Of a DNA stretch of 64,000 bases, positions 1-64,000 are shown in pieces; within the stretch, counting starts at the first letter, position 1; each line of letters begins with the position of its first letter. This DNA is from Candidatus Nomurabacteria bacterium. Lineage in GTDB: Bacteria; Patescibacteriota; Minisyncoccia; Phycocordibacterales; JAACPR01. The notes under the pieces were generated by a model, which saw nothing but the letters and a program-made list of their open reading frames with translations, made no database searches and was not told where the DNA came from. The stretch spans positions 1,187-65,186 of the forward strand of contig JACKFZ010000007.1 of the NCBI GenBank assembly GCA_020632215.1. The letters are read 5' to 3'. The translations under genes were made by a program, and so were the position numbers.

Positions 1-2712
1 AAAGAAAATTCTGAAATTGTTGATGATACTCAGGAACAAAATAAAATAATTCGTCAAGAATTAGATATTTACTCTGATCAAAATCCGGAGCATGTTTTGA
101 AAAAAGGTTTAGCTATTCCTGAAAGGGCACGAGATGAAATCGTTTTAGAGCTTCGGCCTGAAGCCCATGATGACAAAATGGCCGAGCTTATTTCTATTGC
201 AGAACAAAAGGGAATTGCTAACGTTTTGGATATTGTAGCTAAACTCGACGATCCACACATTAGCGATGACTTCCATCGTTTTTTGGTTGAATATGTGCGC
301 GAGGACTATCCTTTAAATGGTTTGAAAGAATCAATGCCTATTTTCAATGACATCAAGCGAGCTCTGTTTGAAGTGGTTATTCCTGAGAAGTTTGATAAGA
401 CAGGAGAAGATAAAATTCAATTGGGAGAATTAGTATTTAGAATGCAAAACTTTTTGTCTGGAATGATCTCTGTCACTGATGAAAAGTCAACAGAATATCT
501 GACTTTAGAAATTGCTAATCCAGTTGGTAGCAAAGAATTCGTCTTCTATATCTCAGTTCCAAATCGTCGCGCAGACCTTTTTGAAAAACAACTACTGTCT
601 GTTTTTTCAGATGCTAAAGTCACTCTGAGTAAAGATGACTTCAATATTTTTGTTGAAAACGGATACGCAGCTGGCTCTTATGCTAGTTTGAAAAAAATGC
701 CAGCTGAACCTTTGAAAACTATTGAGGAGTTTGAATCTGATCCGCTGGATGTTTTGCTTAATGTTTTTACAAAAATTGACGAGAAAAAAGGAGGTGCTGC
801 GGTACAAATGGTTTTTCGACCTGTTGGTGATTTTTATAACAAACATTTTTCAAAAGGTTTGAAGAAAATGGAAAAAGATGGTGGAATTCCCGAAGAATTT
901 TTTATTCGCAATACTGTTTCTCGTCGTATTATCAAAAATATTAATAATTTAATCAAATCAACAAGTAAAGAAGTTTTGAAAAAAGAAGGCGAAGAAGGAA
1001 TGTTAAAAGAAAAAGATATTGACTCAGGTTTGATGGAAAGAATTCGCAAGAAGAACAAAAGTCCAATAATTTCTACTAATGTTCGCATTGTCACTTCGGC
1101 TGAAACTTTAGCTAAAGCTGAAGATATTCTTTACGAAATTCAATCAGCTTTCAATCAGTTTGAGGATGCTAATGGAAACAGATTTGTTTTTGAAAAAATA
1201 AAAAAGGGAAAACATCGCGATTTTTTTACTGGATTTTCATATAGGAGATTTGATAATAGTTTTGATATACCTTTGAATATTGAGGAAATTGCAACGATTT
1301 TTCATTTACCATCTCGTTCAGAAGCCATCAATAGACAAGTTAGAAAAAACAAAGCAGCTTCTGCTGCAGCACCAATTACTCTTGGTCAAGATGGAATACT
1401 GCTTGGCATTAACGAACATTCAAATGTCAAAACTGAAATATATATGTCACCAGAAGATCGTCTGCGCCATTTTTATGTTATTGGACAGACAGGAACTGGA
1501 AAGACTAATTTTTTGAAAGATTTGATTATTCAAGATATTCAAAATGGTGAAGGTGTTTGTATGATTGATCCTCACGGAAATGATATTGAAGATATTTTGG
1601 CTAATATTCCAAAAGAAAGATATGATGATTTGATATATTTTGATCCATCATACACAGCGCGACCAATGGGACTAAACATGCTTGAATATGATCCTGAATT
1701 TCCAGAACAAAAAACTTTTGTTGTTAATGAGTTGTTTAGTATTTTCCAGAAACTTTATGGTGCTGTGCCAGAGTCTATGGGACCAATGTTCGAACAGTAT
1801 TTTAGAAATGCCACTTTGCTTGTTATCGAAGATCCGGATTCTGGCTCAACATTGCTAGACGTCTCTAGAGTAATGGCAGATAAAGAATACAGACAGCTGA
1901 AAGTTTCAAGATGTAAAAATCCTATTGTTGTTCAATTTTGGAAAGAGATTGCGGAAAAAGCAGGAGGTGAAGCTTCTTTGGCAAATATTGTTCCATATAT
2001 CACTAGTAAATTTGATATCTTTTTGGCTAACGATATTATGCGACCTGTTATTGCTCAAGAAAAATCTAGTTTCAATTTTAGAAAAATAATGGATGAGAGA
2101 AAAATTCTTTTGGTCAATCTTTCCAAAGGAAGGCTTGGAGACATAAACTCTCATTTGATTGGTTTAATTTTGGTAGGAAAAATTTTGATGGCGGCTCTTT
2201 CTCGTGTTGATTCTGGTGGGCAGAAGCTACCAACTTTCTATTTATATATAGATGAGTTTCAAAATATCACAACAAACTCTATTGCTACAATCCTTTCCGA
2301 AGCGAGAAAGTATGGTCTGAGTTTACACTTGGCTCATCAATTTATTGCTCAACTAGAGGATGATATAAAGAATGCGGTTTTTGGTAATGTGGGAAGTATG
2401 GCTGTATTTAGGGTCGGATCAGATGATGCTGATTACTTAGAAAATCAGTTTCTGCCAACTTTTTCGGCAAATGACATTATGAATGTCGATAACTATCATA
2501 ATTATATGAAAATGCTTTCTGGTGGTGTGCCTCAAAAACCATTTAGTATGCGGACTTTACCAGCACCAGAAGGAGATAAAAAAATTATTGAAAATCTAAA
2601 ACAACTTTCTTATTTTAAATTTGGTAAACAACGAGAAGTGGTCGAAGAGGAGATTTTGATGAAATTCAAAAAAGAATCAAAACCAGTGTCTAAATTTTCA
2701 CCACAAATATAA
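1..2712 (+). CDS. TraG/TraD/VirD4-family (type IV coupling protein-like) P-loop ATPase; reading frame is open from nt 1, so the 5' end lies upstream of the window
   Basis: Walker A 'VIGQTGTGKTNFLKDLI' followed by 'CMIDPHGN', Walker B 'FYLYIDEFQNI', and the C-terminal conserved block 'AHQFIAQLED...FGNVGSMAVFRVGSDDADYL' typical of T4CP/TrwB-like ATPases. No stop codon between nt 1 and the first ATG at 97. No N-terminal TM segment was seen. Confidence 0.6.
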   Translation, partial: KENSEIVDDTQEQNKIIRQELDIYSDQNPEHVLKKGLAIPERARDEIVLELRPEAHDDKMAELISIAEQKGIANVLDIVAKLDDPHISDDFHRFLVEYVREDYPLNGLKESMPIFNDIKRALFEVVIPEKFDKTGEDKIQLGELVFRMQNFLSGMISVTDEKSTEYLTLEIANPVGSKEFVFYISVPNRRADLFEKQLLSVFSDAKVTLSKDDFNIFVENGYAAGSYASLKKMPAEPLKTIEEFESDPLDVLLNVFTKIDEKKGGAAVQMVFRPVGDFYNKHFSKGLKKMEKDGGIPEEFFIRNTVSRRIIKNINNLIKSTSKEVLKKEGEEGMLKEKDIDSGLMERIRKKNKSPIISTNVRIVTSAETLAKAEDILYEIQSAFNQFEDANGNRFVFEKIKKGKHRDFFTGFSYRRFDNSFDIPLNIEEIATIFHLPSRSEAINRQVRKNKAASAAAPITLGQDGILLGINEHSNVKTEIYMSPEDRLRHFYVIGQTGTGKTNFLKDLIIQDIQNGEGVCMIDPHGNDIEDILANIPKERYDDLIYFDPSYTARPMGLNMLEYDPEFPEQKTFVVNELFSIFQKLYGAVPESMGPMFEQYFRNATLLVIEDPDSGSTLLDVSRVMADKEYRQLKVSRCKNPIVVQFWKEIAEKAGGEASLANIVPYITSKFDIFLANDIMRPVIAQEKSSFNFRKIMDERKILLVNLSKGRLGDINSHLIGLILVGKILMAALSRVDSGGQKLPTFYLYIDEFQNITTNSIATILSEARKYGLSLHLAHQFIAQLEDDIKNAVFGNVGSMAVFRVGSDDADYLENQFLPTFSANDIMNVDNYHNYMKMLSGGVPQKPFSMRTLPAPEGDKKIIENLKQLSYFKFGKQREVVEEEILMKFKKESKPVSKFSPQI

Positions 2713-2715
2713 TTT

Positions 2716-3288
2716 ATGAATCAAACCTTTGTTGCAATCGGAGCTATCATCTATGTACTTGGTAGTTTTGTATATTTCCGAGATACATTGAAAGGTGATA
2801 CGAAACCTAACAAAATATCTTGGGCACTGTGGGCTTTGATATCTTTTGTCGCTACAGCTATTGGGTTATTAGAAGGTGTAGGTTGGGCAGTCTTGCCAGT
2901 CTTCATGTCTGGTTTAGGTCCGGCTATTATTCTTTTTGTTTCTTTTAAAAATAAAAATGCATATTGGAAATTAGGTACTCTAGATTGGACTTGCGGTATT
3001 TTGTCTCTAATCTCTCTAGTTGTTTGGATTATTACCAGAGATGGTATATTGGCTTTGTCTCTGATTATTTTTACAGATGTATTGGCTTCGTTTCCTACCT
3101 TAGTAAAATCTTGGAAATATCCTGAGACAGAATCTGGGATTGCTTACTTGGCTTGGGTTATAAACGCCGCAACAGCTTTTTTCGCAGCTAATAATTATGA
3201 TTTTGTGAACTTAGCTTTTCCTACTTATATAGTTGTTATGGACGGACTGCTATTTATAGCAGCCTATAGAAAGAAATTTAATTTATGA
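2716..3288 (+). CDS. polytopic membrane protein, function unknown
   Basis: 190-aa ORF with 5-6 hydrophobic helices; 4-bp overlap (ATGA) with the next ORF. Confidence 0.4.
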   Translation: MNQTFVAIGAIIYVLGSFVYFRDTLKGDTKPNKISWALWALISFVATAIGLLEGVGWAVLPVFMSGLGPAIILFVSFKNKNAYWKLGTLDWTCGILSLISLVVWIITRDGILALSLIIFTDVLASFPTLVKSWKYPETESGIAYLAWVINAATAFFAANNYDFVNLAFPTYIVVMDGLLFIAAYRKKFNL

Positions 3289-3815
3289 AAAAATATATCG
3301 AATATATTATTTTATTTACTGCAGGAGGTGGTTTAGGTTTTCAGGTTGTTCATTTTTGGGAACATTTGATGCAAGTTTTTAACTGGATATTTGTTCAAAG
3401 ACAATATGCTTATATGACAGGGCTTGGCATGTCAGCTACTAATTATTTTGGGAATTTGTTTTTTTCTGGATATGGTATGTCTGATCAAACGAGATTGGGA
3501 ATGGAAGTTCTGCATCTTGTTGGTAATGGAATTTTTCTAATAGGGATAATTGCTGTTTGGTATTTTATAAAAAATCGTGAAATCTTATGGGCTTTGATTA
3601 TTGAGGCTTTACATTTTTGTGAACATATATCTCTGACTTTTTCATCAATTTTTACAGGACGATCCATCGGTTTTAGTACTTTATATGGTTTAGCAACAGA
3701 TCCACAATTCATGGTGACTTTCAGAGTTTGGTGGCACTTTATCTTAAATCTGGTGCCTAGTGTTTTGATCGTAGTGGGAATTGTATTATTTTTTAGATAT
3801 AAAAAAGTTAATTAA
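3285..3815 (+). CDS. polytopic membrane protein, function unknown
   Basis: 176-aa ORF, multiple hydrophobic segments, translationally coupled to the upstream ORF. Confidence 0.4.
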   Translation: MKKYIEYIILFTAGGGLGFQVVHFWEHLMQVFNWIFVQRQYAYMTGLGMSATNYFGNLFFSGYGMSDQTRLGMEVLHLVGNGIFLIGIIAVWYFIKNREILWALIIEALHFCEHISLTFSSIFTGRSIGFSTLYGLATDPQFMVTFRVWWHFILNLVPSVLIVVGIVLFFRYKKVN

Positions 3816-4425
3816 TTTTCAAAATCCCTTGCCTGATAACGTTAGGTTTTTCATCTGCAACATCAACAATTGTAGAATTCTGACCAGTGACTTCTCCTGC
3901 ATCAATAACTAAATCAATTAGATCTTTATTTTCCCTTAATTGTTCCAAAATACCTGTAACATTATTGAGATTTTCTTTTCCAGATATGTTGGCACTTGTT
4001 GTTGTGATAGGACAATCTAGTTTTTCTACAATTTTTAAAATAAAAGGAACATCAGGAATTCTGACTCCAAGTTTCTCGTCAGAACCTAATAAGTTAGATA
4101 AATCTTTATCTTTAGATGTGAGTATTAGGGTCAAGGCGCCTGGCAAGTAATTTCCAATTAATTGATTCGCAACTTCGTTTGTCTCAACATATCTTCCCAA
4201 CATATCTTTATTTGAAACTAATATAGATATTGGCTTTTGAGAATCTCTTTCTTTTATCTTTCTAACTTTGTTCACAGCATCTTTATTTGAAATCCTTGCT
4301 CCAAGTCCATATAGCGTATCTGTTGGATAGAGGATAATGCCACCAGTTTTTAATGTTTCCACAATTTTATTTTCTACACCAGTGTCGACTTGATTGAGGT
4401 CATCGATTTTTATGATTTCTGTCAT
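3808..4425 (-). CDS. tsaC: L-threonylcarbamoyladenylate synthase, YrdC/TsaC family
   Basis: 'GGIILYPTDTLYGLG', 'KIKERDSQKPISILV', 'TSANISG' YrdC-domain motifs. Confidence 0.8.
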   Translation of the reverse strand: MTEIIKIDDLNQVDTGVENKIVETLKTGGIILYPTDTLYGLGARISNKDAVNKVRKIKERDSQKPISILVSNKDMLGRYVETNEVANQLIGNYLPGALTLILTSKDKDLSNLLGSDEKLGVRIPDVPFILKIVEKLDCPITTTSANISGKENLNNVTGILEQLRENKDLIDLVIDAGEVTGQNSTIVDVADEKPNVIRQGILKIN

Positions 4426-4480
4426 AAGTGCAATATTAACTCAGTTTTTTTGTTTGTCTAATATATAATATGAGGTAATT

Positions 4481-5002
4481 ATGTTTAGAGTTTTTTCTGG
4501 AATAATTTTATTTTGTGTTGGAGCTAGTATTCTTATCTGGCTTTTAGGATACTTTCAGCCAGAAAATTACTCAGGAGAATTGCAGGAATTTTTTGCTGAT
4601 AGAAGACCAATTATTTGGCAAGCTATGACAGATATAAATTCAATTCCTCATATTAAAAACGATGTTGTTAATATAGAGATTTTAGAGGATAATCATGGCC
4701 TTTTGACTTGGAAAGAAAACACGAAGATGGGGGGATATCGTATTTATCAAATGGTAGAAAAAAAAGAACCTTTTAAATATACTGTCGATCTAGTAGAGAA
4801 CTCAAAAGGTTTAACTGGCACCTGGGTTTATTTTCTAGAAACATCTTCAGATGGTAGTATTGTTACTATACAAGAAGAGAGTAAAAATAATAATATTTGG
4901 ATCAGAGGTATAAATGCTATTCGTGGTCGTGATGTTAATATGAAGCATGCCATGAAAGTTTTAAGAGTATCTTTATTTAGAAGGTTAATTGATTCTCCGT
5001 AA
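4481..5002 (+). CDS. hypothetical protein with N-terminal membrane anchor
   Basis: 173-aa ORF, N-terminal hydrophobic helix, no recognisable catalytic motif. Confidence 0.35.
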   Translation: MFRVFSGIILFCVGASILIWLLGYFQPENYSGELQEFFADRRPIIWQAMTDINSIPHIKNDVVNIEILEDNHGLLTWKENTKMGGYRIYQMVEKKEPFKYTVDLVENSKGLTGTWVYFLETSSDGSIVTIQEESKNNNIWIRGINAIRGRDVNMKHAMKVLRVSLFRRLIDSP

Positions 5003-5004
5003 TT

Positions 5005-5406
5005 ATGGATAAAATTCAAAAAGATAATAGGCAATGGAAAGAGGAATTGGATCCAGAGGTTTATTCGGTGACTAGGGAAAGAGGGACAGAAGCGCCATTC
5101 AGTGGTAAATATTATAAACACAAAGAAAGTGGCAATTATGTTTGCTCTAACTGTGGTTTAGAACTTTTTTCATCAAAAGCTAAATATGATTCAGGAAGTG
5201 GTTGGCCTAGCTTTGATGATCCTGTTGCAAAAGATAATGTTGATCTTGTCCCAGACTATAGTCATGGCATGAGCAGAATGGAAGTTGTCTGTGCCAAGTG
5301 TGATGCCCACCTCGGACATGTTTTTGATGATGGACCACAAGATACAACAGGTAAGAGATATTGCATCAATTCATGTTCATTAGATTTTAAAAAAGAAAAT
5401 AAATAA
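5005..5406 (+). CDS. msrB: peptide-methionine (R)-S-oxide reductase MsrB
   Basis: Two CxxC pairs ('CSNCGLELF', 'CAKCDAHLGHVFDDGP') and 'GSGWPSF' SelR motif. Confidence 0.9.
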   Translation: MDKIQKDNRQWKEELDPEVYSVTRERGTEAPFSGKYYKHKESGNYVCSNCGLELFSSKAKYDSGSGWPSFDDPVAKDNVDLVPDYSHGMSRMEVVCAKCDAHLGHVFDDGPQDTTGKRYCINSCSLDFKKENK

Positions 5407-5408
5407 AT

Positions 5409-5930
5409 ATGAATGATTTTTTAACACCATTTTTATCATATGCAACTCTGGTAATACACATAGTATTAGTCTGTTTACTTATTTTGTTTTTCTTTCAAAA
5501 AGAAAATAAAATATTTAGGATTATCTTTAAAAATGGAATTTTACTTTCTTTTGTGCTGGCTTTCGTCAGTACTGGTATTAGTTTGTATTATTCTGATTAT
5601 GTTGGTTTTGAACCTTGTGTTTTGTGCTGGTATCAGAGAATACCAATGTATGCCTTGGCAATAATTTTATATCTCTCTATTGCTCGTAAAGATGATAAAT
5701 CAGTTATCCCATATGGATTGGCTCTTTCGGTCGTCGGAACAATCTTGGCCATTTATCATACTTATCTCGCTTACTTTTCTCAGGGTTCAAACACTTGCTC
5801 ACCATTTAGTAGTGTCTCATGTACAACAAAATATTTTAATTATTTTGGGTATATTTCAGTACCAACACTTTCTCTAAGCGCTTTTGTTATCATTACGTTA
5901 TTATTAATAGGTAAGAAGAAACATGACTAA
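5409..5930 (+). CDS. DsbB/BdbC-family disulfide bond formation protein
   Basis: Four TM helices, 'PCVLCWYQRIPMY' first Cys pair and a second Cys pair 'CSPFSSVSC' in the second periplasmic loop. Confidence 0.6.
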   Translation: MNDFLTPFLSYATLVIHIVLVCLLILFFFQKENKIFRIIFKNGILLSFVLAFVSTGISLYYSDYVGFEPCVLCWYQRIPMYALAIILYLSIARKDDKSVIPYGLALSVVGTILAIYHTYLAYFSQGSNTCSPFSSVSCTTKYFNYFGYISVPTLSLSAFVIITLLLIGKKKHD

Positions 5931-6408
5931 AATTTTTAATTTACTATTCAAAGTGGCTTTATGTATTATTGTTTTCTCACTTTTTGTGAACACAGTTCCT
6001 TTTGTAAAACACGTCAGTGCTTACCTTGGTGACGTGGCTTTTTCTCTTGGAGATACAAAACAAGCTGTGATAGGAGAAACATCTCTTGTTGTTGAGGTAG
6101 CTGACACAGAAAATGCTAGAAAAAAAGGATTATCTGGTAGAAGTCCTTTGGATACTTACGAAGGACTTTTCTTTGTTTTTGATACTACAGGAGTAAATGG
6201 AATATGGATGAAAGATATGAATTTTCCAATAGATATTATTTGGTTTAATGATCACAAAGAAGTTGTTTATATAGAACAAAATGTTCTACCAGATAGTTTC
6301 CCAGAAGTTTTTGGAACAAGTGTAAATAGTAAGTTTGTGTTAGAAGTTCCTTCAGGTTTTGTCAAAGTGAATAGAATTAAAAAAGGGGACTTATTTACTT
6401 TGTTATAA
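5923..6408 (+). CDS. DUF192 (COG1430) family protein
   Basis: 'VEVADTENARKKGLSGR...GLFFVF...IWMKDMNFPIDIIW' matches the DUF192 signature; N-terminal signal/TM. Confidence 0.6.
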   Translation: MTKIFNLLFKVALCIIVFSLFVNTVPFVKHVSAYLGDVAFSLGDTKQAVIGETSLVVEVADTENARKKGLSGRSPLDTYEGLFFVFDTTGVNGIWMKDMNFPIDIIWFNDHKEVVYIEQNVLPDSFPEVFGTSVNSKFVLEVPSGFVKVNRIKKGDLFTLL

Positions 6409-6424
6409 AAGTGTTGTAAAATGT

Positions 6425-7080
6425 GGTAGTACCTGATGATTGCTCTTTTATTATTTTAATGAAAGGGAGGAAAGTCCGAACACTTGTCCCGTGGCCCAGC
6501 GAAGCTGGGTTTTACGGGACAGAAGGGTAGCGCCCTAAATTTTCGCAAAACGAAAAAAGGGACCAATCACTTTAGTGATTTTGGTGGTAATACCCGTCGC
6601 CAGTGCTACGCACTGGGAATTCGAAATCAGAATGTCGAAATCCGAAAAAATATTAAGTCTTAAAATCTAAACAAATTGTTTATAATTTAAGATTTAGAAA
6701 TTAAAATTTGTTTCGAATTTCGTTTTTAGAATTTCGTGCTTCCGATGCGTAGTATTGGTAGAGGTGCGAGCAGAGACGCCACAATCGAAAGAAAGTGGCA
6801 CCCTTAACGGGGTGAGTACTATGGAAACATAGGTGCTAAATCACATACAAAAATTTCAATTTTTATATGTGATTGCACGATCAGATTTTTCTTTGAAAAA
6901 TCTGATTTAGTGAAACGGCAAAATCCTTACCTAAGTGCAAGACCGTGCCGCGTAAAGATGGCTTCGCCATCCACCCGGAGAGTCGCTAGAACCAAATAGT
7001 AATATTTGGTCCAGATAAATAATCATCTAGGATAGAGAAGCTCTATCTGATACAGAATTCGGCTTATAGGTACAAGCGAA
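6425..7080 (+). ncRNA. rnpB: RNase P RNA, bacterial type A, with an AT-rich expansion hairpin
   Basis: P4 5' strand 'GGAGGAAAGTCCGAAC' at ~6467. 'GTGCCGCGTAAAGATGGCTTCGCCATCCACCCGGAGAGTCGCTAGAACCAAATAG' matches E. coli 'GUGGCACGGUAAACUCCACCCGGAGCAAGGCCAAAUAGG'. P4 3' strand 'ACAGAATTCGGCTTAT' at ~7051. P1 pairing 'GTACCT'(6429)/'AGGTAC'(7068). GC-rich island in AT-rich DNA. Confidence 0.8.
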
Positions 7081-7097
7081 AATATGAGAAAAACCAC

Positions 7098-7130
7098 CTG
7101 CAAAGGTGGTTTTTCTCTTTAATTAATATG
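7098..7130 (+). terminator. Rho-independent terminator after rnpB
   Basis: 'AAAAACCACCTGCAAAGGTGGTTTTTCTCTTT' perfect hairpin plus T-run. Confidence 0.65.
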
Positions 7131-7170
7131 TAGTAGAATATTGATATTACAAGAGGTAAGTTTATTTTTT

Positions 7171-9561
7171 ATGTTTAATTTTAAAATCACAGAAGATCAA
7201 AGTGTGGAGACAATGCAGAAAGGATTGAGGGTTGAGAATGTTCCGTATCTGTTACTATTGCTAACTGTCTTTTTGTTACCAATTATCTTTTTACCACAGT
7301 CGGTATCTAGTTTGTTGGCAACCAAGATGTTTACTCTTCATGTTTTGGTGCTGGTTTCATTTTTCATCTGGATTTTAATGAAGCTGAGAACTCAATCAAT
7401 AAATTTACCTTTTAACCTCTCTGGGCTATCAATTGTATTAATACCAGCCATCTATGTTCTGGCAGCAGTTTTTTCAAAAAATATTCACCTCTCTTTTTTC
7501 GGCAGAGACTTTGCTGTTGATAGTGTTTTGTCAATTCTAACTTTCACCGCTCTTTTAACTCTGACAATCTCTAACCTTAAAGAAAAATCACAGGTAATAT
7601 ATCTATACGCCGTCCTATTTTTGTCATTTATAATAGTGGCTATTGTTCAATTGCTGAATTTGATTCCAATCTTTCCGTCATTTGGCTATTTTTCTAATAA
7701 TGTCATTACAACTATTGGAAAATGGAACGAATTGGCTGTTTTTGCTCTTATTATTGTAGTTCTGTCAATTACAATGGTTCACTTCATTAGATTGACTAAA
7801 GCCGTTCGTGCCGTGGTCTATGGTTCAACAGTTGTTGGCTTAGTCTTGTTAGTAATTATTAACTTCAAAATAGCTTGGTATATTTTAGCTCTTTTTACTC
7901 TTTTCCTATTTGTCTATCTAATCGTTGGTAAGAGAAAAGATGGGCATGGTACTACTATTCCGTTTACACCACTAGTGGTTTTTCTGATCTCTTTCTTGTT
8001 CATTGTTGCTGGGACAAATATTGGTAATGTTGTCTCAGATACTTTAAATATTAATCATTTTGAAGTTCGTCCGTCATGGAAATCGACAACTGAAATTATT
8101 GGTCAAACTTGGTCTAGTAAAAGAGCGATACTTGGCGTTGGTCCAGCTCTTTTTGAAACAGAATGGATTATGAATAGACCTTCTAGAGTTCTGACTACTG
8201 ATTTTTGGAACTTAGACTTTAGGTATGGAGTTGGTTTGATTCCATCTTACTTTTCTACTACAGGAATACTAGGGGCTCTTTCTTGGATATTCTTTCTGGG
8301 CTTAATTTTATTCTATGGATTCAAATCAGTATTTCGAGAATACGAAGATGGAATTCAAAAATATATTATATTCTCTTCATTTTCAGTTACTACCATTTTA
8401 TGGGTTATTAATATTATCTATTTACCAGGAACATTTTTGATTGCTACTACTTTTGTATTCACTGGAATTTTTATTAACAGCTTGTATAGAATTAATCTTT
8501 TACAGTTTAAAGATCTAAAGGTCGATACTGAGCCAAAATTCAATTTCATCTTTATTGCTGTTCTGGTTATTCTTTTGGCAAGTACTATTGGTTTAGTTTA
8601 CAAAGCAACAAATAAATTTGTTGCTCAAATACATTTTCAAAGAGCCATTGTTGATCTTAATGTTCAAGGCAATATTGCATTAGCAGAATCAGATTTGAGA
8701 AAGGCTTTGGAATTGGAGAACAATGATATATATCTTAGATCATTGGCTGAACTAGGAACTATCCGCATTACTCAAATTCTTGGTGACACTGTTACCCCTC
8801 AAGATTTACTAGTAGATCAGTTTAGAAATGTTTTGTCAGGAACTATCTCTAATTATCAGGATGCTATTGCTTTTGATGAGACAAATTACAATAACTACTT
8901 AGGTTTAGCAGAGTTGTATAGAGCACTTGGACCATTAAAGATTTCTGGCTCTTATGACCAAGCAGTAGTTTTCTACAATAGAGTGTCAGAGCTAAAACCT
9001 AATAATCCAGATGTCTTATTGCGAAATGCGAGATTAGAATTTGAACATGGGGATTCTGAGAAAGCCAAAGATCTAATTTCTCAAGCATTACAAATCAAAC
9101 CAAATTATGTAGATGCTGTTTTCCTTTATTCTCAAATTGAGGTCACAGCTGGCAACATTGGTTCGGCTATTGAAGCTATTCAGTCAGCTTCAGTCATTAA
9201 ACCAAATGATCCAACGATTTTCTTCCAATTAGGATTGCTTTATTATAATGATAGTCAGTTTGCCAGAGCAGTAGCTTCATTTGAAAGAGCAGTAGCGTTG
9301 AATCCTAATTTTCAAAATGCTAAATACTTCTTAGGATTGAGTTATCAGAAAACTAATAGAATTCAAGAATCAATTAGCCAATTCGATGATCTGGTTAAAC
9401 TAAATTCAGATAACGACGAAGTCAAATTGATTCTATCTAATCTAAAAGCTGGCCGAGCTCCATTTGTCGGAGCTGAACCACCAATTGATAATCAACCTGA
9501 AAGCCGGGAAGACTTACCATTAAATGATGGTGAATTAACAACTGACGAAGGGGAAGAATAA
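7171..9561 (+). CDS. large polytopic membrane protein (O-antigen ligase/Wzy-like) with C-terminal TPR repeats
   Basis: ~12 hydrophobic helices in the N-terminal 500 aa, then TPR-like repeats ('ALELENNDIYLRSLAELG', 'AVALNPNFQNAKYFLGLSYQ'). The track ORF begins at a TTG at 7141; the first ATG is at 7171. Confidence 0.45.
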   Translation: MFNFKITEDQSVETMQKGLRVENVPYLLLLLTVFLLPIIFLPQSVSSLLATKMFTLHVLVLVSFFIWILMKLRTQSINLPFNLSGLSIVLIPAIYVLAAVFSKNIHLSFFGRDFAVDSVLSILTFTALLTLTISNLKEKSQVIYLYAVLFLSFIIVAIVQLLNLIPIFPSFGYFSNNVITTIGKWNELAVFALIIVVLSITMVHFIRLTKAVRAVVYGSTVVGLVLLVIINFKIAWYILALFTLFLFVYLIVGKRKDGHGTTIPFTPLVVFLISFLFIVAGTNIGNVVSDTLNINHFEVRPSWKSTTEIIGQTWSSKRAILGVGPALFETEWIMNRPSRVLTTDFWNLDFRYGVGLIPSYFSTTGILGALSWIFFLGLILFYGFKSVFREYEDGIQKYIIFSSFSVTTILWVINIIYLPGTFLIATTFVFTGIFINSLYRINLLQFKDLKVDTEPKFNFIFIAVLVILLASTIGLVYKATNKFVAQIHFQRAIVDLNVQGNIALAESDLRKALELENNDIYLRSLAELGTIRITQILGDTVTPQDLLVDQFRNVLSGTISNYQDAIAFDETNYNNYLGLAELYRALGPLKISGSYDQAVVFYNRVSELKPNNPDVLLRNARLEFEHGDSEKAKDLISQALQIKPNYVDAVFLYSQIEVTAGNIGSAIEAIQSASVIKPNDPTIFFQLGLLYYNDSQFARAVASFERAVALNPNFQNAKYFLGLSYQKTNRIQESISQFDDLVKLNSDNDEVKLILSNLKAGRAPFVGAEPPIDNQPESREDLPLNDGELTTDEGEE

Positions 9562-11229
9562 ATGGTCAAAAAAGTTCTACAGTTTGTGGGCCGAGAGATA
9601 AAAGGTCTGCATGAAGCTGCCTATTTGTTAGGACTTTTTGCTTTTTTATCTCAATTATTAGGATTGGTTAGGGATAGGCTATTGGCCGCTCAGTTTGGTC
9701 CATCGTTAGAGTTAGATATTTACTACGCATCATTCCGTATTCCTGATTTATTGTTTGTGATTATATCTTCTCTAGTTTCTTTATCAGTTCTTGTTCCTTT
9801 TATTGTAAAAGTAATAAAGGATAATGAAGCAGAAAGACAAAAATTCATAGATACTATTTTCACAATTGTTTTTTTAATATCTATTTTTTTATCAGCTGCT
9901 GCTTTTATTTTAGCTAAACCTCTTTTGTTGATGTTGTTTCCGGATTTAATGCATGGCTCTCATGCCAACGAGCTTACTTTACTAACCAGGATCACTCTTT
10001 TACAGCCAATATTTCTTTCATTTTCTAGTTTCTATGCTAGTTTTGTGCAGGTTTACAAAAGATTTTTCATTTATGCTATTTCACCACTTTTATACAATCT
10101 TGGGATAATTTCCGGTATAGCAATCTTTTACAAATTTTTTGGATTATCAGGTCTTGCTGTTGGAGTTGTTTTAGGCTCTCTTATGCATTTAATTGTTCAA
10201 GTTCCTTATGTATCAAAATATGGAATTAACCCAAAATTAACTTTTTACCCAGACTTACTATTAGTTAAGCAAGTTTTGAAATTATCACTACCTAGAACAT
10301 TTGCTTTATTGGGTAATCAAATTATTCAAATTATTTTACTAGTTTTCGCTGGTAGTATGGTTGTTGGTTCTATTTCTATCTTCTCTCTTTCTTTTAACCT
10401 TCAGTCAGTACCATTGGCAATTATTGGTATGAGTTATTCTTTGGCAGCTTTTCCAACTTTAGCTAGATTTTTTGCTGATGGTGATATGGAAAGTTTCATT
10501 TTGCAAATTACAAAAGCTGCTAGACACATTCTATTTTGGTCTATTCCAATCACTGTGATGTTTATAGTTTTACGAGCTCAAATAGTTAGAACTATTTTAG
10601 GAACAGATCAGTTCTCGTGGAATGATACGAGACTAACTGCAGCTGCTCTAGCTATATTCTCTATCTCCATAGTGGCTCAAAGTTTGGCTTTGCTTTTTGT
10701 TAGAGGATTTTATTCAGCAGGAGAGACAAAGAAACCTGTATATTTTGCCTTCATTTCTGTTTTAGTAACCATCATTTCTTCTTTTCTATTCATATATTTA
10801 TTTAAGAACAACACTGCATTCTCCAATTTTTTGGAGTCATTATTAAAAGTCGAAGGTCTTAATGGAACAGTAGTTCTGATGTTGCCATTAGCATTTTCTA
10901 TTGGTCAGATTGTAAATGCTGTTTTGCTTTGGTCACATTTTGATAGGGCATACAAGTTTTTTTCAAATATTTTGTGGAGATCAGTTTTTCACTCGGTCGG
11001 TTCTTCTCTAATTGCTGGTTTCTGCACTTTTATTTTCTTGAGATTACTTGATAATGTTTTTGATCTAGAAACTTTGCTTGGAATCTTTGCGCAAGGATTT
11101 TTAGCTGGTGTTGGAGGTTTAATTATAGGTGCTTTAGTTCTACTTCTGTTGGGTAATCAGGAGATACGAACTGTTTGGAAAACTTTGCATCATAAGATTT
11201 TGAAAACCAGATTTATTGGCGGGGAGTAG
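9562..11229 (+). CDS. murJ: lipid II flippase MurJ/MviN
   Basis: N-terminus 'LSQLLGLVRDRLLAAQFGPSLELDIYYASFRIPDLL' typical of MurJ; 14 predicted TM helices; 1-bp gap to the upstream gene. Confidence 0.75.
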   Translation: MVKKVLQFVGREIKGLHEAAYLLGLFAFLSQLLGLVRDRLLAAQFGPSLELDIYYASFRIPDLLFVIISSLVSLSVLVPFIVKVIKDNEAERQKFIDTIFTIVFLISIFLSAAAFILAKPLLLMLFPDLMHGSHANELTLLTRITLLQPIFLSFSSFYASFVQVYKRFFIYAISPLLYNLGIISGIAIFYKFFGLSGLAVGVVLGSLMHLIVQVPYVSKYGINPKLTFYPDLLLVKQVLKLSLPRTFALLGNQIIQIILLVFAGSMVVGSISIFSLSFNLQSVPLAIIGMSYSLAAFPTLARFFADGDMESFILQITKAARHILFWSIPITVMFIVLRAQIVRTILGTDQFSWNDTRLTAAALAIFSISIVAQSLALLFVRGFYSAGETKKPVYFAFISVLVTIISSFLFIYLFKNNTAFSNFLESLLKVEGLNGTVVLMLPLAFSIGQIVNAVLLWSHFDRAYKFFSNILWRSVFHSVGSSLIAGFCTFIFLRLLDNVFDLETLLGIFAQGFLAGVGGLIIGALVLLLLGNQEIRTVWKTLHHKILKTRFIGGE

Positions 11230-11329
11230 ATTAATAAATAATGAATAATTTAAAATTCTTTTTTCTTTATTAAAAATTTAATATTTCTTTAACGAAATTT
11301 TATCTCAAAGATTTATAATTAACATTAAG

Positions 11330-11428
11330 CCTAGTACCAGAGCAAAGCTCGGTACTAGATTAGTCCCGAAATGTCCACAAACCAGAACGAAGTTTGGTTC
11401 GGGTCTGGTTCGGGAGGGGAAGGGGAGC
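11330..11428. repeat. copy 1 of a ~110-bp dispersed hairpin-rich repeat family (also at 35794, 53604, 57751)
   Basis: 'CTAGTACCAGAGCAAAGCTCGGTACTAG ATTAGTCCCGAA...CCAGAACGAAGTTTGGTTCGGGTCTGGTTCGGGAGGGGAAGGGG' shares 'ATTAGTCCCGAA', 'TGGTTCGGG' and paired hairpins with the other copies. Confidence 0.5.
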
Positions 11429-11671
11429 TCCTATTTCTGAAATTTAAGTATTGACTGTCTGATTATTTTATTTAATAACATTATAAAGAAGCATTCCCCA
11501 GAAGTTTATTTTATGGTAGATTTGTGATGTTCGAGGCTATACTCCCTAGACAAGACCCCTGGGGAGACCTTGCGGCCAATCCGAACAAAGGTGCACCCTC
11601 ATACCACAGTTACCTTGTTGCCTCTGGCGACACGAAAGGTTGAGGGTGCACCAGCTTTTATTTTATATGTT

Positions 11672-13474
11672 ATGTCACTAAACAATATTAGAAACTTTAG
11701 CATCATTGCCCATATAGATCATGGAAAGTCGACATTAGCCGACAGGATGCTTGAGATTACCCAGACCGTTGAAAAAAGAAAAATGTCCGATCGTGTGCTT
11801 GATGATATGGAGCTGGAACAAGAGAGAGGAATTACTATCAAAATGCGACCTGTACGAATGAATTATAAAAAAGATAATGAAGATTATGTTTTGAATCTGA
11901 TTGACACTCCTGGGCATATAGATTTTTCATACGAAGTTTCCAGAGCATTGAAGGCTGTTGAAGGATCAATTCTATTGGTAGATTCAACGCAAGGTGTGCA
12001 AGCTCAAACTTTTACTACTTTGGAAATGGCTCAAAAACAGAACTTAAAAATTATTCCTGTTCTTTCAAAGGTCGATTCTCCTCTGGCTAGAGTCGATGAA
12101 GTCAGGGAAGAAATTTGCGACATCTTACTTTGTGAACCAGAAGAAGTTATTCTAACTTCTGGTAGAACAGGAGAAGGTGTTGAAGATTTATTGAAAACTA
12201 TTATTGATAAAGTTCCTGCTCCTAGTAAAAAATTTGAAAATGCAAATGATTTTAGATCTTTAGTTTTTGATTTCCAATACTCAAATCACAAAGGAGTAAT
12301 TGTCTACATTCGAGTTTTGGACGGTGAAGTGAAGAAAGGAGACATATTGCTTTTCAAAGCGGCTAATCAAAAATTCACAGCTTTGGAAGTAGGAACTTTT
12401 AATCCAAAAGAAACAGCCAAAGATAAACTTATTGCTGGAGAAATTGGATATATTGTAACTGGAATCAAACAACCAGGAATCGCTTCTGTTGGAGATACCA
12501 TTGTTCTTCAAAAGAATCTTTTAGAAGCCTTGTCGGGCTATGAACAACCAAAGCCAGTAGTTTGGGCTAGTATTTTTCCTGAAAGTCAGGATGATTTTGA
12601 TAATTTACGACAAGCATTACAGCGACTGAAACTTTCTGACTCATCATTTACTTTTGAAGAAGAAGCTTCTGGAACTTTGGGTAGAGGATTTAGATGTGGA
12701 TTTTTGGGAATGTTGCATCTAGAAATTATTACAGAAAGATTACGAAGAGAATTTGACTTAGACTTAGTTGTAACATTGCCTAGTATTACATACATTGTGC
12801 ATAATCGCAGAGGACAAGCTATTACAGTTTATTCACCAACTTTTTTCCCAGATCATGGCGATATTGAAAGAGTAGAAGAGCCTTGGGTCAATCTGCACCT
12901 CATAGCACCTTCGGAATATTTGGGAGAAATTATGCAGGTTTTGTTCCAACATGAAGCTATTGTTGGTAATACCGAAAACTTAGCAAATAATAGAAATGCT
13001 CTACATGCTCAGATTCCATTGCGTGAGCTGATGAGAAACTTCTTTGATGAGATAAAAAGTGTTTCTTCTGGGTATGCTTCTATGTCTTACGAATTAGCAG
13101 ATTTTAGGGATGCTGATGTCGCCAAGTTAGAAGTTTTGATAGCTGAAGAACCAGTACCAGCTTTTGATCGTATTGTTTCAAAAAATAGATTACAAGAAGA
13201 AGCAGACAAAACTATAGAAAAATTATATAGCGTTCTGCCTCGACAAATGTTTGTGACAAAGATTCAAGCAAAAGCTCTTGGTAGAATTATTTCTTCAAAA
13301 ACACTTTCTGCTTTAAAGAAAAATGTTACTGCCCACTTATACGGAGGAGATATCACTAGAAAAATGAAGTTGAGAGAAAAGCAAAAGAAGGGTAAGAAAA
13401 AGATGCAAGAACGTGGAAAAGTTAATATTTCACATGAGGTTTTTTTGAAAATGATGAAAGGAGGGGAGAAGTAG
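11672..13474 (+). CDS. lepA: elongation factor 4 (LepA)
   Basis: 'NFSIIAHIDHGKSTLADRMLE', 'DTPGHIDFSYEV' and the LepA C-terminal domain. The track ORF starts at 11570, but the first 100 nt look like a structured leader; the likely start is the ATG at 11672 (MSLNNIRNF). Confidence 0.9.
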   Translation: MSLNNIRNFSIIAHIDHGKSTLADRMLEITQTVEKRKMSDRVLDDMELEQERGITIKMRPVRMNYKKDNEDYVLNLIDTPGHIDFSYEVSRALKAVEGSILLVDSTQGVQAQTFTTLEMAQKQNLKIIPVLSKVDSPLARVDEVREEICDILLCEPEEVILTSGRTGEGVEDLLKTIIDKVPAPSKKFENANDFRSLVFDFQYSNHKGVIVYIRVLDGEVKKGDILLFKAANQKFTALEVGTFNPKETAKDKLIAGEIGYIVTGIKQPGIASVGDTIVLQKNLLEALSGYEQPKPVVWASIFPESQDDFDNLRQALQRLKLSDSSFTFEEEASGTLGRGFRCGFLGMLHLEIITERLRREFDLDLVVTLPSITYIVHNRRGQAITVYSPTFFPDHGDIERVEEPWVNLHLIAPSEYLGEIMQVLFQHEAIVGNTENLANNRNALHAQIPLRELMRNFFDEIKSVSSGYASMSYELADFRDADVAKLEVLIAEEPVPAFDRIVSKNRLQEEADKTIEKLYSVLPRQMFVTKIQAKALGRIISSKTLSALKKNVTAHLYGGDITRKMKLREKQKKGKKKMQERGKVNISHEVFLKMMKGGEK

Positions 13475-13676
13475 TTAATAATTTAAAATTAACTTTTAAT
13501 TATTAATTAAAAAAATAACCCTCTACCGTAAAGCATGACCATGCTTGCTATTACTAGTATTCCTATGATGACAAATATTACTCTTGCTATTTTGCGGCTG
13601 TTTTTGTGGAAAAGCATAATAAATTTAAAATTGATATAATGAGTTATTATACTCAGGTGTTAATTATCTGCAACAA

Positions 13677-14057
13677 GTGAAAGAATTTAAAAAGAAAAGA
13701 CAATTGAGAAAGAGAATCTATAGTAAGTTCACCTTATTTGTGCTACTTATTATTTTGATTCTTGTTACCAATGGTGTGTGGGGTGTTTTGCAAAAGGCTA
13801 GAGAAAGTAAGATTAAGCTTGATGTTGCCAGAGAGGAATACAAAACTTTCAAATCTCGACACGATAATCTTGCCAGCCAGGTTTCTTTTCTAGAAACTGA
13901 AGCGGGAATAGAAAAAGAAATAAGGACCAAGTACAATTTTGCTAAACAAGATGAGAAAGCTATTATTATTGTAGACAATGATGAAGAAGATGAATTGACA
14001 GAAGAAGAAAAACCTCGTGGAATATTCGGAACAATCAAATCTTGGTTTACAGATTAA
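13677..14057 (+). CDS. FtsB/DivIC-like septum formation initiator family protein
   Basis: Basic N-terminus, single TM helix, coiled coil, then 'KEIRTKYNFAKQDEKAIIIV' resembling the FtsB/DivIC C-terminal motif. Confidence 0.45.
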   Translation: MKEFKKKRQLRKRIYSKFTLFVLLIILILVTNGVWGVLQKARESKIKLDVAREEYKTFKSRHDNLASQVSFLETEAGIEKEIRTKYNFAKQDEKAIIIVDNDEEDELTEEEKPRGIFGTIKSWFTD

Positions 14058-14104
14058 TTTTGTGATACACTATCGGGGTTATTATTGGTTAATTAGTTTT
14101 ATTT

Positions 14105-14338
14105 ATGAAGAAAGTTACAGTTTATTCAACACCAACTTGTACTTATTGCAAAATGACAAAAGATTTTTTTGCAACAAATAACGTGTCATACGAAGATATA
14201 GATGTTTCTACTAATGAAGAAAAAAGAAATGAAATGGTGGAGAAATCAGGACAAATGGGAGTTCCTGTTCTAGATATTGAAGGTCAAATCATTGTTGGAT
14301 TTGATGAGCCAAAGATTCGAGAAGCTTTAGGGTTGTAG
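14105..14338 (+). CDS. glutaredoxin-like (NrdH/YruB-type) thioredoxin-fold protein
   Basis: 77 aa, 'VYSTPTCTYCKMTKDFF' CxxC active site, 'GVPVLDIEGQIIVGFD'. Confidence 0.55.
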   Translation: MKKVTVYSTPTCTYCKMTKDFFATNNVSYEDIDVSTNEEKRNEMVEKSGQMGVPVLDIEGQIIVGFDEPKIREALGL

Positions 14339-14440
14339 TATATCTAAACAATATAGAGTTTTTCAAAATACCGTGTAACTAACGGTATTTTTTATTAAAA
14401 ATTTATAAATATTTCATAAGTAGTCTTTATACTTTGATGT

Positions 14441-14914
14441 GTGACTAATATATACATAGATGCTTCTAACTTACATTTATCTTCTAAAGAGTTGGGTTTT
14501 GAAATTAATTATAAAAAGTTTATTGGATGGTTGAGACAAAAATATAAACCAACATACATCTATCTGTTTATTGGTTTTGTTCCTAATAACAAGAATACAT
14601 ATAAAAAACTATCTAGACTTGGTTATAATTTAATATTAAAAGACGCTGTTATTGTTGGTAGTAAAAAAATTAAAGGTAATTGTGATACAGAAATAGTGTT
14701 ACAGATGTGTTTAGATTTTTTTGATAACTCTAAGAAAGATTTTATTTTGATATCAGGAGATGGGGACTTTAAATGTGTTGTTGATTTTTTGATAAATAAA
14801 AATAGTAATGTATTAGTTCTTGCTCCTAATTCTCACAGATGTTCGATTTTGTTAAAAAGAACAAGTATTAGAATAACTTATTTGAATAATCATTATCACA
14901 AATTTTCTACCTAA
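14441..14914 (+). CDS. NYN (LabA-like) domain protein
   Basis: 'IYIDASNLH...YIYLFIGF...LISGDGDFKCVVDFL' NYN/LabA signature; GTG start. Confidence 0.55.
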   Translation: MTNIYIDASNLHLSSKELGFEINYKKFIGWLRQKYKPTYIYLFIGFVPNNKNTYKKLSRLGYNLILKDAVIVGSKKIKGNCDTEIVLQMCLDFFDNSKKDFILISGDGDFKCVVDFLINKNSNVLVLAPNSHRCSILLKRTSIRITYLNNHYHKFST

Positions 14915-14924
14915 ACTAAAAAGA

Positions 14925-14968
14925 AAAAGCCCCCGATCAAGACGTATCTTGATAAGGGTCTTTTTCGT
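14925..14968 (+). terminator. hairpin plus T-run after the NYN gene
   Basis: 'CCCCCGATCAAGACGTATCTTGATAAGGGTCTTTTTCG'. Confidence 0.5.
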
Positions 14969-15016
14969 AATGATTGGCTAATTTTATAAAATGTTTTTTG
15001 TTAAGTCAAATCTTTG

Positions 15017-15088
15017 TGCCCTCACTAGGAATCGAACCCAGAATTACCCCTTAGGACGGGGTTGTTATATCCATTTAACTACAAGGGC
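15017..15088 (-). tRNA. tRNA-Arg (anticodon CCT)
   Basis: Reverse complement 'GCCCTTGTAGTTAAATGGATATAACAACCCCGTCCTAAGGGGTAATTCTGGGTTCGATTCCTAGTGAGGGCA': 7-bp acceptor, T-loop GTTCGATTC, anticodon loop GTCCTAA. Confidence 0.8.
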
Positions 15089-15152
15089 TGTAGGTCTTTT
15101 AATCTAACATTTTGTTCTTTATTTTTCTATTTTTTCTGTTAGAATAGCTGGC

Positions 15153-15455
15153 ATGAATGAGGAAGAAAAAGCCCTTTTAGAAGAGTCTATAAAGCTTTCT
15201 AGGGAAAATAACAAGATTCTACGTGGAATGCGCAGAGATGCCAGAATTGAGCGTTTTTGGCACTTTCTTAAGTGGATTGTAATCATTGTGGCAACCATTT
15301 GGTCATATTACCTTATTCAGCCGTATTTAGAGCAATTACAGGGTGCTTATCAGAATATTCAGGACGCAAAGAATGCCGTTAGTGATATTCAAGGTAAGGT
15401 CCAAGTGGATACTTCTCAGATACAAAATTTTTTCAATAATTTGAAAAATAATTAA
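15153..15455 (+). CDS. small hypothetical protein with one TM helix
   Basis: 100-aa ORF; 'WHFLKWIVIIVATIWSYYLI' hydrophobic segment. Confidence 0.3.
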   Translation: MNEEEKALLEESIKLSRENNKILRGMRRDARIERFWHFLKWIVIIVATIWSYYLIQPYLEQLQGAYQNIQDAKNAVSDIQGKVQVDTSQIQNFFNNLKNN

Positions 15456-15468
15456 AAAGTCAGGATAG

Positions 15469-15719
15469 CTCCCTAAATGATTGCTACGCAATCATCGGGC
15501 ACAGCAGTTATTAGAGCATTCACAGTTAGTATAAAAGTTGTTATAAATAAATTATGTCAGGATAGCTCAGTTCCCGCCAGAGGCGGACAGGGTCCGAGCA
15601 TTCACAGTTAGTATAAAAGTTGTTATAAATAAATTATGTCAGGATAGCTCAGTTCCCGCCAGAGGCGGACAGGGTCCGAGCATTCACAGTTAGTATAAAA
15701 GTTGTTATAAATAAATTAT
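15469..15719 (+). repeat. three tandem partial pseudo-copies of the tRNA-Phe 5' region (unit 82 bp; one divergent then two identical)
   Basis: 'GTCAGGATAGCTCAGTTCCCGCCAGAGGCGGACAGGGTCCGAGCATTCACAGTTAGTATAAAAGTTGTTATAAATAAATTAT' at 15556 and 15638, plus a diverged copy at 15469; each starts with the first 17 nt of the tRNA. Confidence 0.85.
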
Positions 15720-15795
15720 GTCAGGATAGCTCAGTTGGTAGAGCATTCGCCTGAAGAGCGAAGGGTCGGCGGTTCGAGCCCGCCTCCTGACACCA
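15720..15795 (+). tRNA. tRNA-Phe (anticodon GAA), CCA encoded
   Basis: 'GTCAGGATAGCTCAGTTGGTAGAGCATTCGCCTGAAGAGCGAAGGGTCGGCGGTTCGAGCCCGCCTCCTGACACCA'. Confidence 0.85.
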
Positions 15796-15842
15796 AATTT
15801 ACAATTACCACTAAACAACGCGAAGCGTTGTGAGCTGACACC

Positions 15843-15862
15843 GAGCCCGCCTCCTGACACCA
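15843..15862 (+). repeat. 20-bp direct repeat of the tRNA-Phe 3' end (att-like scar)
   Basis: 'GAGCCCGCCTCCTGACACCA' is identical to tRNA positions 57-76 and lies 47 bp downstream of the gene; the hairpin 'CAACGCGAAGCGTTG' sits between them. Confidence 0.7.
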
Positions 15863-15926
15863 CTTAATAACTCTGTCATCCCCATCTTGTCTGGGAATGA
15901 TGGAGAAGTAAAAGGTTGATATTTGT

Positions 15927-16487
15927 TTAATCCCAATCCCAATTATTGAATGCTTTGGGAACAAGTTCGCCTTTAGAGTTTTTAACAATTCTATAAAATG
16001 CTAAAGTACCTTTATTGTTTTTTCTTCTTGAAGATATTCCAAATACAAAAGGCTTACTGCTAGAAAACTCTCCGTTAGCGTAATGTTGTATCCATTGTTC
16101 AACATCTGTTGGAGATGGTAAGTGAGAGCTATCTTCGGCTTTAGGATGTGTGTGCACTTCTCCTATTATTTCAAGATTTGCCACTTGGTGACCTTCCAGC
16201 TTTGCTTGTCTCAAAGTTTCTTGTAATTCATTGAAATCTACCTCTACTTCATTTTTAGAACCAGAATTATTTGTTTCTATAATCCCTTTAATATCTATGT
16301 GTACTTTATCTCCACGAACACTCCAGTTACCAATAAGTGCAATATATTTTTCTTGACCAGAGACTAAATCTTCCTCTGTAACTCTAGGAAAATCACCTAG
16401 ATTTCTAGAGTCAATTCTCATGTCGTAATCTAAACTTTCTGTAAGGTAATCAATAGACCTTTCACTTTCGTGGCTCTCTATATTCAT
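15927..16487 (-). CDS. hypothetical protein with JAB/MPN-like (JAMM) metalloprotease motif
   Basis: 'EIIGEVHTHPKAEDSSHLPSPTD' resembles E..HxH..S..D JAMM, but the spacing is longer than canonical. Confidence 0.35.
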   Translation of the reverse strand: MNIESHESERSIDYLTESLDYDMRIDSRNLGDFPRVTEEDLVSGQEKYIALIGNWSVRGDKVHIDIKGIIETNNSGSKNEVEVDFNELQETLRQAKLEGHQVANLEIIGEVHTHPKAEDSSHLPSPTDVEQWIQHYANGEFSSSKPFVFGISSRRKNNKGTLAFYRIVKNSKGELVPKAFNNWDWD

Positions 16488-16528
16488 AGCATAATATTAG
16501 CATTGAATGTGTGAGACAGAAATTGCAC

Positions 16529-17044
16529 TTATTTCGACTTAACATGCAACTTCGTCTTTCTGTTCTTATCAAGTTTTGGTAGGGAAATGGTAAGCAATCC
16601 ATTTTTTTCGGCTGCTTCTGCTAGATCAACATCAACTTCTTCTGGAAGAAGAATATTTCTGGAAAAAGAACCCCAGTATAGTTCTCGGTGGTAATAGTTG
16701 TCATGAGTAATTTCATGACTTTCTTCACGACTACCGTGAATAGTGACCATATCTCGACTGATATCGATATCAAGATCACCAGGTCTAACACCTGCAATCA
16801 TGGCTTTGATGATAATAGAGTCTTCGGTGTTGAAAACATCAACCGCCAATTGACCATCTACAGATTCTTCAAAGCTTTCCAAGTCAGAATTATGCGCTAA
16901 TTGCCGAGAATTTTCGTGTGAATGGTCAGATCGAGCTTCTTCTTGATCTTCAAAATCATCATCGTCGTAATCATCAAAATGATCTGCATGTACGCTCCCA
17001 GTGATTCTTTCTAAAAATGACTTTTTCTTTTTCTTGTTAAACAT
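16529..17044 (-). CDS. Hsp20/alpha-crystallin small heat-shock protein
   Basis: 'AVDVFNTEDSIIIKAMIAGVRPGDLDIDISRDMVTIHG...GSFSRNILLPEEVDVDLAEAAEKNGLLTISLPK' alpha-crystallin domain. Confidence 0.85.
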   Translation of the reverse strand: MFNKKKKKSFLERITGSVHADHFDDYDDDDFEDQEEARSDHSHENSRQLAHNSDLESFEESVDGQLAVDVFNTEDSIIIKAMIAGVRPGDLDIDISRDMVTIHGSREESHEITHDNYYHRELYWGSFSRNILLPEEVDVDLAEAAEKNGLLTISLPKLDKNRKTKLHVKSK

Positions 17045-17783
17045 TGTTTGAAATTTTGTTAAGACGGATGTTCTTTATTTTTTCGAAAATAGGGATGATG
17101 ATAATTATGACAATCCAGACTACTAATAATGCTTTGAATAACAATTCGTTGTTTTTAATTATAAATAAATTGAAAATGGCGTGCAAGACAGTAGCAGCTG
17201 TAAAACCTGTAATAATGTATCTCTTTTTAATTCTTTCCAAAGAAAAATATGAGAATGCTAAGAATATTCCGAGTATTGCGGATGATCCAACATGCACAAG
17301 TGTTGCCCCAACAAATCTAATGTTGGTGGTTAGAAGAGCTGTTGTTGTTTCTCCTGCAACTATTGGTGCAATTAGAAAAAGGGTATTTTCAACAGCCGCA
17401 AAACCGAGGGCAGCTGTTATGAGGTAAATCATCATATCTACTGGTTCATCATTACTAAATCTCTTTAGTCCACCGTGATAAGCAGCTATAAATTTGAAAA
17501 ATTCTTCGAGAAAAGCCCATCCTAAAATAGCAATAGTTCCTAAAATTGGTCTTGTTGTAATGAAGGTTTCTATACTATTTTCTTGAAGAAAAATAACATT
17601 CACAACTAATTGGCCGATAAGAGCTGCGGGCACCGCGATCATTCCAAAGATGAAAGTGTAGAAGATATATTTGGATGGTTCAGGATGTGCCGAATCTTCT
17701 TTGAGCCAAAACCACAACCATATTATTGCTGGTAAGATACCCCCGAGTGCTGCAAATAATATAGTTTCAAAAATTGAGTGCAT
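17037..17783 (-). CDS. PrsW-family intramembrane protease-like protein
   Basis: Polytopic, with 'EEFFKF' (EExxK), 'FIAAYHGG' and 'HAIFNLF' motifs of the PrsW/CPBP-like family. Confidence 0.5.
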   Translation of the reverse strand: MHSIFETILFAALGGILPAIIWLWFWLKEDSAHPEPSKYIFYTFIFGMIAVPAALIGQLVVNVIFLQENSIETFITTRPILGTIAILGWAFLEEFFKFIAAYHGGLKRFSNDEPVDMMIYLITAALGFAAVENTLFLIAPIVAGETTTALLTTNIRFVGATLVHVGSSAILGIFLAFSYFSLERIKKRYIITGFTAATVLHAIFNLFIIKNNELLFKALLVVWIVIIIIIPIFEKIKNIRLNKISNNV

Positions 17784-17804
17784 GCTTATATTTTAACCTG
17801 TATT

Positions 17805-20018
17805 TTAAACAATTGGCCATTTTTCTACCATCAAGATATTCTTTTCTTTATTTTGAGGTAATGATTGCCAGATTTCTTCTGTGACAAAAGGAGTAAAAGG
17901 GTGAAGAGCTTTCAGTATATTTGTTAATGAATTCAGGAGTAGATTTTTTCTTGAAATTATTTCTTCTGATGTTCCTTTTTCAAAAATATTTTTACTTTCT
18001 TCAAGGATGATGTCTGCAAATTCATGCCATACATAGTGATAAAGTTTTTCACCAGCAAGATAAAGTCTGTAATTTTCTATATCTTCCGTTACTTCTTTTA
18101 GAATTTCTTTTTGACTATCAATGATAGTTTTATCTGCTGGAGAGTAAGCTGAAAAATCTTTTGTATATTCAATATCACTAGTATTTTCAATAACAAATCT
18201 AGAAATATTCCAAAGCTTATTTGCAAACTTTTTATAAGCTTTGATTTTATTCTCTGACATATTACTGTCGCTACCAGGACCAACTCCAATGATGAGAGAA
18301 AGGCGAACAGCGTCAGCTCCGTATTTTTCTGAAACTTCTAATGGATCAATGATGTTACCAAGAGACTTGGACATTTTTCTTCCTTTTTCATCACGAACAA
18401 GTCCATGTAGATAAACACTTTTGAAAGGAATATCTCCAACAAGATATGTGCTCATCAAAATCATTCTAGCAACCCAGAAAAATAGAATGTCATAGCCAGT
18501 TTCTAGCAAATCAGTTGGATGATAATTTTTAAAATCATTCGTCTCTTCGGGCCATCCTAAAGTAGAGAAGGTCCAAAGACCAGAAGAAAACCAAGTGTCT
18601 AAAGTGTCTTCATCTTGAGTCCATCCAGATTCTGTAGGAGCTTCTACACCGACATATATTTCATTTTCTTTGTACCAAACAGGAATTTGATGTCCGTACC
18701 AAATTTGTCTTGAAATACACCAGTCACGCAAATTATCAATCCATTGGAAGTATGTTTTCTCAAATCTATCAGGAACTATATTTATTTGATTTGATCTTAC
18801 AACATGTTGCATCAACTCTTTCAAGGAAACTTCTTGTTCGTTTTTAATACCTTTTAATTTTGAATTTTTAATTTTAAATTTTCTATTTACATCTATAAAC
18901 CACTGTCTCATTATTTGTGGTTCTATAACCGCCTCAGTTCTTTCTGCTGTAGCGATATTGTGAACATAGTTTTCATCTGTTTTTTCGACAAGACCTTTTT
19001 GTGCCAATTTTTCTATGATCTTTTCTCGCGCTTCTCTGATTTTCATACCTGCAAATTCACCAGCGATAGGAAGAAGTTTACCGTACTTGTCGATTATTTG
19101 TTCTTTATCTAAATTATGTCGCTCTGCAATTTCAAAGTCCGTAGAGTCATGCCAAGGAGTGATAGTCATAACACCTGTTCCAAATTCCATATCAACAGAT
19201 TCATCCTTGATAATGGTTGCTGTAATAGGTCCATTAATCCATTCCAATTCTATAGTTTGACCATCTTTGTATTCAGCATATCGTTTATCTTCTGGATGCA
19301 TAACGACATACTTGTCACCAAACTTTGTTTCTGGTCGGGCTGTTCCTATAACGAAAGGACCATATTTAAGATAATAGAATTTACCTTTCTCTTCTTTTCG
19401 AACTATCTCATCATCAGAAATAGTTGTCTGACCTTTTGGATCCCAGTTTACAATTCTATCTCCGCGATAAATCAAGCCATCATCGTACATTTTTTTGAAA
19501 GCTGTTCTTACGGCAACTTCTCTTGTTTTGTCTAATGTAAAAGCTTCTCTAGACCAGTCTAGAGACGAACCCATTTTTTTGGTTTGATTGATTATCGTGT
19601 CGTGACTCTCTTGTGCAAACTGACTAACTTTTTTTATAAATTCTTCTCGGCCCAAATCTTGTTTTCTAATTTTTTCTTTTTCCAAAATTTTCTCAACTTT
19701 TGATTGAGTAGCAATAGCGGCATGATCTGTTCCAGGAACCCACAAAGTTCTTTTTCCTTTCATTCTGTGATATCGGACTATGATGTCTTCGATAGCAAGC
19801 ATGACAGCATGACCTATGTGTAGTGTGCCGGTGACATTTGGTGGAGGAAGAACAATAGAGAACTTTTCTGCATCTTTGTCTGTAACACCAGCTTTGATAC
19901 ATTCATCAGGATTAAAAAAACCACTTTCTTCCCAAAGTTTATATATCTCATCCTCTGTAGCTGTCGGATCGTAAGGTTTAAGAAACTTCTCATCCAGATG
20001 CTCATTAGCTTTATCCAT
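17805..20018 (-). CDS. valS: valyl-tRNA synthetase (compact 737-aa form)
   Basis: 'PPPNVTGTLHIGHA', 'RYHRMKGKRTLWVPGTDHAAIATQ', 'KMSKSLGN'; lacks the long C-terminal coiled coil. Confidence 0.85.
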   Translation of the reverse strand: MDKANEHLDEKFLKPYDPTATEDEIYKLWEESGFFNPDECIKAGVTDKDAEKFSIVLPPPNVTGTLHIGHAVMLAIEDIIVRYHRMKGKRTLWVPGTDHAAIATQSKVEKILEKEKIRKQDLGREEFIKKVSQFAQESHDTIINQTKKMGSSLDWSREAFTLDKTREVAVRTAFKKMYDDGLIYRGDRIVNWDPKGQTTISDDEIVRKEEKGKFYYLKYGPFVIGTARPETKFGDKYVVMHPEDKRYAEYKDGQTIELEWINGPITATIIKDESVDMEFGTGVMTITPWHDSTDFEIAERHNLDKEQIIDKYGKLLPIAGEFAGMKIREAREKIIEKLAQKGLVEKTDENYVHNIATAERTEAVIEPQIMRQWFIDVNRKFKIKNSKLKGIKNEQEVSLKELMQHVVRSNQINIVPDRFEKTYFQWIDNLRDWCISRQIWYGHQIPVWYKENEIYVGVEAPTESGWTQDEDTLDTWFSSGLWTFSTLGWPEETNDFKNYHPTDLLETGYDILFFWVARMILMSTYLVGDIPFKSVYLHGLVRDEKGRKMSKSLGNIIDPLEVSEKYGADAVRLSLIIGVGPGSDSNMSENKIKAYKKFANKLWNISRFVIENTSDIEYTKDFSAYSPADKTIIDSQKEILKEVTEDIENYRLYLAGEKLYHYVWHEFADIILEESKNIFEKGTSEEIISRKNLLLNSLTNILKALHPFTPFVTEEIWQSLPQNKEKNILMVEKWPIV

Positions 20019-20071
20019 ATCGTCAAATACTAGCAGAAATACGGTCTAAAATGAAGGTGGTAAGGGAGTAG

Positions 20072-20113
20072 ATAAAAAATCGCCGGGGCGGGAATGTATG
20101 ATATACATCCCGC
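20072..20113 (-). terminator. Rho-independent terminator on the minus strand at the end of the GC-rich non-coding region
   Basis: Minus strand 'GCGGGATGTATATCATACATTCCCGCCCCGGCGATTTTTT'. Confidence 0.5.
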
Positions 20114-20940
20114 ATGATCCCGGCGCAAGGTTTCAGAGTAGTTGATCCGAAAGTTGTTAAAAACTCGCATTGTGTTTCCAGAACTGGAACAATAGAAGAC
20201 CGTGCCTCTATCTGGTTTCACCCAACAATGAAAGTCACACAGTGCTTAGGCGACCTGTGGTAACGTAACTTTCTTCCCTAGGGACCCCGAAGAGTCCTTT
20301 CACACATCACCCGTCAACCTTAATATTTCAACCACAACATTACAATGAAATTAAATATTAGTCAAATAGAAAAAAAGGCGAAGAGGAGAGAGCCTTTTTG
20401 TGTGATGAGCAAGTCGAATCTCGGCGCTTCTGCCAAAGTTCCGGATTCTGGGCTCCTCTCCTCTTCGTCCCACCAAAATACTACTAAAAGTTAAATATGT
20501 CAAACAAAAAGCAAATAAAAAGAAAGGGCGCGCTCGTAATCCAGTTTGTTGTCAGCTCAGGAATCGGACCACGAGGCGCCATAAAATCTGGAGAAAAGGA
20601 GGGGTAGAGAGCACTTGCAACAGTGGAATCTTTACTACCTCCTCTTCTTTCTTTGATGTTGATAGCGCTCTGGGCCACCGCCGGGGGTAAGATTGGGTGG
20701 ATGAGCCCCATCCTGCTACCCAATCACCACACCGGCGGTGGCCTCTGAGACAACAACACAAGCCAAATCTACATTTGATTCTACATTTAACACAGAGATT
20801 GTCAAATCACAAACAAACAAAAAGAAAAGAAGGGCCGGAGCAACCCAAGGTTGGCGCGATAACAACGGGTTATCGCTTTGGAAACGTCACCAACCCTCCT
20901 GGTTCGGGTTGTCCGGCGTTCTGAGTCTAACTCTTTCTGT

Positions 20941-22209
20941 CTAAGAATTCAAACTTAAATTTCCTTCTGCTTTGATTTCTGGATTTACAACAGCTTGCTC
21001 TCTAAAACTTTTTAAATATCCAGCCATACCTATCATCACTGCATTGTCAGTTGATAGCTTTTGCTCAGGGAAAAAGACTTCGATATCTTTTTCTTCAACT
21101 AACTCTTGTAGGTTTTTTCTAATATATTGATTTGATATAACACCTCCTCCAACTATTAGATTTTTAATATCAAATTGATCTATAGCATCTGTTACTTTTT
21201 TCTTTAAAACATCGACAATAGCTTGTTCAAATTCTCTAGCAATTATTTTCTTCATATCATCAGAAATTTCTCCTAGCTCTTGAGTTTTGTATAAAACAGC
21301 AGTTTTTAATCCTGAAAAAGAAAAATCAAAGTCTTTACTATTGACCATTGGTCTTGGGAAGGAGATTTCAGAAAAAGGTAAATCTTTTTCTCTAGCTTCC
21401 TCTGCTAGCTTGGCAATTTCTGGTCCACCTGGATATGGGAGACCTAATAATCTAGCCACTTTGTCATAGGCTTCACCGACAGCATCATCTTTGGTTTGAC
21501 CTATAACTTCATATTTTCCCCATGATTTTATTAAAACTAACTCAGTATGACCGCCAGAAATAAGAAGAGCTAAGGTAGGGAAGTTGATTTTCGGATTTCG
21601 AATTTCGGATTTAGTGCTTCCTCGATTTTGATTAATCAAAATCGAGGATATGTGTCCTTCCATATGATTCACAGGTAAAAGAGGTATTTGCCAAACAATA
21701 GAAAGCGCTTTTGCAAAATTAATACCTGTCCATAGGCAAGGTTCTAGTCCAGGTCCAGATGTTACGGTAATAAGGTCAAGATCAGGTTTTTCGTGTGTTT
21801 CCAAAAAAGAAAAAAGTTTTTCAGTTAATTGAGGTTCTCTTTCCAAAAGTTTTTGGATTTCATCTGTTTTGTCATTCAAGACTTGTTCTGGGATTTCATC
21901 TGTTTTGTCATCCCGGACTTGATCCGGGATCTTGTTAGAATTACTTTCTGTTTGGAATTTGGAATTTGGAATTTGGTTTTTTGTGATTTGGAATTTGGAA
22001 TTTAATTCCTCCAAAAGGGGCACCAAATTTCTCGCATGTTCTCTTTTTGCCACAGCAGGAAAAACCCCTCCATATTCTTTGTGTATATCTATTTGAGAGT
22101 TTAAAGCTTCTGAAATAATTTCAAACTTAGGATTATCTAAATCACCTTCTGCTTCAATAATTGCTAAAGCCGTTTCATCACAAGATGTTTCTATGGATAG
22201 GATTTTCAT
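20941..22209 (-). CDS. tsaD: tRNA N6-adenosine threonylcarbamoyltransferase TsaD (Kae1/Gcp) with a ~60-aa low-complexity insertion
   Basis: 'MKILSIETSCDETALAII', 'TVTSGPGLEP', 'LLISGGHTELVL', 'FSGLKTAV' TsaD motifs; the insertion carries 'IPDQVRDDKTDE/IPEQVLNDKTDE' and 'NSKFQ' repeats. Confidence 0.85.
   Translation of the reverse strand: MKILSIETSCDETALAIIEAEGDLDNPKFEIISEALNSQIDIHKEYGGVFPAVAKREHARNLVPLLEELNSKFQITKNQIPNSKFQTESNSNKIPDQVRDDKTDEIPEQVLNDKTDEIQKLLEREPQLTEKLFSFLETHEKPDLDLITVTSGPGLEPCLWTGINFAKALSIVWQIPLLPVNHMEGHISSILINQNRGSTKSEIRNPKINFPTLALLISGGHTELVLIKSWGKYEVIGQTKDDAVGEAYDKVARLLGLPYPGGPEIAKLAEEAREKDLPFSEISFPRPMVNSKDFDFSFSGLKTAVLYKTQELGEISDDMKKIIAREFEQAIVDVLKKKVTDAIDQFDIKNLIVGGGVISNQYIRKNLQELVEEKDIEVFFPEQKLSTDNAVMIGMAGYLKSFREQAVVNPEIKAEGNLSLNS
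21856..22012. repeat. DNA-level tandem repeats inside the tsaD coding sequence
   Basis: (GGAATTT)n runs 'TTGGAATTTGGAATTTGGAATTTGG...GGAATTTGGAATTT' and a direct repeat 'GGGATTTCATCTGTTTTGTCAT' x2; contains the palindrome 'GACTTGATCCGGGATC', also seen at 35650. Confidence 0.6.
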
Positions 22210-22213
22210 TATG

Positions 22214-22287
22214 TGAGTAATACAGGACTTGAACCTGTGACCTCCACTACGTCAAAGTGGCGCTCTAGCCAACTGAGCTAATTACTC
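22214..22287 (-). tRNA. tRNA-Val (anticodon GAC)
   Basis: Reverse complement 'GAGTAATTAGCTCAGTTGGCTAGAGCGCCACTTTGACGTAGTGGAGGTCACAGGTTCAAGTCCTGTATTACTCA'; the 3' end is 4 nt from the tsaD start codon. Confidence 0.85.
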
Positions 22288-22971
22288 ATTTTGTTCGGAT
22301 ACTTTATCACAAAAGTATGCACTTAAAAACATTAATTCTCGAGATATTTGAACTCTCCCTATTCTTACCAGACAGACACCCTTATAGTGGCTGTAGGTTC
22401 TTTTTCCTAACGTTCGTTTGTCAAAAAAGGTATGTTTAAAATTATCTTTTGGTATTTTAAGCGACTTCGACCAGTATTCAGTTAGCTCCTTTTCATCTTG
22501 GTCTGATCTTAAATGTAGATCACAATAAAAATCTGTATAGTCCAAGTCATACAATTTAATTATTGATTCTATAAAAAACTTCAAGATAATGGGATTTGAA
22601 TTGCCCATACCAGTATCGCCAGTTTTAAATCCTTCCCCTAGATATAGTAGGGCAAGCGCAAGCTTTAAGACACTTTTGTCCCCCAAATGTATTTTAGTCA
22701 ATGTCTCCTTTGCTTTATCTTTTGCAATAGAAATTCTTTTTTCTTTTTCTGCAATATGCCACTCCTTTGCTTTTTCTCTTGCCTTAACCAATCCTTTTTG
22801 CCATTCTCCTTTTAACTTTTCTTTTTGTTTTTGAGTAAGTTGTATGTTTTTAAACCATCCACTTAAAGTGGACTTAGGAATGTTCAGTCTATCACTTATC
22901 TTTCTGATAGATACACCTTGCCTCCGTAAGTTAAGAGCCTTTTCTTTGCTTGAACCACTATACATTAGCAA
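22282..22971 (-). CDS. HTH-domain protein with a possible degenerate single LAGLIDADG motif
   Basis: N-terminal 'RRQGVSIRKISDRLNIPKSTLSGWF' helix-turn-helix; 'LALALLYLGEGFKTGDTG' loosely resembles LAGLIDADG; sits between tRNA-Val and tRNA-Glu. Confidence 0.3.
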   Translation of the reverse strand: MLMYSGSSKEKALNLRRQGVSIRKISDRLNIPKSTLSGWFKNIQLTQKQKEKLKGEWQKGLVKAREKAKEWHIAEKEKRISIAKDKAKETLTKIHLGDKSVLKLALALLYLGEGFKTGDTGMGNSNPIILKFFIESIIKLYDLDYTDFYCDLHLRSDQDEKELTEYWSKSLKIPKDNFKHTFFDKRTLGKRTYSHYKGVCLVRIGRVQISRELMFLSAYFCDKVSEQNE

Positions 22972-23073
22972 TTATTATATATCAGTGGTTTACTTCGTGA
23001 AAGTTTGTAAGACAAAAAATTCAAATCTTCTTTGCCTTTTTACAAAAAAATGATATATTTTGTTGCACTAAAT

Positions 23074-23145
23074 GGCCCTATCGTCTAACGGTTAGGACAG
23101 CAGGTTTTCATTCTGCAAATCGGGGTTCGATTCCCCGTAGGGTCA
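23074..23145 (+). tRNA. tRNA-Glu (anticodon TTC)
   Basis: 'GGCCCTATCGTCTAACGGTTAGGACAGCAGGTTTTCATTCTGCAAATCGGGGTTCGATTCCCCGTAGGGTCA'. Confidence 0.85.
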
Positions 23146-23250
23146 CACGATAAAAAATACATATAGCGAAGCGATATGTATTTTTGTATCGCTTAGATCT
23201 TGCGAATTTTCGTTAAAGCCTGCCCCGTAAATGAGCGGAGCGAATTATAC

Positions 23251-23273
23251 GGGGATTCCCCGTAGGGTCACCA
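23251..23273 (+). repeat. direct repeat of the tRNA-Glu 3' end (att-like), opening the cassette-like array
   Basis: 'GGGGATTCCCCGTAGGGTCACCA' shares 17 identical nt ('ATTCCCCGTAGGGTCAC') with the tRNA 3' terminus, 106 bp downstream of the gene. Confidence 0.7.
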
Positions 23274-23307
23274 TTTAGAGCGCTAGTGTGAGCGCTCGAG
23301 AAACATT

Positions 23308-24147
23308 ATGAATAAACAAGATAGAATAGAAGAATTAAAGAAAATCGGTGTAGCAAAAGAACTATACGTGCTACCTGATTTGATAGAAGATTCTAATTTT
23401 CAAAATTTATTAAATCCACAGGAAATAAATGTTCTGCAAAATCTAAAACAAAACCTTAGAACAGTTACTAATTATAGCGGTATAGTCGCTGATATAGTCT
23501 CAAAATATTATGGATATAAAATATCTAAAGACGTTAATTTAAATTCACTAGAAGAGAAAGTTAATTCGTTAGAAGGAAAGATTTCAGAAAGTAAAAAATC
23601 TCTTGAAGAAGTAGAAAATTTTGCCGAAGTGGCAAAGGGTGCTGGCGCAATGAAGTCTTATGCAAAGATTTTTAAAACTAGAGCAACAAGACATAAGGAG
23701 AAGGCGGATATTCAGTTTAAATATTATTTAATAAGTTTATTTAGTCTGCTTCTTATTACATGGATGGTTTTCTTCTTTAATGTTGTGGAGTTTAATTTTG
23801 TAAAAAATATTATAGCCGAAGATATTTTATTTAAATTTAATATAGGTATTTTTACATTCAAAATACTACTTTTGATTTTTATATTTCAAATCTCTCAATT
23901 CTTTAAGAAATCCTATAATGCAGAGAAACATTTGGAAGAAGTTTATTCAAACAGAAGTGATGTGCTTAATTCTTTACATGCTGTCTATGTATCGATTGAA
24001 AATCCTGTTGAAAAAGATAGGCTATTAAGTATAGGGGCAACTTTTGCATATGAAAGAGGTGAAACTGGTTATATAACTACAAAAGAGGGTGCTGGTGGAG
24101 ATGATGATTATATTGCAAACCTAATAAGCCGATTATTGAGTAAGTAA
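23308..24147 (+). CDS. hypothetical protein: cytoplasmic coiled-coil N-domain, two TM helices, C-domain (array unit 1)
   Basis: 279-aa ORF; hydrophobic 'YYLISLFSLLLITWMVFFF' and 'IGIFTFKILLLIFIFQI'; no recognised motif. Confidence 0.4.
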   Translation: MNKQDRIEELKKIGVAKELYVLPDLIEDSNFQNLLNPQEINVLQNLKQNLRTVTNYSGIVADIVSKYYGYKISKDVNLNSLEEKVNSLEGKISESKKSLEEVENFAEVAKGAGAMKSYAKIFKTRATRHKEKADIQFKYYLISLFSLLLITWMVFFFNVVEFNFVKNIIAEDILFKFNIGIFTFKILLLIFIFQISQFFKKSYNAEKHLEEVYSNRSDVLNSLHAVYVSIENPVEKDRLLSIGATFAYERGETGYITTKEGAGGDDDYIANLISRLLSK

Positions 24148-24281
24148 AAAATACTGCTCGAGAAGGGTCACTATGATATTGTTTAGCTATTAAAAATAGC
24201 CTTACAGACCTTAACCGACCACGGTTCCATCTCGATTCGGCTCACCATTTAGAGCGATAGTTCGAGTGCTCGATAAGTATC
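24148..24281 (+). repeat. inter-unit repeat (boundary motif plus tRNA-3'-half-like segment)
   Basis: 'GCTCGAGAAGGGTCACTATG...AGCCTTACAGACCTTAACCGACCACGGTTCCATCTCGATTCGGCTCACCATTTAGAGCGATAGTTCGAGTGCTCG'; related copies at 24950-25055 and 25330-25504. Confidence 0.6.
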
Positions 24282-24971
24282 ATGGCTGGGAAGAAACAAA
24301 AAATAGAATTCAAATTAGGTATTACTAAAAGAGGTGTTAAAGGTAAAGCAAGTTTCAATTTTGTTTTTACAGATAATGGGGATGTGTATATAACACCGAG
24401 ATTTAAAGAAAAACTATATAAGTCTACAAAAATAACACTACATCCACCAAACATAGAGTACCCTAACAATTACCAATCTTTTTCTTTTCAAAAAGATTCA
24501 ATACCTGATTTAGGAGAAAGCAAAAGACATATACAACAAACAAAGGGTGACTTTGATATAGGTCACGGTCTCCATTTCAGACAATCTATACTTATACATT
24601 CTAGTATATTAAAAAGAGCTTCAATGTTTAATGACACACAAACACATGTGGATATATATTTAGATAAAGGAGAAACAATATTGGATCTAACATTACTTTC
24701 CTCAAATAAAAAATTTAAAGGAATTCCTAATAGAAAACAGGGCTTTAAAAAACTCTTTGATGTTATCATAAAAGACTCTGTCCAATTCTGTTTGGTTTTT
24801 AAAGGTAGAAAAATTCTTTCAAAAGAGCTGCAAGAACTAGAAGAGGTATCAAAAAAAGATATCCATGATTTTGATGGAATTGTTACGATTGGCGGTAATA
24901 CAAAAAATGGATATCCTGTGATAACTTACTTGGATAAAGATTATTTAAGTGCTCGAGCGGGGTCAAAGTAA
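24282..24971 (+). CDS. hypothetical protein (array unit 2)
   Basis: 229-aa ORF, basic N-terminus; the 3' end 'GCTCGAGCGGGGTCAAAGTAA' overlaps the conserved boundary motif. Confidence 0.4.
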   Translation: MAGKKQKIEFKLGITKRGVKGKASFNFVFTDNGDVYITPRFKEKLYKSTKITLHPPNIEYPNNYQSFSFQKDSIPDLGESKRHIQQTKGDFDIGHGLHFRQSILIHSSILKRASMFNDTQTHVDIYLDKGETILDLTLLSSNKKFKGIPNRKQGFKKLFDVIIKDSVQFCLVFKGRKILSKELQELEEVSKKDIHDFDGIVTIGGNTKNGYPVITYLDKDYLSARAGSK

Positions 24972-25055
24972 TTTATAAATTCTATCTAAAATAACCTTAT
25001 GGGGCTTAATCGACTACGGTTCGAGAGGATTTGATAAATTTGATATAATTTATAG
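24972..25055 (+). repeat. inter-unit repeat
   Basis: 'AAAATAACCTTATGGGGCTTAATCGACTACGGTTCGAGAGGATTTG' is homologous to the 24190 and 25365 copies. Confidence 0.55.
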
Positions 25056-25352
25056 ATGATTTATTTATTATTGATTATAATAATTATTTTGTTGTTATAC
25101 ATAGCCTTTTTTACACCAGAAAAAAGAGAGCGACGAAACATAAGAAGGGTTCAGAAAATTTTTAATACCCCCTTACCAGAGCCACCATTATTTAAAATTG
25201 GTGATCCGAGAAATGAAACACACCCTGATGAGACGGTCACTTATGAATACCCAAGTGGAGAAAAAGGTATCAGTAATCGAAAATTGGCCACAATTATTTA
25301 TAAAATGGAGGAAAAAAATCATCCGCTCGAAAAGGGTCAAAATAATTTATAA
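25056..25352 (+). CDS. small hypothetical protein with N-terminal TM helix (array unit 3)
   Basis: 98-aa ORF; the 3' end 'GCTCGAAAAGGGTCAAAATAA' overlaps the boundary motif. Confidence 0.3.
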   Translation: MIYLLLIIIIILLLYIAFFTPEKRERRNIRRVQKIFNTPLPEPPLFKIGDPRNETHPDETVTYEYPSGEKGISNRKLATIIYKMEEKNHPLEKGQNNL

Positions 25353-25504
25353 ATTTATATTAAAATAAACCTTACAGGTCTTAATCGAGCGTGGTTCCAT
25401 CTCGATTCGGCTCACCGTGTGGCGAGCGTAGCGAGCTTTACACGGTCACCAAAACCGAGCATAGTTTATGGTACTCGAGTAAAATAAATTGTTATAATTA
25501 AAAT
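25353..25504 (+). repeat. inter-unit repeat
   Basis: 'AAACCTTACAGGTCTTAATCGAGCGTGGTTCCATCTCGATTCGGCTCACCGTGTGGCGAGCGTAGCGAGCTTTACACGGTCACC'. Confidence 0.6.
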
Positions 25505-25936
25505 ATGAAATTTCAGGGTAGAGAATATAGCACTATAACTGATCAAATACCATCAAAAAAATACTCACTGGATAATTTTTTAGTAGACTGTTTGAGCCAG
25601 GATAATGCATTAGACCCTGGCGAGATTGAACTATACGAAAAACGTTTATTGACTCCTATTTATGAAGAATATGCTGGTTTATTTGAATTAATTGAAGAAG
25701 ATGTAGACATAGCCTCAGAACAAAAAGAAAGGATTAAAAGTCAACTTAATAAATTAATGGGCTTATTTCAAGACATTTCTGTTAGAGACCCAAAAGACAT
25801 AATACTTTCACTACAAAGTCAGAAATATGGAAAAGATTGGCCGGATCAATTTTTTCAAGAGAGATTTGATCCACTAGTTGATATGATTATTAGAAAATTT
25901 ACTGATTCTATAAAAAATCTAGAGGATCAGAATTAA
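25505..25936 (+). CDS. acidic hypothetical protein (array unit 4)
   Basis: 143-aa ORF; followed at 25941 by another boundary-motif copy 'GCTTGAGAAGGTCCATAAAG'. Confidence 0.35.
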   Translation: MKFQGREYSTITDQIPSKKYSLDNFLVDCLSQDNALDPGEIELYEKRLLTPIYEEYAGLFELIEEDVDIASEQKERIKSQLNKLMGLFQDISVRDPKDIILSLQSQKYGKDWPDQFFQERFDPLVDMIIRKFTDSIKNLEDQN

Positions 25937-26041
25937 ATAAATGCTTGAGAAGGTCCATAAAGATTTACAAAAATCTATATCTATTTTAATATCACAAAGT
26001 CTCTATTTTTAAAATTTTTTAACTCAATAAAAGAAGCTAAA

Positions 26042-26626
26042 ATGCGCTACTCAATTTCAAATTTACTTCAAGCAGTTTTTAAACTTTGTGTTCGTTGGTG
26101 GAGAGGTTCTAATCCCAAAGTAGGTGTTCTTTGTGATGGACTGACATTCGTGATGGACAGAGCATCTATTTTGGAGGTTTTGGATAAAGCTTGTAAAGAT
26201 AGGCGACAAGAAAACACCCTCTCTATTGTCTTTGTTGATTTGTGTGGTTTGAAGGCTATAAATGATTTTCATGGTCATAACTATGGAGACGAATATCTTC
26301 GGCAGTTCACTCAAAGTCTTATTTTGCACCTCCGTCCCGATTCACGTATTGGGCGAATTGGTGGAGATGAATTTATTATCATTGTGGAATTAGAAAGTGA
26401 AAAAACTGAGAAAGTTATGGACAGAGTTCAGAAAGAAATCAGTGGGCGATTTACATTCAGTTTTGGGGTATCTGAATACCCTTCTGATTTTACAGACTCT
26501 ATAAGTAATTTGGTTAGTTTAGCTGAAGGACGCATGAGGAAAAGTAGGAATGGTTTATATTCTCGTCTTTCTCCTGAAAGTATTAAAGCTGCTAAAAAAT
26601 TTGTGAGTGGCTTAACTAAAAAGTAG
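26042..26626 (+). CDS. stand-alone minimal GGDEF-domain protein (putative diguanylate cyclase), no sensor domain
   Basis: 'IVFVDLCGLKAINDFHGHNYGDEYLRQF...RIGRIGGDEFIIIVE' closely matches the GGDEF core, including the GGDEF signature. Confidence 0.65.
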   Translation: MRYSISNLLQAVFKLCVRWWRGSNPKVGVLCDGLTFVMDRASILEVLDKACKDRRQENTLSIVFVDLCGLKAINDFHGHNYGDEYLRQFTQSLILHLRPDSRIGRIGGDEFIIIVELESEKTEKVMDRVQKEISGRFTFSFGVSEYPSDFTDSISNLVSLAEGRMRKSRNGLYSRLSPESIKAAKKFVSGLTKK

Positions 26627-26705
26627 CTTGCCTCCGGACGGTTGCGGGTTACTTTTTGTTTAATGATTTTACGTAACTCATAAAAATAAATGCTAAAATA
26701 TTTTT

Positions 26706-27071
26706 ATGCCAAAACCACAAACAATTAGCGAGTACATCAAACAAGCTCCAAAAGAATCCCAAAAGCAATTGAAGGAAATAAGAAAGTGTTTAAAAGAAGT
26801 AACTCCAAAAGCAATTGAAAGTTTGAAGTGGAGCATGCCCGCTTTTTCTTATGACAGAATCCTTTTTACTTATGCAGGCTTCAAAAAACATATTGGATTT
26901 TATCCAACTCCTTCTGTAATAAAAGAATTTAAAAAAGAATTAATAAATTATAAAACAGCAAAGGGATCTATTCAGTTTCCTTTAGATAAACCTTTACCTA
27001 TTTCATTGATAAAAAAGATCGCTAAATTTAGAGTAAAGGAATTGAAAGAAAAAGATGCAAAGTGGATGTAA
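26706..27071 (+). CDS. DUF1801 (YdhG-like) domain protein
   Basis: 'ISEYIKQAPKESQKQLKEIRKCLKEVTPKAIESLKWSMPAFSY...IGFYP' pattern of DUF1801. Confidence 0.45.
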   Translation: MPKPQTISEYIKQAPKESQKQLKEIRKCLKEVTPKAIESLKWSMPAFSYDRILFTYAGFKKHIGFYPTPSVIKEFKKELINYKTAKGSIQFPLDKPLPISLIKKIAKFRVKELKEKDAKWM

Positions 27072-27085
27072 AATAATAAGTTACT

Positions 27086-27322
27086 ATGCTAAAAGAAAAA
27101 CTACATTCAACTCCAAAAGATTTAAAAAATATTTTTGATACTAATTCTGATTTGAAAACAACTTGGAACTCTCTGACACCACTCGCTCGTAATGAATGGA
27201 TTTGTTGGGTGACTTCTGCTAAGAAAAAAGAGACTAGAGAAAAAAGAATAAACAGAATGAAAGCAGATTTGAAAAAAGGGAAAAGGAGACCTTGTTGTTG
27301 GGCTGGTTGTCCTCATAGGTAG
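27086..27322 (+). CDS. YdeI/OmpD-associated (OmdA) family small protein
   Basis: 'WNSLTPLARNEWICWVTSAKKKETREKRINRMKADLKKGKRRPCCWAGCPHR' matches the YdeI/OmdA C-terminal signature. Confidence 0.45.
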   Translation: MLKEKLHSTPKDLKNIFDTNSDLKTTWNSLTPLARNEWICWVTSAKKKETREKRINRMKADLKKGKRRPCCWAGCPHR

Positions 27323-27325
27323 AAT

Positions 27326-27850
27326 ATGATGAAAGCAAGAAAAGTATCAGATAATTTTTTTAATAAAAAAGCCAAAGAAGTGGCACCAGCGCTACTTGGT
27401 AGTTTTTTAATTAGGGAAGTTGGAGGTAAGAAAATCAAAGCTAAAATTGTAGAAACAGAAGCTTATTGTGGCGAAAAAGATTTGGCTTGTCATGCTTCTA
27501 AAGGTCGAACCGGAAGAACTGAAATCATGTATCAGAAAGCAGGAACTATTTATGTTTATCTTTGTTACGGTATGCACTATATGTTGAATATCGTCGTCTC
27601 TAAAAAAGATGATCCAGAAGCGGTGCTTATCAGAGGCATTGAAATCGATGGTGAAAAGATTCATGGACCAGGGAGAGTGACTAAAGCTTTAAATATTAAT
27701 AAAAAACTAAATGGCAAAAAACTTGGCCCAAAAGACGGACTTTGGCTTGAAAAAGGGGAAACTCTCAAACATCAAAAAACTGCTAGAATTGGTGTTCATT
27801 ACACAGGGCCGATTTGGAGTAAGAGGTTGTTGAGGTTTGTGGAGGAGTAG
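27326..27850 (+). CDS. DNA-3-methyladenine glycosylase (MPG/AAG family)
   Basis: 'AKIVETEAYCGEKDLACHASKGRTGRTEIMYQKAGTIYVYLCYGMHYMLNIVV'. Confidence 0.8.
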   Translation: MMKARKVSDNFFNKKAKEVAPALLGSFLIREVGGKKIKAKIVETEAYCGEKDLACHASKGRTGRTEIMYQKAGTIYVYLCYGMHYMLNIVVSKKDDPEAVLIRGIEIDGEKIHGPGRVTKALNINKKLNGKKLGPKDGLWLEKGETLKHQKTARIGVHYTGPIWSKRLLRFVEE

Positions 27851-27892
27851 TAAGTTTATGTTATAATTTTAAAAATTATTTTAAACTTTAAT

Positions 27893-28450
27893 ATGTCAGA
27901 TTTTCTAAAGACGATTCTAATAGATTATCCTTTGCTAGCACCAATTATTTTTATTATTGTCAGAATGTTACCTTTAATAATTCCACCAATCCCTGGACTA
28001 TTGATTGATGTCGTAGGAGTGGCAGTTTTTGGTTGGTTTTATGGATTTCTGTTGGCTGAAACTGGTGTGGTGTTAGCTTCAATGATCTCCTTTTTTATTG
28101 CCAGAAAATTTCGAGAACCTCTTCTGGGGAAATTTATGTCACTACAAAAAATCCATCAATGGGAAAACAAGTTAACAGAACGAGAAAAGTTTTGGGGTTT
28201 GATAAGTGTTAGATTAATATCTAGTCCTTTCTTTGATACCGTCAATTACGCAGCTGGGCTTACGAATATAAAAGCCAGCACATACTTTTGGACAACTATA
28301 ATTGTCTCAGCACCACTCGGTTTTATGATTTACTATTTTGGTGAAGTGATATTAAACGTTCCTATTATTTTGATAGTGAGCGTCATTCTTATAATTCCAT
28401 TCATACTTTGGTTTAAAAGAAAGAAGGGGCAGACACCTGATTTAGTTTAA
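27893..28450 (+). CDS. DedA/TVP38-family membrane protein
   Basis: Polytopic; 'VRMLPLIIPPIPGLLIDVVGVAVFGWFYGFLLAETG' resembles the DedA core. Confidence 0.45.
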   Translation: MSDFLKTILIDYPLLAPIIFIIVRMLPLIIPPIPGLLIDVVGVAVFGWFYGFLLAETGVVLASMISFFIARKFREPLLGKFMSLQKIHQWENKLTEREKFWGLISVRLISSPFFDTVNYAAGLTNIKASTYFWTTIIVSAPLGFMIYYFGEVILNVPIILIVSVILIIPFILWFKRKKGQTPDLV

Positions 28451-28758
28451 TTTAAACCTCAAACTTTCTTAGTAATTCTTTACAAGTGCAGTAACCACCT
28501 AGCTTATACACCCCAATCTTGTTTGTTGAAAATGAAACAGGCAATTGATATTCATTTTCTGATTGTCTGCCGGCAACTGTTGAAGATGTCTATAGGCAAA
28601 TTTTAAGCATGTCTCTGGCACATGCAATGCATTTTCAAATTGCAAAGCCAGAACCCGATCCTGTGCTAGAGAAATATGTCATTCAAAGAATAGATGAATT
28701 GGCAGATTTGGCTGGTTGGGGTTAGGCTTTTTGTTTATTTTATTGATATAATTTTTTT

Positions 28759-29256
28759 ATGAATAAACTATTGACTCAATTTTTCATATTAATACCTTAT
28801 TTACCTATCTTTTGGAAAGAGCATTTTCTACCAGAAAAAATCTATGAAGTATATCCTTGGGTAGCATTGTTCCATATATCTTTTTTATGTTTATATTTTT
28901 CTTTTTATGGAATAAAAAAAGTAGAAGATAATCTAATTAATAAAAACCCAGAAACTTTGAGTAAATTTGGTAAGAATTATAGAACTACTATAATGTCTGC
29001 AGGTATATTATCTTTTGCTGTCGCACTAACTTTAAGTTGGGGAGACAATATGAAATTATCTTTAATTACCGGCTTTTTATTTTTTATATATTCTCTAATT
29101 TTCTTAAAGCAAAAAAGATCTAAGAGAAGTCACTTCGAGATGCAATTTTTTAGTGGTTCTAATTTTGGAGATAATATAAAAAATATTTTAATTTTATTAT
29201 CTGTGTTTGTTATTTTACTTATGTTTATTTTTATTGTTTTTGGTTTCTTGAAATAG
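28759..29256 (+). CDS. hypothetical polytopic membrane protein
   Basis: 165-aa ORF, 4-5 hydrophobic helices. Confidence 0.3.
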   Translation: MNKLLTQFFILIPYLPIFWKEHFLPEKIYEVYPWVALFHISFLCLYFSFYGIKKVEDNLINKNPETLSKFGKNYRTTIMSAGILSFAVALTLSWGDNMKLSLITGFLFFIYSLIFLKQKRSKRSHFEMQFFSGSNFGDNIKNILILLSVFVILLMFIFIVFGFLK

Positions 29257-31035
29257 TTACCCCTCAATAAATCCACCAGCTTGATGAGCCCAAAGTTTAG
29301 CATAGAGACCACCTTGGTTTTCTAATAGTTCTTGATGAGTTCCATCTTCCACTATCTTTCCATCTCTGAGAACTATAATTCTATCCATTTCAGATAGGGT
29401 AGAGAGACGATGAGCAACAGCTAAAACAGTTTTGCCTTTCATTAGTTCCGTTAAAGCTTTTTGAATAGCTACTTCACTTTCACTATCGAGAGCGCTTGTA
29501 GCTTCATCAAGGATTAGGATTTTGGCATTTTTTAAAATGGCTCGAGCGATAGCGATACGTTGTCTTTGACCAGCAGAAAGCTTGACTCCTCTTTCTCCAA
29601 CAAGAGTGTTATAGCCATCAGGTAAAGTTTGAATAAAAGAATGAGCTTGGGCTAGTTTAGCTGCTTCTTCTATCTCTTTATCACTAGCATCTAAATTTCC
29701 ATAAGCAATATTTTCTCTAACACTTCGATGAAAAAGTAATGGTTCTTGAGGAACAATTCCGATCGATTCTCTCAGACTATCAAGTGTAACATCATTGATA
29801 TTTTGTCCATCTATTTTTATAGAACCACTACTAACCTCGTGTTGTCGCAAAATTAATTTAATAAGAGTAGTTTTTCCAGCTCCGGAGGTTCCAACAATTC
29901 CAACTCTTTGAGCGGGTTCAATATTTAAGTTGAGATTTGCCATTACATCTCTACCTTTTATGTTGTAGTCAAATGAAATATTTTCTATTGATATTTGCCC
30001 TTGTGAAGCTGTTAAGTTTTCAGCATTCTTTTTGTCTAAAATAGCATGGGGTATGAGAATCTCTTGTAGACTTTTATTAATCTCGCCATAATTTTTAGCG
30101 AAACGGTTCATATTTTGGCCAATAAACGTTAAGTTATCTATCATCTCTACGACAAGTGCAATAATCATAATAAAAACACCAACTGTAATGAAACCTTGTC
30201 TCCAAAAGAAAAATGTCATAACCAAGGTGCTGACAGTGAAGGCCGCTAATATTATATTGTTGGTCAGTAAAGACCACTCTGCAAATTTCCAAGTTTTTAA
30301 GCCAGCATCTCTATAATCATGAATTGCTTGATTCATTTTTTTAATTTCCCAACCTCTCTGAGAATATTGATGAATAGCAGAAATGTTAGAGGTTGCATCT
30401 ACAGATTTTCCTCGAAGTTCACTTGAGAGACCAGCTTCTGTTTCTGATAGACCTTTTTGTCTCTTTGCTAGCTGATAGTTCAGAGGAAGGAGAATTAAAA
30501 CCCACAGAGCAAAGACAAGAGCAATCCAGACGTTAGTCGTGTAGATCAATATGATACTCACTATGAATCTGATGAAAACTGGCAAATAAGTCCAAAGGAT
30601 TGTTTCTATATTGGCACTTGTGCTTCTCGCTGCTGTGAATAGGTGATTAACTAACGATCCTGCGAATCTATCATCAAAAAAAGATTGACTGTGCCTAGAC
30701 ATGTATTCAAACAATTTTCCATACGATCTAGCTTCAACGCCTGTAATCCAATGCATACCATTAAAACCACTCAATCGATAAAGCAGTGCTCTACAAAATT
30801 CAAAGCCAGCATAAGCTAAAACCCACCACAGAACAGTCTTTGTTCCTTGATCAATATTTTGAGCTGAAAAGTTGGCACTATCTATTAAGCCACGGACAAC
30901 ATATGCACCTAAGGTGCTTATCGATGCTGCAAAAACAACAAAGATTAAAGCCCAGATTGCCCATTTTCTATATGGTTTAGAAACAAAAAAAGCAAAGCGC
31001 ATTGGTCCAAGTGGTATGGATTCTTTTTTAGACAT
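29257..31035 (-). CDS. ABC transporter, fused permease/ATP-binding protein (MsbA-like exporter)
   Basis: Six N-terminal TM helices, Walker A 'GTSGAGKTT', signature 'LSAGQRQRIAIARA', Walker B 'ILILDEATSALD'. Confidence 0.85.
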   Translation of the reverse strand: MSKKESIPLGPMRFAFFVSKPYRKWAIWALIFVVFAASISTLGAYVVRGLIDSANFSAQNIDQGTKTVLWWVLAYAGFEFCRALLYRLSGFNGMHWITGVEARSYGKLFEYMSRHSQSFFDDRFAGSLVNHLFTAARSTSANIETILWTYLPVFIRFIVSIILIYTTNVWIALVFALWVLILLPLNYQLAKRQKGLSETEAGLSSELRGKSVDATSNISAIHQYSQRGWEIKKMNQAIHDYRDAGLKTWKFAEWSLLTNNIILAAFTVSTLVMTFFFWRQGFITVGVFIMIIALVVEMIDNLTFIGQNMNRFAKNYGEINKSLQEILIPHAILDKKNAENLTASQGQISIENISFDYNIKGRDVMANLNLNIEPAQRVGIVGTSGAGKTTLIKLILRQHEVSSGSIKIDGQNINDVTLDSLRESIGIVPQEPLLFHRSVRENIAYGNLDASDKEIEEAAKLAQAHSFIQTLPDGYNTLVGERGVKLSAGQRQRIAIARAILKNAKILILDEATSALDSESEVAIQKALTELMKGKTVLAVAHRLSTLSEMDRIIVLRDGKIVEDGTHQELLENQGGLYAKLWAHQAGGFIEG

Positions 31036-31053
31036 AGTTCTTTTTAAATAATT

Positions 31054-31977
31054 TTATTGAGCTTTTAAGTAAATGTATATATCTTCTAGTGCTTTGACAG
31101 CATCTCCAGCAGCAATGTTGTTTTGATGATAAAGTCCGTCAGTACAATCTCCAGCAGCCCAGATTCCAGCAATAGAAGTTCTTTGATTTCTTGGGTCGAC
31201 TTTGACTTGCTTGTAGTCTGTAAGATCAACGACTCCTTCTAGAAAATCTGTATTTGGTAAAGCTCCTATTTCTACAAAAATTCCTTGGACATCCAGAGTT
31301 TTTTCTTCACTTGTGATTTTATCTTTTATTTTTATTCCAGTTACAAACTTGTCACCAATAATTTCTAAAGTTTCAACATTTTTTAAACCAGTCATTTTTG
31401 GATCCTTTAAAACTGCTTCGACTGTGATAGGATCTGCTTTGTATTCGCTAGAGCTTTGGAGGAGAGTAACACTTTTTGTATAAGCAAGAAGTTGTGCGGC
31501 AGTTTCAAAACCGGCATTTCCTCCACCTATAACTACAACATCTTTATCAGTGAAAAGGGGGCCATCACAACTCGCGCAGTAAGTTATGCCTTTGTGTTCA
31601 TATTGATCTGCTCCAGGTGCAGTTAACTTTCTTCTATGACTTCCTGTGGCTACTAAAATAGTTTTTACCTCATACTCTCCTTTATCAGTTTTCAGCTTGA
31701 AACCATCATTAGTTTTTTCTATTCCTATTGCTATTTCTCCTTCTTTGATATCGACAATGTCACCAGCATAAGCTTTGAGATGATTTTCTAGCTTTTTTGC
31801 CAGTTCTTGACCGGAGATTTGAATGTCACCAATCCAGTTTTCAATACCATCTGACACAGCACTTTGGCTTTGATAGTCTTTTGTAACAAAGATTGTTTTT
31901 AGTTTTTTTCTAGAAGCATAAACACCAGCTGCAACGCCTGCTGGACCACCTCCTAAAATTGCTAAATCGTAGATCAT
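31054..31977 (-). CDS. trxB: thioredoxin-disulfide reductase
   Basis: 'YDLAILGGGPAGVAAGVY' FAD site, redox 'CASCDG', 'VVVIGGGNAGFETA' NADPH site. Confidence 0.8.
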   Translation of the reverse strand: MIYDLAILGGGPAGVAAGVYASRKKLKTIFVTKDYQSQSAVSDGIENWIGDIQISGQELAKKLENHLKAYAGDIVDIKEGEIAIGIEKTNDGFKLKTDKGEYEVKTILVATGSHRRKLTAPGADQYEHKGITYCASCDGPLFTDKDVVVIGGGNAGFETAAQLLAYTKSVTLLQSSSEYKADPITVEAVLKDPKMTGLKNVETLEIIGDKFVTGIKIKDKITSEEKTLDVQGIFVEIGALPNTDFLEGVVDLTDYKQVKVDPRNQRTSIAGIWAAGDCTDGLYHQNNIAAGDAVKALEDIYIYLKAQ

Positions 31978-32078
31978 AATAGTTTAGTGTTAAAAACCAT
32001 ATAATTATACACAAAATGGTTAAATGACAAAGAATTTGAAATATTTTGAGTAAATGGTAATCTCGTTTACTAGAACAA

Positions 32079-32498
32079 ATGAGAATCGAATATGTACGGT
32101 ATGATGATGGAGAGTCTTATCATTCAGTTATTAATCTTGAAAAAAGTAGGACTTTGGAACAAGTATTTCAGGAGCTGGAACGTAGAATACGAAGGATATT
32201 TCAATTTTCCAAAGAAGGTACAAAAGTAAGAGTTTTTTTATCCGAAGGTGACACGGAACGAGAGAGGTTGGCTTTGAGGGCTTTTTCTCTTTTTTACACC
32301 ATCTGTAAAACTCTGAGTTTGGATGGCATTGTAATTGTGATGTCGGAAGAGAGGGGAACTTTTCGTATTTGTAAGGAAATTAAACCAGTTGTTTTTTGGG
32401 AACATTTTAATATTGAGGATGGCTTTTTTATTGCTAGTTGCGAAGGCCACTTGATCATTAGGATTTTCCTAGTTGGAATACTTAAAGAACAATATTAA
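32079..32498 (+). CDS. hypothetical protein
   Basis: 139-aa ORF, no recognised motif. Confidence 0.3.
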   Translation: MRIEYVRYDDGESYHSVINLEKSRTLEQVFQELERRIRRIFQFSKEGTKVRVFLSEGDTERERLALRAFSLFYTICKTLSLDGIVIVMSEERGTFRICKEIKPVVFWEHFNIEDGFFIASCEGHLIIRIFLVGILKEQY

Positions 32499-32567
32499 CA
32501 CGTCAGCACAAAGAAAGGAGAAAATTTGCTGGCATTTTTTTTCTAGGTGTATTACTTTTTTGACTAA

Positions 32568-32993
32568 ATGTTTTTCTGGATAGAGAATGTATATAGAAAC
32601 TCAAAGAACATGATTGAAGTACTGATACATCCAACAAGTTTCAGTCCTTTGATTCCGGCAGAACGGATTAGGATTGTTACTTCGGATGCCGAGGATTTTA
32701 GATTTGCCTACCGAGTCATTTCTGGTATTTACGCTCGGCGTAAGTGTTGGAAGATAGTCTTTCATGGCGATGAAAATGCTCGCGTTCGATCTGTGTGGGA
32801 GAGAGCTAGTATGATTCGCAGAGCGCATCACGTTTTGCGTGAAGGTGGTCTTGTTGTCTTGGGCGACGTCTCCTTTATGTGTTTTTGCCCGACTCATCTC
32901 AGACACATCGAAGAATTTGTGAACCAGCGTTTCGCATATCTTTCTCTCAAATACCAAGGGAACTTTGTGCTCTCATTGGAATTCCAACAATAA
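32568..32993 (+). CDS. hypothetical protein; noticeably GC-richer than its neighbours
   Basis: 141-aa ORF; 'LREGGLVVLGDV' is faintly methyltransferase-like; followed by a hairpin terminator. Confidence 0.3.
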   Translation: MFFWIENVYRNSKNMIEVLIHPTSFSPLIPAERIRIVTSDAEDFRFAYRVISGIYARRKCWKIVFHGDENARVRSVWERASMIRRAHHVLREGGLVVLGDVSFMCFCPTHLRHIEEFVNQRFAYLSLKYQGNFVLSLEFQQ

Positions 32994-33024
32994 AAGCGCC
33001 ACGTATTGTACGCGGCGCTTAAAC
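32994..33024. terminator. hairpin between convergent genes
   Basis: 'AAAGCGCCACGTATTGTACGCGGCGCTT'. Confidence 0.5.
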
Positions 33025-33041
33025 TTTATTGGTCAGAAATA

Positions 33042-34184
33042 TTATTTTATTTTACTTCTTCGTAGAAAAGCTGGAACCGCGCCCCACTCATCGTCATCAT
33101 CTTTTGTTTCTTTTTTGATTTCTTCCTTTACTTCTTTTTTGGGTTTAGATTCGTCTATTGAATTGAATATTCTGCCTTTTGTTTCTGTTTGTGGTTCTTC
33201 TTTAGTAAACAGGGATTTTTTAACAGCACCTTCTGGGAAACCTGAGGCGATAATTGTAACTCTGACATCTCCCTTCTTCATAGAAGGATCGTTAATTGTT
33301 CCAAAAATGACTTTAGCATCTGGATCAATAGATTCTGTGATAAGTTTTGCGGCGTCTTGAATCTCAAACATGGTTAAGTCATCTCCACCTGCAATAGAGA
33401 ACAGAACACCTTTTGCACCGTTAATAGATAGATCAAGGAGGGGAGAGTTAATAGCCATCTTTGCTGCTTCCTCTGCTCTTTTGTCACCACTGGCAGTTCC
33501 GATACCCATTAGAGCTGAACCAGTATCTTTTAAGATTGCTTTGATATCTGCAAAGTCGACGTTAATTGTTCCAGGAGTTGTTATCAAGTCTGATATTCCT
33601 TCAACAGCTTGTTTCAAAATATCATCACACATTGAAAATGCATTTTGAGCAGTTGTTTCTTTTGAAATGTTAGATAGGAGACGATCGTTTGGAATAACAA
33701 TGATTGCATCGACTTCTTTTCGTAAATCTTCCAACGCTTGTTCAGCAATTCTCATTCTGTATTGTCCTTCAAAGAAGAATGGTTTTGTAACAACTGCAAC
33801 TGTCAAAGCTCCTGAATCTTTTGAAATATTAGCGATAACAGGACTTGCACCACTACAAGTTCCACCACCAAGACCTCCAGCAATGAAAACCATGTCAGAC
33901 CCCTTTATTGCTTCTTGGATCTCTTCTTTAGTTTCTTCTGCTGCTCTTTGACCTAGTTCGGGATTCATTCCTGCTCCTAGACCCTTTGTAAGGTTTTTAC
34001 CAATGTGGATTTTTTTCTTTGCTTGTGATTGATGTAAATCTTGTGCATCAGTATTGATAGCAATAAACTCTACACCTTTAACTTTGCTAGATACCATATG
34101 ATTGACCGCGTTTTTACCCGATCCACCAATACCCAAAACCTTGATACGTGCAAAGCTTTCTACTTCTGGTTTAACTTGTGGCAT
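33042..34184 (-). CDS. ftsZ: cell division GTPase FtsZ
   Basis: 'IKVLGIGGSGKNAVNHM', 'GGLGGGTCSGASPVIA' tubulin signature. Confidence 0.95.
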   Translation of the reverse strand: MPQVKPEVESFARIKVLGIGGSGKNAVNHMVSSKVKGVEFIAINTDAQDLHQSQAKKKIHIGKNLTKGLGAGMNPELGQRAAEETKEEIQEAIKGSDMVFIAGGLGGGTCSGASPVIANISKDSGALTVAVVTKPFFFEGQYRMRIAEQALEDLRKEVDAIIVIPNDRLLSNISKETTAQNAFSMCDDILKQAVEGISDLITTPGTINVDFADIKAILKDTGSALMGIGTASGDKRAEEAAKMAINSPLLDLSINGAKGVLFSIAGGDDLTMFEIQDAAKLITESIDPDAKVIFGTINDPSMKKGDVRVTIIASGFPEGAVKKSLFTKEEPQTETKGRIFNSIDESKPKKEVKEEIKKETKDDDDEWGAVPAFLRRSKIK

Positions 34185-34344
34185 AAAATTAGATATTCTC
34201 TCTGTTTAGGTTAAAAACAGACAGATTAACTGATAAGTATCTCGCCTCCGTGAGATTTCCAAACTATAACAGAAGATAGAGTTATAGAAAACCTTGACAT
34301 ATTTGTATTAAAATATCATCAAAAAAGGGCTTTTTCAGAATAAA

Positions 34345-35562
34345 TTAAGGCAAAAACTGTTTGAGCCAGCTGGCTATTTTTTTTCTAGTAGATTTTAAGA
34401 ATTTTTTACCAATGTTATTTTGAATATTGGTATCATCATCTGCATAAAGCCCAAAAACACAAAGTCCATATGATACGGCCCATTGTCCATCTTTGATTTT
34501 GACACCTTGTTCATTAATACATTCTTCAATCTCTGAATTGCAAGCCAAGTGACTTACTTTTGATGGTAATTTTAAGTATGCCTTGGCCAAGTCTTCGATC
34601 GTGGTGATACCCGAACCTCCACCTGTAATAACAATACCTGCCGGTAAAAGTCCGTTTTTACTTATTTTTTTCAAATGTGATTCTATTAATTCAAAAATAT
34701 CAGAAAGTCTAGCGCCGATGATTTCTTCCAGTTTCTTTTTTGGATATTTATTTTCTCCAAACTCGTTATTCAAATCTCTTTTAGCATCTTCTGCTTCATT
34801 TAATGGAATTTGTAATCCTAAGGCAATGTCATTTGTAATATCATTTGAACCAATAGGGAATATTTCTAGAGAAACAGGCAAGTCATTTTCATAAACAACA
34901 ATAGAAACTGTTTCGGACCCAATGTTTGTCAAAACACAGCCGGCAATTTTTTCTGGTTTTGAAAGAGTGACCAAGCTAGCAGCCAGAGGTGCAGCCATAA
35001 CATCAATGATTTCTATGTCAGCTTCTTCAACCGTATTGATCAATTCTGCTAAGTGATGTTCGAGACAAGTGATAAATAGTACTTTGGCTTCGAGTTTTGC
35101 ACCTTTTAGTCCAACAGGATTTCCAAAGACGGGTTTGCTATCAACTAAGTATTCAAGAGGAATGGTGTGAATGATTTTTCTATTGATAGAAATAGTTGGT
35201 GGTATTTGTCTTTCGCTATCTTCTAAAACTTTCTCTATGTCTAGTTCGGTAATTTCAGAATCAGCTCGAGAAATCATAATAGTGCCCGTTGATACATAGC
35301 TTGCAAGACCAATTCCTCCGACAGAAAGAAAGGCTCGACTGATTCTTATACCGCTTTTTTTCTCTGCTTGTCTAACTGCTTTTCGGATACTACGGACAGC
35401 TTCAGTTTGATTGATAATGTATCCATGTCTTAGACCTTTGGACTCTGCAAAACCAGCCCCAATGATTTTTGGGAAAGCAGGATTAATATCATTGTTTTCT
35501 GTAACAATAACTTTTACATTGTGTGTTCCTATGTCAATACCAACAGCGTAGTGTTTTCTCAT
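34345..35562 (-). CDS. ftsA: cell division protein FtsA
   Basis: Actin-like ATPase 'AVGIDIGTHNVKVIV', 'ITGGGSGI'; immediately upstream of ftsZ. Confidence 0.85.
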   Translation of the reverse strand: MRKHYAVGIDIGTHNVKVIVTENNDINPAFPKIIGAGFAESKGLRHGYIINQTEAVRSIRKAVRQAEKKSGIRISRAFLSVGGIGLASYVSTGTIMISRADSEITELDIEKVLEDSERQIPPTISINRKIIHTIPLEYLVDSKPVFGNPVGLKGAKLEAKVLFITCLEHHLAELINTVEEADIEIIDVMAAPLAASLVTLSKPEKIAGCVLTNIGSETVSIVVYENDLPVSLEIFPIGSNDITNDIALGLQIPLNEAEDAKRDLNNEFGENKYPKKKLEEIIGARLSDIFELIESHLKKISKNGLLPAGIVITGGGSGITTIEDLAKAYLKLPSKVSHLACNSEIEECINEQGVKIKDGQWAVSYGLCVFGLYADDDTNIQNNIGKKFLKSTRKKIASWLKQFLP

Positions 35563-35793
35563 GTGTAAATTAAAAGTGTTTATATTTTACACAATAAAAT
35601 GATGATTGTAATGGGGAGAACTTTTTTCAAGCCCGTCGTCCCAGACTTGATCCGGGATCTCGTAAGATTATTACTGAGTCTAATTATTGATAATTGATAA
35701 TTAAAGATTTTGGTCTCCCTGAAGGAGTTCCAAGCGAAGTCGATGGGCGACATTCAGGATTTTGTAAAATCACAACTGAATTCTTTTGTTATT

Positions 35794-35862
35794 AAAAATA
35801 AAAAAATAAAAAATCTATACAAAATTCCCGCCCAGGGTGGGGGCTTACCGCTTACCTCCTTA
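35794..35862. repeat. truncated copy of the dispersed repeat family (same orientation as the 57751 copy)
   Basis: 'AAAAATAAAAAAATAAAAAAT...ATTCCCGCCCAGGGTGGGGGCTTACCGCTTACCTCC' versus 57751 'AAAAAAAATAAAAAAT...ATTCCCACCCCTTATTGGGTGGGGGCTTGCCGCTTACCACTCC'. Confidence 0.5.
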
Positions 35863-35937
35863 AGCTAGATTATAACAATGTCAGATAAAGTTATGTAAAA
35901 GAAAAGTTAAAATAAAAATGAATTACTCAGAAAAACA

Positions 35938-35968
35938 ACAACGGGGTTCGTCAAGACGAACCCCGTTG
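35938..35968 (-). terminator. Rho-independent terminator of the 35997..36887 gene
   Basis: Minus strand 'CGAACCCCGTTGTTGTTTTTCTG' after the stem 'CAACGGGGTTCGTCAAGACGAACCCCGTTG'. Confidence 0.6.
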
Positions 35969-35996
35969 GGTGAAAAACAAGAACAAATACCGAAGC

Positions 35997-36887
35997 TCAG
36001 TAGTACTCGCCGTGGCGATAATCGAAGTTGTCGAATATGCCGCTCATGGTCAGCATGATTTTGTCGAGCTCCAAACCTTTGCGAATGATCTTTGGACGCA
36101 GATCAGAGAGATCGCCTTCACGGTTGATGAAGGAGACCATGACACCTTGCTTGCAACGATGGGACAGATCCTTGTCCGGCTGCTGGTCACGAACGTAGGA
36201 GTTGGCTTCAACTGTCATGTCTACTCCTGAGAGGATGCGTTCACCAACACCTTCCAGACGGCCGCGATTGCCTTGGCCAGAAGGATTGGCGGACGAAGCA
36301 AAGCACAGTTTCCTGTGGTCTTGCCACATCTTGCGGGCGATTTCTTCCGATGGATTTCCGAAATTGATGACGAAGCAGCTGGTGCCTCGTTGATCCATCA
36401 TCAGCTCTCTTGATCCGTCATCGGGAATGATAGGATCATTATCTTTTTCCCAAGGGAGAATGCACCCCAATCGGATGTTGTGAACTTCACACTCCAGGTA
36501 AAGTCGTTCGATTTTGTCTGTGGTCTTTGCGAGGCAGAAGATCTGTTTTGCCGATGTACAGAGCACGACACTGGGCTTATTCGGATTTCGTAGTTTAAGG
36601 TCGAACGTTCTTTTCAGACCTTCATAGTCGGTGGCCATGACGATGTAGCCGGCCTTGGTAGGGGCGACAATTGCACCTCCTTTTTGTCGTAGCATGGTGC
36701 ATGCCACACCAACCGTCTCCTGATTTTTGATAGGATCATCGATATCCCATCGGTATTGTATTTTTTCCTGTGGCATTTTTCTTGCGGGTTGATGTTGGGT
36801 TGTGACGACAGTAAAAACTTCGCCGTTATTTTCTGCGAGCAATATTAACTTTTTATCAATAAAAAGCAAGTTATATATTTTACCCAA
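35997..36887 (-). CDS. second YrdC/Sua5-family protein (296 aa), GC-rich relative to the genome
   Basis: 'GGAIVAPTKAGYIVMATDYEGLKRTFDLKLRNPNKPSVVLC', 'FASSANPSGQG' YrdC motifs; about 50% GC by eye versus roughly 33% for neighbours. Confidence 0.55.
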   Translation of the reverse strand: MGKIYNLLFIDKKLILLAENNGEVFTVVTTQHQPARKMPQEKIQYRWDIDDPIKNQETVGVACTMLRQKGGAIVAPTKAGYIVMATDYEGLKRTFDLKLRNPNKPSVVLCTSAKQIFCLAKTTDKIERLYLECEVHNIRLGCILPWEKDNDPIIPDDGSRELMMDQRGTSCFVINFGNPSEEIARKMWQDHRKLCFASSANPSGQGNRGRLEGVGERILSGVDMTVEANSYVRDQQPDKDLSHRCKQGVMVSFINREGDLSDLRPKIIRKGLELDKIMLTMSGIFDNFDYRHGEYY

Positions 36888-37257
36888 ACACTTTCAGCAA
36901 CCTCTCTTCCTCCTCCTCCATCTTTTTCCCATGATCTAAACCTTTTAAATGCAACATTCCGTGTATAGCTAAATATTTGATATATAAAGTTTTTGTCATT
37001 TCAAAATCTTTTGCTTCGGCTTTGGATTTTTCTAAACAAATAAAAATTTCCCCAGTATTTTTGTCGACAGGGAAGCTAAGAACATTTGGGACATAAGTTT
37101 TTTTTCTGTAATCTTTGTTTAACTTCTTGGCAGTTTTTGGGTCCACAAAAACAAGAGATAGATCATACTTTTTACCTAAGATTTTTTCTTTAATACGAAC
37201 AAAATCCTCTTTAGATGAAAGAGGATTTTGTTTGGAGATGTTTTGGTACGAAAACAT
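36880..37257 (-). CDS. ybeY: rRNA maturation RNase YbeY
   Basis: 'HGMLHLKGLDHG' zinc-binding HxxxHxxxxxH motif. Confidence 0.8.
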   Translation of the reverse strand: MFSYQNISKQNPLSSKEDFVRIKEKILGKKYDLSLVFVDPKTAKKLNKDYRKKTYVPNVLSFPVDKNTGEIFICLEKSKAEAKDFEMTKTLYIKYLAIHGMLHLKGLDHGKKMEEEEERLLKVFG

Positions 37258-37259
37258 AA

Positions 37260-37514
37260 TTATCTTCTTCTTCGAAAACGACCTTCTGGTATCTTGCCAA
37301 GCTTTATCATTTCTTGAACATTTTCTCTCTTTTCTATTGATCGTAGTTTGTTCTTTTTCCTAGTGAATTCAGAAGGAGATCTCTCAAGATAACGTAAAGA
37401 TCGTACTTTCGATAGTACACCTGACTCTTGAACTCGTCTTGTGAAGCGCTTCAAAATACTCCCATTGTTTTCGTTCTTTTTTCTTTTTATTTCAACATTT
37501 ACAGCTGTAGCCAT
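37260..37514 (-). CDS. rpsU: 30S ribosomal protein S21
   Basis: 84 aa, very basic, 'ILKRFTRRVQESGVLSKVRSLRYLE' resembles the S21 core. Confidence 0.6.
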   Translation of the reverse strand: MATAVNVEIKRKKNENNGSILKRFTRRVQESGVLSKVRSLRYLERSPSEFTRKKNKLRSIEKRENVQEMIKLGKIPEGRFRRRR

Positions 37515-37547
37515 AGTGGAGAATAGACTAACATAGGGAGTCTATTG

Positions 37548-37650
37548 TGGCAATAGTTATTAGACACTAGACATCAGAAAAGACACATTACTGATGTCTG
37601 AAGTCTGATGTCTGAAGTCTGATGTCTGAAGTCTGATGTCTAATAACTTA
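37548..37650. repeat. short palindromic repeat cluster of the GACATCAGA family (also at 39415 and 46415)
   Basis: 'TTATTAGACACTAGACATCAGAAAAGACACATTACTGATGTCTGAAGTCTGATGTCTGAAGTCTGATGTCTGAAGTCTGATGTCTAATAA'. Confidence 0.6.
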
Positions 37651-38844
37651 CTTCAACTTCTTTATATACTCTGATAGCTTGCTAATAGAGACATTATCTT
37701 GTTTATGGGTAGACATGTCACGGATAACAACACTATTTTCTAGAGCTTCTCTTTGTCCCATTAGAATAACAAAAGGTACTTTTAATCTATGTGCTTGTTG
37801 CATTTGAGTACTTAGTCGGTCGCGACTAAGACTAGTGAAAACTGGCACTTTTGCCTTTCTAAGTTCATCTAGAACTTTTAGACTTTTTCTCTTTGCTTCT
37901 GGACCAATTTGAATAAAATAGAACTTTATTTTTTCTTTCTTAGGAAGTTGTGATCCTGAAACCTTTTTTAATTTTTTTAAATTTAAACTAACACTAATTG
38001 CGGGGGTATCTTTTTTTAGTCCAATTTTTTTTCCTATATTGTTGTACCTGGTTCCTGTAGCTAATATTTTTCCAGTTTTTCGATCAAAAATAGAAAATAC
38101 AGTATGGCTTGAATAATTTGGGTCACCTAGAATGTCTTTGTTTATTTCGTACGGTATTTCTTGGCTTTCTAGATATTCGACTACTTCTTTGAAGTGATTT
38201 CTGTTTGATTCACTTAGAAAGTTCAGAGGCGATGGAGCATTTTCGACAATCTCATTTTTTATCTGATCTTTACAAAGAATGAGAGAGTGAGCACTGTCTT
38301 TGAAAAGTTGACGGCACTGGCTATTCATTTCACTCAAATGTTTTTTGTAGTAGTTATTTAATTCTTTAATGAAAGTATTGAGAGATTCCTTGCCACCAAC
38401 ATTGTTGATTTCTAATGATAAGTCAGAGTAACCTTCTTCTTTTAATATACAAATAGTAGTTTTGATTAAAAGTGCTTCAGCGATACTTTTCGGAGTACCA
38501 ATAACATGCAAACCAACCTTCTTGTCTTTCAATTTTGTCACTTTACCTCCCTTATCTTCTTTGAAACCTCCTTCGCAATATAGCATTAGTGGTTCGCTTG
38601 GATTTATTTTTGCTAAAGATTCTTTGAAATTGTTTAAAAGAGTTACTACTTCTTCGGTAGAAGGTAGAAGTTCATGGGAAAAAGATATGCTTTTTTTCAA
38701 TGACTTTGCTTTTTGTCTTTCTTCTACAGAGATGGTTGGTGAAGCTAATTCATCAAATCCAAAATATTTTGAAATAAGGTAAGCGTTGGAAATTTGTCTT
38801 GCTTTTTTTTGCATATTAATTATCTTGTCCCGGTAAAAAATCAA
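37648..38844 (-). CDS. class II aaRS-like protein (HisRS/HisZ-like) with C-terminal anticodon-binding domain; catalytic motifs degenerate
   Basis: The C-terminal 'KIKFYFIQIGPEAKRKSLKVLDELRKAKVPVF...PFVILMGQREALENSVVIRDM' matches the HGTP anticodon-binding fold. 'ATGTRYNNIGKKIG...PAISVSL' aligns to HisRS motif 3 (GGGRYDGL) but with substitutions. Confidence 0.4.
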   Translation of the reverse strand: MIFYRDKIINMQKKARQISNAYLISKYFGFDELASPTISVEERQKAKSLKKSISFSHELLPSTEEVVTLLNNFKESLAKINPSEPLMLYCEGGFKEDKGGKVTKLKDKKVGLHVIGTPKSIAEALLIKTTICILKEEGYSDLSLEINNVGGKESLNTFIKELNNYYKKHLSEMNSQCRQLFKDSAHSLILCKDQIKNEIVENAPSPLNFLSESNRNHFKEVVEYLESQEIPYEINKDILGDPNYSSHTVFSIFDRKTGKILATGTRYNNIGKKIGLKKDTPAISVSLNLKKLKKVSGSQLPKKEKIKFYFIQIGPEAKRKSLKVLDELRKAKVPVFTSLSRDRLSTQMQQAHRLKVPFVILMGQREALENSVVIRDMSTHKQDNVSISKLSEYIKKLK

Positions 38845-39376
38845 AGGTATTTATTGGTAATAGTCTGACAAAAGCTCTACCAATAATAAAGTGTTCTTCT
38901 AGTGGTCCCCAAGAACGGGAATCGAGACTTGCCAATCGGTTGTCTCCCATCACAAAATATTCGGTGTCAGATAATTCTGTGGTTTGGAAAGTATCTCTCT
39001 TGCTACTAGTATAATTTTCTTCTAATTTTATTCTCTCACCATTAGTAGTGGTGATGTATACATCATTGCCTTCTAATTGAATAGTTTCTCTTGGCAGACC
39101 GATAATTCTTTTTATAAAAAATTTGGAAGGGTTTTCTGGAAATCTAAAAATGATAACGTCACCTCTTTGGGGTTCATGGAATCTATATGAGAGTTGGTCG
39201 ACAATCAAATATTGACCAGTTTCAAAAGTAGAATACATTGATTCACCACTGACAATGAATGGTTGAGCAATAAAAATTCGGACTGGAATAACTATAACTA
39301 TAGCCAAAATAGCAAAACTTATAATCTCCTTTATAAAACCTATATTTTTATTTGTTTTAGGACTTTCGTTTTCCAT
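38816..39376 (-). CDS. lepB: signal peptidase I
   Basis: 'VSGESMYSTF', 'GDVIIF', 'IKRIIGLPRETI', 'GDNRLASLDSRSWG' boxes. Confidence 0.8.
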   Translation of the reverse strand: MENESPKTNKNIGFIKEIISFAILAIVIVIPVRIFIAQPFIVSGESMYSTFETGQYLIVDQLSYRFHEPQRGDVIIFRFPENPSKFFIKRIIGLPRETIQLEGNDVYITTTNGERIKLEENYTSSKRDTFQTTELSDTEYFVMGDNRLASLDSRSWGPLEEHFIIGRAFVRLLPINTFDFLPGQDN

Positions 39377-39414
39377 TGAGAGTTAAAAGTAACAGCATTG
39401 TAAAGCAAAAAGGG

Positions 39415-39520
39415 GGAATAATCAAATTGTATCTTAGACGTCAGATATTAGACATCAGACGTCAGGGTAGGTATTTTTCTGATATCTGATATCTAATGTC
39501 TGACCTCTGATGTCTAAACC
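39415..39520. repeat. GACATCAGA-family palindromic repeat cluster in the lepB/pth divergent intergenic region
   Basis: 'TTAGACGTCAGATATTAGACATCAGACGTCAGG...TCTGATATCTGATATCTAATGTCTGACCTCTGATGTCTAA'. Confidence 0.5.
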
Positions 39521-39560
39521 GCTTGCACTTTCTTAAACGAGATGTGATTATTTTAATAAT

Positions 39561-40142
39561 ATGAATTGGATAATTGTTGGACTAGGAAATCCTACCGATA
39601 GATATGCAAAGACTCGTCATAATATTGGACGAGATATTGTTGATCAGTTTAGAGAAGAGAATAATTTGCCTGATTGGGAATTTGATAAGATGCACAATGC
39701 TTTGATTTCTAAAGGCAATATCGGTTCTGACTTTCTAACTTTGATTTTACCTGAAACATACATGAATGATTCAGGCGAAGCGTTGAGAAAAATTGTTTCT
39801 GATTCAGAAACAGCTCAACACACTATTGTTCTCTATGATGATCTGGATATGACACTGGGAACTTTAAAGATTTCTTTTAATAAAAATAGCGGAGGTCACA
39901 AAGGTATTGAATCTATTATTAATCACATAAAGACTAAAGAATTCATTAGACTTCGTATTGGTATTTCTCCTGCAAAAAAAGTTGCTGGTGAAGATAGAGT
40001 TAAAAACTTTGTCCTAAGTAAATTTGGATTTTTTGAAAAAGGAAAAGTGAAGGATGTCACCAAGAGAAGTATAGAGGCTTTGGAATTGATCATGAAAAAA
40101 GGGTATGTAGATGCGATGGGGGATGTAAATTCTTGGAAGTGA
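39561..40142 (+). CDS. pth: peptidyl-tRNA hydrolase
   Basis: 'IIVGLGNPTDRYAKTRHNIGRDIVD', 'YMNDSG', 'LYDDLDMTLGTLKI'. Confidence 0.85.
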   Translation: MNWIIVGLGNPTDRYAKTRHNIGRDIVDQFREENNLPDWEFDKMHNALISKGNIGSDFLTLILPETYMNDSGEALRKIVSDSETAQHTIVLYDDLDMTLGTLKISFNKNSGGHKGIESIINHIKTKEFIRLRIGISPAKKVAGEDRVKNFVLSKFGFFEKGKVKDVTKRSIEALELIMKKGYVDAMGDVNSWK

Positions 40143-40565
40143 TATTATGATAGAATATTTTTTGGGTCTGTAATTAACTGGAAAGGAGGTATCAGAACAA
40201 TGAAGAAAAATAGTGCCTGATGAATCTCGTATCCGAACAGCATCAAAAACTGCCTTCACAGGCGATAAATAAATGAAGGTAAGTCTAGGCGTGATGGTGC
40301 TGCGATTCTCTGAAAGAATATTCCAAATCTCTGATTCCATGCGAGTAATCCAGAGGGTTGGCCTTTAATGTTCTTTTTCGTGGACTTGCTGCCACCTGAG
40401 GATTTGTGCGTTTACGGCAAGGGGCCTGACCAGTCCTTAGTGCGTTTCCTCCCCAAGATTAGGGGCTTGCACAAGGTCTAATACTCCCAACTAGTTTTCT
40501 GGTTTAGGAGTTTTTTTATTTCTTTTTTCCAATTCTTGTATTTAAATAAATTTTACATAAAAAGA

Positions 40566-40592
40566 TCCCGGCTCGGAGGCCGGGATGACTGG
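40566..40592 (-). terminator. terminator downstream of rpsA (minus strand)
   Basis: Minus 'CATCCCGGCCTCCGAGCCGGGATCTTTTTATG'; a second hairpin 'TCTTCACCGAAAGGTGGAGATTTTTT' lies at 40650-40685. Confidence 0.5.
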
Positions 40593-40715
40593 TAATGAAG
40601 ACTGGTACGAAAATGTTATTTGTTTAAATTATTTAACGAGATCCTGAATGTCGAAAAAATCTCCACCTTTCGGTGAAGATTTTCTCTCATTCAGGAAGAC
40701 GTAATAGTTTAGAAC

Positions 40716-41795
40716 TTATTTTTCCAACTTTGTAGAAAGAGTCATCTTTCTATCTGTCGGATCGAATAGTGTGATTCGGAATTCGTATGCTTTTCCTAAT
40801 TCTATTTGCTCTCGCATTTTTTCTTCATTTTCAAATTCTGAGATGTGAACTAGGCCAGCAACCCCTTCTTCAATAGAAGCCAAAGCACCATGTTTGTTGT
40901 ATTTGATAACAATACCTTTAACAACGTCATCTTTCTTGTACTTTTTGCTTGCAGATGCCCACGGATCTTCTTTTAGTTGTTTTATAGATAGAGAAATTTT
41001 TCCATCCTTGACTTCGATAATTTTAACTTTCACCTTGTCTCCAACTACAAACATTTTTCTTGGATCTTCAACAAGAGACCAGTCGATTTCAGAAATGTGA
41101 ACCAAACCTTCTAGTCCATCTTCGATCTTTACAAAGATTCCAAAGTCAACCATACCTGTTACTTCACCATCGACAACATCGCCAACCTTGTATTTTTCTG
41201 TTTGTTTTAATTCTTCTTGAGTGCCTACACCTTTTTCTGAGAATATTAGCTTACCATCATCTTCAGCAGCACCGATAATGCTAACTGTAAGTTTTTCTCC
41301 AATAAGTTTTCTCAATTCTTCTAGAATTTTGTCCTTATCACCGTCAGTTACTCGTGGATAATGATCAGCTTTTAGTTGAGAAGCAGGTAGGAAACCTTGA
41401 ACTCCTTGCCATGATAGAAGTAGACCACCTTTGTTGGCATCTTGAACCGCAAGTTCGATTGGAGTTTTATTTTTAATAGCTGCTTCGATTTCTTCCCAGA
41501 TCAAAGCTTGCTTTGCTTCCTTAAGAGAAAGTTCAATGTATCCATCAATACCATTAATATCAACAACTTTCGCTGTAACAGAATCTCCAATATGAAGTTT
41601 TCTAATCAGGTCTCGAGCGATGATATACTCACGACCCATAATAATTCCTGTACCAAAAGGTTTTAGATCTATATAGATAGACGCTTTTCCTAATGCAACA
41701 ACTAAACCTTCCACAAGCTCACCTGCTTTTGGAGGCGTTACGCTATCTTCCAAAAGCTTGAACATTACACTTTTATTTTCTTTTTCCTTTAACAT
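40716..41795 (-). CDS. rpsA: 30S ribosomal protein S1 (four S1 domains)
   Basis: Repeated S1 motifs, e.g. 'VGDVVDGEVTGMVDFGIFVKIEDGLEGLVHISEI'. Confidence 0.8.
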   Translation of the reverse strand: MLKEKENKSVMFKLLEDSVTPPKAGELVEGLVVALGKASIYIDLKPFGTGIIMGREYIIARDLIRKLHIGDSVTAKVVDINGIDGYIELSLKEAKQALIWEEIEAAIKNKTPIELAVQDANKGGLLLSWQGVQGFLPASQLKADHYPRVTDGDKDKILEELRKLIGEKLTVSIIGAAEDDGKLIFSEKGVGTQEELKQTEKYKVGDVVDGEVTGMVDFGIFVKIEDGLEGLVHISEIDWSLVEDPRKMFVVGDKVKVKIIEVKDGKISLSIKQLKEDPWASASKKYKKDDVVKGIVIKYNKHGALASIEEGVAGLVHISEFENEEKMREQIELGKAYEFRITLFDPTDRKMTLSTKLEK

Positions 41796-41967
41796 TTTTT
41801 ATAAAAGCAGGGAGGTCCAGACAATCTTTTCTTGAGAAAATCATAACTTATGACTTACTCGCTCGTATTTTTTGCCTAGATTTAGCTCCGTACTTGGGCT
41901 AATAAAGGATTGCAAAGGATTATACGTATTTTTTATAAAAAGTAAACAAAAAGGTTGGCAAATAGGG

Positions 41968-41996
41968 GTCGAACCTATTTGCTTGCGTTTGAAAAT
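41968..41996 (-). terminator. terminator of the 42008..42439 gene (T-arm-like hairpin)
   Basis: Minus 'GCAAATAGGTTCGACCCCTATTTGCCAACCTTTTTG'. Confidence 0.55.
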
Positions 41997-42007
41997 GAAG
42001 ATGTCGA

Positions 42008-42439
42008 TTATGAGAAGTCAATGGTTACTGTGTAGCAATTTGTATCTGAATCAACGCAGATTTCTCCACTTCTCAGGAGTTCTCTGATTGCTTTTGCGAC
42101 GAGCTCTTTGCTTAGCAGATGAGAACCATATTTTGGTAATAATTTATCGAACACTTCTTTTGGAGTGTTCAGAAAAGGAAATGTAGATATGGTCAAAAAG
42201 ACTCTCGCTTTTATCCTCTCGAAATTTGCTTCATCTCCAGGTCGGGTTATTTTAAAGGGGGGTCTTAAAGGGTCTTTGTACGCGGGGGCACAACCCTTAT
42301 CTGGACCACGCCCCATCTCCTCTTTGAGTTTTCTGAGAAGTTTTTCCTTGCGAAAGTCTCGTATGTTTAACCATACCGAGAGTGCCCAAAAGGGAAAGAT
42401 CATCACAGCCAAAATTGTTTCGAAGATCGTATTGTTCAT
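42008..42439 (-). CDS. hypothetical protein with N-terminal TM helix
   Basis: 143-aa ORF; moderately GC-rich. Confidence 0.3.
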   Translation of the reverse strand: MNNTIFETILAVMIFPFWALSVWLNIRDFRKEKLLRKLKEEMGRGPDKGCAPAYKDPLRPPFKITRPGDEANFERIKARVFLTISTFPFLNTPKEVFDKLLPKYGSHLLSKELVAKAIRELLRSGEICVDSDTNCYTVTIDFS

Positions 42440-42950
42440 GATGTTATGAGGGTTCGGTTCAATGTTTAGTTTTTTCTATTTCAAAAAATACATACATTTT
42501 CATTAAATGTCAATGTTTTTAATATAAAAAGGATGAGAAGAAATTGATGCTGAGCTATTTTTGTGGTATTTTTTGATGAATTTTATTGATTTACCACATT
42601 AGTGATTTTTATGAAATAAAAAATTTTCTACTCTCGCAAAGTGCGTGACAATGCAAGAGTAGTGTGAAAATTGCAATTAGTTTTGGGTGGACTTACCGCC
42701 TTTTCCGTTTTGGAACAGTAGCATTCTTGGACAGGTACCGTTTCTCCTTCCTTCGTTGCACGTTTCTTTGTCCTTTTTCCGAAATTTTTTTTCGGTTTTT
42801 TACTCCTCCATTATTCCTTCTGCCATGAACTTTTTTACCCATAAAACAGATCTCCTTCTAGTATTCTCGTAAGTTTGATTTTAAAAAAGAGACAGTGGAA
42901 CTGCTCTGAAGAAACATCTTACTCAATATCAAAATCTTTTCAAGACCACA

Positions 42951-42985
42951 CTATTAACTATTAACTATTAACTATTAACTATTAA
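42951..42985. repeat. (CTATTAA)5 microsatellite upstream of the MBL-fold gene
   Basis: 'CTATTAACTATTAACTATTAACTATTAACTATTAA'. Confidence 0.85.
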
Positions 42986-43009
42986 CTACCTTATGCTATA
43001 CTCTTTCCC

Positions 43010-43651
43010 ATGATCATTACTTACGAAGGGGCAGAATTTATAAAAATACAGCAAGGAGACACCGTGGTTGCATTTAACCCTGTTTCTAAAGATTCAAAAC
43101 TCAAATCATCTAATTTTGGGGCAGATATAGCTCTGATTACTGCAAACCACCATGATCTAAATGGTGTTGAAACAGTAACAAGAGGAGAAAAAGAACCTTT
43201 CGTCATCAATGGTCCAGGCGAATACGAAGTCGAAGGACTTTTTATTAAAGGATATTCAACAAAAACTAATTATGGTGGAACAGAAAGAATCAATACAATT
43301 TTTTCTACAAAAATAGATAATATAAATGTAGTTTTTCTAGGAGCAATGTCTGATACTGATTTTTCAGCTGACGTGAAAGAAGATTTGGATGATGTTGATA
43401 TACTTTTTGTGCCAATTGGAGGTGAAGGTGTTTTGGATGCCAGTGAAGCCTACAAATTGGCGGTAAAGAGGGAGCCAAAGGTTATTATTCCTATACATTT
43501 TGGAAGTGTCGGATCAAAAGATGCTTTGAAAGATTTTTTGAAAGAAGGAGGTAGTGAAGATGTAAAGCCAGTAGAAAAACTAACCGTCAAAATGAAAGAC
43601 ATTGAAAAGTCAGAAGGGGATATCATTGTTCTGAAATCTAATAACAATTAA
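43010..43651 (+). CDS. MBL-fold metallo-hydrolase (COG2220-like)
   Basis: 'ITYEGAEFIKIQQGDTVVAFNP...ADIALITANHHDLNGV' resembles the beta-lactamase-fold Zn-hydrolase N-terminus. Confidence 0.5.
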   Translation: MIITYEGAEFIKIQQGDTVVAFNPVSKDSKLKSSNFGADIALITANHHDLNGVETVTRGEKEPFVINGPGEYEVEGLFIKGYSTKTNYGGTERINTIFSTKIDNINVVFLGAMSDTDFSADVKEDLDDVDILFVPIGGEGVLDASEAYKLAVKREPKVIIPIHFGSVGSKDALKDFLKEGGSEDVKPVEKLTVKMKDIEKSEGDIIVLKSNNN

Positions 43652-43661
43652 TAAAAGATTT

Positions 43662-43880
43662 ATGAGAAAGTTTTTGGAAGAAATTAGATCAAAAAGTTTA
43701 GAAGACAGAAGATCTTTTGCTTTTACTGCTTCAGCTATTATTACTGGCCTCATTTTTATTATATGGTTAATGACATTAGGAGTTAAACTTGATCTTTTAT
43801 CTAATGATGAGCCAGCAGAAATTTCAGAAAACGAGATAAATAACAATCAGGCTAATGTCATTTCTAACTTCAAAAATTAG
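43662..43880 (+). CDS. small membrane protein
   Basis: 72 aa with one hydrophobic helix 'AIITGLIFIIWLMTLGV'. Confidence 0.3.
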   Translation: MRKFLEEIRSKSLEDRRSFAFTASAIITGLIFIIWLMTLGVKLDLLSNDEPAEISENEINNNQANVISNFKN

Positions 43881-43931
43881 AGAAAAATCGCTGGAAAAAG
43901 GCATCAATTAATGATATAATACTCGCAATAT

Positions 43932-46409
43932 ATGGCTAAGAAAAAGGACGAAAATAAGGAAGAGAAGGGTAATTCTGTTGTGATTGCAAGGGAAGTTATA
44001 GAGGCTCCTATTGGTGCTGAAATGCGTAAATCTTATCTAGATTACGCCATGTCGGTTATTACTGCTCGGGCACTTCCAGATGTTCGTGATGGTCTAAAGC
44101 CGGTACACAGAAGAATTTTATTTTCAATGAATAAGATGGGTCTCAACTCATCTGCTAAGTTCAAGAAATCAGCAACTGTGGTTGGAGACGTTTTGGGTTC
44201 TTATCACCCTCATGGTGATACATCTGTATATGACGCTATGGTTGTGCTGGCACAAACTTTCAAGACCAGATATCCACTAGTGATTGGTCAAGGTAACTTT
44301 GGGTCTATTGATGGGGATCCGCCTGCCGCTTATCGATATACAGAGGCAAAGATGAGTAAACTTTCAGGAGAAATCCTGAAAGATTTGGAAAAAGATACTG
44401 TTGATTTTAGACCAAACTTTGATGCAACAAAAAAGGAGCCAGTTGTTTTTCCATCAGGTGTCCCTAATCTTTTGCTCAATGGAACTCTTGGTATTGCAGT
44501 TGGTATGGCAACAAATATTCCTCCACATAACATCAACGAAGTGCTTGATGCCACTACTCATCTTTTAGAAAATCCAAAAGCGACCACTGAAGATCTACTA
44601 GGTTTTGTGAAAGGCCCAGATTTTCCAACAGGAGGAGTAATTTTTAATCAAAAAGAAATTCACGCAGCTTACGCTAATGGTAGAGGAGGTATGGTGGTTC
44701 GTGGAGAAGCAGAAATTGTTGAAGAAAAAAACGGCTCTTTTCAAATTGTTATTACTTCTGTTCCTTTTAGAGTCAATAAGGCAGATATGATAGAAAAGAT
44801 TGCTTCTTTAGTTAGAGAAAAGAAGGTGGATGGAATAAAGGGCTTGCGAGACGAATCTGCAGAGGATATTCGAGTTGTTATTGATGTAAAATCTTCAGCT
44901 CATCCTCAAAACATACTGAACTATTTGTATAAGCATACTCAGTTAGAGGACACATTCCACTTGAACATGGTTGCTCTTGTTGATGGTGTACCACAAACTC
45001 TTTCTCTAAAAAGTGTTTTGCAAGAATTTGTGAAGCATAGATTTGAAGTTGTTACTCGTCGAACTCAATTTGACCTGGCAAAAGCAAAAGCTCGTGAGCA
45101 CATTTTACTTGGTTTGAAGAAGGCTCTTGATCATATTGATGAAATTATTCAATTGATTAAGAAGTCAAAAGATACTCCCGAAGCGCATGCAAACTTGATG
45201 AAGAAGTTTAAGTTTAGTGATTTGCAGGCGACAGCTATATTGGAAATGAAGCTACAAAGACTAGCTGGTTTGGAAAGAAAGAAAATTGAAGATGAACTAA
45301 AAGAGATTCAGAAACTTATTACTGAGCTTGAGGCGTTATTGAAGAGCGAGACTAAGATGAGAAATCTAATCAAAGGCGAAATAGCTGATATTAGAGAAAA
45401 ATACGGAGATGATCGTCTAACAAAAGTGGTCAAGCATGGTGTAAAGAATCTTTCTCAAGAAGATTTGATACCAGACGAGGAAACGGTTCTTGTTTTGACA
45501 AAGGGTGGATATATCAAAAGAACAAATCCATCTGAGTATAAGAAACAAAAGAGAGGTGGCGTTGGTGTTGTCGACTTGAATACAAAGGATGAGGATTTTA
45601 TACAAAATTTTGTACATGCTTCTACTCATAACGATATTCTATTTTTCACAGATAAAGGAAAAGCCTATCAGCTAAAGATGTATGAAATTCCAGAAGGCAA
45701 AAGAGCAACCCGTGGCAAGTCCATAATGAACTTTTTGAGCTTAGGACAAGATGAAACAGTGACTTCTATTTTGGCTATGCCGAAAGAAATAAAAAAGGCG
45801 GACAGTCTTTCTATTGTTATGGTTACTCAAAATGGAGTTGGAAAGAGAGTTGATGCAGCAAGTTTTCATGATGTGAGAAGAAGTGGTATCTTGGCTATCA
45901 AACTAAAATCTAATGACAGGCTAATTGCTTCTAATTTTGTTGATAAAGGAGACGATGTGGTTGTGGTCAGTCATAAGGGACAATCTATTCGATTCAAAGA
46001 AAATGATGTGCGAGAGATGGGGCGAGCAGCAGCTGGTGTCAAAGTTCTGACTTTGAAAGGTGGTGACAAGGTTGTGGCTTCAGATGTTGTCAAAAAAGAT
46101 AACAAAGACGCAACATTGCTTGTATTTACAGAGCAAGGTTACGGTAAACAAACCAAGATCAAGGAATATAAAGTTCAAAAGAGAGGAGGTTCTGGTATAA
46201 AGACCGCTCAAGTGACATCTAAAAATGGAAATATTATAGCGGGTGTTGTGATAACAGAAGAACATGACGAATTAGTTTCTATGTCAAAGAAAGGTCAGGT
46301 AATAAGAGTTGATATAAAAGAAATACCGTCTCTAGGAAGACAAACACAAGGTGTGCGTGTTATGAAATTGCGAGCAGGTGACAGTTTGGCATCACTCGTC
46401 TGTTTTTAA
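43932..46409 (+). CDS. gyrA: DNA gyrase subunit A
   Basis: '[22 protein letters not shown]', '[14 protein letters not shown]', C-terminal beta-pinwheel repeats; no gyrB nearby. Confidence 0.95.
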
Positions 46410-46414
46410 AGATT

Positions 46415-46492
46415 AGACGTTGGACATTAGGAAAAAGTTATCTACAATTTTGATATCTGATATCTGATATCTGATGTCTATTAAGTTATAAT
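46415..46492. repeat. GACATCAGA-family repeat copy
   Basis: 'TTAGACGTTGGACATTAGG...TGATATCTGATATCTGATATCTGATGTCTATTAA'. Confidence 0.5.
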
Positions 46493-46498
46493 ATCACT

Positions 46499-47026
46499 AT
46501 GTTTTCTGATCCAGAACATAATATCGAGCAGTTTGCTGTTGACCCTGGATCAAAAGTTGTTGACTTGGGGTCAGGAGCAGGTTTTTATAGCTTAGCTTTA
46601 TCAAAGGTTGTTGGTTCTAGTGGTAAAGTTTATGCCGTGGATGTTCAACAAGAACTTTTGACTAAATTAAAAAATGAGTCTATTCGACAAGGTGTAAGCA
46701 ATATTGAAATTATTTGGGGAGATATAGAACATCGAAATGGTACTATGTTAGCCGATAATTCTATTGATCGGGTTATCATTGCAAATACTTTATTTCAAAT
46801 CACTCACAAAGAAGAAGTCTTAGCTGAAGCGAGACGAATTTTAAAACCGAAAGGAACTGTTTTGTGTATAGATTGGACTGACTCTTTTGGTGGGCTTGGA
46901 CCTCCCAATCATTATGTTTTTAAAGAAGATCAAGCCGAGATTCTTTTTAGAAAAGCTGGTTTTGAGTTTGTTAGAAAAATAGAGGCTGGTGATCATCATT
47001 ACGGTATGATATATAGAAAATCATGA
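46499..47026 (+). CDS. class I SAM-dependent methyltransferase
   Basis: 'VVDLGSGAGFYSLALSKVVGSSGKVYAVDV' motif I, 'ILKPKGTVLCIDW'. Confidence 0.7.
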   Translation: MFSDPEHNIEQFAVDPGSKVVDLGSGAGFYSLALSKVVGSSGKVYAVDVQQELLTKLKNESIRQGVSNIEIIWGDIEHRNGTMLADNSIDRVIIANTLFQITHKEEVLAEARRILKPKGTVLCIDWTDSFGGLGPPNHYVFKEDQAEILFRKAGFEFVRKIEAGDHHYGMIYRKS

Positions 47027-48333
47027 ACAAAATTTCACCTTTACAATTAATTCTACTTGTCGTTGCTGGATTTGCCATTGTGGTAGCAGTTATTATATTT
47101 GCTTTCAATAGAAGTAATTCTGGTTCTACAGAAGCGGAAGTGGTAATGTGGGGTACTTTTTCTCCTGATCTAATGATTAATATTGGCAGAACTCTTCAGC
47201 AAAGTAATGTTGATATTTCTAACATTGTTTATATCCAAAAAGATCCAAATACTATCGAAGATGAATTTGTAAGCGCTCTAGCTGAAGGTGAAGGACCAGA
47301 TTTAATTATTCTTAATCAAGATCAGATAATTTCAAATTATAATCGAGTGATTAAGATTCCTTATGAGACTTTTGCCTTGCGAGATTATTTAAATACTTTC
47401 ATTTCAGAAGGTGATCTTTTTGCCTCCGATAACGGTATTGTTGCTGTCCCTCTTTTCATTGATCCTATGGTTATGTATTGGAACAAAAGTCTGTTTTCGG
47501 CCGCTGGTATTTCTTCGCCACCAAAATATTGGAGTGAAGTGATGGGTATTGCGCCTCGTCTAACAAATAGCGATAGTAACTTGATAGTAAGTCAAAGCGC
47601 AGTTGCTTTAGGAGAATTTAGAAATATTAATCACGCCAAGGAAATTTTCTTAAACTTAATATTGCAAGCAGGTAATAATGTAGTAATACCAAATACTGAT
47701 GAAAATGTACGAGGAAGTTACAAGGTTATTTTAGATGAAAGACTCGGCTATACAGTTATTCCAACTGTAGCAGCTATGAACTTTTTCACCCAATTTTCTA
47801 ATCCAACTAAGGATGTCTACTCTTGGAATAGATCTTTACCAAACTCTCTAGATAGATTCATTGGTGGAGACTTAGCTATGTATTTTGGTTTTGTTAGTGA
47901 GCAAAATACTATTCGTCAGAAGAACCCAAACCTAGATTTTGATGTTTCTACTATGCCACAGTCTCAGAATGCTTCAGAACCAAAAGTCTTTGGTCGAATG
48001 TCGGCCATTGCTATTTCTCGCAATAGTCAAAATCCACAAGGTGCTTTCAATGCCATTTTAAAGTTAACTAGTCAGCTTGTTCAAAATCAGATCAAGATCG
48101 AAACTGGCCTACCACCAGTTAGAAGAGATCTGTTGCAGGCTGATCCAAATGATCCTTTTGAAAGCATTTTCTTCACTTCCGCTTTGTGGTCAAAAGGTGT
48201 TAGGGAAGTAGATGCACAAAAAACAACAGAAATTTTGCAATCAATGGTAGAATCTTATGTGACGGGGCGTTCAGATGCTGGAGAAGCGGTAACAAAAGCA
48301 CAGACAGAAATGGAGTTGTTACTTGATCAATAA
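47023..48333 (+). CDS. extracellular solute-binding protein (ABC transporter SBP, family 1-like) with N-terminal TM anchor
   Basis: N-terminal hydrophobic anchor, size and composition typical of sugar SBPs; 4-bp overlap with the upstream gene. Confidence 0.55.
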   Translation: MNKISPLQLILLVVAGFAIVVAVIIFAFNRSNSGSTEAEVVMWGTFSPDLMINIGRTLQQSNVDISNIVYIQKDPNTIEDEFVSALAEGEGPDLIILNQDQIISNYNRVIKIPYETFALRDYLNTFISEGDLFASDNGIVAVPLFIDPMVMYWNKSLFSAAGISSPPKYWSEVMGIAPRLTNSDSNLIVSQSAVALGEFRNINHAKEIFLNLILQAGNNVVIPNTDENVRGSYKVILDERLGYTVIPTVAAMNFFTQFSNPTKDVYSWNRSLPNSLDRFIGGDLAMYFGFVSEQNTIRQKNPNLDFDVSTMPQSQNASEPKVFGRMSAIAISRNSQNPQGAFNAILKLTSQLVQNQIKIETGLPPVRRDLLQADPNDPFESIFFTSALWSKGVREVDAQKTTEILQSMVESYVTGRSDAGEAVTKAQTEMELLLDQ

Positions 48334-48335
48334 CT

Positions 48336-48863
48336 ATGAAAACAAAAGGAATAAAAAGAAGTTTAATAATATCGTTTATAGTTGGATTAATTGCTTTCTT
48401 CTTTCTTTTTAATTTGGCAGGGGCACAGAGTGGGAGAGAAACTAACGCTGTTTCTGTTCCAAGTGGTGGCTCTGGTAGTTCACAGAGTAGTGGCACTATT
48501 ATTTCTGGTGGCTTGGTGCCGTGTGGAAATGGGAATGCTGACGGCAACCTTGTTGAAATTAATGCTGGTTCGTGCACCTTTCAAGACCTTATAGAGTTAG
48601 TTAATCGGATTATAAAATTTCTAGTAATAGCTTCTAGCTTTGTCTTTGTTATTATTGTTGTCTACGCGGGGTGGATTTATATTAGTTCAGGAGGTGATAC
48701 AGGAAAAGTGGCTCAAGCACATAAGATGTTTTTTAATTCTGTTGTAGGGATTATAATAGTTATATCGGCATGGTTGATTATAAAAATGATTTTAGAAGGT
48801 CTAAAGACAGATTCAAAGTTTCAAGAAGTTTTATCGTTTATAGATTTATTATGGCTCGTATAA
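48336..48863 (+). CDS. VirB2/TrbC-like pilin family protein (paralogue 1 of 7)
   Basis: Signal/TM N-terminus, Gly/Ser-rich linker, Cys pair 'LVPCGNG...CTFQDLIELVNRIIKFL', two C-terminal TM helices. Confidence 0.5.
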   Translation: MKTKGIKRSLIISFIVGLIAFFFLFNLAGAQSGRETNAVSVPSGGSGSSQSSGTIISGGLVPCGNGNADGNLVEINAGSCTFQDLIELVNRIIKFLVIASSFVFVIIVVYAGWIYISSGGDTGKVAQAHKMFFNSVVGIIIVISAWLIIKMILEGLKTDSKFQEVLSFIDLLWLV

Positions 48864-49213
48864 GAAAAGTAAAATTATTTATTGTTAGTTTGACTCTATT
48901 CCTACTCCCATTTTTTGTTTTTGCACAAGATGCTGTAGCTAATCCAAAAGGTATCCATAATCCTTTGAGTAAACTTGGTTCTGTTAAAGATGTTCTTTTG
49001 GCTTTGTTAAACATAGTCGTTCAGATAGGAGTGATTGCCGTAGTCTTTTTCATAGTTTTTGCTGGATTTAAAATGGTTTGGGCTAGAGGTAATCCAGAAG
49101 AGTTGGCGAAAGCAAAAAATATTTTATGGTACACCATGATTGGGGGAGCTGTTGTTTTGGGTGCAGAGGCCATTTTACAACTTATAAATAACACAATTGA
49201 TCAATTAAGGTAA
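48851..49213 (+). CDS. VirB2/TrbC-like pilin family protein (paralogue 2)
   Basis: 'MARIRKVKLFIVSLTLFLLPFFVFAQD' signal peptide; 'FAGFKMVWARGNPEELAKAKNILWYTMIGGAVVLGAEAIL'. Confidence 0.5.
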   Translation: MARIRKVKLFIVSLTLFLLPFFVFAQDAVANPKGIHNPLSKLGSVKDVLLALLNIVVQIGVIAVVFFIVFAGFKMVWARGNPEELAKAKNILWYTMIGGAVVLGAEAILQLINNTIDQLR

Positions 49214-49214
49214 T

Positions 49215-49586
49215 ATGCTGGTATTCTTTAAAAAAAATAAAGGACTACTTATATCTCTAACACTGATAACAACACCATTTGTTACTAATGCTGCTACTAC
49301 TGATTTATTTGAATATTTTAATGGTTTGACCAATAGTATTGGTTTTTTTATTAGATTTGCTATGTTGTGGGGGCTGACATTCTTTATATTTGGAGTTTTT
49401 AGATATATCAATGCTGGTGAAAGTCCAGAAAAAAGATCATCGGGAGCAAAAGTTATTACGCACGGACTAATAGCTTTGTTTCTAGCAGTATCTGTTTGGG
49501 CAATTGTCACTCTTTTGGTAAATACTACTATAGGCAAGGATGGCAATGTTAATCAATTTGCACCAAAAAATATAACTGATCTATGA
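49215..49586 (+). CDS. VirB2/TrbC-like pilin family protein (paralogue 3)
   Basis: Same architecture; 'FGVFRYINAGESPEKRSSGAKVITHGLIALFLAVSVWAIV'. Confidence 0.5.
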   Translation: MLVFFKKNKGLLISLTLITTPFVTNAATTDLFEYFNGLTNSIGFFIRFAMLWGLTFFIFGVFRYINAGESPEKRSSGAKVITHGLIALFLAVSVWAIVTLLVNTTIGKDGNVNQFAPKNITDL

Positions 49587-50032
49587 TAAAAGACCTTATT
49601 TTTTTAAAAGAAAATATATTTAAAGTATTAATGGTAGTTACTCTTGCTTTATTTGTTACATCTGTTTTTTATGTTAATTATGTTGATGCACAAGTCAAAA
49701 CACCTGGGCTACAATTGGCAACTCAGGGCAGTAGTTATTGTTCCAAGCTTGGCGGTAGCGGTGCAAATGTAAAAGTCTTTGCATATTGTATTACGCAACT
49801 CGCTGTAGGATCATTTGTGCCGTATATATTTGCACTTGCCTTACTGTCTTTTATGGTGGCTATCTTTTGGTATATTCGTAATGCCGATAATGAACAAAAG
49901 AGAGCAGAAGCTATTAAGTGGATTATTTGGAGTATTGTTGGCTTATTCTTTATGGTCACAGTTTGGACATTTGCCAAGTTCTTTGGAGACTTCTTTGGGG
50001 CTCCAGCAGGGATTATTCCACAGTTTCAATAA
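49583..50032 (+). CDS. VirB2/TrbC-like pilin family protein (paralogue 4)
   Basis: 'MVAIFWYIRNADNEQKRAEAIKWIIWSIVGLFFMVTVW'. Confidence 0.5.
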   Translation: MIKDLIFLKENIFKVLMVVTLALFVTSVFYVNYVDAQVKTPGLQLATQGSSYCSKLGGSGANVKVFAYCITQLAVGSFVPYIFALALLSFMVAIFWYIRNADNEQKRAEAIKWIIWSIVGLFFMVTVWTFAKFFGDFFGAPAGIIPQFQ

Positions 50033-50094
50033 TAGGGTATAAAGATGCTTTTTTAGGGTATAATGTAGAGCGTAATAATTAATTCATTTTTGTT

Positions 50095-50541
50095 ATGAAA
50101 AAAATAGAGAAAATAGCTTTTACTTCTTTAGCAGTTTTGAGTAGTGTTCTGATAGGTGGTTCAAACAGTGCTCATGCGCAATCTGGTACTGGTAGTATAA
50201 CGTCTGGTTCCGGTGGTGTAAGTTCTACTGGTTTGAACACAGGATCAATTCCTAGCAACTCTAACAACGATTTGAATGGTTTCTTGGATCAAATCTCAGC
50301 TATATTGAGAAAGGCCATTGAGATTATAATGGGATTAGCTGTGGTGGTATTTCTTTGGGGAGTGGTTATGTACATAATATCTAAAAGTCCTGAAGAGCAA
50401 GCCAAGGCCAAGGGTTATATGATCTGGGGTATTATCGGACTATTTGTGATGGTTTCTATTTGGGCATTGGTAGGTTTGTTGACTGGCACATTCTTTGGTG
50501 GAGCAATCAGACAAACTCCTCCTGCTATTCCAACACTTTAG
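50095..50541 (+). CDS. VirB2/TrbC-like pilin family protein (paralogue 5)
   Basis: 'VMYIISKSPEEQAKAKGYMIWGIIGLFVMVSIWALVGLL'. Confidence 0.5.
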   Translation: MKKIEKIAFTSLAVLSSVLIGGSNSAHAQSGTGSITSGSGGVSSTGLNTGSIPSNSNNDLNGFLDQISAILRKAIEIIMGLAVVVFLWGVVMYIISKSPEEQAKAKGYMIWGIIGLFVMVSIWALVGLLTGTFFGGAIRQTPPAIPTL

Positions 50542-50657
50542 GACATATATTTTTCCACATTAGTTTTTTTGATTTATAAAATAGCTGTAAATGTGGTATT
50601 ATATAAGTCGATAAACCTTTTGGTTATCAATTAATTTAAAACTAATTTATTTAAAAA

Positions 50658-51035
50658 ATGAAAGCTTTAAAAATAGGAACATTTGTACTTTCAGTTGCTG
50701 CACTCCCTCTAGTTTCTAGTGCCCAATTTGTTGCAACGACAGGAGGTACAGGAAGATTGGAGTCTTTGTTAAAATCTGTTGGTGACCTTATTGCTGCTTT
50801 GATACCGATTATTATGGGACTAGCTCTGATCGTCTTTCTTTGGGGAGTTTTGCTTTATGTTATCTCTAAGTCACAAGAAGATAAGGCAGCTGCTAGAAGT
50901 TATATGATCTGGGGTATTATCGGACTATTTGTGATGGTTTCTGTTTGGGGAATTGTAACAATACTTTCCGACGCTGTCTTCGGTGGAGCAAGAATTGATT
51001 CTCCTCCTGTTTTACCTAGATTCACTCCTAGATAA
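50658..51035 (+). CDS. VirB2/TrbC-like pilin family protein (paralogue 6)
   Basis: 'LLYVISKSQEDKAAARSYMIWGIIGLFVMVSVWGIV', near-identical C-terminus to paralogue 5. Confidence 0.5.
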   Translation: MKALKIGTFVLSVAALPLVSSAQFVATTGGTGRLESLLKSVGDLIAALIPIIMGLALIVFLWGVLLYVISKSQEDKAAARSYMIWGIIGLFVMVSVWGIVTILSDAVFGGARIDSPPVLPRFTPR

Positions 51036-51054
51036 TTGATAATAATTCAACTAC

Positions 51055-51462
51055 TTGAAGAGTCCTATGAAAAAATGTATTGATTTTTCGAAAAAGAAAT
51101 TTTTCCTGCTCAGTGCATTTATTCTAGGCTCTTTTTTTATTTCTTTTGACGTTGATGCGGCTGAAAATATAAAAGTGCCTTACAAAAAAGTAGATTTACT
51201 TTCTAAAATCGCTATAAATATAGTCAATCCAATTATTGTTATGTTTTTTGGGTTAGCTTTAGCTTATTTTGTTTTTGGAGTGCTTAGATTTATTGTTGGT
51301 GGAGAGAATGAGGAAGTTAGACAAAAAGGAAGAGACCACATTCTCTGGGGATTGGTTGGTATGGGAATGATGTTTGGCGCTTGGTCAATATTAAGAATTG
51401 TCACTAATACTTTCAGTTTGAGTGATCAACCATTGAATCTTCTCCAAGGTAGTCAAAAATAA
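51055..51462 (+). CDS. VirB2/TrbC-like pilin family protein (paralogue 7)
   Basis: 'LRFIVGGENEEVRQKGRDHILWGLVGMGMMFGAWSILRIV'. Confidence 0.5.
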   Translation: MKSPMKKCIDFSKKKFFLLSAFILGSFFISFDVDAAENIKVPYKKVDLLSKIAINIVNPIIVMFFGLALAYFVFGVLRFIVGGENEEVRQKGRDHILWGLVGMGMMFGAWSILRIVTNTFSLSDQPLNLLQGSQK

Positions 51463-51464
51463 AA

Positions 51465-51515
51465 AGCGCCCATTACCGGTTCCTCTCGAAAGAGGTTCCG
51501 GCGGGCGTTTTTTTG
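51465..51515. terminator. strong bidirectional GC-rich hairpin terminator
   Basis: 'AAAAAGCGCCCATTACCGGTTCCTCTCGAAAGAGGTTCCGGCGGGCGTTTTTTTGG'. Confidence 0.7.
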
Positions 51516-51527
51516 GTTGGAATGAAT

Positions 51528-52100
51528 TTACAGATCTTCGTGGATGATGAAGATCTGTCCGAAGGTTGGTTGGTTCGGCCTGCTTAGGACCAATCTGATC
51601 CGGACAATCTCCACATCGTGGAGATACAGCTTTTTGCCCGGTAACCAATTTGTTGGTTCAGAGTCAGTAGACCCATCAGGATGAGTCACTTCAAACTGAA
51701 ACCAATTTTCGTCTTGCGGTCTCTTGAACCGCACTGTCTTCCCTCCGACTTGGATTGGTGGTGACCAGTCGGTGAAGATGTTTTTCTTCTCGATCACGGG
51801 TTGGCTGTCAACTCGTTCGAGCAGGTACCTTTCTTTCGCCCACTCATGGTTTTTGTAGGCGAAATAGACGAATGACCCCACGAGGGAACCAACCGTCAGT
51901 ACCCAAAACATTCTCCAGAGGAACTGGCCGAAGCCTAGAACGAAGGACTTTGTCCCAGGCCAGATATTTACCCTACCTCCGCTTGATGATTGGGAGGGGG
52001 GATCTTCGTCAGGCGTAGTCTTGTTTTTGAGAAAAAACCAAACCGAACCAATTATTAATGCAATCCAAAAGATTGCTATTCCAGAGATCCACCAAATCAT
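51528..52100 (-). CDS. membrane protein, possible NfeD-like partner of the upstream SPFH protein
   Basis: Two N-terminal TM helices and a soluble beta-rich C-domain; 4-bp overlap with the SPFH gene; GC-rich. Confidence 0.3.
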   Translation of the reverse strand: MIWWISGIAIFWIALIIGSVWFFLKNKTTPDEDPPSQSSSGGRVNIWPGTKSFVLGFGQFLWRMFWVLTVGSLVGSFVYFAYKNHEWAKERYLLERVDSQPVIEKKNIFTDWSPPIQVGGKTVRFKRPQDENWFQFEVTHPDGSTDSEPTNWLPGKKLYLHDVEIVRIRLVLSRPNQPTFGQIFIIHEDL

Positions 52101-53332
52101 GACTCACCTCCTTCTTGTTCTTGTGTGTGACTTTGTTCTTTAGTACGGCTTACCATGATGCCGATAGGGGACGAAGATCCCCCTTCGGAGTACACGATGC
52201 CACTTTCATTCTTGCCAATTGCATTGGCTCGACGATCTTGAACAACCTGGTCCATAGCATGCCCCAGATCGCTCAATCCAGCCTCATGTAGTTTCTCTAA
52301 TACGATTTTCCACCCTTTACCTTCTGCATCCGCTCTAGCCAAAAGACCTTCTGCTTCTGCTCTCAGTAATTCTTCTCGTGCATTTGCTTCACCAATTCCT
52401 CTCTCGGTAGCAGCATCACGATCACCTTCAGCTTTTCGGCGTTCAGCATCAGCTTTGAGTTCAGCGATGCGTACTTCTACTTGGGCTGCTTCAAGATCTG
52501 CTTGTTCAGGGATGACTCCATATGCCTTTAGGAATAGGCGATTCAGACGTAATCCGTAAGTACCAGCAACTCGATTTACCCGTTCTTGGATGAAATTGTT
52601 GAAAAACGATGCAGTGAATGTCTCAATTCCTTCTCGAAATTCCACGATACTCCGTGGGACATTGTAATTTGGATATTTTTCTCTCTCTGCTGGTGTAAGA
52701 GTATGAGAAAATAAGTCGTTGACTGTATTATCCAGTACATCCTCAACATTTGCCAGATCCACATGATAGCGTAGTGCAAAAAGTACTGGGTTTATGCATT
52801 CCCATTCACAACGAAATAGGAAATCCAAGCTACCTTCAGATAGTTCCACTGCTGGGACTATTTGGGGACGCATGAATGTCCTGCGAATTGCCCAGATAGT
52901 TTTTCTTCTTGATGTAATTGAACTCCGAATATCCAGAGACGACATTTGTGTCGTGCCCTGACCTTCTGTCTCACTGTTATTGAGCTTAACAGCATCAATT
53001 TCAAATGACAGGACTTTCATTGCTGGACTGATAGATAACCACACCCATCCAAACAATTTGTACAACAAAGTGTGAGGATATTGCGGGTTATCTAATGTTG
53101 GTGCTTGTGTTGCACCATTTGGTGATAAGTTAAATCCTAGATCACCACTACCAGAGGCAATGAAACCTTTCTCGTACCCATCGCTGCGGCCAGCAAGAAC
53201 AAAGTGTTCCGCTGGTGCATTCGTGAAGAATGTGTGTGGTGGATTTTTTGAGAAGTAACTGACAAAAAGGAAGCCAAAGACAACCAATGTTATTAGTGTG
53301 AGAACTATGAGAACTATCAGTATTGTTTCCAT
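52097..53332 (-). CDS. SPFH/band-7 (flotillin/stomatin-like) domain membrane protein
   Basis: N-terminal TM helix and the Ala/Glu-rich coiled coil 'AAQVEVRIAELKADAERRKAEGDRDAATERGIGEANAREELLRAEAEG' characteristic of the SPFH C-terminal region; about 50% GC. Confidence 0.5.
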   Translation of the reverse strand: METILIVLIVLTLITLVVFGFLFVSYFSKNPPHTFFTNAPAEHFVLAGRSDGYEKGFIASGSGDLGFNLSPNGATQAPTLDNPQYPHTLLYKLFGWVWLSISPAMKVLSFEIDAVKLNNSETEGQGTTQMSSLDIRSSITSRRKTIWAIRRTFMRPQIVPAVELSEGSLDFLFRCEWECINPVLFALRYHVDLANVEDVLDNTVNDLFSHTLTPAEREKYPNYNVPRSIVEFREGIETFTASFFNNFIQERVNRVAGTYGLRLNRLFLKAYGVIPEQADLEAAQVEVRIAELKADAERRKAEGDRDAATERGIGEANAREELLRAEAEGLLARADAEGKGWKIVLEKLHEAGLSDLGHAMDQVVQDRRANAIGKNESGIVYSEGGSSSPIGIMVSRTKEQSHTQEQEGGES

Positions 53333-53603
53333 ATCAGTAATGCGCCTCCTGCGCCGTTTGTTTTTTGTTTGTTTTTGAGAATTTTGAAACTCATTCCATT
53401 GTTAAGGAGCGAGTGTCTGCCCGCGATTTTACCACATAAAGTGGTCATTTGTCAAGCTAAGAATAAATAAAATATGGCTTTGTTGAGCCGTCAAAATAGG
53501 TTTAGTTTGTATAAAAGTAATATCTATGGTTTAACTACGTTTTTCATTTTTTCTTTAATATTCTTTGTATGTTTCTTGAGAATGGTTTTTATATAATCTT
53601 CAA

Positions 53604-53732
53604 TAGCCCAGAACCAAAGCATAGCTTGGTTCTGGATTAGTCCCGAACCGAACAAAGTTCTGGTTCGGGAGTGGTAAGCGGTAAGCCCCCACCCAAAAGG
53701 GCGGGAAATTTTTATTTATTTTTAAAAGTCGG
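53604..53732. repeat. full copy of the dispersed repeat family; inverted partner of the 57751 copy
   Basis: 'ATAGCCCAGAACCAAAGCATAGCTTGGTTCTGGATTAGTCCCGAACCGAACAAAGTTCTGGTTCGGGAGTGGTAAGCGGTAAGCCCCCACCCAAAAGGGCGGGAAATTTTTATTTATTTTT'. Confidence 0.65.
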
Positions 53733-53765
53733 GCAATGCTTACGCATCACCCTCTTTTATTTTCT

Positions 53766-53847
53766 GTGCCGAGGAGAGGACTTGAACCTCCATGGGTTAC
53801 CCCGCTTGCTCCTAAGGCAAGTGCGTCTACCAATTTCGCCACCTCGG
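53766..53847 (-). tRNA. tRNA-Leu (anticodon TAG)
   Basis: Reverse complement 'GCCGAGGTGGCGAAATTGGTAGACGCACTTGCCTTAGGAGCAAGCGGGGTAACCCATGGAGGTTCAAGTCCTCTCCTCGGCA'; long variable arm. Confidence 0.8.
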
Positions 53848-53918
53848 CATGTGTATAAGTGGATATACTAAACAATTTATTAAAAAATTGCTACTTATGA
53901 AATATTACATATTCCATG

Positions 53919-53992
53919 TCCGCCCAGTAGGACTTGAACCTACGACCGTTCGCTTAAGAGGCGACTGCTCTACCGGCTGAGCTATGGGCGGA
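53919..53992 (-). tRNA. tRNA-Lys (anticodon CTT)
   Basis: Reverse complement 'CCGCCCATAGCTCAGCCGGTAGAGCAGTCGCCTCTTAAGCGAACGGTCGTAGGTTCAAGTCCTACTGGGCGGA'; one non-WC pair at the top of the anticodon stem. Confidence 0.7.
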
Positions 53993-54036
53993 TATTGATT
54001 CATAACATTCTTAACCAAAATTAATAATTTTGCAAA

Positions 54037-54235
54037 TTAAAAAAATGACATGAACAAGAATAGTATCAATAAAATCAGTAGAATAAAAATAAATGTAATA
54101 ATGGAAAATCTAATAATTTTTTCTAGATCTTCTTTATTATTGGGCACATCACCTAATGATAGGGCAGAAATCACTAATGCTGTTAAGTAAGCAAGAAGTT
54201 TCTGAGTAGGATATTTTGTCACGTTCTTTTTCATT
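54037..54235 (-). CDS. possible small two-TM membrane protein
   Basis: 66 aa from 'MKKNVTKYPTQKLLAYLTALVISALSLG'; the longer track ORF extends into the repeat array and is probably artefactual. Confidence 0.25.
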
Positions 54236-54241
54236 ATAGTT

Positions 54242-54526
54242 TGTGCCCGGGGCGGGAATCGAACCCGCATCCCAGAGGGACACGCAAATATTTTATAGCA
54301 AGTCGTGCGTGTATACATGCAACCATACTATTGCTATGTGCCCGGGGCGGGAATCGAACCCGCATCCCAGAGGGACACGCAAATATTTTATAGCAAGTCG
54401 TGCGTGTATACATGCAACCATACTATTGCTATGTGCCCGGGGCGGGAATCGAACCCGCATCCCAGAGGGACACGCAAATATTTTATAGCAAGTCGTGCGT
54501 GTATACATGCAACCATACTATTGCTA
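54242..54526 (-). repeat. three tandem 95-bp pseudo-tRNA-Leu(TAA) copies
   Basis: Each unit shares the 3' 43 nt of the tRNA ('TGCCCGGGGCGGGAATCGAACCCGCATCCCAGAGGGACACG' on plus), has an anticodon loop expanded by 11 nt ('CTTGCTATAAAATATTTG') and an unrelated 5' part; period exactly 95 bp. Confidence 0.85.
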
Positions 54527-54528
54527 TG

Positions 54529-54609
54529 TGCCCGGGGCGGGAATCGAACCCGCATCCCAGAGGGACACGATTTTAAGTCGTGCGTGTATACCAATTCCAC
54601 CACCCGGGC
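54529..54609 (-). tRNA. tRNA-Leu (anticodon TAA)
   Basis: Reverse complement 'GCCCGGGTGGTGGAATTGGTATACACGCACGACTTAAAATCGTGTCCCTCTGGGATGCGGGTTCGATTCCCGCCCCGGGCA'. Confidence 0.8.
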
Positions 54610-54710
54610 AATTGTGTTATAAAATAGATTTATAACACAATATCCAATTAGTAGAAAGCGGTCTGTAGCTATTTCTATTAACTACCGACTGATGACTACT
54701 GACTAGATTG

Positions 54711-54784
54711 AGGTCTAGGCCGGGTTCGAACCGGCGCATAACGGTTTTGCAGACCGTCGCGTTAACCAACTTCGCCACTAGACC
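54711..54784 (-). tRNA. tRNA-Cys (anticodon GCA), U73 discriminator
   Basis: Reverse complement 'GGTCTAGTGGCGAAGTTGGTTAACGCGACGGTCTGCAAAACCGTTATGCGCCGGTTCGAACCCGGCCTAGACCT'. Confidence 0.8.
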
Positions 54785-54790
54785 ACGATT

Positions 54791-55300
54791 TTAAATAATT
54801 CGTTTTACTTTATCTGTGATTTTTTCTGGTTTAAGTTTAAAGTAATTATCAAAATGGTCAAATTTTCTTTTGAGAAAGAAACCATCTCTTTTATCTTTAT
54901 AAAGCCAACAGAATAATTTAATTGATTGGGAACTATCATAATATAGCCTATAAGCTCTTGAATATTTCTTGATGTTTGCTTTTATACCAGCATTTTCTTC
55001 CAATTTTGCTCTCAATATCTTTAAGAATTCGTATCTTCCGCAAGTGAATATAATTCTTAATCTTTTTATCTTATCTTCTAGTTTTTCTATATAAACACAC
55101 CCATTCCCATCAAAGTACCCTAAAACAAAACTATTTAGATATTTTTTAGGAATATCTGGGAATAACATTGTTGTGGATTTGTTCGGATATAAACCAATTT
55201 GTTGTAACGAATTATATATATCTTTGTCTCCAATTCTCAATAAATAAAGTTTCTTGTGATTATTATATTGTGATGAAGAGATTTTATGCTCTGAACTCAA
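54791..55300 (-). CDS. free-standing LAGLIDADG-family homing endonuclease-like protein
   Basis: 'NSFVLGYFDGNGCVYIEK' LAGLIDADG-type motif; 169 aa (single-motif size); 6 bp from tRNA-Cys. Confidence 0.55.
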   Translation of the reverse strand: MSSEHKISSSQYNNHKKLYLLRIGDKDIYNSLQQIGLYPNKSTTMLFPDIPKKYLNSFVLGYFDGNGCVYIEKLEDKIKRLRIIFTCGRYEFLKILRAKLEENAGIKANIKKYSRAYRLYYDSSQSIKLFCWLYKDKRDGFFLKRKFDHFDNYFKLKPEKITDKVKRII

Positions 55301-55515
55301 GAATAGTCTGATGATTTCTATTCGATCATAATCGGTACTTGTTACTCTTAAATATTAGCTCTGATATAAGAAGAATCTTCTAAACTTCCGTCTGCATAGA
55401 GATATCCTAAGACATAAGCCATCTCATAACTCCATTTTTTAAACGAGTCTTTATTGATCTTATACTTTATCCCCACACTAATATTCTAAGTGGTCTAATA
55501 TTATGCTGCAAATCG

Positions 55516-55842
55516 CTATAAACTTCTAGAGATTTCGTCTAGATGTTGTCTAGATTTTTCCCCATTGTCTAAATGAAAAGTCACAAAAGGGATACGAGAA
55601 AGTTTTGATTTTTCTTTCAAATATTCCTTGGCATTCTTTTGATTTCTTTCTAAAAAATCTAGGGCGGCCACTTCTTCATTTTCAGGAAAAACTGTAACAA
55701 AAAAACGAGCTTTTTTTAAGTCTTTAGATAGATCAATGTTTGTGACTGTAATCATTGAAGTTTTATTTGATTCAGTTTGAATAAATTGGCTAATATACTT
55801 TTTCAATTCATCCATCATTTTTTCTCGTTTGTATTCAATCAT
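55516..55842 (-). CDS. rbfA: ribosome-binding factor A
   Basis: 108 aa; 'ITVTNIDLSKDLKKARFFVTVF' resembles the RbfA KH-like core; immediately downstream of infB. Confidence 0.75.
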   Translation of the reverse strand: MIEYKREKMMDELKKYISQFIQTESNKTSMITVTNIDLSKDLKKARFFVTVFPENEEVAALDFLERNQKNAKEYLKEKSKLSRIPFVTFHLDNGEKSRQHLDEISRSL

Positions 55843-55843
55843 T

Positions 55844-57343
55844 TTAAACTATCTTTTTTTCAAATGCTTCGATATGATCACTTTCTGCTAATTCGACTTT
55901 TGTCTCGATTGCTGCACCAAATTCGTTACCTTCTGTTACTTCCGATACTTCAACTTTTTGTGATTGTAGACCTTTTACCATACCGGTTCCAATTTCTTCA
56001 TTTCGTCGCATAATTTTTATCTTTTCTTTGACTTTCAAAATTCCTTCTTTGACTTTTCCTCCAATAACTTGAGTATTTTTTGTTTTATTAAAAATCCTTA
56101 AAATCTTTGCTGAACCTGTAATCTCTTCGGTTTCGATTCGGGGTCTTCTTTCTTCTGCAATATTTTTTAAATAATCACTAACATCGTAAATGACATCAAA
56201 TATTTTTATATCCAATCCTTCTCTTTCTTTTATAACTTCAGCTTGAGAATCTGCATCAACATGGAAGCCAATAATAATTGTGCCTTCATGAGAGCTAGCT
56301 CTTTTTGCATTGGCTTCGCTAATATTTCCAGTGCCTTGAGTGATGATGTTAAAATAAACTCCGTCAACATTTATTTTTCTAATTTCGTGAACGATGGCGT
56401 CACCACTTCCGGCCACATCAGTTTTTATAATTAAAGGAATAGCTAAACCGTTTTCATTACCAATGACATGAGAAACGCCACCTTTCTTGGGTTTATTTTC
56501 TCTATTTTCTTGGCAGTAAGCCTCAGCTTCTTTTTTGTTCTCAAAAGTTTGCACCAGACTTCCTGTTTCTGGCATGTCACTCCAACCAGAAATTAGTATT
56601 GGATTTGAGAAAGTAGCTGATTCTATTTTGTCATTTTTGTCATTTTCAATTGATCGAACAGGAGAAAAAACACAGTCGCTAGCTAAAACTTCGCCAACAT
56701 GTAGTGTCCCGTCTTTGATAACAATTGTTGCGGAGATACCTTTTTTCATATCTTTGTGTGCTTCTATAACAATACCTTCGGCTTTTTTATTTGGGTTTCC
56801 TTTTAGTTCTTCAAGTTCAACCGCTAGTAATATAAGATCAAGCAATTCATCAACATTTTGTCCTGTTTTAGCTGAGATCTCTGCGTAAGGAATATCGCCA
56901 CCTAACCCTTCGAGATATATTTCGTTTTCTATTAGACTGGTTTGTGTTTGGGGAATATTTGCTTTTGGTGAATCGATTTTGTTGATAGCAATGACAAAAG
57001 GTTTACCAGATTTTTTTATAACCTCGTAAGCCTCTAACGTTTGTGGCTTAACTCCATCTTCAGCAGATACAATCAAAACAGCGATATCGGCCACGCTCGT
57101 ACCTTTTGATCTCATGCTTCCAAAAGCTTCATGGCCTGGGGTGTCTAGAAAGGTGATAGTTTTTTCGCCATTTTCACTTTGGTGGGCGACTTCGTATGCA
57201 CCAATGTGTTGAGTAATACCACCACTTTCTTTGGCAGTAATATTAGATTTCCTAATGTAGTCGATAAGTGTGGATTTACCATGATCTATATGACCCATAA
57301 CCACTACTACAGGAGGCCGTTCTTGAAGAGTTTCCTTTGTCAT
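55844..57343 (-). CDS. infB: translation initiation factor IF-2, short form lacking N-terminal domains
   Basis: 'VVVVMGHIDHGKSTLIDYIR', 'DTPGHEAF', 'NKID'; 499 aa only; no nusA upstream. Confidence 0.9.
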   Translation of the reverse strand: MTKETLQERPPVVVVMGHIDHGKSTLIDYIRKSNITAKESGGITQHIGAYEVAHQSENGEKTITFLDTPGHEAFGSMRSKGTSVADIAVLIVSAEDGVKPQTLEAYEVIKKSGKPFVIAINKIDSPKANIPQTQTSLIENEIYLEGLGGDIPYAEISAKTGQNVDELLDLILLAVELEELKGNPNKKAEGIVIEAHKDMKKGISATIVIKDGTLHVGEVLASDCVFSPVRSIENDKNDKIESATFSNPILISGWSDMPETGSLVQTFENKKEAEAYCQENRENKPKKGGVSHVIGNENGLAIPLIIKTDVAGSGDAIVHEIRKINVDGVYFNIITQGTGNISEANAKRASSHEGTIIIGFHVDADSQAEVIKEREGLDIKIFDVIYDVSDYLKNIAEERRPRIETEEITGSAKILRIFNKTKNTQVIGGKVKEGILKVKEKIKIMRRNEEIGTGMVKGLQSQKVEVSEVTEGNEFGAAIETKVELAESDHIEAFEKKIV

Positions 57344-57750
57344 AGGGAGTAGTTAACCATAAAAAAACTAAAAATACAAAGGTGATTTCGTTAATCCATC
57401 GTCTTCCTGCCGCGTCAGACGCGGTCAGGATCTCGTTTAACTTTAGGTACTAATTTTAATTTAAATGATAAAATTACAGATGAAATTACTCTAAAAAAAG
57501 TTTTTAATTTTAATTTAAAGACATCTCATTTTGTTTTGTTTATAAGTTAATGTTCTTATTTTTTATAAGAGGAAGGAGAAAGATAGCTTTAGAAAGTCGG
57601 ATATTTTCGGGGGAGATGGAGTGAAATAATCCAACAACGTCTTTTGTTTCCGTATAGTGCTGTAACTTTCAGAACTCATGTGCCCACGGAAAGTCTAAGA
57701 CCTAGGCTCCTGTGGGTTATTCTTTTTTATAGTGGGTTATTCTTTTTGAT

Positions 57751-57873
57751 AAAAAAAATAAAAAATTTGCACAATATTCCCACCCCTTATTGGGTGGGGG
57801 CTTGCCGCTTACCACTCCCGAACCAGAGCAAAGGTCGGTTCGGGACTAATCCAGAACTAAGCTCCGCTTTAGT
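57751..57873. repeat. full copy of the dispersed repeat family, inverted relative to the 53604 copy
   Basis: Its reverse complement 'CTAGCCCAGAACTAAAGCGGAGCTTAGTTCTGGATTAGTCCCGAACCGACCTTTGCTCTGGTTCGGGAGTGGTAAGCGGCAAGCCCCCACCCAATAAGGGGTGGG' aligns at about 85% with 53604-53720. Confidence 0.65.
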
Positions 57874-57943
57874 TCTGGGCTAGTCTGAGCATAACATATT
57901 CATTCTCAAGAAACATAAAAGAAAAGTTAAAGAAAAAATGAAA

Positions 57944-58429
57944 TTAATTTTTCATCTCCAATATAGCTTTTTCCAAAGCTTCTTTCTCTTCGTCTGTTAG
58001 TGAAACTGAAGCCCTAAAGTTTTTAATTTCTTTGGAAAAAACATTTACTCGGTCTCTTGAGTGAAGAGTGGAGAGGATAAGTCCATCACCTTTTTCATTT
58101 AATAATGCAATTGCGAAACTTTGATGCCCTCCAGAATCTAAACCACTAAAAGCTTTGAAGTTAATATTTTTTAATCCCTGAATACTTCTCGATAATCTTT
58201 GTTCAACTTTTTTTAGATAACTCTCGACATCAGATCTAAAAGAGTCAAATCCACGAATATCTTTTTCTATAGATTTTAGAGCATCTTCAATGGATCCACC
58301 TTTTTCTCCACGAGTTAGTTTTTTAATTCTTATTTCCAAACGAATAATCCAAGCAAAAAGAATTATCAATAAAACCAATAGAATATAGGTTGCTAAGGGT
58401 ATATAATCGATGATAAGGTTTGAATCCAT
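57944..58429 (-). CDS. hypothetical membrane-anchored protein
   Basis: 161 aa with N-terminal TM helix 'LATYILLVLLIILFAWII'. Confidence 0.3.
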   Translation of the reverse strand: MDSNLIIDYIPLATYILLVLLIILFAWIIRLEIRIKKLTRGEKGGSIEDALKSIEKDIRGFDSFRSDVESYLKKVEQRLSRSIQGLKNINFKAFSGLDSGGHQSFAIALLNEKGDGLILSTLHSRDRVNVFSKEIKNFRASVSLTDEEKEALEKAILEMKN

Positions 58430-58459
58430 AATATTTCGAGATTTCGAAATTATACAAAA

Positions 58460-59683
58460 ATGTTTAGCTTTTCTAAAAAAAGAAATACACAGTTTGGGAA
58501 AAGGTCGTCTGAACGAATTTTTTTAGACTATGCCTCCACAACGCCAGTTGACCAAAAAGTTTTTGAAAAAATGAAGCCATTTTTCAGTCATAATTTTTTT
58601 AATCCGGCAGCTCTTTATAACGAAGCTATTTCTATAAAAAAGATAATCAACGACTATAGGATTAAATTGGCAAAATTATTACAGGTTAAAGATAATGAAA
58701 TATATTTTACATCAGGGGGGACAGAGAGTAACAACATCGCATTGCTAGGAATTTTTAATTTTTATAAAAATAAAATTAATAATCCACATTTCATAATTAG
58801 TAAAATAGAACATCCTTCTATTATAGAGACAATCAAATTTATTGAAAAAAAGGGAGGGGAAGTTTCTATGATAGGAGTCAATATCGAAGGAATTATTGAT
58901 TTAGAACAATTGAAGAATTCCTTGCAAGAAAATACTGTATTAGTTTCCATAATTTACGCCAACAATGAAATAGGTGTTGTGCAACCAGTTTCAAAAATTT
59001 CTCGTATTATCAAAAAATATAAAAAAGAAAAATCTATTTCAGAAAATTCGGCTCCATTTTTACATACGGACGCATCCCAGGCTCCAGTTTATCTGGATTG
59101 TAATTGTGATCACTTGAAAGTAGACATGATGACTTTGGATGGTTCAAAAATCTATGGACCAAAAGGTTCTGGTTGTCTAATCAAAAAAAGCTATGTGGAG
59201 ATAGAAAATATTAATTTTGGTGGTGGGCAAGAAAAAGGTTTGAGATCTGGAACAGAAAATGTGCCGATGATAGTTGGTTTTTCTGAAGCTTTTATGAATG
59301 CTCAAAATGATTTCAAAAAAGAAAGCCGAAAAGTTTCTGAAATGAGAAATTATTTTGCTGAAGAATTAAAAAAAGAGCTTCCGGATATTTCCATTAATGG
59401 AAGTACAGAACATAGAATTGCTAATAATTTAAATATTTGTCTTGAAGGTGTGGATGCAGAATTTACAGTGATCAAGTTGGATCAGGAAGGTCTGGCATGT
59501 GCATACACCACTGCTTGTAAGACTTTAGGTGATGAAAGTAAGTCATACGTAGTAGAAGCTTTGAATAATGGTAATTGCGAAGCATCATCTCTGAGATTTA
59601 GTCTTGGTAGAGAGACTGATAAAAGTGAATTAAAAAAAGCTGTAAAAATAATAAAGAAAGTTTTAAATTCAGTAAAGAAATAA
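58460..59683 (+). CDS. cysteine desulfurase (class V aminotransferase, IscS/NifS-like)
   Basis: 'IFLDYASTTP', 'TSGGTESNN', PLP-lysine region 'LHTDASQA', 'LRSGTENVP'. Confidence 0.85.
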   Translation: MFSFSKKRNTQFGKRSSERIFLDYASTTPVDQKVFEKMKPFFSHNFFNPAALYNEAISIKKIINDYRIKLAKLLQVKDNEIYFTSGGTESNNIALLGIFNFYKNKINNPHFIISKIEHPSIIETIKFIEKKGGEVSMIGVNIEGIIDLEQLKNSLQENTVLVSIIYANNEIGVVQPVSKISRIIKKYKKEKSISENSAPFLHTDASQAPVYLDCNCDHLKVDMMTLDGSKIYGPKGSGCLIKKSYVEIENINFGGGQEKGLRSGTENVPMIVGFSEAFMNAQNDFKKESRKVSEMRNYFAEELKKELPDISINGSTEHRIANNLNICLEGVDAEFTVIKLDQEGLACAYTTACKTLGDESKSYVVEALNNGNCEASSLRFSLGRETDKSELKKAVKIIKKVLNSVKK

Positions 59684-59688
59684 TTGCT

Positions 59689-60534
59689 TTGACTCCTCAA
59701 ATCAATTATACTAACTATATTATGGAGGACTTGAACAAGCAGCAAATAGTCTTACTCTGTCTCTTTGTTGCCTTTTTTACATCTATTGTAACGGGTATTA
59801 CGACTGTATCTCTCTTGGATCAAGAACCACAAGCTGTTTCTCAAACAATCAATCGTGTTGTCGAAAAAACTATTGAACGAGTGGTAGAAGAACCTGCTAC
59901 GGAAGATAAGCCAGCTGTCGAACGAGTAGTTGAAACTGTTATTGTTAATCAAGAAGATTTAACAACATCCGCAGTTCAAGACAACACATCTGCTCTAGTG
60001 CGTATATATAGTGTTGACAATCAAAACAATAAAACTTTCGCAGGACTAGGTTTCGTGGTCGACACTACTGGTCTAATAGTGACAGATGCAGCAGTGGGCG
60101 AATCTAGTAATGTTGCGGGAACAATCAGCGGTGTTGATTATAAGTTAAAATTAGAAAAACAAGGAGAACGATTTAATCTATTGTCGATACAAGAAGTTGA
60201 AGATGGAAAAACATTTTCAAAAGTATCTTTTGCTAATGTGCAGAATGTTAAGTTGGCACAGTCAGTCATATTATTATCTGGTAGAGAAAGCAACATAGTT
60301 TCTTCTGGAATCGTGACAAACATAACTTCTGCTAACCAAAAAGTAGAAGGATCTGACACATCACAAACAATTATTACAGGAATTGAAACTTCGGTTGAGT
60401 CAAACAAAATTATAAGGGGTAGTGTCATTTTGAACCTACAAGGGGAAGTCTTGGGAATGTGGGGAGGTACAGATATTGCTTCTAATGTCTTCTTCACATC
60501 AAATAGTATTCAGACTTTTTTGAAAGGGGAATAG
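59689..60534 (+). CDS. membrane-anchored protein with trypsin-like (HtrA-like) fold; catalytic triad apparently not conserved
   Basis: N-terminal TM helix; 'GLGFVVDTTGLIVTDAAV' and 'RGSVILNLQGEVLGMWGG' resemble S1C protease segments, but His and the GNSGG serine box are altered. Confidence 0.4.
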   Translation: MTPQINYTNYIMEDLNKQQIVLLCLFVAFFTSIVTGITTVSLLDQEPQAVSQTINRVVEKTIERVVEEPATEDKPAVERVVETVIVNQEDLTTSAVQDNTSALVRIYSVDNQNNKTFAGLGFVVDTTGLIVTDAAVGESSNVAGTISGVDYKLKLEKQGERFNLLSIQEVEDGKTFSKVSFANVQNVKLAQSVILLSGRESNIVSSGIVTNITSANQKVEGSDTSQTIITGIETSVESNKIIRGSVILNLQGEVLGMWGGTDIASNVFFTSNSIQTFLKGE

Positions 60535-60622
60535 TTTTTAACTTGAAATTAAAAGTTAAAAATTGAAAGTTATGATTTTATATCTTTACAAAATTAAAAA
60601 TTAATTGTATTTTATTGAAATT

Positions 60623-63310
60623 ATGCCACCATTTAAAAATTTCACTACAAAAGCTAGAGATGCAATCAGACAAGCTCATGAACTGGCAGTTGAAAGAGGT
60701 CAAAATCATGTTAATCCTCTTCACCTTCTAACGGCACTCATTTTACAAGAAGAGAGTTTGGTTTCTTCAATTTTGGATAAATTAAATATAGATACTATTT
60801 TACTAACAGATTCCTTGCTGGATTTAATAGAATCACCAGAAGGTACTCAAACTCTTTCTCCTTCTTATCAAATATATTTGGCTCCAGAGTTGGCTCAGGC
60901 TATAGAATATTCAACGAGAGTGGCTCAAGAGTTGCAAGATGAATTTGTATCAACTGAACATCTATTCATCGCTCTGTTCGATGTACCTGGTCACGCAAAA
61001 GAACTACTGGGTAAGTTTAGAATTGATAAAAACGATATTCTAGATATTCTACAAGAATTGAAAAAGAACAAGGGTGCAATGTTAGAAGGAAGAAAAGTGT
61101 TAAAATCTCTTCAAAAATATACGATTAGTCTAACAAAAAAAGCTGCAGAAAATAAATTGGACCCTGTCATTGGTCGAGATAGAGAAATCAATAGAATCGT
61201 GCAGATTCTTTCTCGAAGAACAAAAAACAATCCAATTTTAATAGGAGAAGCTGGGGTGGGGAAAACTGCCATTGTTGAAGGTTTAGCAAATAGAATTGTT
61301 CAAGGTGATGTTCCAGAATCATTAAAAGGTAAGGAATTGGTTTCTTTGGATCTTGGTGCATTGGTAGCAGGTACAAAATATCGAGGTGAATTTGAAGATC
61401 GGCTTAAAAAGATTTTAAAAGAAGTAAAAAATGCTGATGGCAAAATAATTTTGTTTATTGATGAGATACATACCATTGCTGGAGCGGGAGCAGCAGAAGG
61501 ATCTCTGGATGCATCAAATATGTTGAAGCCAGCTTTGGCGCGAGGAGAATTGAAAGCAATCGGAGCGACGACTTTGAAAGAGTATCAGAAGCATATAGAA
61601 AAAGATGCTGCTTTGACTAGACGCTTTCAACCAGTTTTTGTTAGTGAACCGACGGTTGAGGACGCAATTTCTATATTGAGAGGTATCAAAGAAAAATACG
61701 AACTTTACCATGGAGTTAGAATTACTGATGATGCAATTATTTCTGCTGTTAATCTAAGTGTTAGATATTTACCAGATAGACAGTTGCCCGACAAAGCTGT
61801 AGACCTTATCGATGAAGCTGCTTCGAGTTTAAAGATTTCTCTAGAGAATATGCCAGAAGAACTTGAGGATGCAAGAAGGAAAATAATGAGATTAGAGATT
61901 GAAAAAGAAGCTTTGAAAAATGAGACAAAGAAAACTACAAAGATTGCTAATAGACTAAAGAAGGTTGAAAAGAATATTGCAGATCTAAAAGAGAATACCA
62001 GCGAGCTTGAACTTAGATGGAAAAATGAAAAGGAGGCAATTTCTAAAATTAAGGAATTAAAAGAAGAGATGGAAGATTTGCGCGTTGAAGCGGAATCAGC
62101 TCAAAGTGCTTCTGATTTAGCTAAAGCGGCAGAAATCAGATATGGAACTATTCCTCAAGTTGAAAAAGAGTTAAGAGCAGAAGAAAAGAAATTAAAACAA
62201 TTACAAAGCTCTAGACGAATTTTGAGAGAAGAAGTTACTAATGAAGATATTGCCACCATTGTAGCTAGATGGACAGGTATTCCTGTCGAGAGAATGTTGG
62301 AAGAAGAAGTGTCTAAGTTAGCTAGGATTGAAAAAGAATTAAAGAAGAGAATTATTGGACAAGACGATGCTGTAAAAAGAGTTGCTGATACAGTTAGAAG
62401 ATCTCGTGCTGGTATCTCTGATCCAAACAGACCTATGGGATCTTTTATTTTCTTAGGACCAACAGGAGTTGGAAAAACAGAATTAACCAAAGCTTTGGCT
62501 GAGTTTATGTTTGATGATGATAATGCCTTGATTAGAGTGGATATGTCAGAATTTATGGAGAGACATGCTATTTCAAAGCTTATAGGAGCTCCTCCTGGGT
62601 ATGTTGGACATGAAGAAGGGGGAAACTTAACAGAGAGAATCAGACATCGGCCTTACTCCGTCATCTTATTTGATGAAATAGAAAAAGCTCATCCAGAAGT
62701 CTTTAATATTCTTTTGCAGGTTCTAGATAATGGAAGATTAACAGATGCCAAAGGTAGAACTGTTAATTTTAAAAATTCTATTATCATTTTGACTTCTAAT
62801 ATTGGCGCTGAGCATATTGATAAAATGGAAAAGATTGGTTTTGCAGATTCTAAGTCTGAAAAAGCTCAATATACAGAAACAAAAAACAATGTAGAGAAAG
62901 CTTTAAAAGATCACTTTAGACCAGAATTTTTGAACAGATTGGATGATGTGATTATCTTCGACATACTTGGGCAAGATGCAATCAAGAAAATCGTTTCTAT
63001 TCAGATTGATGAAGTTGTCAATCGTCTTGCAGATAAGGGCATCAAATTGAAAGCAACCAAACAAGTTTTTGATTTTCTAGCCAATGAAGGATATGACCCG
63101 CATTATGGAGCAAGACCTCTAAGACGGTTAATTCAAAATAAAATACTAAATGCTGTTGCTCAACTAATTATTGTAAAAGGAATCAAGGAAGGAGATGCTA
63201 TCACTGTAGGTTTACGTAATAAAGAGTTTACTTTCGATCTTAAAAAGAAAGGGAAGAAATCATCATTAATGCGAGAAAGGGATTTGAGTGAGGATGTTTT
63301 GGTATCGTAG
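60623..63310 (+). CDS. clpB: chaperone ClpB (two AAA+ modules with M-domain coiled coil)
   Basis: Clp N-domain, Walker A 'GEAGVGKTA' and 'GPTGVGKTE', long coiled coil between the NBDs. The track ORF starts at TTG 60605; the first ATG is at 60623. Confidence 0.9.
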
Positions 63311-63426
63311 AATACACTTGTCATATTTCGAATAAAAGTTAATATGGCCACTAGAACATGATCATTGATAGATCGTGATTCTTAGATTTCACTAAAACAA
63401 CAACCACAACACGGAAAGGTAAAACC

Positions 63427-64000
63427 ATGAAATATCGTTCTACTCGCGGAAACACCGAGTTCACTTTTCTCGAGGTTCTGCTTCAGGGCTTGGCACCGGA
63501 TGGAGGACTTTTTGTTCCTCAGTACTATCCGGCAATCGGCCATATTCTCGAAGAGATGAGAGGATGGAGCTACTGGAAGGTGGCTGAGTACATCATCGGT
63601 CTCTTCGTTGGTCTCGACATGACCAGTAAAGAAATTCAGAAGATTGTTCGGACTACCTATGCTCGAAAGAAGTTTGGTCGGGATATCGTCCCAATCAAAG
63701 ATCTCGGCAACCGAATGGCTCTGCTGGGTTTGTCTGAAGGACCTACATCGGCCTTTAAAGACATGGCCCTTCAACTCCTTGGTTCTCTGATGGAACATGC
63801 ACTGGACAAGGAGGGAAGAACCCTTAATCTTCTGGGAGCCACTTCTGGTGATACTGGATCTGCCGCCGAAGAAAGCATTCGTGGACGGCGTGGGATGAAT
63901 ATCTTCATGTTGTCTCCGAGTGGAGAGAGGATGACCCCTATCCAAAGAGCCCAGATGTGGACTATTAATGCTCCGAATGTTCACAATCTGGTTGCAGATG
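63427..64000 (+). CDS. thrC: threonine synthase, 5' portion; the ORF runs off the window end; GC-rich
   Basis: 'MKYRSTRGNTEFTFLEVLLQGLAPDGGLFVP', PLP site 'SAFKDMALQLLG', 'LLGATSGDTGSAA'. Not listed in the ORF track because it has no stop in the window; the minus ORF 63382..63984 is its antisense artefact. Confidence 0.85.
   Translation, partial: MKYRSTRGNTEFTFLEVLLQGLAPDGGLFVPQYYPAIGHILEEMRGWSYWKVAEYIIGLFVGLDMTSKEIQKIVRTTYARKKFGRDIVPIKDLGNRMALLGLSEGPTSAFKDMALQLLGSLMEHALDKEGRTLNLLGATSGDTGSAAEESIRGRRGMNIFMLSPSGERMTPIQRAQMWTINAPNVHNLVAD

Follow-up and report, generated by a model that had tools for sequence, protein, structure and literature searches.

tRNA genes are classic landing sites of mobile DNA, and the integrases concerned were reportedly sorted by Williams in 2002 into sublocation classes. 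The attL/attR systems at tRNA 3′ ends, those with tandem island accretion included, resemble the downstream side of the tRNA-Phe locus described here: the exact last 20-21 nt of the tRNA, from the T-loop to the CCA, recur 3′ of an intact gene, and foreign, lineage-specific DNA follows the tRNA. An intact version was found in a related genome (L084), in which a recombinase and a homolog of the local JAB gene lie between 18-nt repeats. The present locus differs in having 47 bp between the repeats, no recombinase and a candidate cargo gene that lies outside the repeats. In addition, the recombinases of the relatives are of the large serine type, usually without a long repeat.

Structured pre-tRNA leaders and 3′-UTR stem-loops protect mRNA ends in tRNA-punctuated transcripts. 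The units found upstream of tRNA-Phe are placed in the same way, between the stop codon of an ORF and the tRNA 5′ end, and have in common with these elements a stable hairpin, the lack of a T-run and, in one clade, compensatory changes. Unlike them, they belong to no Rfam family and are built from the 5′ third of their own tRNA in a tandem array, both of which are unusual. Split and intron-containing tRNAs of Nanoarchaeota and other archaea also have a 5′ fragment followed by a GC-rich pairing element, with an insertion at a non-canonical (D-loop) position. Here, however, a complete tRNA-Phe adjoins, no 3′ half was found, the fragment ends at nt ~30 and the host is bacterial. A split tRNA gene was rejected because the intact tRNA-Phe is adjacent and the sole 3′ fragment is 21 nt long. 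Permuted tRNAs and CRISPR-like arrays were also rejected, as their defining features were missing.

Arrays of trnF(GAA) pseudogenes are described in plastids of Brassicaceae, Solanaceae and Asteraceae, with one to seven tandem partial copies of 32-73 bp located 5′ of trnF (PMC3786074). These copies lie among promoter-like spacer motifs, are mostly anticodon-domain fragments, usually without acceptor strands, and are explained by illegitimate recombination or slippage (PMC3786074). The present array is like them in that the same tRNA species is involved, tandem partial copies lie directly 5′ of the gene and copy number varies between lineages. It differs in that the units keep the 5′ acceptor strand and the D-stem, carry a hairpin in place of the D-loop (its covariation was shown in one clade) and lack the anticodon loop and the T-arm. 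The host replicon is also different, being a bacterial chromosome.

Layout of the locus and anatomy of the array

The window, i.e. the whole stretch of DNA analysed, is 64 kb long. tRNA-Phe(GAA) was located at 15720-15795 with ARAGORN (Rfam tRNA model, 70.3 bits). The features of the locus are as follows.

15153..15455, + strand: conserved small membrane/coiled-coil ORF of ~100 aa (tblastn)
15459..15555, + strand: unit A, 97 bp (tRNA nt 1-13, hairpin insert, degenerate D part and spacer)
15459-15471, + strand: unit A, tRNA nt 1-13
15477-15495, + strand: unit A, insert, perfect hairpin ATGATTGC-TAC-GCAATCAT
ending at 15521, + strand: unit A, degenerate D-loop/D-stem CAGTTATTAGAGCATTC
15522-15555, + strand: unit A, AT-rich spacer of 34 nt
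15556..15637, + strand: unit B, 82 bp (tandem-repeat and exact-match searches)
15556-15572, + strand: unit B, tRNA nt 1-17
15573-15590, + strand: unit B, insert of 18 nt, CCCGCCAGAGGCGGACAG, with stem CCGCC/GGCGG
15591-15603, + strand: unit B, GGTccGAGCATTC, counterpart of tRNA nt 18-29
15604-15637, + strand: unit B, spacer of 34 nt
15638..15719, + strand: unit C, 82 bp, 100% identical to unit B
15720..15795, + strand: intact tRNA-Phe(GAA) with encoded CCA (ARAGORN, Rfam)
15796..15842, + strand: non-coding segment of 47 bp between the 3′-end copies
15842..15862, + strand: displaced 21-nt tRNA-Phe 3′ end, att-type repeat (exact match)
15927..16487, − strand: JAB/MPN gene with JAMM motif HTH...SPTD (Pfam, PADLOC, NCBI name)

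The array begins 3 nt after the stop codon of the small ORF. In a first-pass annotation it had been described as three tandem 82-bp units starting at 15469, each opening with the exact 17 nt of the tRNA 5′ end and then diverging, two of them being identical. The size, the opening and the identity (100%) hold for units B and C. Unit A is 97 bp long, begins 10 nt further upstream (15459) and shares only the first 13 nt. The supposed divergence after 17 nt had to be abandoned: units A, B and C have in common an identical 42-nt tail made of GAGCATTC and the 34-nt AT-rich spacer, and GAGCATTC corresponds to tRNA-Phe nt 22-29, so it is also tRNA sequence. Each upstream unit is the 5′ third of the tRNA with a hairpin substituting for the D-loop, in the order tRNA nt 1-13 or 1-17, hairpin, tRNA nt 18 or 22 to 29 and spacer. 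An 82-bp period with 2.7 copies, 100% identical, was reported by TRF at 15514-15736. The exact 17-mer GTCAGGATAGCTCAGTT occurs three times (at 15556, at 15638 and in tRNA-Phe itself at 15720), and shuffled sequences never gave as many matches.

The hairpins of units A and B are unrelated and are inserted at different positions between identical flanks. Every unit folds into a stable hairpin, with modest z-scores for single-unit folding (−1.4 to −2.5). Dispersed palindromic repeats (REP/BIME, MITE) were rejected as a source, since the insert of unit B is confined to units B and C in 64 kb and no module was found away from tRNA-Phe in the loci compared. The hairpins were also rejected as terminators of the upstream ORF, because a T-run is absent 3′ of all of them; canonical terminators are found 3′ of the tRNA in relatives. 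An origin of the unit B hairpin from the T-arm of the tRNA, suggested by the common CCGCC/GGCGG and AGGGTC, was discarded because the pieces are arranged in the wrong order and no such resemblance is seen in the hairpins of other lineages; AGGGT represents the conserved CAG/GGT junction. In the spacer, a TTCACA-N17-TATAAA match and a TGn-extended −10 were noticed by eye. A promoter scan of both strands of the array reported no promoter-like site and a consistent −10 is lacking in the L031-clade spacers, so that promoter duplication was dropped as the main explanation.

Downstream repeat and the JAB gene

The 20-nt direct repeat of the tRNA 3′ end, noted earlier, was confirmed at 15776-15795 and 15843-15862 (0 matches expected by chance) and is in fact 21 nt long (15775-15795 and 15842-15862, exact). 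The displaced 21-mer spans part of the T-loop, the 3′ strand of the T-stem, the 3′ strand of the acceptor and the CCA. The 47 bp between the copies contain, as had been stated, a small hairpin; it is terminator-like (ACAACGC-GAA-GCGTTGT, 15815-15831) and has no T-run. The same segment holds a third copy of the 3′ end with an internal deletion, GAGCTGACACC (15832-15842). The interval between JAB and hsp20 (16488-16528) was inspected by eye for a degenerate third copy and contained nothing convincing. A GTTGTGA..CC motif precedes the displaced 3′ fragment both in the window and in the distant relative L028. In L028, GTTGTGACC followed directly by GAGCCTGCCTCCTGACACCA lies 196 nt past a tRNA-Phe without encoded CCA, and this junction matches GTTGTGAgctgacaCC before GAGCCC... 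in the window. A 3′ repeat of 18 nt was found in L015.

A search for an element bounded by the same 20-mer, proposed as a check, gave none: no second copy bounding a large element was found in the 64 kb, and no metagenome or genome contig with two copies was found. IMG/VR contained neither the 20-mer nor the module pattern, and a phage attachment site was rejected on that basis; the 17-mer had two unrelated coding matches there. No recombinase was found at the locus, where the two copies enclose 47 non-coding bp and the ORFs neighbouring tRNA-Phe encode JAB, Hsp20 and PrsW, and no homolog of the L084 serine recombinase was found in the 64-kb window.

The JAB ORF matched Pfam Prok-JAB (E = 4e-5, just under the curated cutoff) and PADLOC JAB (3e-7), and its NCBI name is Mov34/MPN/PAD-1. 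It is a lineage-specific insertion between tRNA-Phe and hsp20, found in 0 of about 45 syntenic relatives at that junction. Its description as a gene of the kind carried by mobile elements was borne out by this absence and by a 46%-identical homolog that is cargo of the L084 element. The gene lies outside the two 20-mers and not between them, and a recombinase is missing; to this extent, the first-pass reading was not supported as stated. The tRNA-Phe/hsp20 junction varies across the relatives. In about 22 of them, the gap measures 35-164 nt and holds only the terminator, and most of these have no displaced 3′ fragment. It is 256-774 nt long in some 18 and 1.4-1.8 kb long in five, and the inserted genes differ. 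This junction is an insertion hotspot in this bacterial group. Comparison with related genomes, also proposed as a check, gave a variable junction with empty sites and modules in at least six species, but the JAB gene in none.

The L084 element, 6.8 kb long, lies between tRNA-Leu(tag) and a repeat (18 nt) of the 3′ end of that gene, in the order tRNA-Leu(tag), large serine recombinase (435 aa), JAB homolog (P0007), five ORFs and the 18-nt repeat. Compared with the window, the tRNA is different and the JAB orientation is opposite. Homologs of the recombinase (55-63% identity) were found in about five further relatives (seven loci), in the tRNA-Arg/ORF/tRNA-Phe neighbourhood of the present locus or beside a tRNA-Glu of the same loci. 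Most serine-recombinase elements in the relatives leave no long tRNA repeat, and none was found around those in L027, L055, L057 and L059-L061. The JAB gene is linked to a mobile element by these data, and in the window it is probably cargo left by one. As for att scars, the locus has the 3′-end repeat, relatives have the empty site and an intact element exists elsewhere, although neither recombinase nor cargo lies between the repeats. The 21-nt repeat is consistent with an integration scar of a mobile element even though no recombinase is present. The earlier reading of the 3′ repeat as an att-type scar, and of tRNA-Phe as a hotspot, was supported by the repeat and by the variable hsp20 junction.

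The first-pass annotation took the locus for a hotspot specific to tRNA-Phe, but two other tRNA genes of the window also have partial copies.

23255..23271, + strand: 17-nt copy of the tRNA-Glu(ttc) 3′ end
54242..54527, − strand: three identical 95-nt units downstream of tRNA-Leu(taa) (54528-54609)

The tRNA-Glu(ttc) gene lies at 23074-23146, and its 3′-end copy, 108 nt downstream, is preceded by a hairpin (CCCCGTA...TACGGGG). In each tRNA-Leu(taa) unit, a spacer of 22 nt is followed by tRNA nt ~20-35, by 16 nt that replace the anticodon loop and by the whole 3′ portion of the tRNA.

Modules in related genomes

The small ORF was found by tblastn directly 5′ of tRNA-Phe in about 50 loci (26-81% identity), whereas a look-up of its exact protein sequence gave no match. 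In most relatives, the tRNA itself begins 3-30 nt past the ORF stop codon. The module architecture recurs at this position, between the ORF and the tRNA, in one to four copies in six or more other species. tRNA 5′ fragments were found upstream of tRNA-Phe in L019, L027, L028, L031 and L034, and all four further species fetched from the L031 clade carry modules. L088/L089 has four non-identical units, on which two independent assemblies agree. A single module is present in L091 and in L092-L097, whereas L087 has a partial one and L029 a trace. The modules can be lost, as the last two show, so they are not essential. They are absent in the close relatives L077 and L014, which indicates that gains and losses have been recurrent. 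Hairpin-less forms also exist, with a 5′ duplication of 16-bp period in L034 and two 37-bp units in L019.

The consensus of the L031 clade is GTCAGGATAGCTC-CTWG-stem-loop-stem-CAG followed by GGTAGAGCATTC. Unit B of the window fits this layout, with tRNA nt 1-17 and ...ACAG before GGTccGAGCATTC. The hairpin-in-D-loop layout was found in three distant lineages. No module away from tRNA-Phe was found in the loci of relatives or in IMG/VR viral contigs, and a mobile element with such a module was not encountered. Random decay does not account for the upstream units. Their earlier interpretation as scars of integration and excision, or as meaningless slippage, does not agree with an architecture that recurs in distant lineages and with compensatory changes in the hairpin of one clade.

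Pairing of the hairpin and strand

Pairing was analysed in the L031 clade (five species, ten distinct copies), from which alone the covariation comes, the hairpins of the window having no alignable relatives. In the clade hairpin, 92.5% of the cells are paired and eight pairs have changes on both sides, i.e. compensatory base-pair changes as expected of a structured RNA. These values were matched in 0 of 500 shuffles, and in slid controls 27-44% of the cells were paired. RNAalifold predicted the same rod for the clade, the GGAU/AUUC pairs included. The type-I hairpins of L027, L088 and L091, which are homologous, differ by transition-type compensatory pairs and have a nearly unchanged loop.

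With the covariance model of the clade (R1), the units of the window scored about 24-27 bits, no higher than the 5′ parts of genuine tRNAs, and homology of these units to the clade module was rejected on this ground. Only a shared architecture is therefore claimed for the modules of the window and of the clade, as homology of their hairpins is not demonstrable. In Rfam, only tRNA models matched, the units of the window and of L088 being without family, and the pattern was found in no RNA-family library or paper.

The non-Watson-Crick pairs of the clade hairpin are nearly all A.C on the + strand, which is G.U on the − strand. The cells comprise 127 Watson-Crick, 11 G.U and two mismatched pairs when read on the − strand, and 127, one and 12, respectively, on the + strand, an asymmetry that represents only three or four independent events. 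A plus-strand leader agrees with it less well than does an RNA of the minus strand or a palindrome in the DNA. The − strand is predicted to fold 1-4 kcal/mol more stably. On it, the five hairpin types all share one shape, in which 10 bp are followed by a bulge of 2 nt and then by 4 bp closed by a three- or four-nt loop; L028 and unit A of the window fold better on the + strand.

Origin of the locus

The reading that we prefer, with about an even chance of being right, is that two kinds of tRNA-anchored rearrangement have come together at the locus, a downstream scar and an upstream array of modules. Downstream, a mobile element would have integrated site-specifically at the T-loop/3′ end of tRNA-Phe, displacing the 21-nt end. 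It would since have been deleted almost wholly, leaving 47 bp, and the JAB gene may be the cargo of an earlier or related insertion. Upstream, a stretch made of the spacer and the first ~30 nt of the tRNA would have been duplicated in tandem and have received a palindromic insert at the D-loop. Because hairpin A is unrelated to hairpin B and differs from it in position, the module would have arisen here at least twice. The array could then grow and shrink by unequal recombination or slippage between the identical flanks of 55-59 nt, with which the identity of units B and C agrees. Slippage, already proposed in the first-pass annotation, or unequal recombination is the obvious route to these two copies, but the units are not mere slippage products. 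This scheme gives no mechanism for a palindrome landing at the D-loop each time.

Since the tRNA lies directly 3′ of the ORF stop codon in relatives, we infer that the modules are probably co-transcribed with the ORF and the tRNA. In such a transcript, each module would fold on itself into a rod, GGAU.GCUC pairing with GAGC.AUUC and the inserted hairpin extending the stem. The rod would keep the real 5′ half of the tRNA free of competition by the decoy 5′ strand, and cutting by RNase P at the true tRNA would leave the ORF mRNA with a protective 3′ stem-loop. Our best guess from these sequences is that the modules are inert or stabilising rod hairpins in an ORF-tRNA co-transcript, with a copy number set by unequal recombination. 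It is possible, but no more than a tentative proposal, that the module is an undescribed structured RNA element of Paceibacteria kept by selection. It would then act as a cis insulator or 3′-end stabiliser, as a decoy for a factor binding the acceptor/D-arm, or as a guide-like antisense RNA of the minus strand (arms on tRNA-Phe nt 1-13 and 18-30 around the D-loop), its copy number of one to four being tuned by unequal recombination.

The modules could instead be scars like that of the 3′ side, i.e. attL-type junctions of elements that recombine in the D-loop. Such elements would bring their own promoter/spacer and tRNA nt 1-13 or 1-17, the hairpins would be palindromic recombinase-binding arms, and successive element variants (tandem accretion) with interiors later deleted would account for the different hairpins. 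Unrelated hairpins at different nucleotides between identical flanks do suggest independent insertions, and the patchy distribution among close relatives and the frequency of serine-recombinase elements around the locus point the same way. At the end of the L084 element, GTCCGCC-CACA-GGCGGAC directly abuts the 18-nt tRNA-Leu end and, like the unit B hairpin, contains CCGCC..GGCGGAC. In the window, the displaced 3′ ends of tRNA-Glu and tRNA-Phe also have a hairpin in front of them, and a palindrome bound by a dimer would likewise show ‘covariation’. We nevertheless consider this origin doubtful. In none of about 55 loci does the interval between module and tRNA contain an element, a recombinase or extra DNA, the supposed remnant is always compact (about 81-97 bp), and module-like sequences are confined to tRNA-Phe in the loci and viral contigs searched. 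Judging by their differences, the L027, L088 and L091 hairpins seem to have evolved where they are and not to have been replaced. The central 13-16 nt of the clade hairpins lack the symmetry of typical serine-recombinase sites, and under a simple model with a single crossover the foreign DNA would lie after nt ~30, not in the D-loop. Neutral slippage or template switching at the tRNA gene, with neither function nor mobile element, would produce partial duplications at short repeats and palindromic filler by snap-back synthesis, with pairing kept by quasi-palindrome template switching and tRNA identity by gene conversion. It would agree with the 100% identity of units B and C and of the tRNA-Leu(taa) array over 3.5 copies, with the hairpin-less duplications of L034 and L019, and with strains 99.6% identical that differ by replacement of a whole terminator hairpin, a sign of fast hairpin turnover. 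In each genome, the last ~10 nt before the module also resemble the last ~10 nt before the tRNA (e.g. ATAAAATTCAT in L031), as expected from tandem duplication and concerted evolution, and the plastid trnF(GAA) arrays are generally so explained (PMC3786074). Such an origin is unlikely, however, since template switching cannot place new sequence on both arms. In the clade, CTWG and CAG, which flank the hairpin and are not tRNA sequence, are invariant in spite of a neighbouring protein with only 58-85% identity. Conservation there is higher in the 17 nt GTCAGGATAGCTCCTWG than in the tRNA-derived GAGCATTC piece, which is not expected from tRNA gene conversion, and at least a trace of the module is kept in all six or seven clade species sampled. 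The layout common to three distant lineages is a further argument against it.

Two other explanations bear on the strand and on the assembly. Transcription of the minus strand would give an antisense RNA acting in trans or in cis, with a 14-bp hairpin and arms complementary to tRNA-Phe nt 18-30 and 1-13, which might act as a guide and leave D-loop nt 14-17 unpaired in a three-way junction. The excess of G.U over mismatched pairs on that strand, its more stable and uniform folding, and the invariance of the arm complementary to nt 1-13 favour such an RNA. It is very unlikely all the same: the asymmetry comes down to the few events mentioned above, L028 and unit A prefer the + strand, the promoter scan was negative on both strands, the nt 18-30 arm has decayed in L092, and the arms are a trivial consequence of tRNA fragments on the + strand. 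To our knowledge, no guide-RNA system for tRNA exists in bacteria. An assembly artefact, in which a graph loop was traversed too often and the genome has one unit or none, is barely credible. Units B and C are fully identical, and identical tandem units cannot be counted by short-read assemblers. Unit A differs from unit B, however, so that at least two distinct modules are unambiguous. Logan contigs of three other SRA runs are 100% identical from the 3′ part of the tRNA through the 47 bp and the second 20-mer to JAB, and two of the three stop 1-2 nt beyond the shared 17-mer, as expected of a graph break caused by a repeat. The four-unit, non-identical array of the related species was also recovered in its two independent assemblies, with two SNPs in 5.3 kb.

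Implications

The downstream part of the locus is a routine example of tRNA-targeting mobile DNA. It is mainly useful in showing that the tRNA ends of Patescibacteria are used by JAB-bearing serine-recombinase elements. Less routine is the upstream part, in which a compact module made of the first 30 nt of the tRNA and an inserted hairpin occurs at one conserved junction in several deeply diverged lineages of ultra-small bacteria. If functional, the module would add a new RNA, either cis-acting or small, to the almost unexplored RNA biology of these organisms. If not functional, it would be the record of an unusual mutational process, partial duplication with palindromic filler, which also affects tRNA-Glu and tRNA-Leu here and resembles the long-puzzling plastid trnF arrays.

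Structure of the tRNA-Phe array

A single intact tRNA-Phe(GAA) gene was identified at the locus with ARAGORN and Rfam. The tandem repeat on its 5' side has a period of 82 bp and 2.7 copies that are 100% identical (TRF). Sequence reading and pattern searches delimited the array as three units.

Features of the tRNA-Phe locus
15459-15555: unit A, 97 bp; tRNA nt 1-13, a 33-nt insert (15472-15504) with the perfect hairpin ATGATTGC-TAC-GCAATCAT, degenerate CAGTTATTAGAGCATTC, and an AT-rich spacer of 34 nt
15556-15637: unit B; tRNA nt 1-17, the 18-nt insert CCCGCCAGAGGCGGACAG, GGTccGAGCATTC (tRNA nt 18-29 with CC in place of A21), and the same 34-nt spacer as in unit A
15638-15719: unit C, identical to unit B
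15720-15795: tRNA-Phe(GAA), single intact gene
15842-15862: copy of the tRNA-Phe 3' end, 21 nt

Each unit thus combines the ~30 nt at the tRNA 5' end, a hairpin at the D-loop position and a copy of the sequence preceding the tRNA. The first-pass annotation had described three 82-bp units opening with the tRNA 17-mer; this was confirmed for B and C but not for A, and the array was found to begin 10 nt earlier than reported. The downstream 3'-end repeat described there does recur, with a length of 21 nt instead of 20. Shuffled sequences gave no match comparable to either the 5' units or the 3' copy.

The proteins flanking the array are 100% identical to MCB9806167/8 (Candidatus Nomurabacteria MAG). 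Three further sequencing runs yielded contigs that agree exactly with the window in the 3' part of the tRNA, the following 47 bp, the second 3' copy and the JAB/MPN gene (JAB). Two of the three stop 1-2 nt past the shared 17-mer, which is where a repeat should make the assembly graph branch. Since A differs from B, at least two modules are unambiguous, and an assembly artefact is extremely improbable as the source of the tandem array. The identical B-type units are put at two or more.

Gene neighbourhood

In Paceibacteria and Parcubacteria, approximately 50 syntenic loci were obtained by scanning genome and metagenome collections with the tRNA 17-mer and 20-mer, and ~20 more were added by exact-protein look-ups. 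In the window the genes run LepA, DivIC, glutaredoxin, (NYN), tRNA-Arg, ~100-aa ORF, tRNA-Phe, (JAB), Hsp20, PrsW, LeuRS. In most relatives tRNA-Phe begins 3-30 nt past the small ORF's stop codon. A separate promoter would not fit into this gap, so the two are probably carried on one transcript. A coiled-coil/membrane ORF of ~90-100 aa directly followed by tRNA-Phe was seen in about 50 loci (L012-L097) of very divergent Paceibacteria; the pairing is strikingly conserved, with protein identity falling to 26%. The NYN-domain (PIN-like RNase) gene, at 14441-14914 (+) between the 3' side of tRNA-Arg(cct) and glutaredoxin, may also be island cargo, because locus L027 has a large-serine-recombinase element at the same position.

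Modules in related genomes

In several lineages a tRNA 5' fragment stands exactly at the usual tRNA start and the real tRNA-Phe follows about 85 nt further on.

Upstream modules in related loci
L027, L031, L028: one hairpin-bearing unit each
L019: two 37-nt units, no hairpin
L034: one 16-nt duplication
L088/L089: four tandem, non-identical units, seen in two independent assemblies
L091: one unit
L092-L097: one unit
L087: partial unit
L029: reduced to the trace ATTCAGTGT

All four additional species from the L031 clade (relatives of L031) that were obtained by protein search and look-ups, namely L088/L089, L091, L092-L097 and L087, carry the module. Copies from the clade share the consensus CAT/GTCAGGATAGCTC-CTWG-(7-9 bp stem)-(loop KGCCGY...CAG)-(stem)-CAG/GGTAGAGCATTC-AGTGT...AAAACAT. 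The same layout, including the ...ACAG/GGT junction, is seen in window unit B. With a covariance model built from the clade, the window units scored no higher than real tRNA 5' ends. The window and clade modules share an architecture, and homology is not demonstrable.

In the closest relative (L076, ORF 81% identical), a perfect 28-nt palindrome, CGACCTGCCACGTCGACGTGGCAGGTCG, follows the ORF stop at 2575-2605; no tRNA 5' fragment precedes it and the contig terminates there. Strains L092 and L094 are 99.6% identical over 5.2 kb and two short patches are wholly replaced: the tRNA-Phe terminator hairpin (~2958-2977, CCCAAGCACGTACGTGCTTGGG versus CCCCGAATGCATAAGCGTCCGGGG) and 12 intergenic nt (~3587-3598). 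Together these patches hold 19 of about 24 differences.

Pairing was evaluated on an alignment of 10 distinct module copies from the clade. In it, 92.5% of cells are paired and 8 pairs have changes on both sides, values reached in none of 500 shuffles; sliding the partners by 1-3 columns lowered pairing to 27-44%. RNAalifold added the basal pairs GGAU/AUUC and GCUC/GAGC, by which the whole module is predicted to be a single rod-like hairpin that sequesters acceptor nt 5-8. Units folded singly gave the same picture. The modules match no Rfam family, and full-text literature searches turned up no bacterial modules of this kind. Among published cases, the tandem trnF(GAA) pseudogene arrays 5' of plastid trnF (PMC3786074) come closest; the tRNA parts that they retain are different.

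Downstream 3'-end copy and JAB gene

The 47 bp between tRNA-Phe and its 3' copy contain a terminator-like hairpin that no T-run follows, as well as a third copy of the 3' end, GAGCTGACACC, with an internal deletion. In about 22 relatives the gap between tRNA-Phe and hsp20 is only a bidirectional terminator (35-164 nt); the remaining ones have insertions of varied DNA, 0.25-1.8 kb long. The JAB gene was found at this junction in none of the relatives compared, and only two homologs were detectable. That of L084 lies in a 6.8-kb segment starting at the tRNA-Leu(tag) 3' end, which a 435-aa large serine recombinase adjoins, and terminating in an 18-nt repeat of that end just before an hsp20 gene. 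The segment (L084 3302-10228, on a 383-kb Patescibacteria contig) is apparently an intact integrated element of ~6.8 kb, in the order tRNA-Leu(tag), recombinase, JAB homolog, five unknown ORFs and 18-nt repeat; T4SS pilin/TrbC genes lie just upstream. Homologs of the recombinase (55-63% identity) were seen at 7 loci of about five further relatives, in the tRNA-Arg/ORF/tRNA-Phe neighbourhood or adjoining a tRNA-Glu in the same loci. No long tRNA repeats were found around these elements, and no homolog of the recombinase was found in the window.

In L028, a distant Zambryskibacteria MAG whose tRNA-Phe has no encoded CCA, GTTGTGACC/GAGCCTGCCTCCTGACACCA lies 196 nt past this tRNA; the window counterpart is GTTGTGAgctgacaCC/GAGCCCGCCTCCTGACACCA. 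Closer relatives of both have no intact fragment, L014 keeping only a truncated trace. A junction common to two such distant genomes points to the arm of one putative element family. On the L028 minus strand, a ~150-nt stretch (~47-215 nt 3' of tRNA-Phe), running from GTCAGGA, 47 nt past the tRNA, to the displaced fragment, has TCCTGACACCA at its end and GGTTCGAA within. A giant tRNA-like acceptor stem would be possible in principle; this closure is probably chance. From the variety of insertions, the L084 element and the L028 junction, we interpret the 21-mer as a tRNA end that was displaced, and JAB as cargo left behind, with the caveats that JAB does not lie between the two repeats and that no recombinase is left.

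Partial copies at other tRNAs

Two further tRNAs of the window have partial copies.

23074-23271 (+): tRNA-Glu(ttc); its last 17 nt are repeated 108 nt downstream, with the hairpin CCCCGTA...TACGGGG immediately before the repeat
54242-54609 (-): tRNA-Leu(taa), followed by three 95-nt units, 100% identical, each copying the tRNA's 3' two-thirds but with other sequence in place of the anticodon loop

Each tRNA-Leu(taa) unit comprises a 22-nt spacer, tRNA nt ~20-35, a 16-nt loop replacement and the full tRNA 3' part; the replacement, GCTATAAAATATTTGC, forms a new CACGCA/TGCGTG stem. This array mirrors the 5' array of tRNA-Phe. Among 117 tRNAs in the compared loci, no 5' copies were found at tRNAs other than tRNA-Phe. 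In L059, a related locus, a serine-recombinase homolog adjoins the tRNA-Glu(ttc) 3' end. A LAGLIDADG-like homing-endonuclease ORF (54791-55300 (-), Pfam E=2e-6) stops 6 nt before tRNA-Cys, heading the tRNA-Cys/tRNA-Leu(taa) pair; tRNA-Lys and tRNA-Leu(tag) lie 0.5 kb downstream of this pair. Breaks made by the putative endonuclease could be one source of partial duplications.

Origin of the modules

Several observations argue for constraint or function. In the L031 clade no sampled species lacks the module entirely, the bases beside the hairpin that do not come from the tRNA are invariant, and homologous hairpins are separated by compensatory transitions. Others argue for recurrent mutation or recombination. 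Window hairpins A and B are unrelated and differ in position (A after nt 13, B after nt 17), whereas their 42-nt tails are identical, which implies at least two separate events. L077, a close relative of the window, and L014, a close relative of L028, also have no module. Neutral slippage or template switching is rather improbable as the whole explanation.

The displaced tRNA-Glu and tRNA-Phe 3' fragments in the window have hairpins beside them, as does the L084 element at its att end, where GTCCGCC-CACA-GGCGGAC is similar to hairpin B. This proximity speaks for recurrent origin and would also suit a reading of all parts as att scars. Nevertheless, in every locus examined nothing bigger than the compact module lies between the 5' fragment and the tRNA, and no module was found on the viral contigs searched or away from tRNA-Phe; we consider that reading unlikely, if less so than slippage. 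Unexpectedly, each copy of the clade hairpin contains a single plus-strand A.C, equivalent to G.U on the minus strand; the totals are 1 G.U and 12 mismatches on plus versus 11 G.U and 2 mismatches on minus, and minus-strand folds are slightly more stable. No more than about 3-4 independent events underlie this asymmetry, and L028 shows the opposite, so a minus-strand RNA is kept as a highly improbable alternative.

A composite origin is given about an even chance. The 3' side would be an integration scar plus cargo, and the 5' array would consist of structurally constrained partial duplications, generated recurrently and amplified through unequal recombination. The units, if active at all, would act as self-contained hairpins within the ORF-tRNA transcript. 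Partial copies accompany three of the eight tRNAs in the 64-kb window; the process that makes them, whatever its nature, is active genome-wide in this organism.

Follow-up and report, generated by a model that had tools for sequence, protein, structure and literature searches.

A structured, GC-rich non-coding island between tsaD and valS of a Candidatus Nomurabacteria bacterium and its candidate small RNA genes

The gap between tsaD and valS in a 64-kb stretch of DNA from a Candidatus Nomurabacteria bacterium (hereafter referred to as the window) holds an island that is modular in its anatomy, extremely stable in its predicted fold and devoid of coding potential, that belongs to no known RNA family and that is absent from relatives. 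We favour, with slightly better than even confidence, the reading that this island is a strain-specific insertion in which a hairpin in the 3' UTR of tsaD would be followed, on the minus strand, by three small RNA genes, each of them transcribed independently. According to the proposed scheme, the hairpin of unit A would end the tsaD transcript ahead of units B, C and D. Each of these three units would consist of a sigma-70-type promoter placed right after the preceding T-run, a GC-rich hairpin body and an intrinsic terminator, and they would be made as discrete, stable small RNAs of about 250 nt (B), 100 nt (C) and 260 nt (D). Just past the last terminator, valS would then be transcribed separately, from a conserved extended -10 promoter of its own.

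The gap between tsaD and valS is real, GC-rich and non-coding

The gap comprises 922 nt (20019-20940) and is flanked by two minus-strand genes (Table 1). The product of valS is 100% identical to the NCBI valine--tRNA ligase of Candidatus Nomurabacteria bacterium, and the best TsaD matches among species-representative genomes come from metagenome-assembled genomes of Paceibacteria/Parcubacteria, with an identity of 53% at most. An earlier note on this DNA had described the gap as richer in GC than its surroundings and as lacking any open reading frame of more than 80 codons, and both observations hold. The GC content is 46% in the gap vs 35.3% in the window as a whole, 27-30% in the adjacent end of tsaD and 39-42% in the adjacent end of valS, while the longest open reading frame in the gap is 79 aa.

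The island is not an assembly artefact, because independent Logan assemblies carry the identical sequence: those of SRR26387399 and SRR12358676 match it at 100%, and a third Logan contig (SRR12358675), which covers 311 nt of the island, shows no difference there. Among the related loci, which are denoted here by L numbers, this third contig (L083) represents the same strain as the window, the sole difference being a 36-nt in-frame repeat indel within tsaD; copies as close as these are uninformative about the evolution of the island. The coding sequence of TsaD (422 aa in the window) contains tandem repeats with periods of 7 and 36 (21964-21999 and 21855-22003); the L083 protein has 410 aa, corresponding to 36 nt fewer in frame, and the insertion is length-polymorphic within the strain. 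Upstream of tRNA-Val and tsaD there is also a gene for a 229-aa protein (22282-22971, minus strand), for which an N-terminal match to HTH_23 is the only one and which, among the related loci with called genes that we inspected, has a counterpart only in same-strain contigs.

We searched the island for coding content in several ways. Neither Pfam nor tblastx against 96 related loci gave a match. We also concatenated the eleven longest stop-free frames (53-93 aa) and compared them with 5.8 billion proteins, again with no match. No Shine-Dalgarno-plus-start arrangement was visible in the island on reading the sequence. A frameshifted pseudogene, which the earlier note had itself named as a competing explanation, or a group of small protein-coding genes could draw on the open frames of 56-93 aa that are found on both strands; however, these frames cross hairpin arms and terminators, and neither tblastx, nor Pfam, nor the protein search lent this explanation any support, thus we regard it as extremely improbable. 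The GC-rich gap is confirmed as real, non-coding and, as detailed below, strongly structured.

The most stable predicted folds of the window lie in the island

When both strands of the 64 kb were folded in tiles, the four lowest 150-nt folding energies all fell within 20601-20800, and they were lower than the energies at any tRNA cluster of the window. The island taken as a whole has z = -6.7 in comparison to dinucleotide shuffles. Its fold consists of the same local modules together with pairings between AU-rich spacers only, and no long-range GC helices are formed between the modules.

The individual helices that had been picked out earlier by eye are all present. The long-range stem formed by 20377-20394 and 20451-20470 has a perfect 12-bp core (inverted repeat I3) and belongs to a hairpin of about 100 nt with a folding energy of -43.3 kcal/mol and z = -3.5. 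The nested hairpin at 20673-20743 corresponds to inverted repeat I1 and is located within a 261-nt stretch whose z is -7.2 (minus strand) or -7.8 (plus strand), while the hairpin GGCGCGATAACAACGGGTTATCGC is the tip of the 84-nt hairpin of unit A. A Rho-independent terminator of the minus strand, previously placed at 20072-20113, does exist, and no other hairpin-plus-T-run of the window is as strong (-28.3 kcal/mol), but its position is slightly offset: the stem occupies 20081-20126 and the T6 run 20074-20079. The two strongest sites of this kind in the window are both in the island. The folding of unit B is equally stable on both strands, whereas unit D prefers the minus strand (z = -2.8 vs -1.2 for the plus strand). 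No tandem repeats were found in the island. Outside of it, the stretch 40190-40500 had been a side lead and was rejected, as its z of +0.95 indicates that it is not structured.

Promoter-like sites and terminators divide the island into four units

The features recognised on the minus strand are collected in Table 1. Units B, C and D each possess their own promoter-like site, and a hairpin plus T-run follows each of the units A, B, C and D, an arrangement that corresponds to the generic description of a bacterial small-RNA gene. Unit A differs in that the promoter scan found no promoter-like site at 20918-20940, the stretch that separates the hairpin from the stop codon of tsaD. Unit A is probably the terminator of tsaD, and possibly gives rise to a 3'UTR-derived RNA as well.

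Table 1. Positions of the island units, of their promoter-like sites and of the flanking genes in the window
Feature	Position	Strand	Description
valS	17805-20018	-	class I aminoacyl-tRNA synthetase by Pfam
Unit D	20074-20330	-	multi-branched, ~260-265 nt; -88.3 kcal/mol, z = -2.8; ends in the 20081-20126 terminator
P_D, promoter-like, weaker	20337-20365	-	TTGACT-17-TAATGT, 8/12 matches, right after the U-run of unit C
Unit C	20370-20470	-	single hairpin, ~100 nt; near-perfect closing stem with a 12 bp perfect core, then U7 (20370-20376)
P_C, promoter-like	20475-20503	-	TTGACA-17-TATTTT, 10/12 matches
Unit B	20516-20770	-	three hairpins, ~250 nt; -113.3 kcal/mol, z = -7.2, 0/200 shuffles as stable
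Unit B, HP1	20673-20743	-	from the fold
Unit B, HP2	~20590-20650	-	from the fold
Unit B, HP3	20526-20580	-	from the fold
P_B, promoter-like	20778-20805	-	TTGACA-16-TAGAAT, 11/12 matches, right after the T-run of unit A
Unit A, tsaD 3' UTR	20811-20940	-	imperfect hairpin 20834-20917, -45.1 kcal/mol, z = -3.8; T-rich tail 20811-20831
TsaD gene	20941-22209	-	identified by Pfam

The calls of P_B, P_C and P_D are consensus matches only. P_D was under the threshold of the general promoter scan and was picked up as a site of the form TTGACW-N16-18-TAnnnT. Sites of this form are rare: 9 were found in 128 kb (both strands), and 3 of them lie in the 922-nt island, where ~0.07 would be expected. All three are on the minus strand and each directly follows a T-run. 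Two further sites, at 53455 and 42513, are located upstream of real genes, because of which we read the pattern as one that suggests the promoter consensus of this organism. Perfect TTGACA hexamers occur in only 4 promoter-like sites of the window, 2 of which belong to the island. The minus strand is likely the transcribed one.

The T-run-plus-promoter modules ahead of units B and C form the repeat D1, with 82% identity in a stretch of 28 nt. The units B, C and D themselves are unrelated to one another, except that unit C weakly resembles HP2 of unit B; we considered paralogy of these two, and found it unconvincing for a match of 12 bits. At the end of unit B, HP3 and the T-run at 20516-20525 (CTTTCTTTTT) form a terminator-like structure of -24.3 kcal/mol, and unit D includes a cUUCGg tetraloop hairpin (GGACUCUUCGGGGUCC). 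Transcription start positions were placed at the usual spacing downstream of the -10 hexamer, which gives candidate starts at ~20770 for unit B, at 20468-20470 for unit C (at the base of its stem) and at ~20330 for unit D. The predicted 3' ends of these units are ~20518, 20370 and 20074, respectively.

The island matches no known RNA family and has copies in the same strain only

We used Rfam in two modes. At the gathering threshold, cmscan of the whole window gave nothing for the island, and at E <= 10 the island had only meaningless matches to models of long-hairpin microRNAs. Covariance models of OLE, GOLLD, ROOL, HEARO, raiA and the group II intron had no match in the island at E <= 10, the same was true of RNase P, tmRNA, SRP and 6S RNAs by covariance models or ARAGORN, and ARAGORN detected neither tRNA nor tmRNA in it. 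This agrees with the earlier note, in which no likeness to tmRNA, SRP RNA or group II intron domain V had been recognised by eye. In the E-value mode, the whole window yielded tRNAs and RNase P only. The latter is a bacterial class A RNase P RNA of 659 nt at 6424-7082 (plus strand; 52.6 bits, E = 3e-15), which is missed at the Rfam gathering cut-off of 100 bits. The negative Rfam result for the island carries weight because the E-value mode recovers this highly divergent RNA. The RNase P RNA has the conserved motifs GGGAGGAAAGTCCGAACAC and ACAGAATTCGGCTTA, and its extra sequence amounts to about 290 nt, part of which is an AT-rich hairpin at ~6620-6740.

Homologues were sought with the whole island and with each unit by blastn and nhmmer against 96 related loci and the window, and only the same strain was found; the known copies of the island are identical ones. 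Single-sequence covariance models of unit C and of HP1+HP2 of unit B, run over 88 sources, detected no homologue, their only matches being an unrelated gene terminator in L063 and a palindromic self-match. There was no match of the island in phages and plasmids, no hit in IMG/VR for exact patterns taken from units B, C and D, and none in JGI metagenomes for the exact pattern of unit D. The pattern of the HP1 stem did match in JGI data (n=28), and these matches were dismissed as chance hairpins in high-GC contigs. A mobile element or a repeat family (MITE, REP) was rejected as well, since there are no significant terminal inverted or direct repeats and no second copy in the window or in the 96 related loci. 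We also compared the units with about 60 translation start regions of the window, and none of these scored as an mRNA target above shuffled controls. The best prediction, unit D against the gene at 11570, reached ~2 sd and was not significant after multiple testing.

The earlier note had proposed one large structured RNA for the whole gap, transcribed together with tsaD. The non-coding and strongly structured nature of the region stands, and a single RNA of about 900 nt, either on a common transcript with tsaD or extending across the gap, would be in keeping with the z of the whole island, with a GC-rich and ORF-free stretch in an AT-rich genome, and with the fact that oversized, divergent RNAs occur in this window, as the RNase P RNA with its 52.6 vs 100 bits illustrates. 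The notion of a single transcript, however, does not agree with three strong internal terminators and three internal promoter-like sites on the minus strand, nor with a fold that lacks global architecture. Moreover, no Rfam match was obtained at E <= 10 in the very mode that recovers the divergent RNase P, and the nearest relatives do not have the island (see below). The probability that we give to one RNA of ~900 nt is accordingly very small, and the modular reading, with three separate units after tsaD, is the one that we prefer.

valS most likely has a promoter of its own

Between the terminator of unit D and the valS ATG (20016-20018) there is the sequence ATTTCTGCTAGTAT, a motif at 20016-20041 (minus strand) that is placed outside the island. 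Within it, the extended -10 TGCTAGTAT (20027-20035, minus strand) ends 8 nt ahead of the ATG. The extended -10 motif ATTTCTGCTAnTAT just upstream of the valS start is conserved in L084, L088, L091, L093 and L094, and among 77 relatives there are 24 in which TGnTAnnnT is present no further than 60 nt upstream of valS, vs 5.9 expected. It is most likely that valS is transcribed separately as a leaderless or near-leaderless mRNA, and the recurrence of the motif implies that such valS mRNAs would be made in many Paceibacteria.

The position of unit D invites another explanation, namely that it is a cis-acting leader (an attenuator or a T-box-like element) which controls valS by termination or read-through at 20081-20126. 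Like the T-box and attenuator leaders in front of aminoacyl-tRNA synthetase genes, unit D (about 260 nt) is structured and has an intrinsic terminator ~55 nt ahead of the start codon. Moreover, L038 and L080, which are distant Paceibacteria, have in common a structured RNA of similar length upstream of valS, described in the next paragraph. Nevertheless, unit D is unlike such leaders in that it contains no T-box sequence and matches neither the T-box model (RF00230) nor any other leader family at E <= 10; the arms of its terminator have no antiterminator pairing better than that of shuffled arms; and it is not homologous to the L038/L080 RNA. Furthermore, the extended -10 stands downstream of the terminator and is kept in relatives without a leader (L093, L094, L084). 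Because this conserved extended -10 is found just before the ATG, unit D would not be the valS leader and valS would be transcribed on its own. We therefore hold a leader function of unit D to be highly unlikely.

The RNA common to L080 (6364-6614) and L038 (4223-4474) is about 250 nt long and also lies between tsaD and valS. It starts at a promoter-like TGnTAGGnT motif, has no match in Rfam and shows compensatory changes in 10 of 42 predicted pairs in a comparison of two sequences. This RNA could represent an unrecognised RNA family or a valS leader, and, as far as two sequences can indicate, it weakly suggests that functional RNAs may sit at the tsaD-valS junction in some lineages.

The junction is variable in Paceibacteria and the island appears to be a strain- or species-specific insertion

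The order tsaD -> valS -> PrsW -> HSP20 is common in Paceibacteria. The distance between the first two genes ranges from 7 nt to >5 kb across 80 Paceibacteria loci. In the closest relatives by ValRS (74-77% identity) the gap measures 90 nt (L093), 25 nt (L095), 26 nt (L096) and 529 nt (L094), the last one being unrelated in sequence to the island, and the island is absent from all of them. A lack of conservation in related genomes is what the earlier note had named as speaking against a functional RNA, and the nearest relatives are indeed without the island. Because their gaps are either short or unrelated, the island appears to be an insertion specific to the strain or species. Elsewhere the junction is occupied by a PemK/MazF toxin gene (in L036), a gene for a MazG-like protein (in L049) or small antisense ORFs (in L034 and L039), and in further loci by structured sequences that are ORF-free; it behaves as a variable hotspot. 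A tRNA-like stretch in the L003 gap was discarded, as it was not called by ARAGORN.

Some of the ORF-free gaps parallel the island in their architecture. Near-consensus promoters on the sense strand accompany ORF-free stretches with negative z at the junction of L084, L088 and L094; a terminator-like site is present in the gaps of L084 and L094, and the scan listed none in that of L088. Of the ORF-free gaps that we folded, most had a z between -2 and -10, among them L084, L088, L094, L018, L005, L073, L077 and L048. The gaps with small antisense ORFs (L034, L039) served as an internal control and gave z near 0. The only motifs common to the junction gaps are T-runs and the valS promoter, with the RNA of L038 and L080 as the one exception, and Rfam gave no match on the related tsaD-valS junctions.

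The absence of the island from the closest relatives would fit a young, possibly neutral, insertion, and a young and functionally neutral insert is the main rival to the small-RNA reading. According to it, the island is a neutral or decaying insert at a recombination hotspot, its hairpins are at most a stack of terminators shielding valS from tsaD transcription, and the promoter-like sites arose incidentally or yield no product. In favour of this rival, the island is strain-specific, with gaps of 25, 26 and 90 nt in the nearest relatives, and it lies at a junction that is highly variable over the 80 loci and that holds accessory genes (PemK toxin, MazG-like protein) in other lineages; in addition, neither a homologue nor a target was found. 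On the other hand, three near-consensus promoters placed exactly after three T-runs are far above the expected ~0.07, the fold energies are the most extreme of the window, and there are no terminal repeats or extra copies that would mark a mobile element. In addition, the GC content is 11 points over that of a 35% GC genome, in which neutral DNA should drift to AT. We regard the neutral insert as somewhat unlikely. The reading in terms of three small RNA genes has its own counterpoints, namely that no homologue was found, that the island is missing in the closest relatives, that P_D has just 8/12 matches, that unit B is strand-symmetric and that no mRNA target stands out in the window.

Comparison with known systems and possible roles of the units

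Tandem clusters of independently transcribed small RNAs are known in bacteria, e.g., Listeria LhrC1-4, Vibrio Qrr and E. coli OmrA/OmrB. The RNAs of such a cluster are paralogous to each other, have defined seed regions and are conserved among related species. The island resembles them in that its candidate RNAs of 100-260 nt are arranged head to tail in one intergenic region, are non-coding, and have a predicted sigma-70-type promoter and an intrinsic terminator per unit. It differs from them in that its units are mutually unrelated, apart from the weak likeness of unit C and HP2, and limited to one strain. Like OLE, GOLLD, ROOL, HEARO and raiA, the island is long, GC-rich, ORF-free and highly structured in a low-GC genome; unlike these RNAs, it is broken by promoters and terminators, has no long-range architecture and is not conserved. 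Unit A is comparable to 3'UTR-derived small RNAs and long terminator hairpins, as a hairpin plus T-run directly follows the stop codon and there is no promoter of its own. With 84 nt and -45 kcal/mol it is, however, far larger than the tsaD terminators of relatives, such as the hairpin of ~20 nt in L093.

By their anatomy the units are putative orphan bacterial small-RNA genes that belong to no known family. Our best guess as to what they do, given with low confidence and being the weakest part of the proposal, is that they would be trans-acting or protein-binding small RNAs. The near-perfect duplexes of units A, B and C, with 12-bp perfect cores in longer stems, make processing by RNase III plausible.

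In a broader interpretation, the junction would be a place where hairpin RNAs that are lineage-specific, very stable and driven by promoters have repeatedly been born or captured, and these RNAs would form an undescribed class in the Candidate Phyla Radiation. The unrelated versions counted for it are those of the window, L084, L088, L094, L018, L005/L038 and L038/L080. The hairpins could in this case be double-stranded RNAs that are processed by RNase III and serve in phage defence or in the interaction with a host, a role in line with the toxin genes found at the same site in other lineages. We consider this interpretation unlikely. The Candidate Phyla Radiation comprises uncultured bacteria with small genomes, the present organism among them, and its small-RNA biology is almost unexplored. 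For Saccharibacteria strain TM7x, a transcriptome preprint of 2022 states that there are no currently validated small RNAs (10.1101/2022.03.25.485537). If expressed, the three units of the island would be clear and testable small-RNA candidates in a genome of Paceibacteria, and a single syntenic junction at which unrelated structured RNAs recur would offer a place to study gene gain and loss in streamlined genomes. For now the value of the finding is modest, as it concerns an orphan of a single strain with no handle on function.

A repeated three-hairpin element elsewhere in the window

The window also contains a repeated element of about 110 nt with three hairpins, which is unrelated to the island, has no match in Rfam and was not found in the related loci. 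Its copies are located at 53590-53735 (minus strand), 57765-57905 (plus strand) and 11312-11421 (minus strand), with a partial one at 35812-35858 (plus strand). The stems of the three hairpins are CCCGCCC..GGGTGGG, CCCGAACC..GGTTCGGG and CCAGAACC..GGTTCTGG, and two of the copies are 84% identical, with compensatory changes in the stems.

What the first reader, a model, noticed from the sequence alone, without database searches (positions are those of the whole stretch)
23146..26040. tRNA-Glu-anchored tandem cassette array with tRNA-3'-end-mimicking boundary repeats
Directly downstream of tRNA-Glu, the last 17 nt of the tRNA ('ATTCCCCGTAGGGTCAC') are duplicated at 23251-23273. Four small unrelated ORFs follow (23308-24147, 24282-24971, 25056-25352, 25505-25936). 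Each ends in, or is followed by, the same about 20-bp motif 'GCTCGARAAGGGTCAMW', whose core 'AGGGTCA' copies the tRNA-Glu 3' terminus. Between units lie conserved 70-150-bp repeats that contain a tRNA-3'-half-like block 'GGTTCCATCTCGATTCGGCTCACCA'. The motif overlaps the last codons of two ORFs, so the repeat structure is older than, or independent of, the individual genes. This is the arrangement expected from serial site-specific insertions at one tRNA att site, similar to an integron or a tandem integrative-element array. However, no integrase is visible in the window. The only neighbouring candidate is the divergent HTH protein at 22282-22971. The cargo proteins have no recognisable domains. 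A stand-alone GGDEF gene follows immediately after the array.
Basis: seen in the sequence. Interest (0 to 1): 0.8.

Follow-up and report, generated by a model that had tools for sequence, protein, structure and literature searches.

The report
tRNA-anchored gene-cassette array in a CPR bacterium
Four unrelated small genes sit in a row behind a tRNA-Glu gene, separated by copies of a ~100-135-bp attachment-site-like module that elsewhere marks the far end of serine-recombinase genomic islands inserted at tRNA genes, so the row is best read as a stack of captured mobile gene units.

Summary
tRNA-Glu (23074-23146) is followed by an exact 18-nt copy of its 3' end, then four unrelated same-strand ORFs separated by a repeated module: Box1 (GCTCGAGAAGGGTCA), an A+T-rich spacer, a conserved core (CCTTACAGNNCTTAAYCGANNNNGGTTC), then Box2. 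From GGTTC to its end, Box2 is colinear with the tRNA from T-loop to 3' end. CCA, a linker and a third box follow.

The module is not private to this genome. It occurs in other CPR (Candidate Phyla Radiation) MAGs and metagenomes. In five of six loci with enough flanking sequence, it lies at the far end of an island that begins at a tRNA gene and encodes a highly conserved large serine recombinase (LSR). Its last bases track the anchoring tRNA (Glu, Ser or Gln). Another contig starts with tRNA-Glu-CCA-linker-box followed by a different cassette array. An ORF2 homologue (64% identity) carries the same module in a different neighbourhood.

The window encodes no recombinase, and RNAalifold finds no conserved RNA fold in the module.

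Best reading: a recombinase-less tandem array built by site-specific recombination at tRNA-Glu. This is a new variant of tRNA-island accretion (like tycheposons, SCC or CIMEs), not an integron. Mobility itself is not shown.

The parts
23074..23146 (+). tRNA-Glu(ttc), the anchor of the array. It has no encoded CCA.
   Evidence: ARAGORN; Rfam RF00005 60.3 bits; sequence.
23147..23253 (+). 107-nt segment between the tRNA and the copy of its 3' end. It holds a terminator-like 17-bp hairpin tipped by GCGAAGC (about 23148-23190) and a second hairpin CCCCGTA...GAGCGGAGCGA...TACGGGG (23223-23254). L009 lacks this segment, so it is read as a secondary mini-insertion or duplication.
   Evidence: DNA fold z = -4.2. 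AGCGNAGCGA occurs 3 times in the window against 0.1 expected. In L009, tRNA-Glu is followed directly by CCA-linker-box.
23254..23273 (+). Exact 18-nt copy of the tRNA-Glu 3' end plus CA (...GGGTCACCA). This is the attL-type left half-site.
   Evidence: the repeat finder family D14, 100% identity; sequence.
23272..23302 (+). 'P-right' unit 0: CA, a linker with the inverted repeat GAGCGC-TAGTGTGA-GCGCTC, then the half-box GCTCGAGAA. It ends 5 nt before the ORF1 ATG.
   Evidence: Repeat family D4. 14 aligned instances in the window, L009, L010 and L014.
23308..24147 (+). Cargo ORF1, 279 aa. Predicted membrane protein with a borderline DUF6161 hit.
   Evidence: Pfam 26.0 bits against a cut-off of 27. 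The precomputed Pfam hit for the same protein is also marked weak.
24156..24276 (+). Junction 1, a complete module. Box1 24156-24171; A+T spacer with TAAAAAT; core 24200-24227; Box2/tRNA mimic 24223-24248 (GGTTCCATCTCGATTCGGCTCACCA); linker and inverted repeat 24249-24267; Box3 GCTCGATAA 24268-24276.
   Evidence: nhmmer 9.3e-23 (the model includes this copy). Alignments A1 and A2.
24282..24971 (+). Cargo ORF2, 229 aa, of a rare family. Its last codons (SARAGSK*) are encoded by Box1.
   Evidence: Only 3 hits at E <= 0.001 among 1.84 billion cluster representatives, two of them full-length. Homologue P0125 carries the same box-encoded C-terminus and module. Homologue P0126 is cargo inside an LSR island.
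24951..25026 (+). Junction 2, truncated: Box1 (2 mismatches), spacer and core 24995-25022. It ends after GGTTCGAG. Box2 and P-right are missing.
   Evidence: nhmmer 3.5e-18, model positions 2-79. The pairwise alignment with L036 shows where homology stops.
25056..25352 (+). Cargo ORF3, 98 aa, with an N-terminal hydrophobic segment. TATAAT lies at 25044-25049, 6 nt before the ATG. Box1 overlaps its last codons.
25325..25482 (+). Junction 3. Box1 25325-25340; core 25370-25397; Box2 25393-25416; inserted hairpin GTGT-GGCGAGCGTAGCGAGCTTT-ACAC 25417-25443 with a repeated end GGTCACCA 25444-25451; linker; Box3 CTCGAGTAA 25474-25482.
   Evidence: nhmmer 9e-20.
25505..25936 (+). Cargo ORF4, 143 aa, no recognised family. 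TATAAT lies at 25493-25498, 6 nt before the ATG.
25943..26041 (+). Junction 4, the distal end, decayed. It keeps a degenerate Box1 GCTTGAGAAGGTCCA, an A+T spacer and a remnant of the start of the core. There is no Box2.
   Evidence: 3-mismatch hit; alignment A1 row win_J4.

Best explanation
Region 23147-26041 is a recombinase-less tandem array of four small gene units stacked behind tRNA-Glu. It was built by site-specific recombination of a family of integrative elements that is widespread in CPR bacteria.

Anatomy. Each inter-ORF junction is a complete or truncated attP-like site with two parts.
- A left part ('P-left', about 95 nt) consists of Box1, an A+T spacer with a -10-like TAAAAT, a conserved core, and Box2. 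The last 23 nt (GGTTC...GGCTCAC) are colinear with tRNA-Glu from T-loop to 3' end.
- A right part ('P-right', 30-45 nt) consists of CA, a linker and Box3.
The tRNA-proximal site is attL-like: a tRNA 3' end joined to P-right. The distal site is a decayed attR.

Where the same module occurs elsewhere. In relatives it is the far end of islands that begin at a tRNA gene and encode one conserved large serine recombinase. There the anchoring tRNA carries CCA-linker-box at its end, and P-left abuts host DNA.

Inferred steps. A recombinase of that family, encoded elsewhere or no longer present, inserted unit after unit at the tRNA-Glu end. Newer units pushed older ones outwards. Two junctions have since been truncated.

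What is shown and what is inferred. The anatomy, the homology of the junctions to island ends, the tRNA-specific mimicry, the different cargo in a second tRNA-Glu array, and the ORF2+module unit in another context are shown. The identity of the recombinase, the crossover point (tRNA end or the 8-9-nt box) and present-day mobility are inferred. The proposed outward promoter in the module is also an inference.
For: 1. Repeats are far above chance and confined to this locus.

2. The core pattern finds 7 genome loci and 10 metagenome loci, all labelled CPR where labelled. They share Box1-spacer-core-Box2.

3. A 439-aa LSR (Resolvase + Recombinase + Zn_ribbon_recom) lies next to the module in L004, L005 and L008, and about 5 kb from it in L017.

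4. In 5 of 6 LSR loci with 10-kb flanks the order is tRNA, then island with LSR, then module, with tRNA and module on the same strand. These are L023, L025, L029 and L032 (tRNA-Ser) and L021 (tRNA-Gln). L005 shows the same order with tRNA-Trp.

5. Only island-anchoring tRNAs carry encoded CCA + linker + box; L032's tRNA-Ser is an exception. The other tRNAs in the same loci carry neither, and apart from tRNA-Phe, which has CCA but no box, neither do the window's.

6. The last 9 nt of the module match the cognate tRNA type: Glu-type 6-7 of 9, Gln-type 9 of 9, Ser-type mostly 6-8 of 9. Matches to non-cognate tRNAs are 2-6 of 9, mostly 2-4.

7. L009 starts with tRNA-Glu-CCA-linker-box and continues as a co-oriented array with other cargo, including a DGR, a helicase and a phosphatase. 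L010, L011 and L014 also have 2-3 modules. L014 has two tandem modules with no ORF between them. L021 has a 282-aa ORF flanked by two modules beyond an LSR island.

8. The ORF2 homologue P0125 (64% identity) keeps the box-encoded C-terminus, spacer, core and Box2 but follows a ThsB-TIR gene and a TGTCAC motif. P0126 is cargo in an LSR island.

9. The 23-sequence alignment has no consensus RNA structure: -0.35 kcal/mol and no covarying pair. Rfam finds nothing. Conservation is therefore at the level of DNA sequence.
Against: - No recombinase is found in the 64-kb window, and the rest of the genome could not be searched.
- No circular junction, empty site or cassette-order variant of this strain was seen. 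Three Logan contigs from other samples carry the same order.
- Internal junctions are attP-like (P-left + P-right). Canonical phage LSRs do not create these by attP x attL recombination, so array growth needs either a permissive recombinase, as reported for Ccr (own knowledge), or a second crossover site at the box.
- P-left (about 95 nt) is longer than a usual LSR attP, and its three boxes are direct repeats, not inverted. This is unlike textbook LSR sites.
- LSR association was shown for Ser-, Gln- and Trp-anchored modules. It was never shown for a Glu-type array.
- In two loci the LSR lies next to type I R-M hsdS genes, so some members could be invertases.
- The nhmmer model was built partly from the window's own copies.
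Confidence: 0.68

Rival explanations
1. Integron-like capture at the box. The true crossover site is the 8-9-nt box (GCTCGAGAA), not the tRNA end. Single-ORF cassettes are inserted into, and excised from, boxes of a repeated scaffold by the LSR or by an unidentified recombinase. The tRNA-proximal site acts like attI.
For: - Each of ORF1, ORF2 and ORF4 is bracketed by direct copies of the box core: 23294/24156, 24268/24951 and 25474/25943.
- L014 shows the uninterrupted 'empty' state ...GCGCTCGAGAAGGGTC... in tandem.
- In L036 the ORF2 homologue sits exactly between the TGTCAC motif and Box1, where LSR-type modules such as L007 have nothing. It is flanked by box-like repeats AGCTTGATAG and AGTGCTCGAGAG.
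- In L011 every ORF is flanked by CACGAGG/CACGAAG boxes.
- The box core is locus-specific (CTCGAGAA, CACGAGAC, CACGAGGA), as expected if partner sites must match.
Against: - In a periodic array, 'ORF inserted in a box' cannot be told apart from 'module inserted between ORFs'.
- No circular cassette or alternative occupancy was observed.
- No recombinase is known that acts on such sites.
- Locus-specific boxes could equally arise by local duplication or gene conversion.
Confidence: 0.25
2. Fossil graveyard. The units are deletion remnants of once larger LSR islands that integrated one after another. They are not mobile and are not a capture system.
For: - Junctions 2 and 4 are truncated.
- No recombinase is in the window.
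- The strain's gene order is identical in contigs from other samples.
- CIME-type decay followed by accretion is the documented route for tandem arrays (PMC5704250).
Against: - Random decay would not be expected to leave a full 120-160-nt junction after single ORFs at junctions 1 and 3.
- It would not be expected to keep ORF2 plus its module as one unit in another genome.
- It would not be expected to produce ORF-less tandem modules (L014).
Confidence: 0.3
3. Regulatory repeat. The module is a promoter plus leader (or terminator) sequence copied in front of genes by local duplication. It has no role in recombination.
For: - A -10-like TAAAAT is conserved 2-3 nt before the core in most of the 23 modules.
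- In L023 and L025 host start codons (tsaD, mscL) lie 0-2 nt after the module end, so the module probably drives them.
- ORF3 and ORF4 have their own TATAAT.
Against: - The ORFs are unrelated, so there was no gene duplication.
- Modules are about 90% identical between MAGs labelled as different CPR phyla and sit at the ends of recombinase islands.
- The module's 3' end mimics the anchoring tRNA.
- The promoter scan is not above the shuffle expectation.
- A promoter role is compatible with, and probably part of, an att-end function.
Confidence: 0.08
4. Classical integron remnant (a CALIN, a cluster of attC sites lacking an integrase), or a structured RNA such as tRNA-like punctuation, a riboswitch or an sRNA.
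For: - The ORFs are co-oriented and separated by 100-160-nt repeats.
- In junction 1 the two palindromic CTCGAG ends can pair (DNA fold z = -3.3).
Against: - There is no IntI.
- Junction 3 does not fold above background, although my 25325-25470 fragment omitted its Box3 at 25474-25482.
- In Ser-type modules the boxes (CACGAGA) are direct repeats and cannot pair.
- RNAalifold finds no structure and no covariation.
- No Rfam family matches, even at E <= 1.
Confidence: 0.03

Closest known systems
Tycheposons and tRNA-anchored genomic islands of Prochlorococcus (bioRxiv 10.1101/2020.12.28.424599)
   Same: - Elements integrate at a few tRNA genes.
- Successive integrations push older elements outwards.
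- Neighbours are separated only by a partial tRNA copy.
- Remnants and extra partial tRNAs build persistent islands of flexible genes.
- A minority of those elements use a large serine recombinase.
   Different: - The units here are single ORFs of 0.4-1 kb with no integration or replication genes.
- The separator is a 100-135-nt composite module with three boxes and a diverged tRNA mimic, not a plain displaced tRNA fragment.
- The associated recombinase is an LSR in every island I saw.
- The hosts are CPR bacteria.
Staphylococcal/enterococcal cassette chromosomes (SCCmec, ECC) and their composite or recombinase-less (pseudo-SCC) arrays (PMC6222049; arrays and Ccr promiscuity from my own knowledge)
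   Same: - LSR-driven insertion at the 3' end of a conserved gene.
- About 50-bp direct att repeats flank each element.
- Cargo is highly variable.
- Tandem composites include units without recombinase genes.
   Different: - The target here is a tRNA 3' end rather than rlmH.
- There is one LSR gene rather than a ccrAB pair.
- The att module is longer and mimics the tRNA.
- The units are much smaller.
- No sequence relationship to Ccr was tested.
CIMEs and tandem accretion of integrative elements (PMC5704250)
   Same: - Elements have lost their integrase but keep att sites.
- They lie in tandem at the 3' end of a target gene (often a tRNA).
- They are potentially mobilisable in cis or trans by a related integrase.
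   Different: - CIMEs are described as decayed ICEs or IMEs of several kb, with tyrosine or serine integrases, in Firmicutes.
- Here four one-gene units each have a near-complete junction.
- No helper element has been identified.
Integron cassette arrays and CALINs
   Same: - Co-oriented, mostly single-ORF cassettes of unrelated function.
- Each is followed by a recombination-site-like repeat.
- The array can exist without an adjacent integrase.
- ORF ends run into the site.
   Different: - There is no IntI tyrosine recombinase.
- There is no attC hairpin architecture and no RYYYAAC/GTTRRRY ends.
- The anchor is a tRNA gene rather than attI.
- Some cassettes have their own -10 box.

Membership tests
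tRNA-anchored tandem integrative-element array (island accretion; Islander/tycheposon/CIME sense) | An intact tRNA gene at one end of the array | tested here: met
   tRNA-Glu 23074-23146.
tRNA-anchored tandem integrative-element array (island accretion; Islander/tycheposon/CIME sense) | Direct repeats of the tRNA 3' segment at the unit boundaries | tested here: met
   An exact 18-nt copy at 23254-23271. Diverged mimics GGTTC...GGCTCACC(A) at 24223 and 25393, and GGTCACCA at 25444. 7 of the last 9 nt match tRNA-Glu, against 2-6 (mostly 2-4) for other tRNAs.
tRNA-anchored tandem integrative-element array (island accretion; Islander/tycheposon/CIME sense) | A site-specific recombinase encoded in or beside the array | tested here: not met
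   None found in the 64-kb window (four ORFs of 150 aa or more had no domain scan). The feature is met in loci with homologous modules: an LSR in L004, L005, L008, L017, L021, L023, L025, L029, L032 and L037. The window array therefore corresponds to the recombinase-less (CIME-like) state.
tRNA-anchored tandem integrative-element array (island accretion; Islander/tycheposon/CIME sense) | Evidence of mobility: excision junctions, empty sites, or the same unit in different contexts | tested here: inconclusive
   ORF2 plus its module occurs in a different context in L036 at about 65-70% nucleotide identity. A second tRNA-Glu array has other cargo (L009). No variant of the window strain was seen, and raw reads were not available.
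Integron (IntI, attI, attC cassettes) | IntI-type tyrosine recombinase adjacent to the array | tested here: not met
   No Phage_integrase-type hit in the window ORFs scanned.
Integron (IntI, attI, attC cassettes) | attC sites: imperfect hairpins with complementary R''/R' and L''/L' boxes | tested here: not met
   Folding is inconsistent between junctions: z = -3.3 for junction 1 and -0.85 for junction 3, whose fragment omitted Box3. There is no consensus structure in 23 modules. In Ser-type modules the boxes are direct repeats.
Integron (IntI, attI, attC cassettes) | Co-oriented cassettes, typically one ORF each | tested here: met
   Four + strand ORFs, one per unit.
LSR cassette chromosome (SCC/ECC-like) | Large serine recombinase(s) carried by the element | tested here: not met
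   Absent from the window. A single LSR gene is present in related islands (and later). Relationship to CcrA/B was not tested.
LSR cassette chromosome (SCC/ECC-like) | Insertion at the 3' end of one conserved gene, with direct att repeats around every unit, including recombinase-less units | tested here: met
   All units follow the tRNA-Glu 3' end and are separated by the repeated module.
Known structured RNA family (Rfam) or tRNA-like processing element | A match to a curated covariance model, or a conserved secondary structure with covariation | tested here: not met
   Rfam E-value scans of 20-30 kb and of 7 related loci found only tRNAs. RNAalifold gave -0.35 kcal/mol and no compensatory pair.

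The most novel reading that the evidence does not exclude
CPR bacteria may possess their own integron-like gene-capture system. One-gene cassettes would be inserted and excised at a short box inside a tRNA-mimicking, 100-135-nt att module that also carries a promoter-like element. The recombinase would be the very abundant, highly conserved LSR acting in trans. The tRNA gene would serve as the primary docking site, and the module's 3' end would be re-tuned to different tRNAs (Glu, Ser, Gln, Trp). This would be a serine-recombinase analogue of the integron and a main route by which these minimal genomes acquire accessory and defence genes.
Probability: 0.25. Interest if true: 0.85.

Novelty: new variant of a known kind. 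Interest (0 to 1): 0.6.

Why it matters
CPR/Patescibacteria have tiny genomes, and few mobile elements have been described for them. I found no paper in the held library describing tRNA-anchored LSR islands or cassette arrays in them.

The module is a sequence signature that can be searched for with a profile. It marks the boundaries of flexible DNA in CPR MAGs and links small orphan gene arrays to islands that carry CBASS, Pycsar, type I R-M and metal-resistance genes.

If the LSR is the enzyme, its att site shows natural retargeting between tRNAs through co-variation of about 20 nt. That is directly testable and relevant to LSR engineering.

If single-gene capture is real, it would be a second, independently evolved cassette-array system beside integrons.

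Tried and rejected
- HTH protein 22282-22971 as recombinase or LAGLIDADG nuclease. Pfam finds only N-terminal HTH hits. The AF2 model has pLDDT 61 and no significant PDB match. It has no similarity to the window's LAGLIDADG_3 ORF. My motif-by-eye guess is rejected.
- tmRNA, RNase P, riboswitch or sRNA. No Rfam or ARAGORN tmRNA hit and no conserved fold.
- attC-like hairpin. Inconsistent between junctions.
- DGR/retroelement link. Reverse transcriptases lie next to modules in L003 and L009 but appear to be cargo. There is no RT in the window.
- GGDEF flank as a handle on related genomes. There are no close homologues, so the search was uninformative.
- One search with the four cargo proteins concatenated. 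It returned nothing because the word filter was swamped; that search was wasted.
- Viral collection. The core pattern gave 0 hits. Five LSR-encoding viral contigs had no module and no tRNA.
- ORF2 structure. pLDDT 35, unusable.
- Replication origin at about 23 kb. GC skew simply follows gene strand.
- Dyad symmetry of Box2 and Box3. It is apparent only because CTCGAG is a palindrome. In Ser-type modules (CACGAGA) the boxes are clearly direct repeats.

Full report
**1. What is in the window**

ARAGORN and Rfam place tRNA-Glu(ttc) at 23074-23146. Its last 18 nt (GATTCCCCGTAGGGTCAC) recur exactly at 23254-23271. The copy continues with CA, so it reads ...GGGTCACCA, while the gene has no encoded CCA.

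Four + strand ORFs follow: 279, 229, 98 and 143 aa. None has a significant Pfam, NCBIfam, PHROG or PADLOC match. ORF1 has a sub-threshold DUF6161 hit.

The boundary motif GCTCGARAAGGGTCA, the block GGTTCCATCTCGATTCGGCTCACC and a composite box-spacer-core pattern are all far above shuffle expectations. Within the 64 kb they are confined to this locus.

Reading the junctions together gives one repeated unit with these parts, in order:
- Box1 (GCTCGAGAAGGGTCA), directly after or overlapping the ORF end.
- About 28 A+T-rich nt ending in TAAAAT.
- A core, CCTTACAGNNCTTAAYCGANNNNGGTTC.
- Box2 (CTCGATTCGGCTCACC).
- CA, plus a linker with GAGCGC-TAGTGTGA-GCGCTC.
- Box3 (GCTCGAGAA or GCTCGATAA), 5-22 nt before the next ATG.

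Junction 1 (24156-24276) is complete. Junction 3 (25325-25482) is complete but carries a 27-nt hairpin insertion with a re-duplicated GGTCACCA. Junction 2 stops after GGTTCGAG (25026). Junction 4 keeps only a degenerate Box1, the spacer and the start of the core.

From GGTTC to its end, Box2 is 23 nt long, the same length as tRNA-Glu from T-loop to 3' end. It matches tRNA-Glu at 15 of 23 positions (my hand count on the sequences).

**2. The module is a family, not a local oddity**

One scan of 185,579 species genomes with the core pattern gave 7 loci, all in MAGs labelled Saccharibacteria, Paceibacterota or Gracilibacteria. One scan of JGI metagenomes gave 10 more. All share Box1-spacer-core-Box2 (alignments A1 and A2).

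A profile built from these (nhmmer) also picks up further copies, all co-oriented with the local ORFs:
- L009 has three modules plus several box-only hits.
- L010 has two modules and L011 has two.
- L014 has two tandem modules with no ORF between them.

The profile contains the window's own copies, so its E-values for the window are not independent. The cross-locus alignments are.

**3. Link to a recombinase and to tRNA genes**

In L004, L005 and L008 a 439-aa large serine recombinase lies about 300 nt from the module, divergently oriented. In L017 and L007 cargo is inserted between the two.

The LSR family is very large. Source names include Campbellbacteria, Taylorbacteria and Nomurabacteria.

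I fetched contexts with 10-kb flanks for six LSR proteins on long contigs and scanned them for modules and tRNAs. Five show the same layout: a tRNA, then an island of 7-19 kb containing the LSR, then the module, with tRNA and module on the same strand.
- L023: tRNA-Ser(cga).
- L025: tRNA-Ser(tga).
- L029 and L032: tRNA-Ser.
- L021: tRNA-Gln, in a Nomurabacteria MAG.

L005 shows the same layout with tRNA-Trp. The sixth locus is cut 5.7 kb upstream of the LSR.

The islands share a ParB-like methyltransferase, a terminase-like protein and an S24 repressor. They carry CBASS, Pycsar, type I R-M or copper-resistance genes.

Three details tie the module to the integration site:
- Island-anchoring tRNAs end in an encoded CCA followed by a short linker and a box (CACGAGA... 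or CTCGAGAA...); L032's tRNA-Ser is an exception. The other tRNAs in the same loci carry neither, and in the window only tRNA-Phe has CCA, without a box. CCA-linker-box therefore comes with the element ('P-right').
- At the other end the module abuts host DNA. In L023 and L025 the start codons of tsaD and mscL lie 0-2 nt after it. In the window, tsaD's ATG likewise follows tRNA-Val by 3 nt.
- The last 9 nt of the module match the cognate tRNA type and match other tRNAs less well.

The module is thus the element's left half-site and arm ('P-left'), built as a mimic of the tRNA end. The window's internal junctions are P-left + P-right, that is attP-like. The copy at 23254-23302 is attL-like.

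**4. A sister array and a travelling unit**

Contig L009 begins with tRNA-Glu(ctc) whose end reads ...GGGTCACCA-ATTAGAGCACTAGTGTGAGCG-CTCGAGAAGGGTAC. This is exactly the window's arrangement without the 107-nt segment 23147-23253. An 11-kb co-oriented array follows, with different cargo separated by modules and boxes.

ORF2 has only three hits at E <= 0.001, two of them full-length homologues, among 1.84 billion cluster representatives.
- P0125 (64% identity, L036) has the same Box1-encoded C-terminus (SAREGSK*), spacer, core and Box2. It follows a ThsB-TIR gene and the TGTCACTTTTGTCAC motif typical of LSR-type modules. Nucleotide homology with the window runs from the start codon to GGTTCGAG.
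- P0126 (50% identity) is cargo inside an LSR island, 1.3 kb upstream of that island's module.

So at least one window cassette belongs to the cargo pool of these elements and keeps its module as one unit.

**5. What it is not**

- *Not a structured RNA.* RNAalifold on 23 distinct modules finds no structure (three weak pairs, no covariation). Rfam finds nothing. The inverted repeat in the linker decays without compensation. Conservation is therefore at the DNA-sequence level.
- *Not an integron.* There is no IntI. Single-strand folding is not consistent between junctions, although my junction-3 fragment stopped short of its Box3. In Ser-type modules the boxes are direct repeats.
- *No recombinase in cis.* No recombinase or reverse transcriptase was found in the window.
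- *The HTH protein is not a candidate.* The HTH protein beside the tRNA shows nothing beyond an HTH.

**6. Mechanism, with its weak points**

Best-supported reading (about 0.7): units of this element family were inserted one after another at the tRNA-Glu end by a recombinase acting in trans, most likely a member of the CPR LSR family. Older units moved outwards, and junctions 2 and 4 were later truncated.

Open points:
- *Crossover position.* Island boundaries point to the tRNA end or the end of Box2. The direct box repeats around each ORF, the ORF-less tandem in L014 and the position of the ORF2 homologue in L036 point to the box.
- *Internal attP-like junctions.* How an LSR would generate them is unclear. 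Precedent exists in SCC/ECC composites and in CIME accretion (Ccr promiscuity is from my own knowledge).
- *Current activity.* It is unknown whether the array is still active. Only identical copies of this strain were found. Logan contigs break at 23102 and 23231 in several samples. That could reflect heterogeneity or merely shared tRNA k-mers.
- *Promoter role.* The conserved TAAAAT before the core and the abutting host start codons suggest the module also serves as an outward promoter. This is an inference.

**7. Comparison and novelty**

The closest concepts are:
- Tycheposon-built tRNA islands.
- LSR cassette chromosomes.
- CIME accretion.

The present case differs in several ways. The units are one gene long. 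The separator is long, composite and tRNA-mimicking. The recombinase family is an LSR, and the host group is CPR. I found no description of this in the held literature.

I rate it a new variant of a known kind, with interest 0.6. The unexcluded integron-like reading would rate higher.

Noticed in passing
window 54242-54569 (minus strand, immediately 3' of tRNA-Leu(taa) 54528-54609): A perfect tandem repeat of 95 nt x 3.5 copies (100% matches). Each unit is a 22-nt spacer plus the 3' two-thirds of tRNA-Leu, with a 13-nt insertion in the anticodon loop. That makes three extra partial tRNA-Leu copies with no cargo between them. It could be a stack of empty att sites, or an assembly artefact.
   Followed up: partly
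window 15720-15860 (tRNA-Phe and downstream): tRNA-Phe has an encoded CCA. It is followed by 40 nt containing a CAACGC-GAA-GCGTTG hairpin, then an exact 20-nt duplicate of its own 3' end including CCA. The same kind of 'GNA-triloop hairpin (GCGNAGC) plus re-duplicated tRNA end' occurs after tRNA-Glu (23147-23273), inside junction 3 (25417-25451) and after the module of L032. It looks like a separate small insertion or duplication process that targets tRNA-type ends. The mechanism is unknown.
   Followed up: partly
L021 (Nomurabacteria JAPLXS010000004.1), tRNA-Gln c20156-20227: The last 13 nt of the tRNA are tandemly duplicated with a 2-nt gap, and the second copy carries CCA (CCAGGTCTGGCAGctCCAGGTCTGGCAGCCA). 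A box follows. It looks like a scar or an empty site at an island-anchoring tRNA.
   Followed up: no
loci L004-L008, L017, L021-L033: A 438-443-aa large serine recombinase is extremely abundant and conserved in CPR data: more than 8000 clusters, and the best 120 are >=74% identical to the query. Copies 93-99% identical occur in MAGs labelled as different phyla. This implies recent horizontal spread or binning errors. L032 has two copies at two divergent tRNA-Ser genes.
   Followed up: partly
window 22209-22213; L023 about 2351; L025 about 6305: The tsaD start codon lies 3 nt after the 3' end of tRNA-Val in the window. In L023 tsaD starts directly at the end of the island's module, and in L025 mscL does the same. 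The module may replace the tRNA as the upstream transcription signal.
   Followed up: no
L003 (RT 335 aa + Avd-like + target), L009 1581-4365, L031 17-1072: Diversity-generating retroelement genes (reverse transcriptase, four-helix-bundle accessory protein, C-terminally variable target) lie directly beside modules or LSR genes in three loci. They are apparently cargo of the same elements.
   Followed up: partly
L010 311-982 and both contig-proximal junctions: An IS3-family transposase element seems to be inserted into a Box2 (GGCTCAC|...|TTCACC). The same IS end sequence appears at two module copies.
   Followed up: no
window 54791-55300 (-) and 22282-22971 (-): A LAGLIDADG_3-domain ORF lies next to tRNA-Cys. 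An HTH protein of unknown C-terminal fold lies between tRNA-Val and tRNA-Glu, and a fragment of a homologue lies just upstream of tRNA-Trp in L005.
   Followed up: partly
window 97-2712 and 48336-48863: A TrwB/TraG-like coupling-protein ORF and a T4SS-pilin-like ORF are present in the window. They are possible DNA-transfer or uptake machinery. No link to the array was tested.
   Followed up: no
L036 128-1319: The ORF2 homologue follows an AHJR-like nuclease, a 132-aa membrane protein and a ThsB-type TIR protein. The ORF2 family may therefore travel with defence genes.
   Followed up: no
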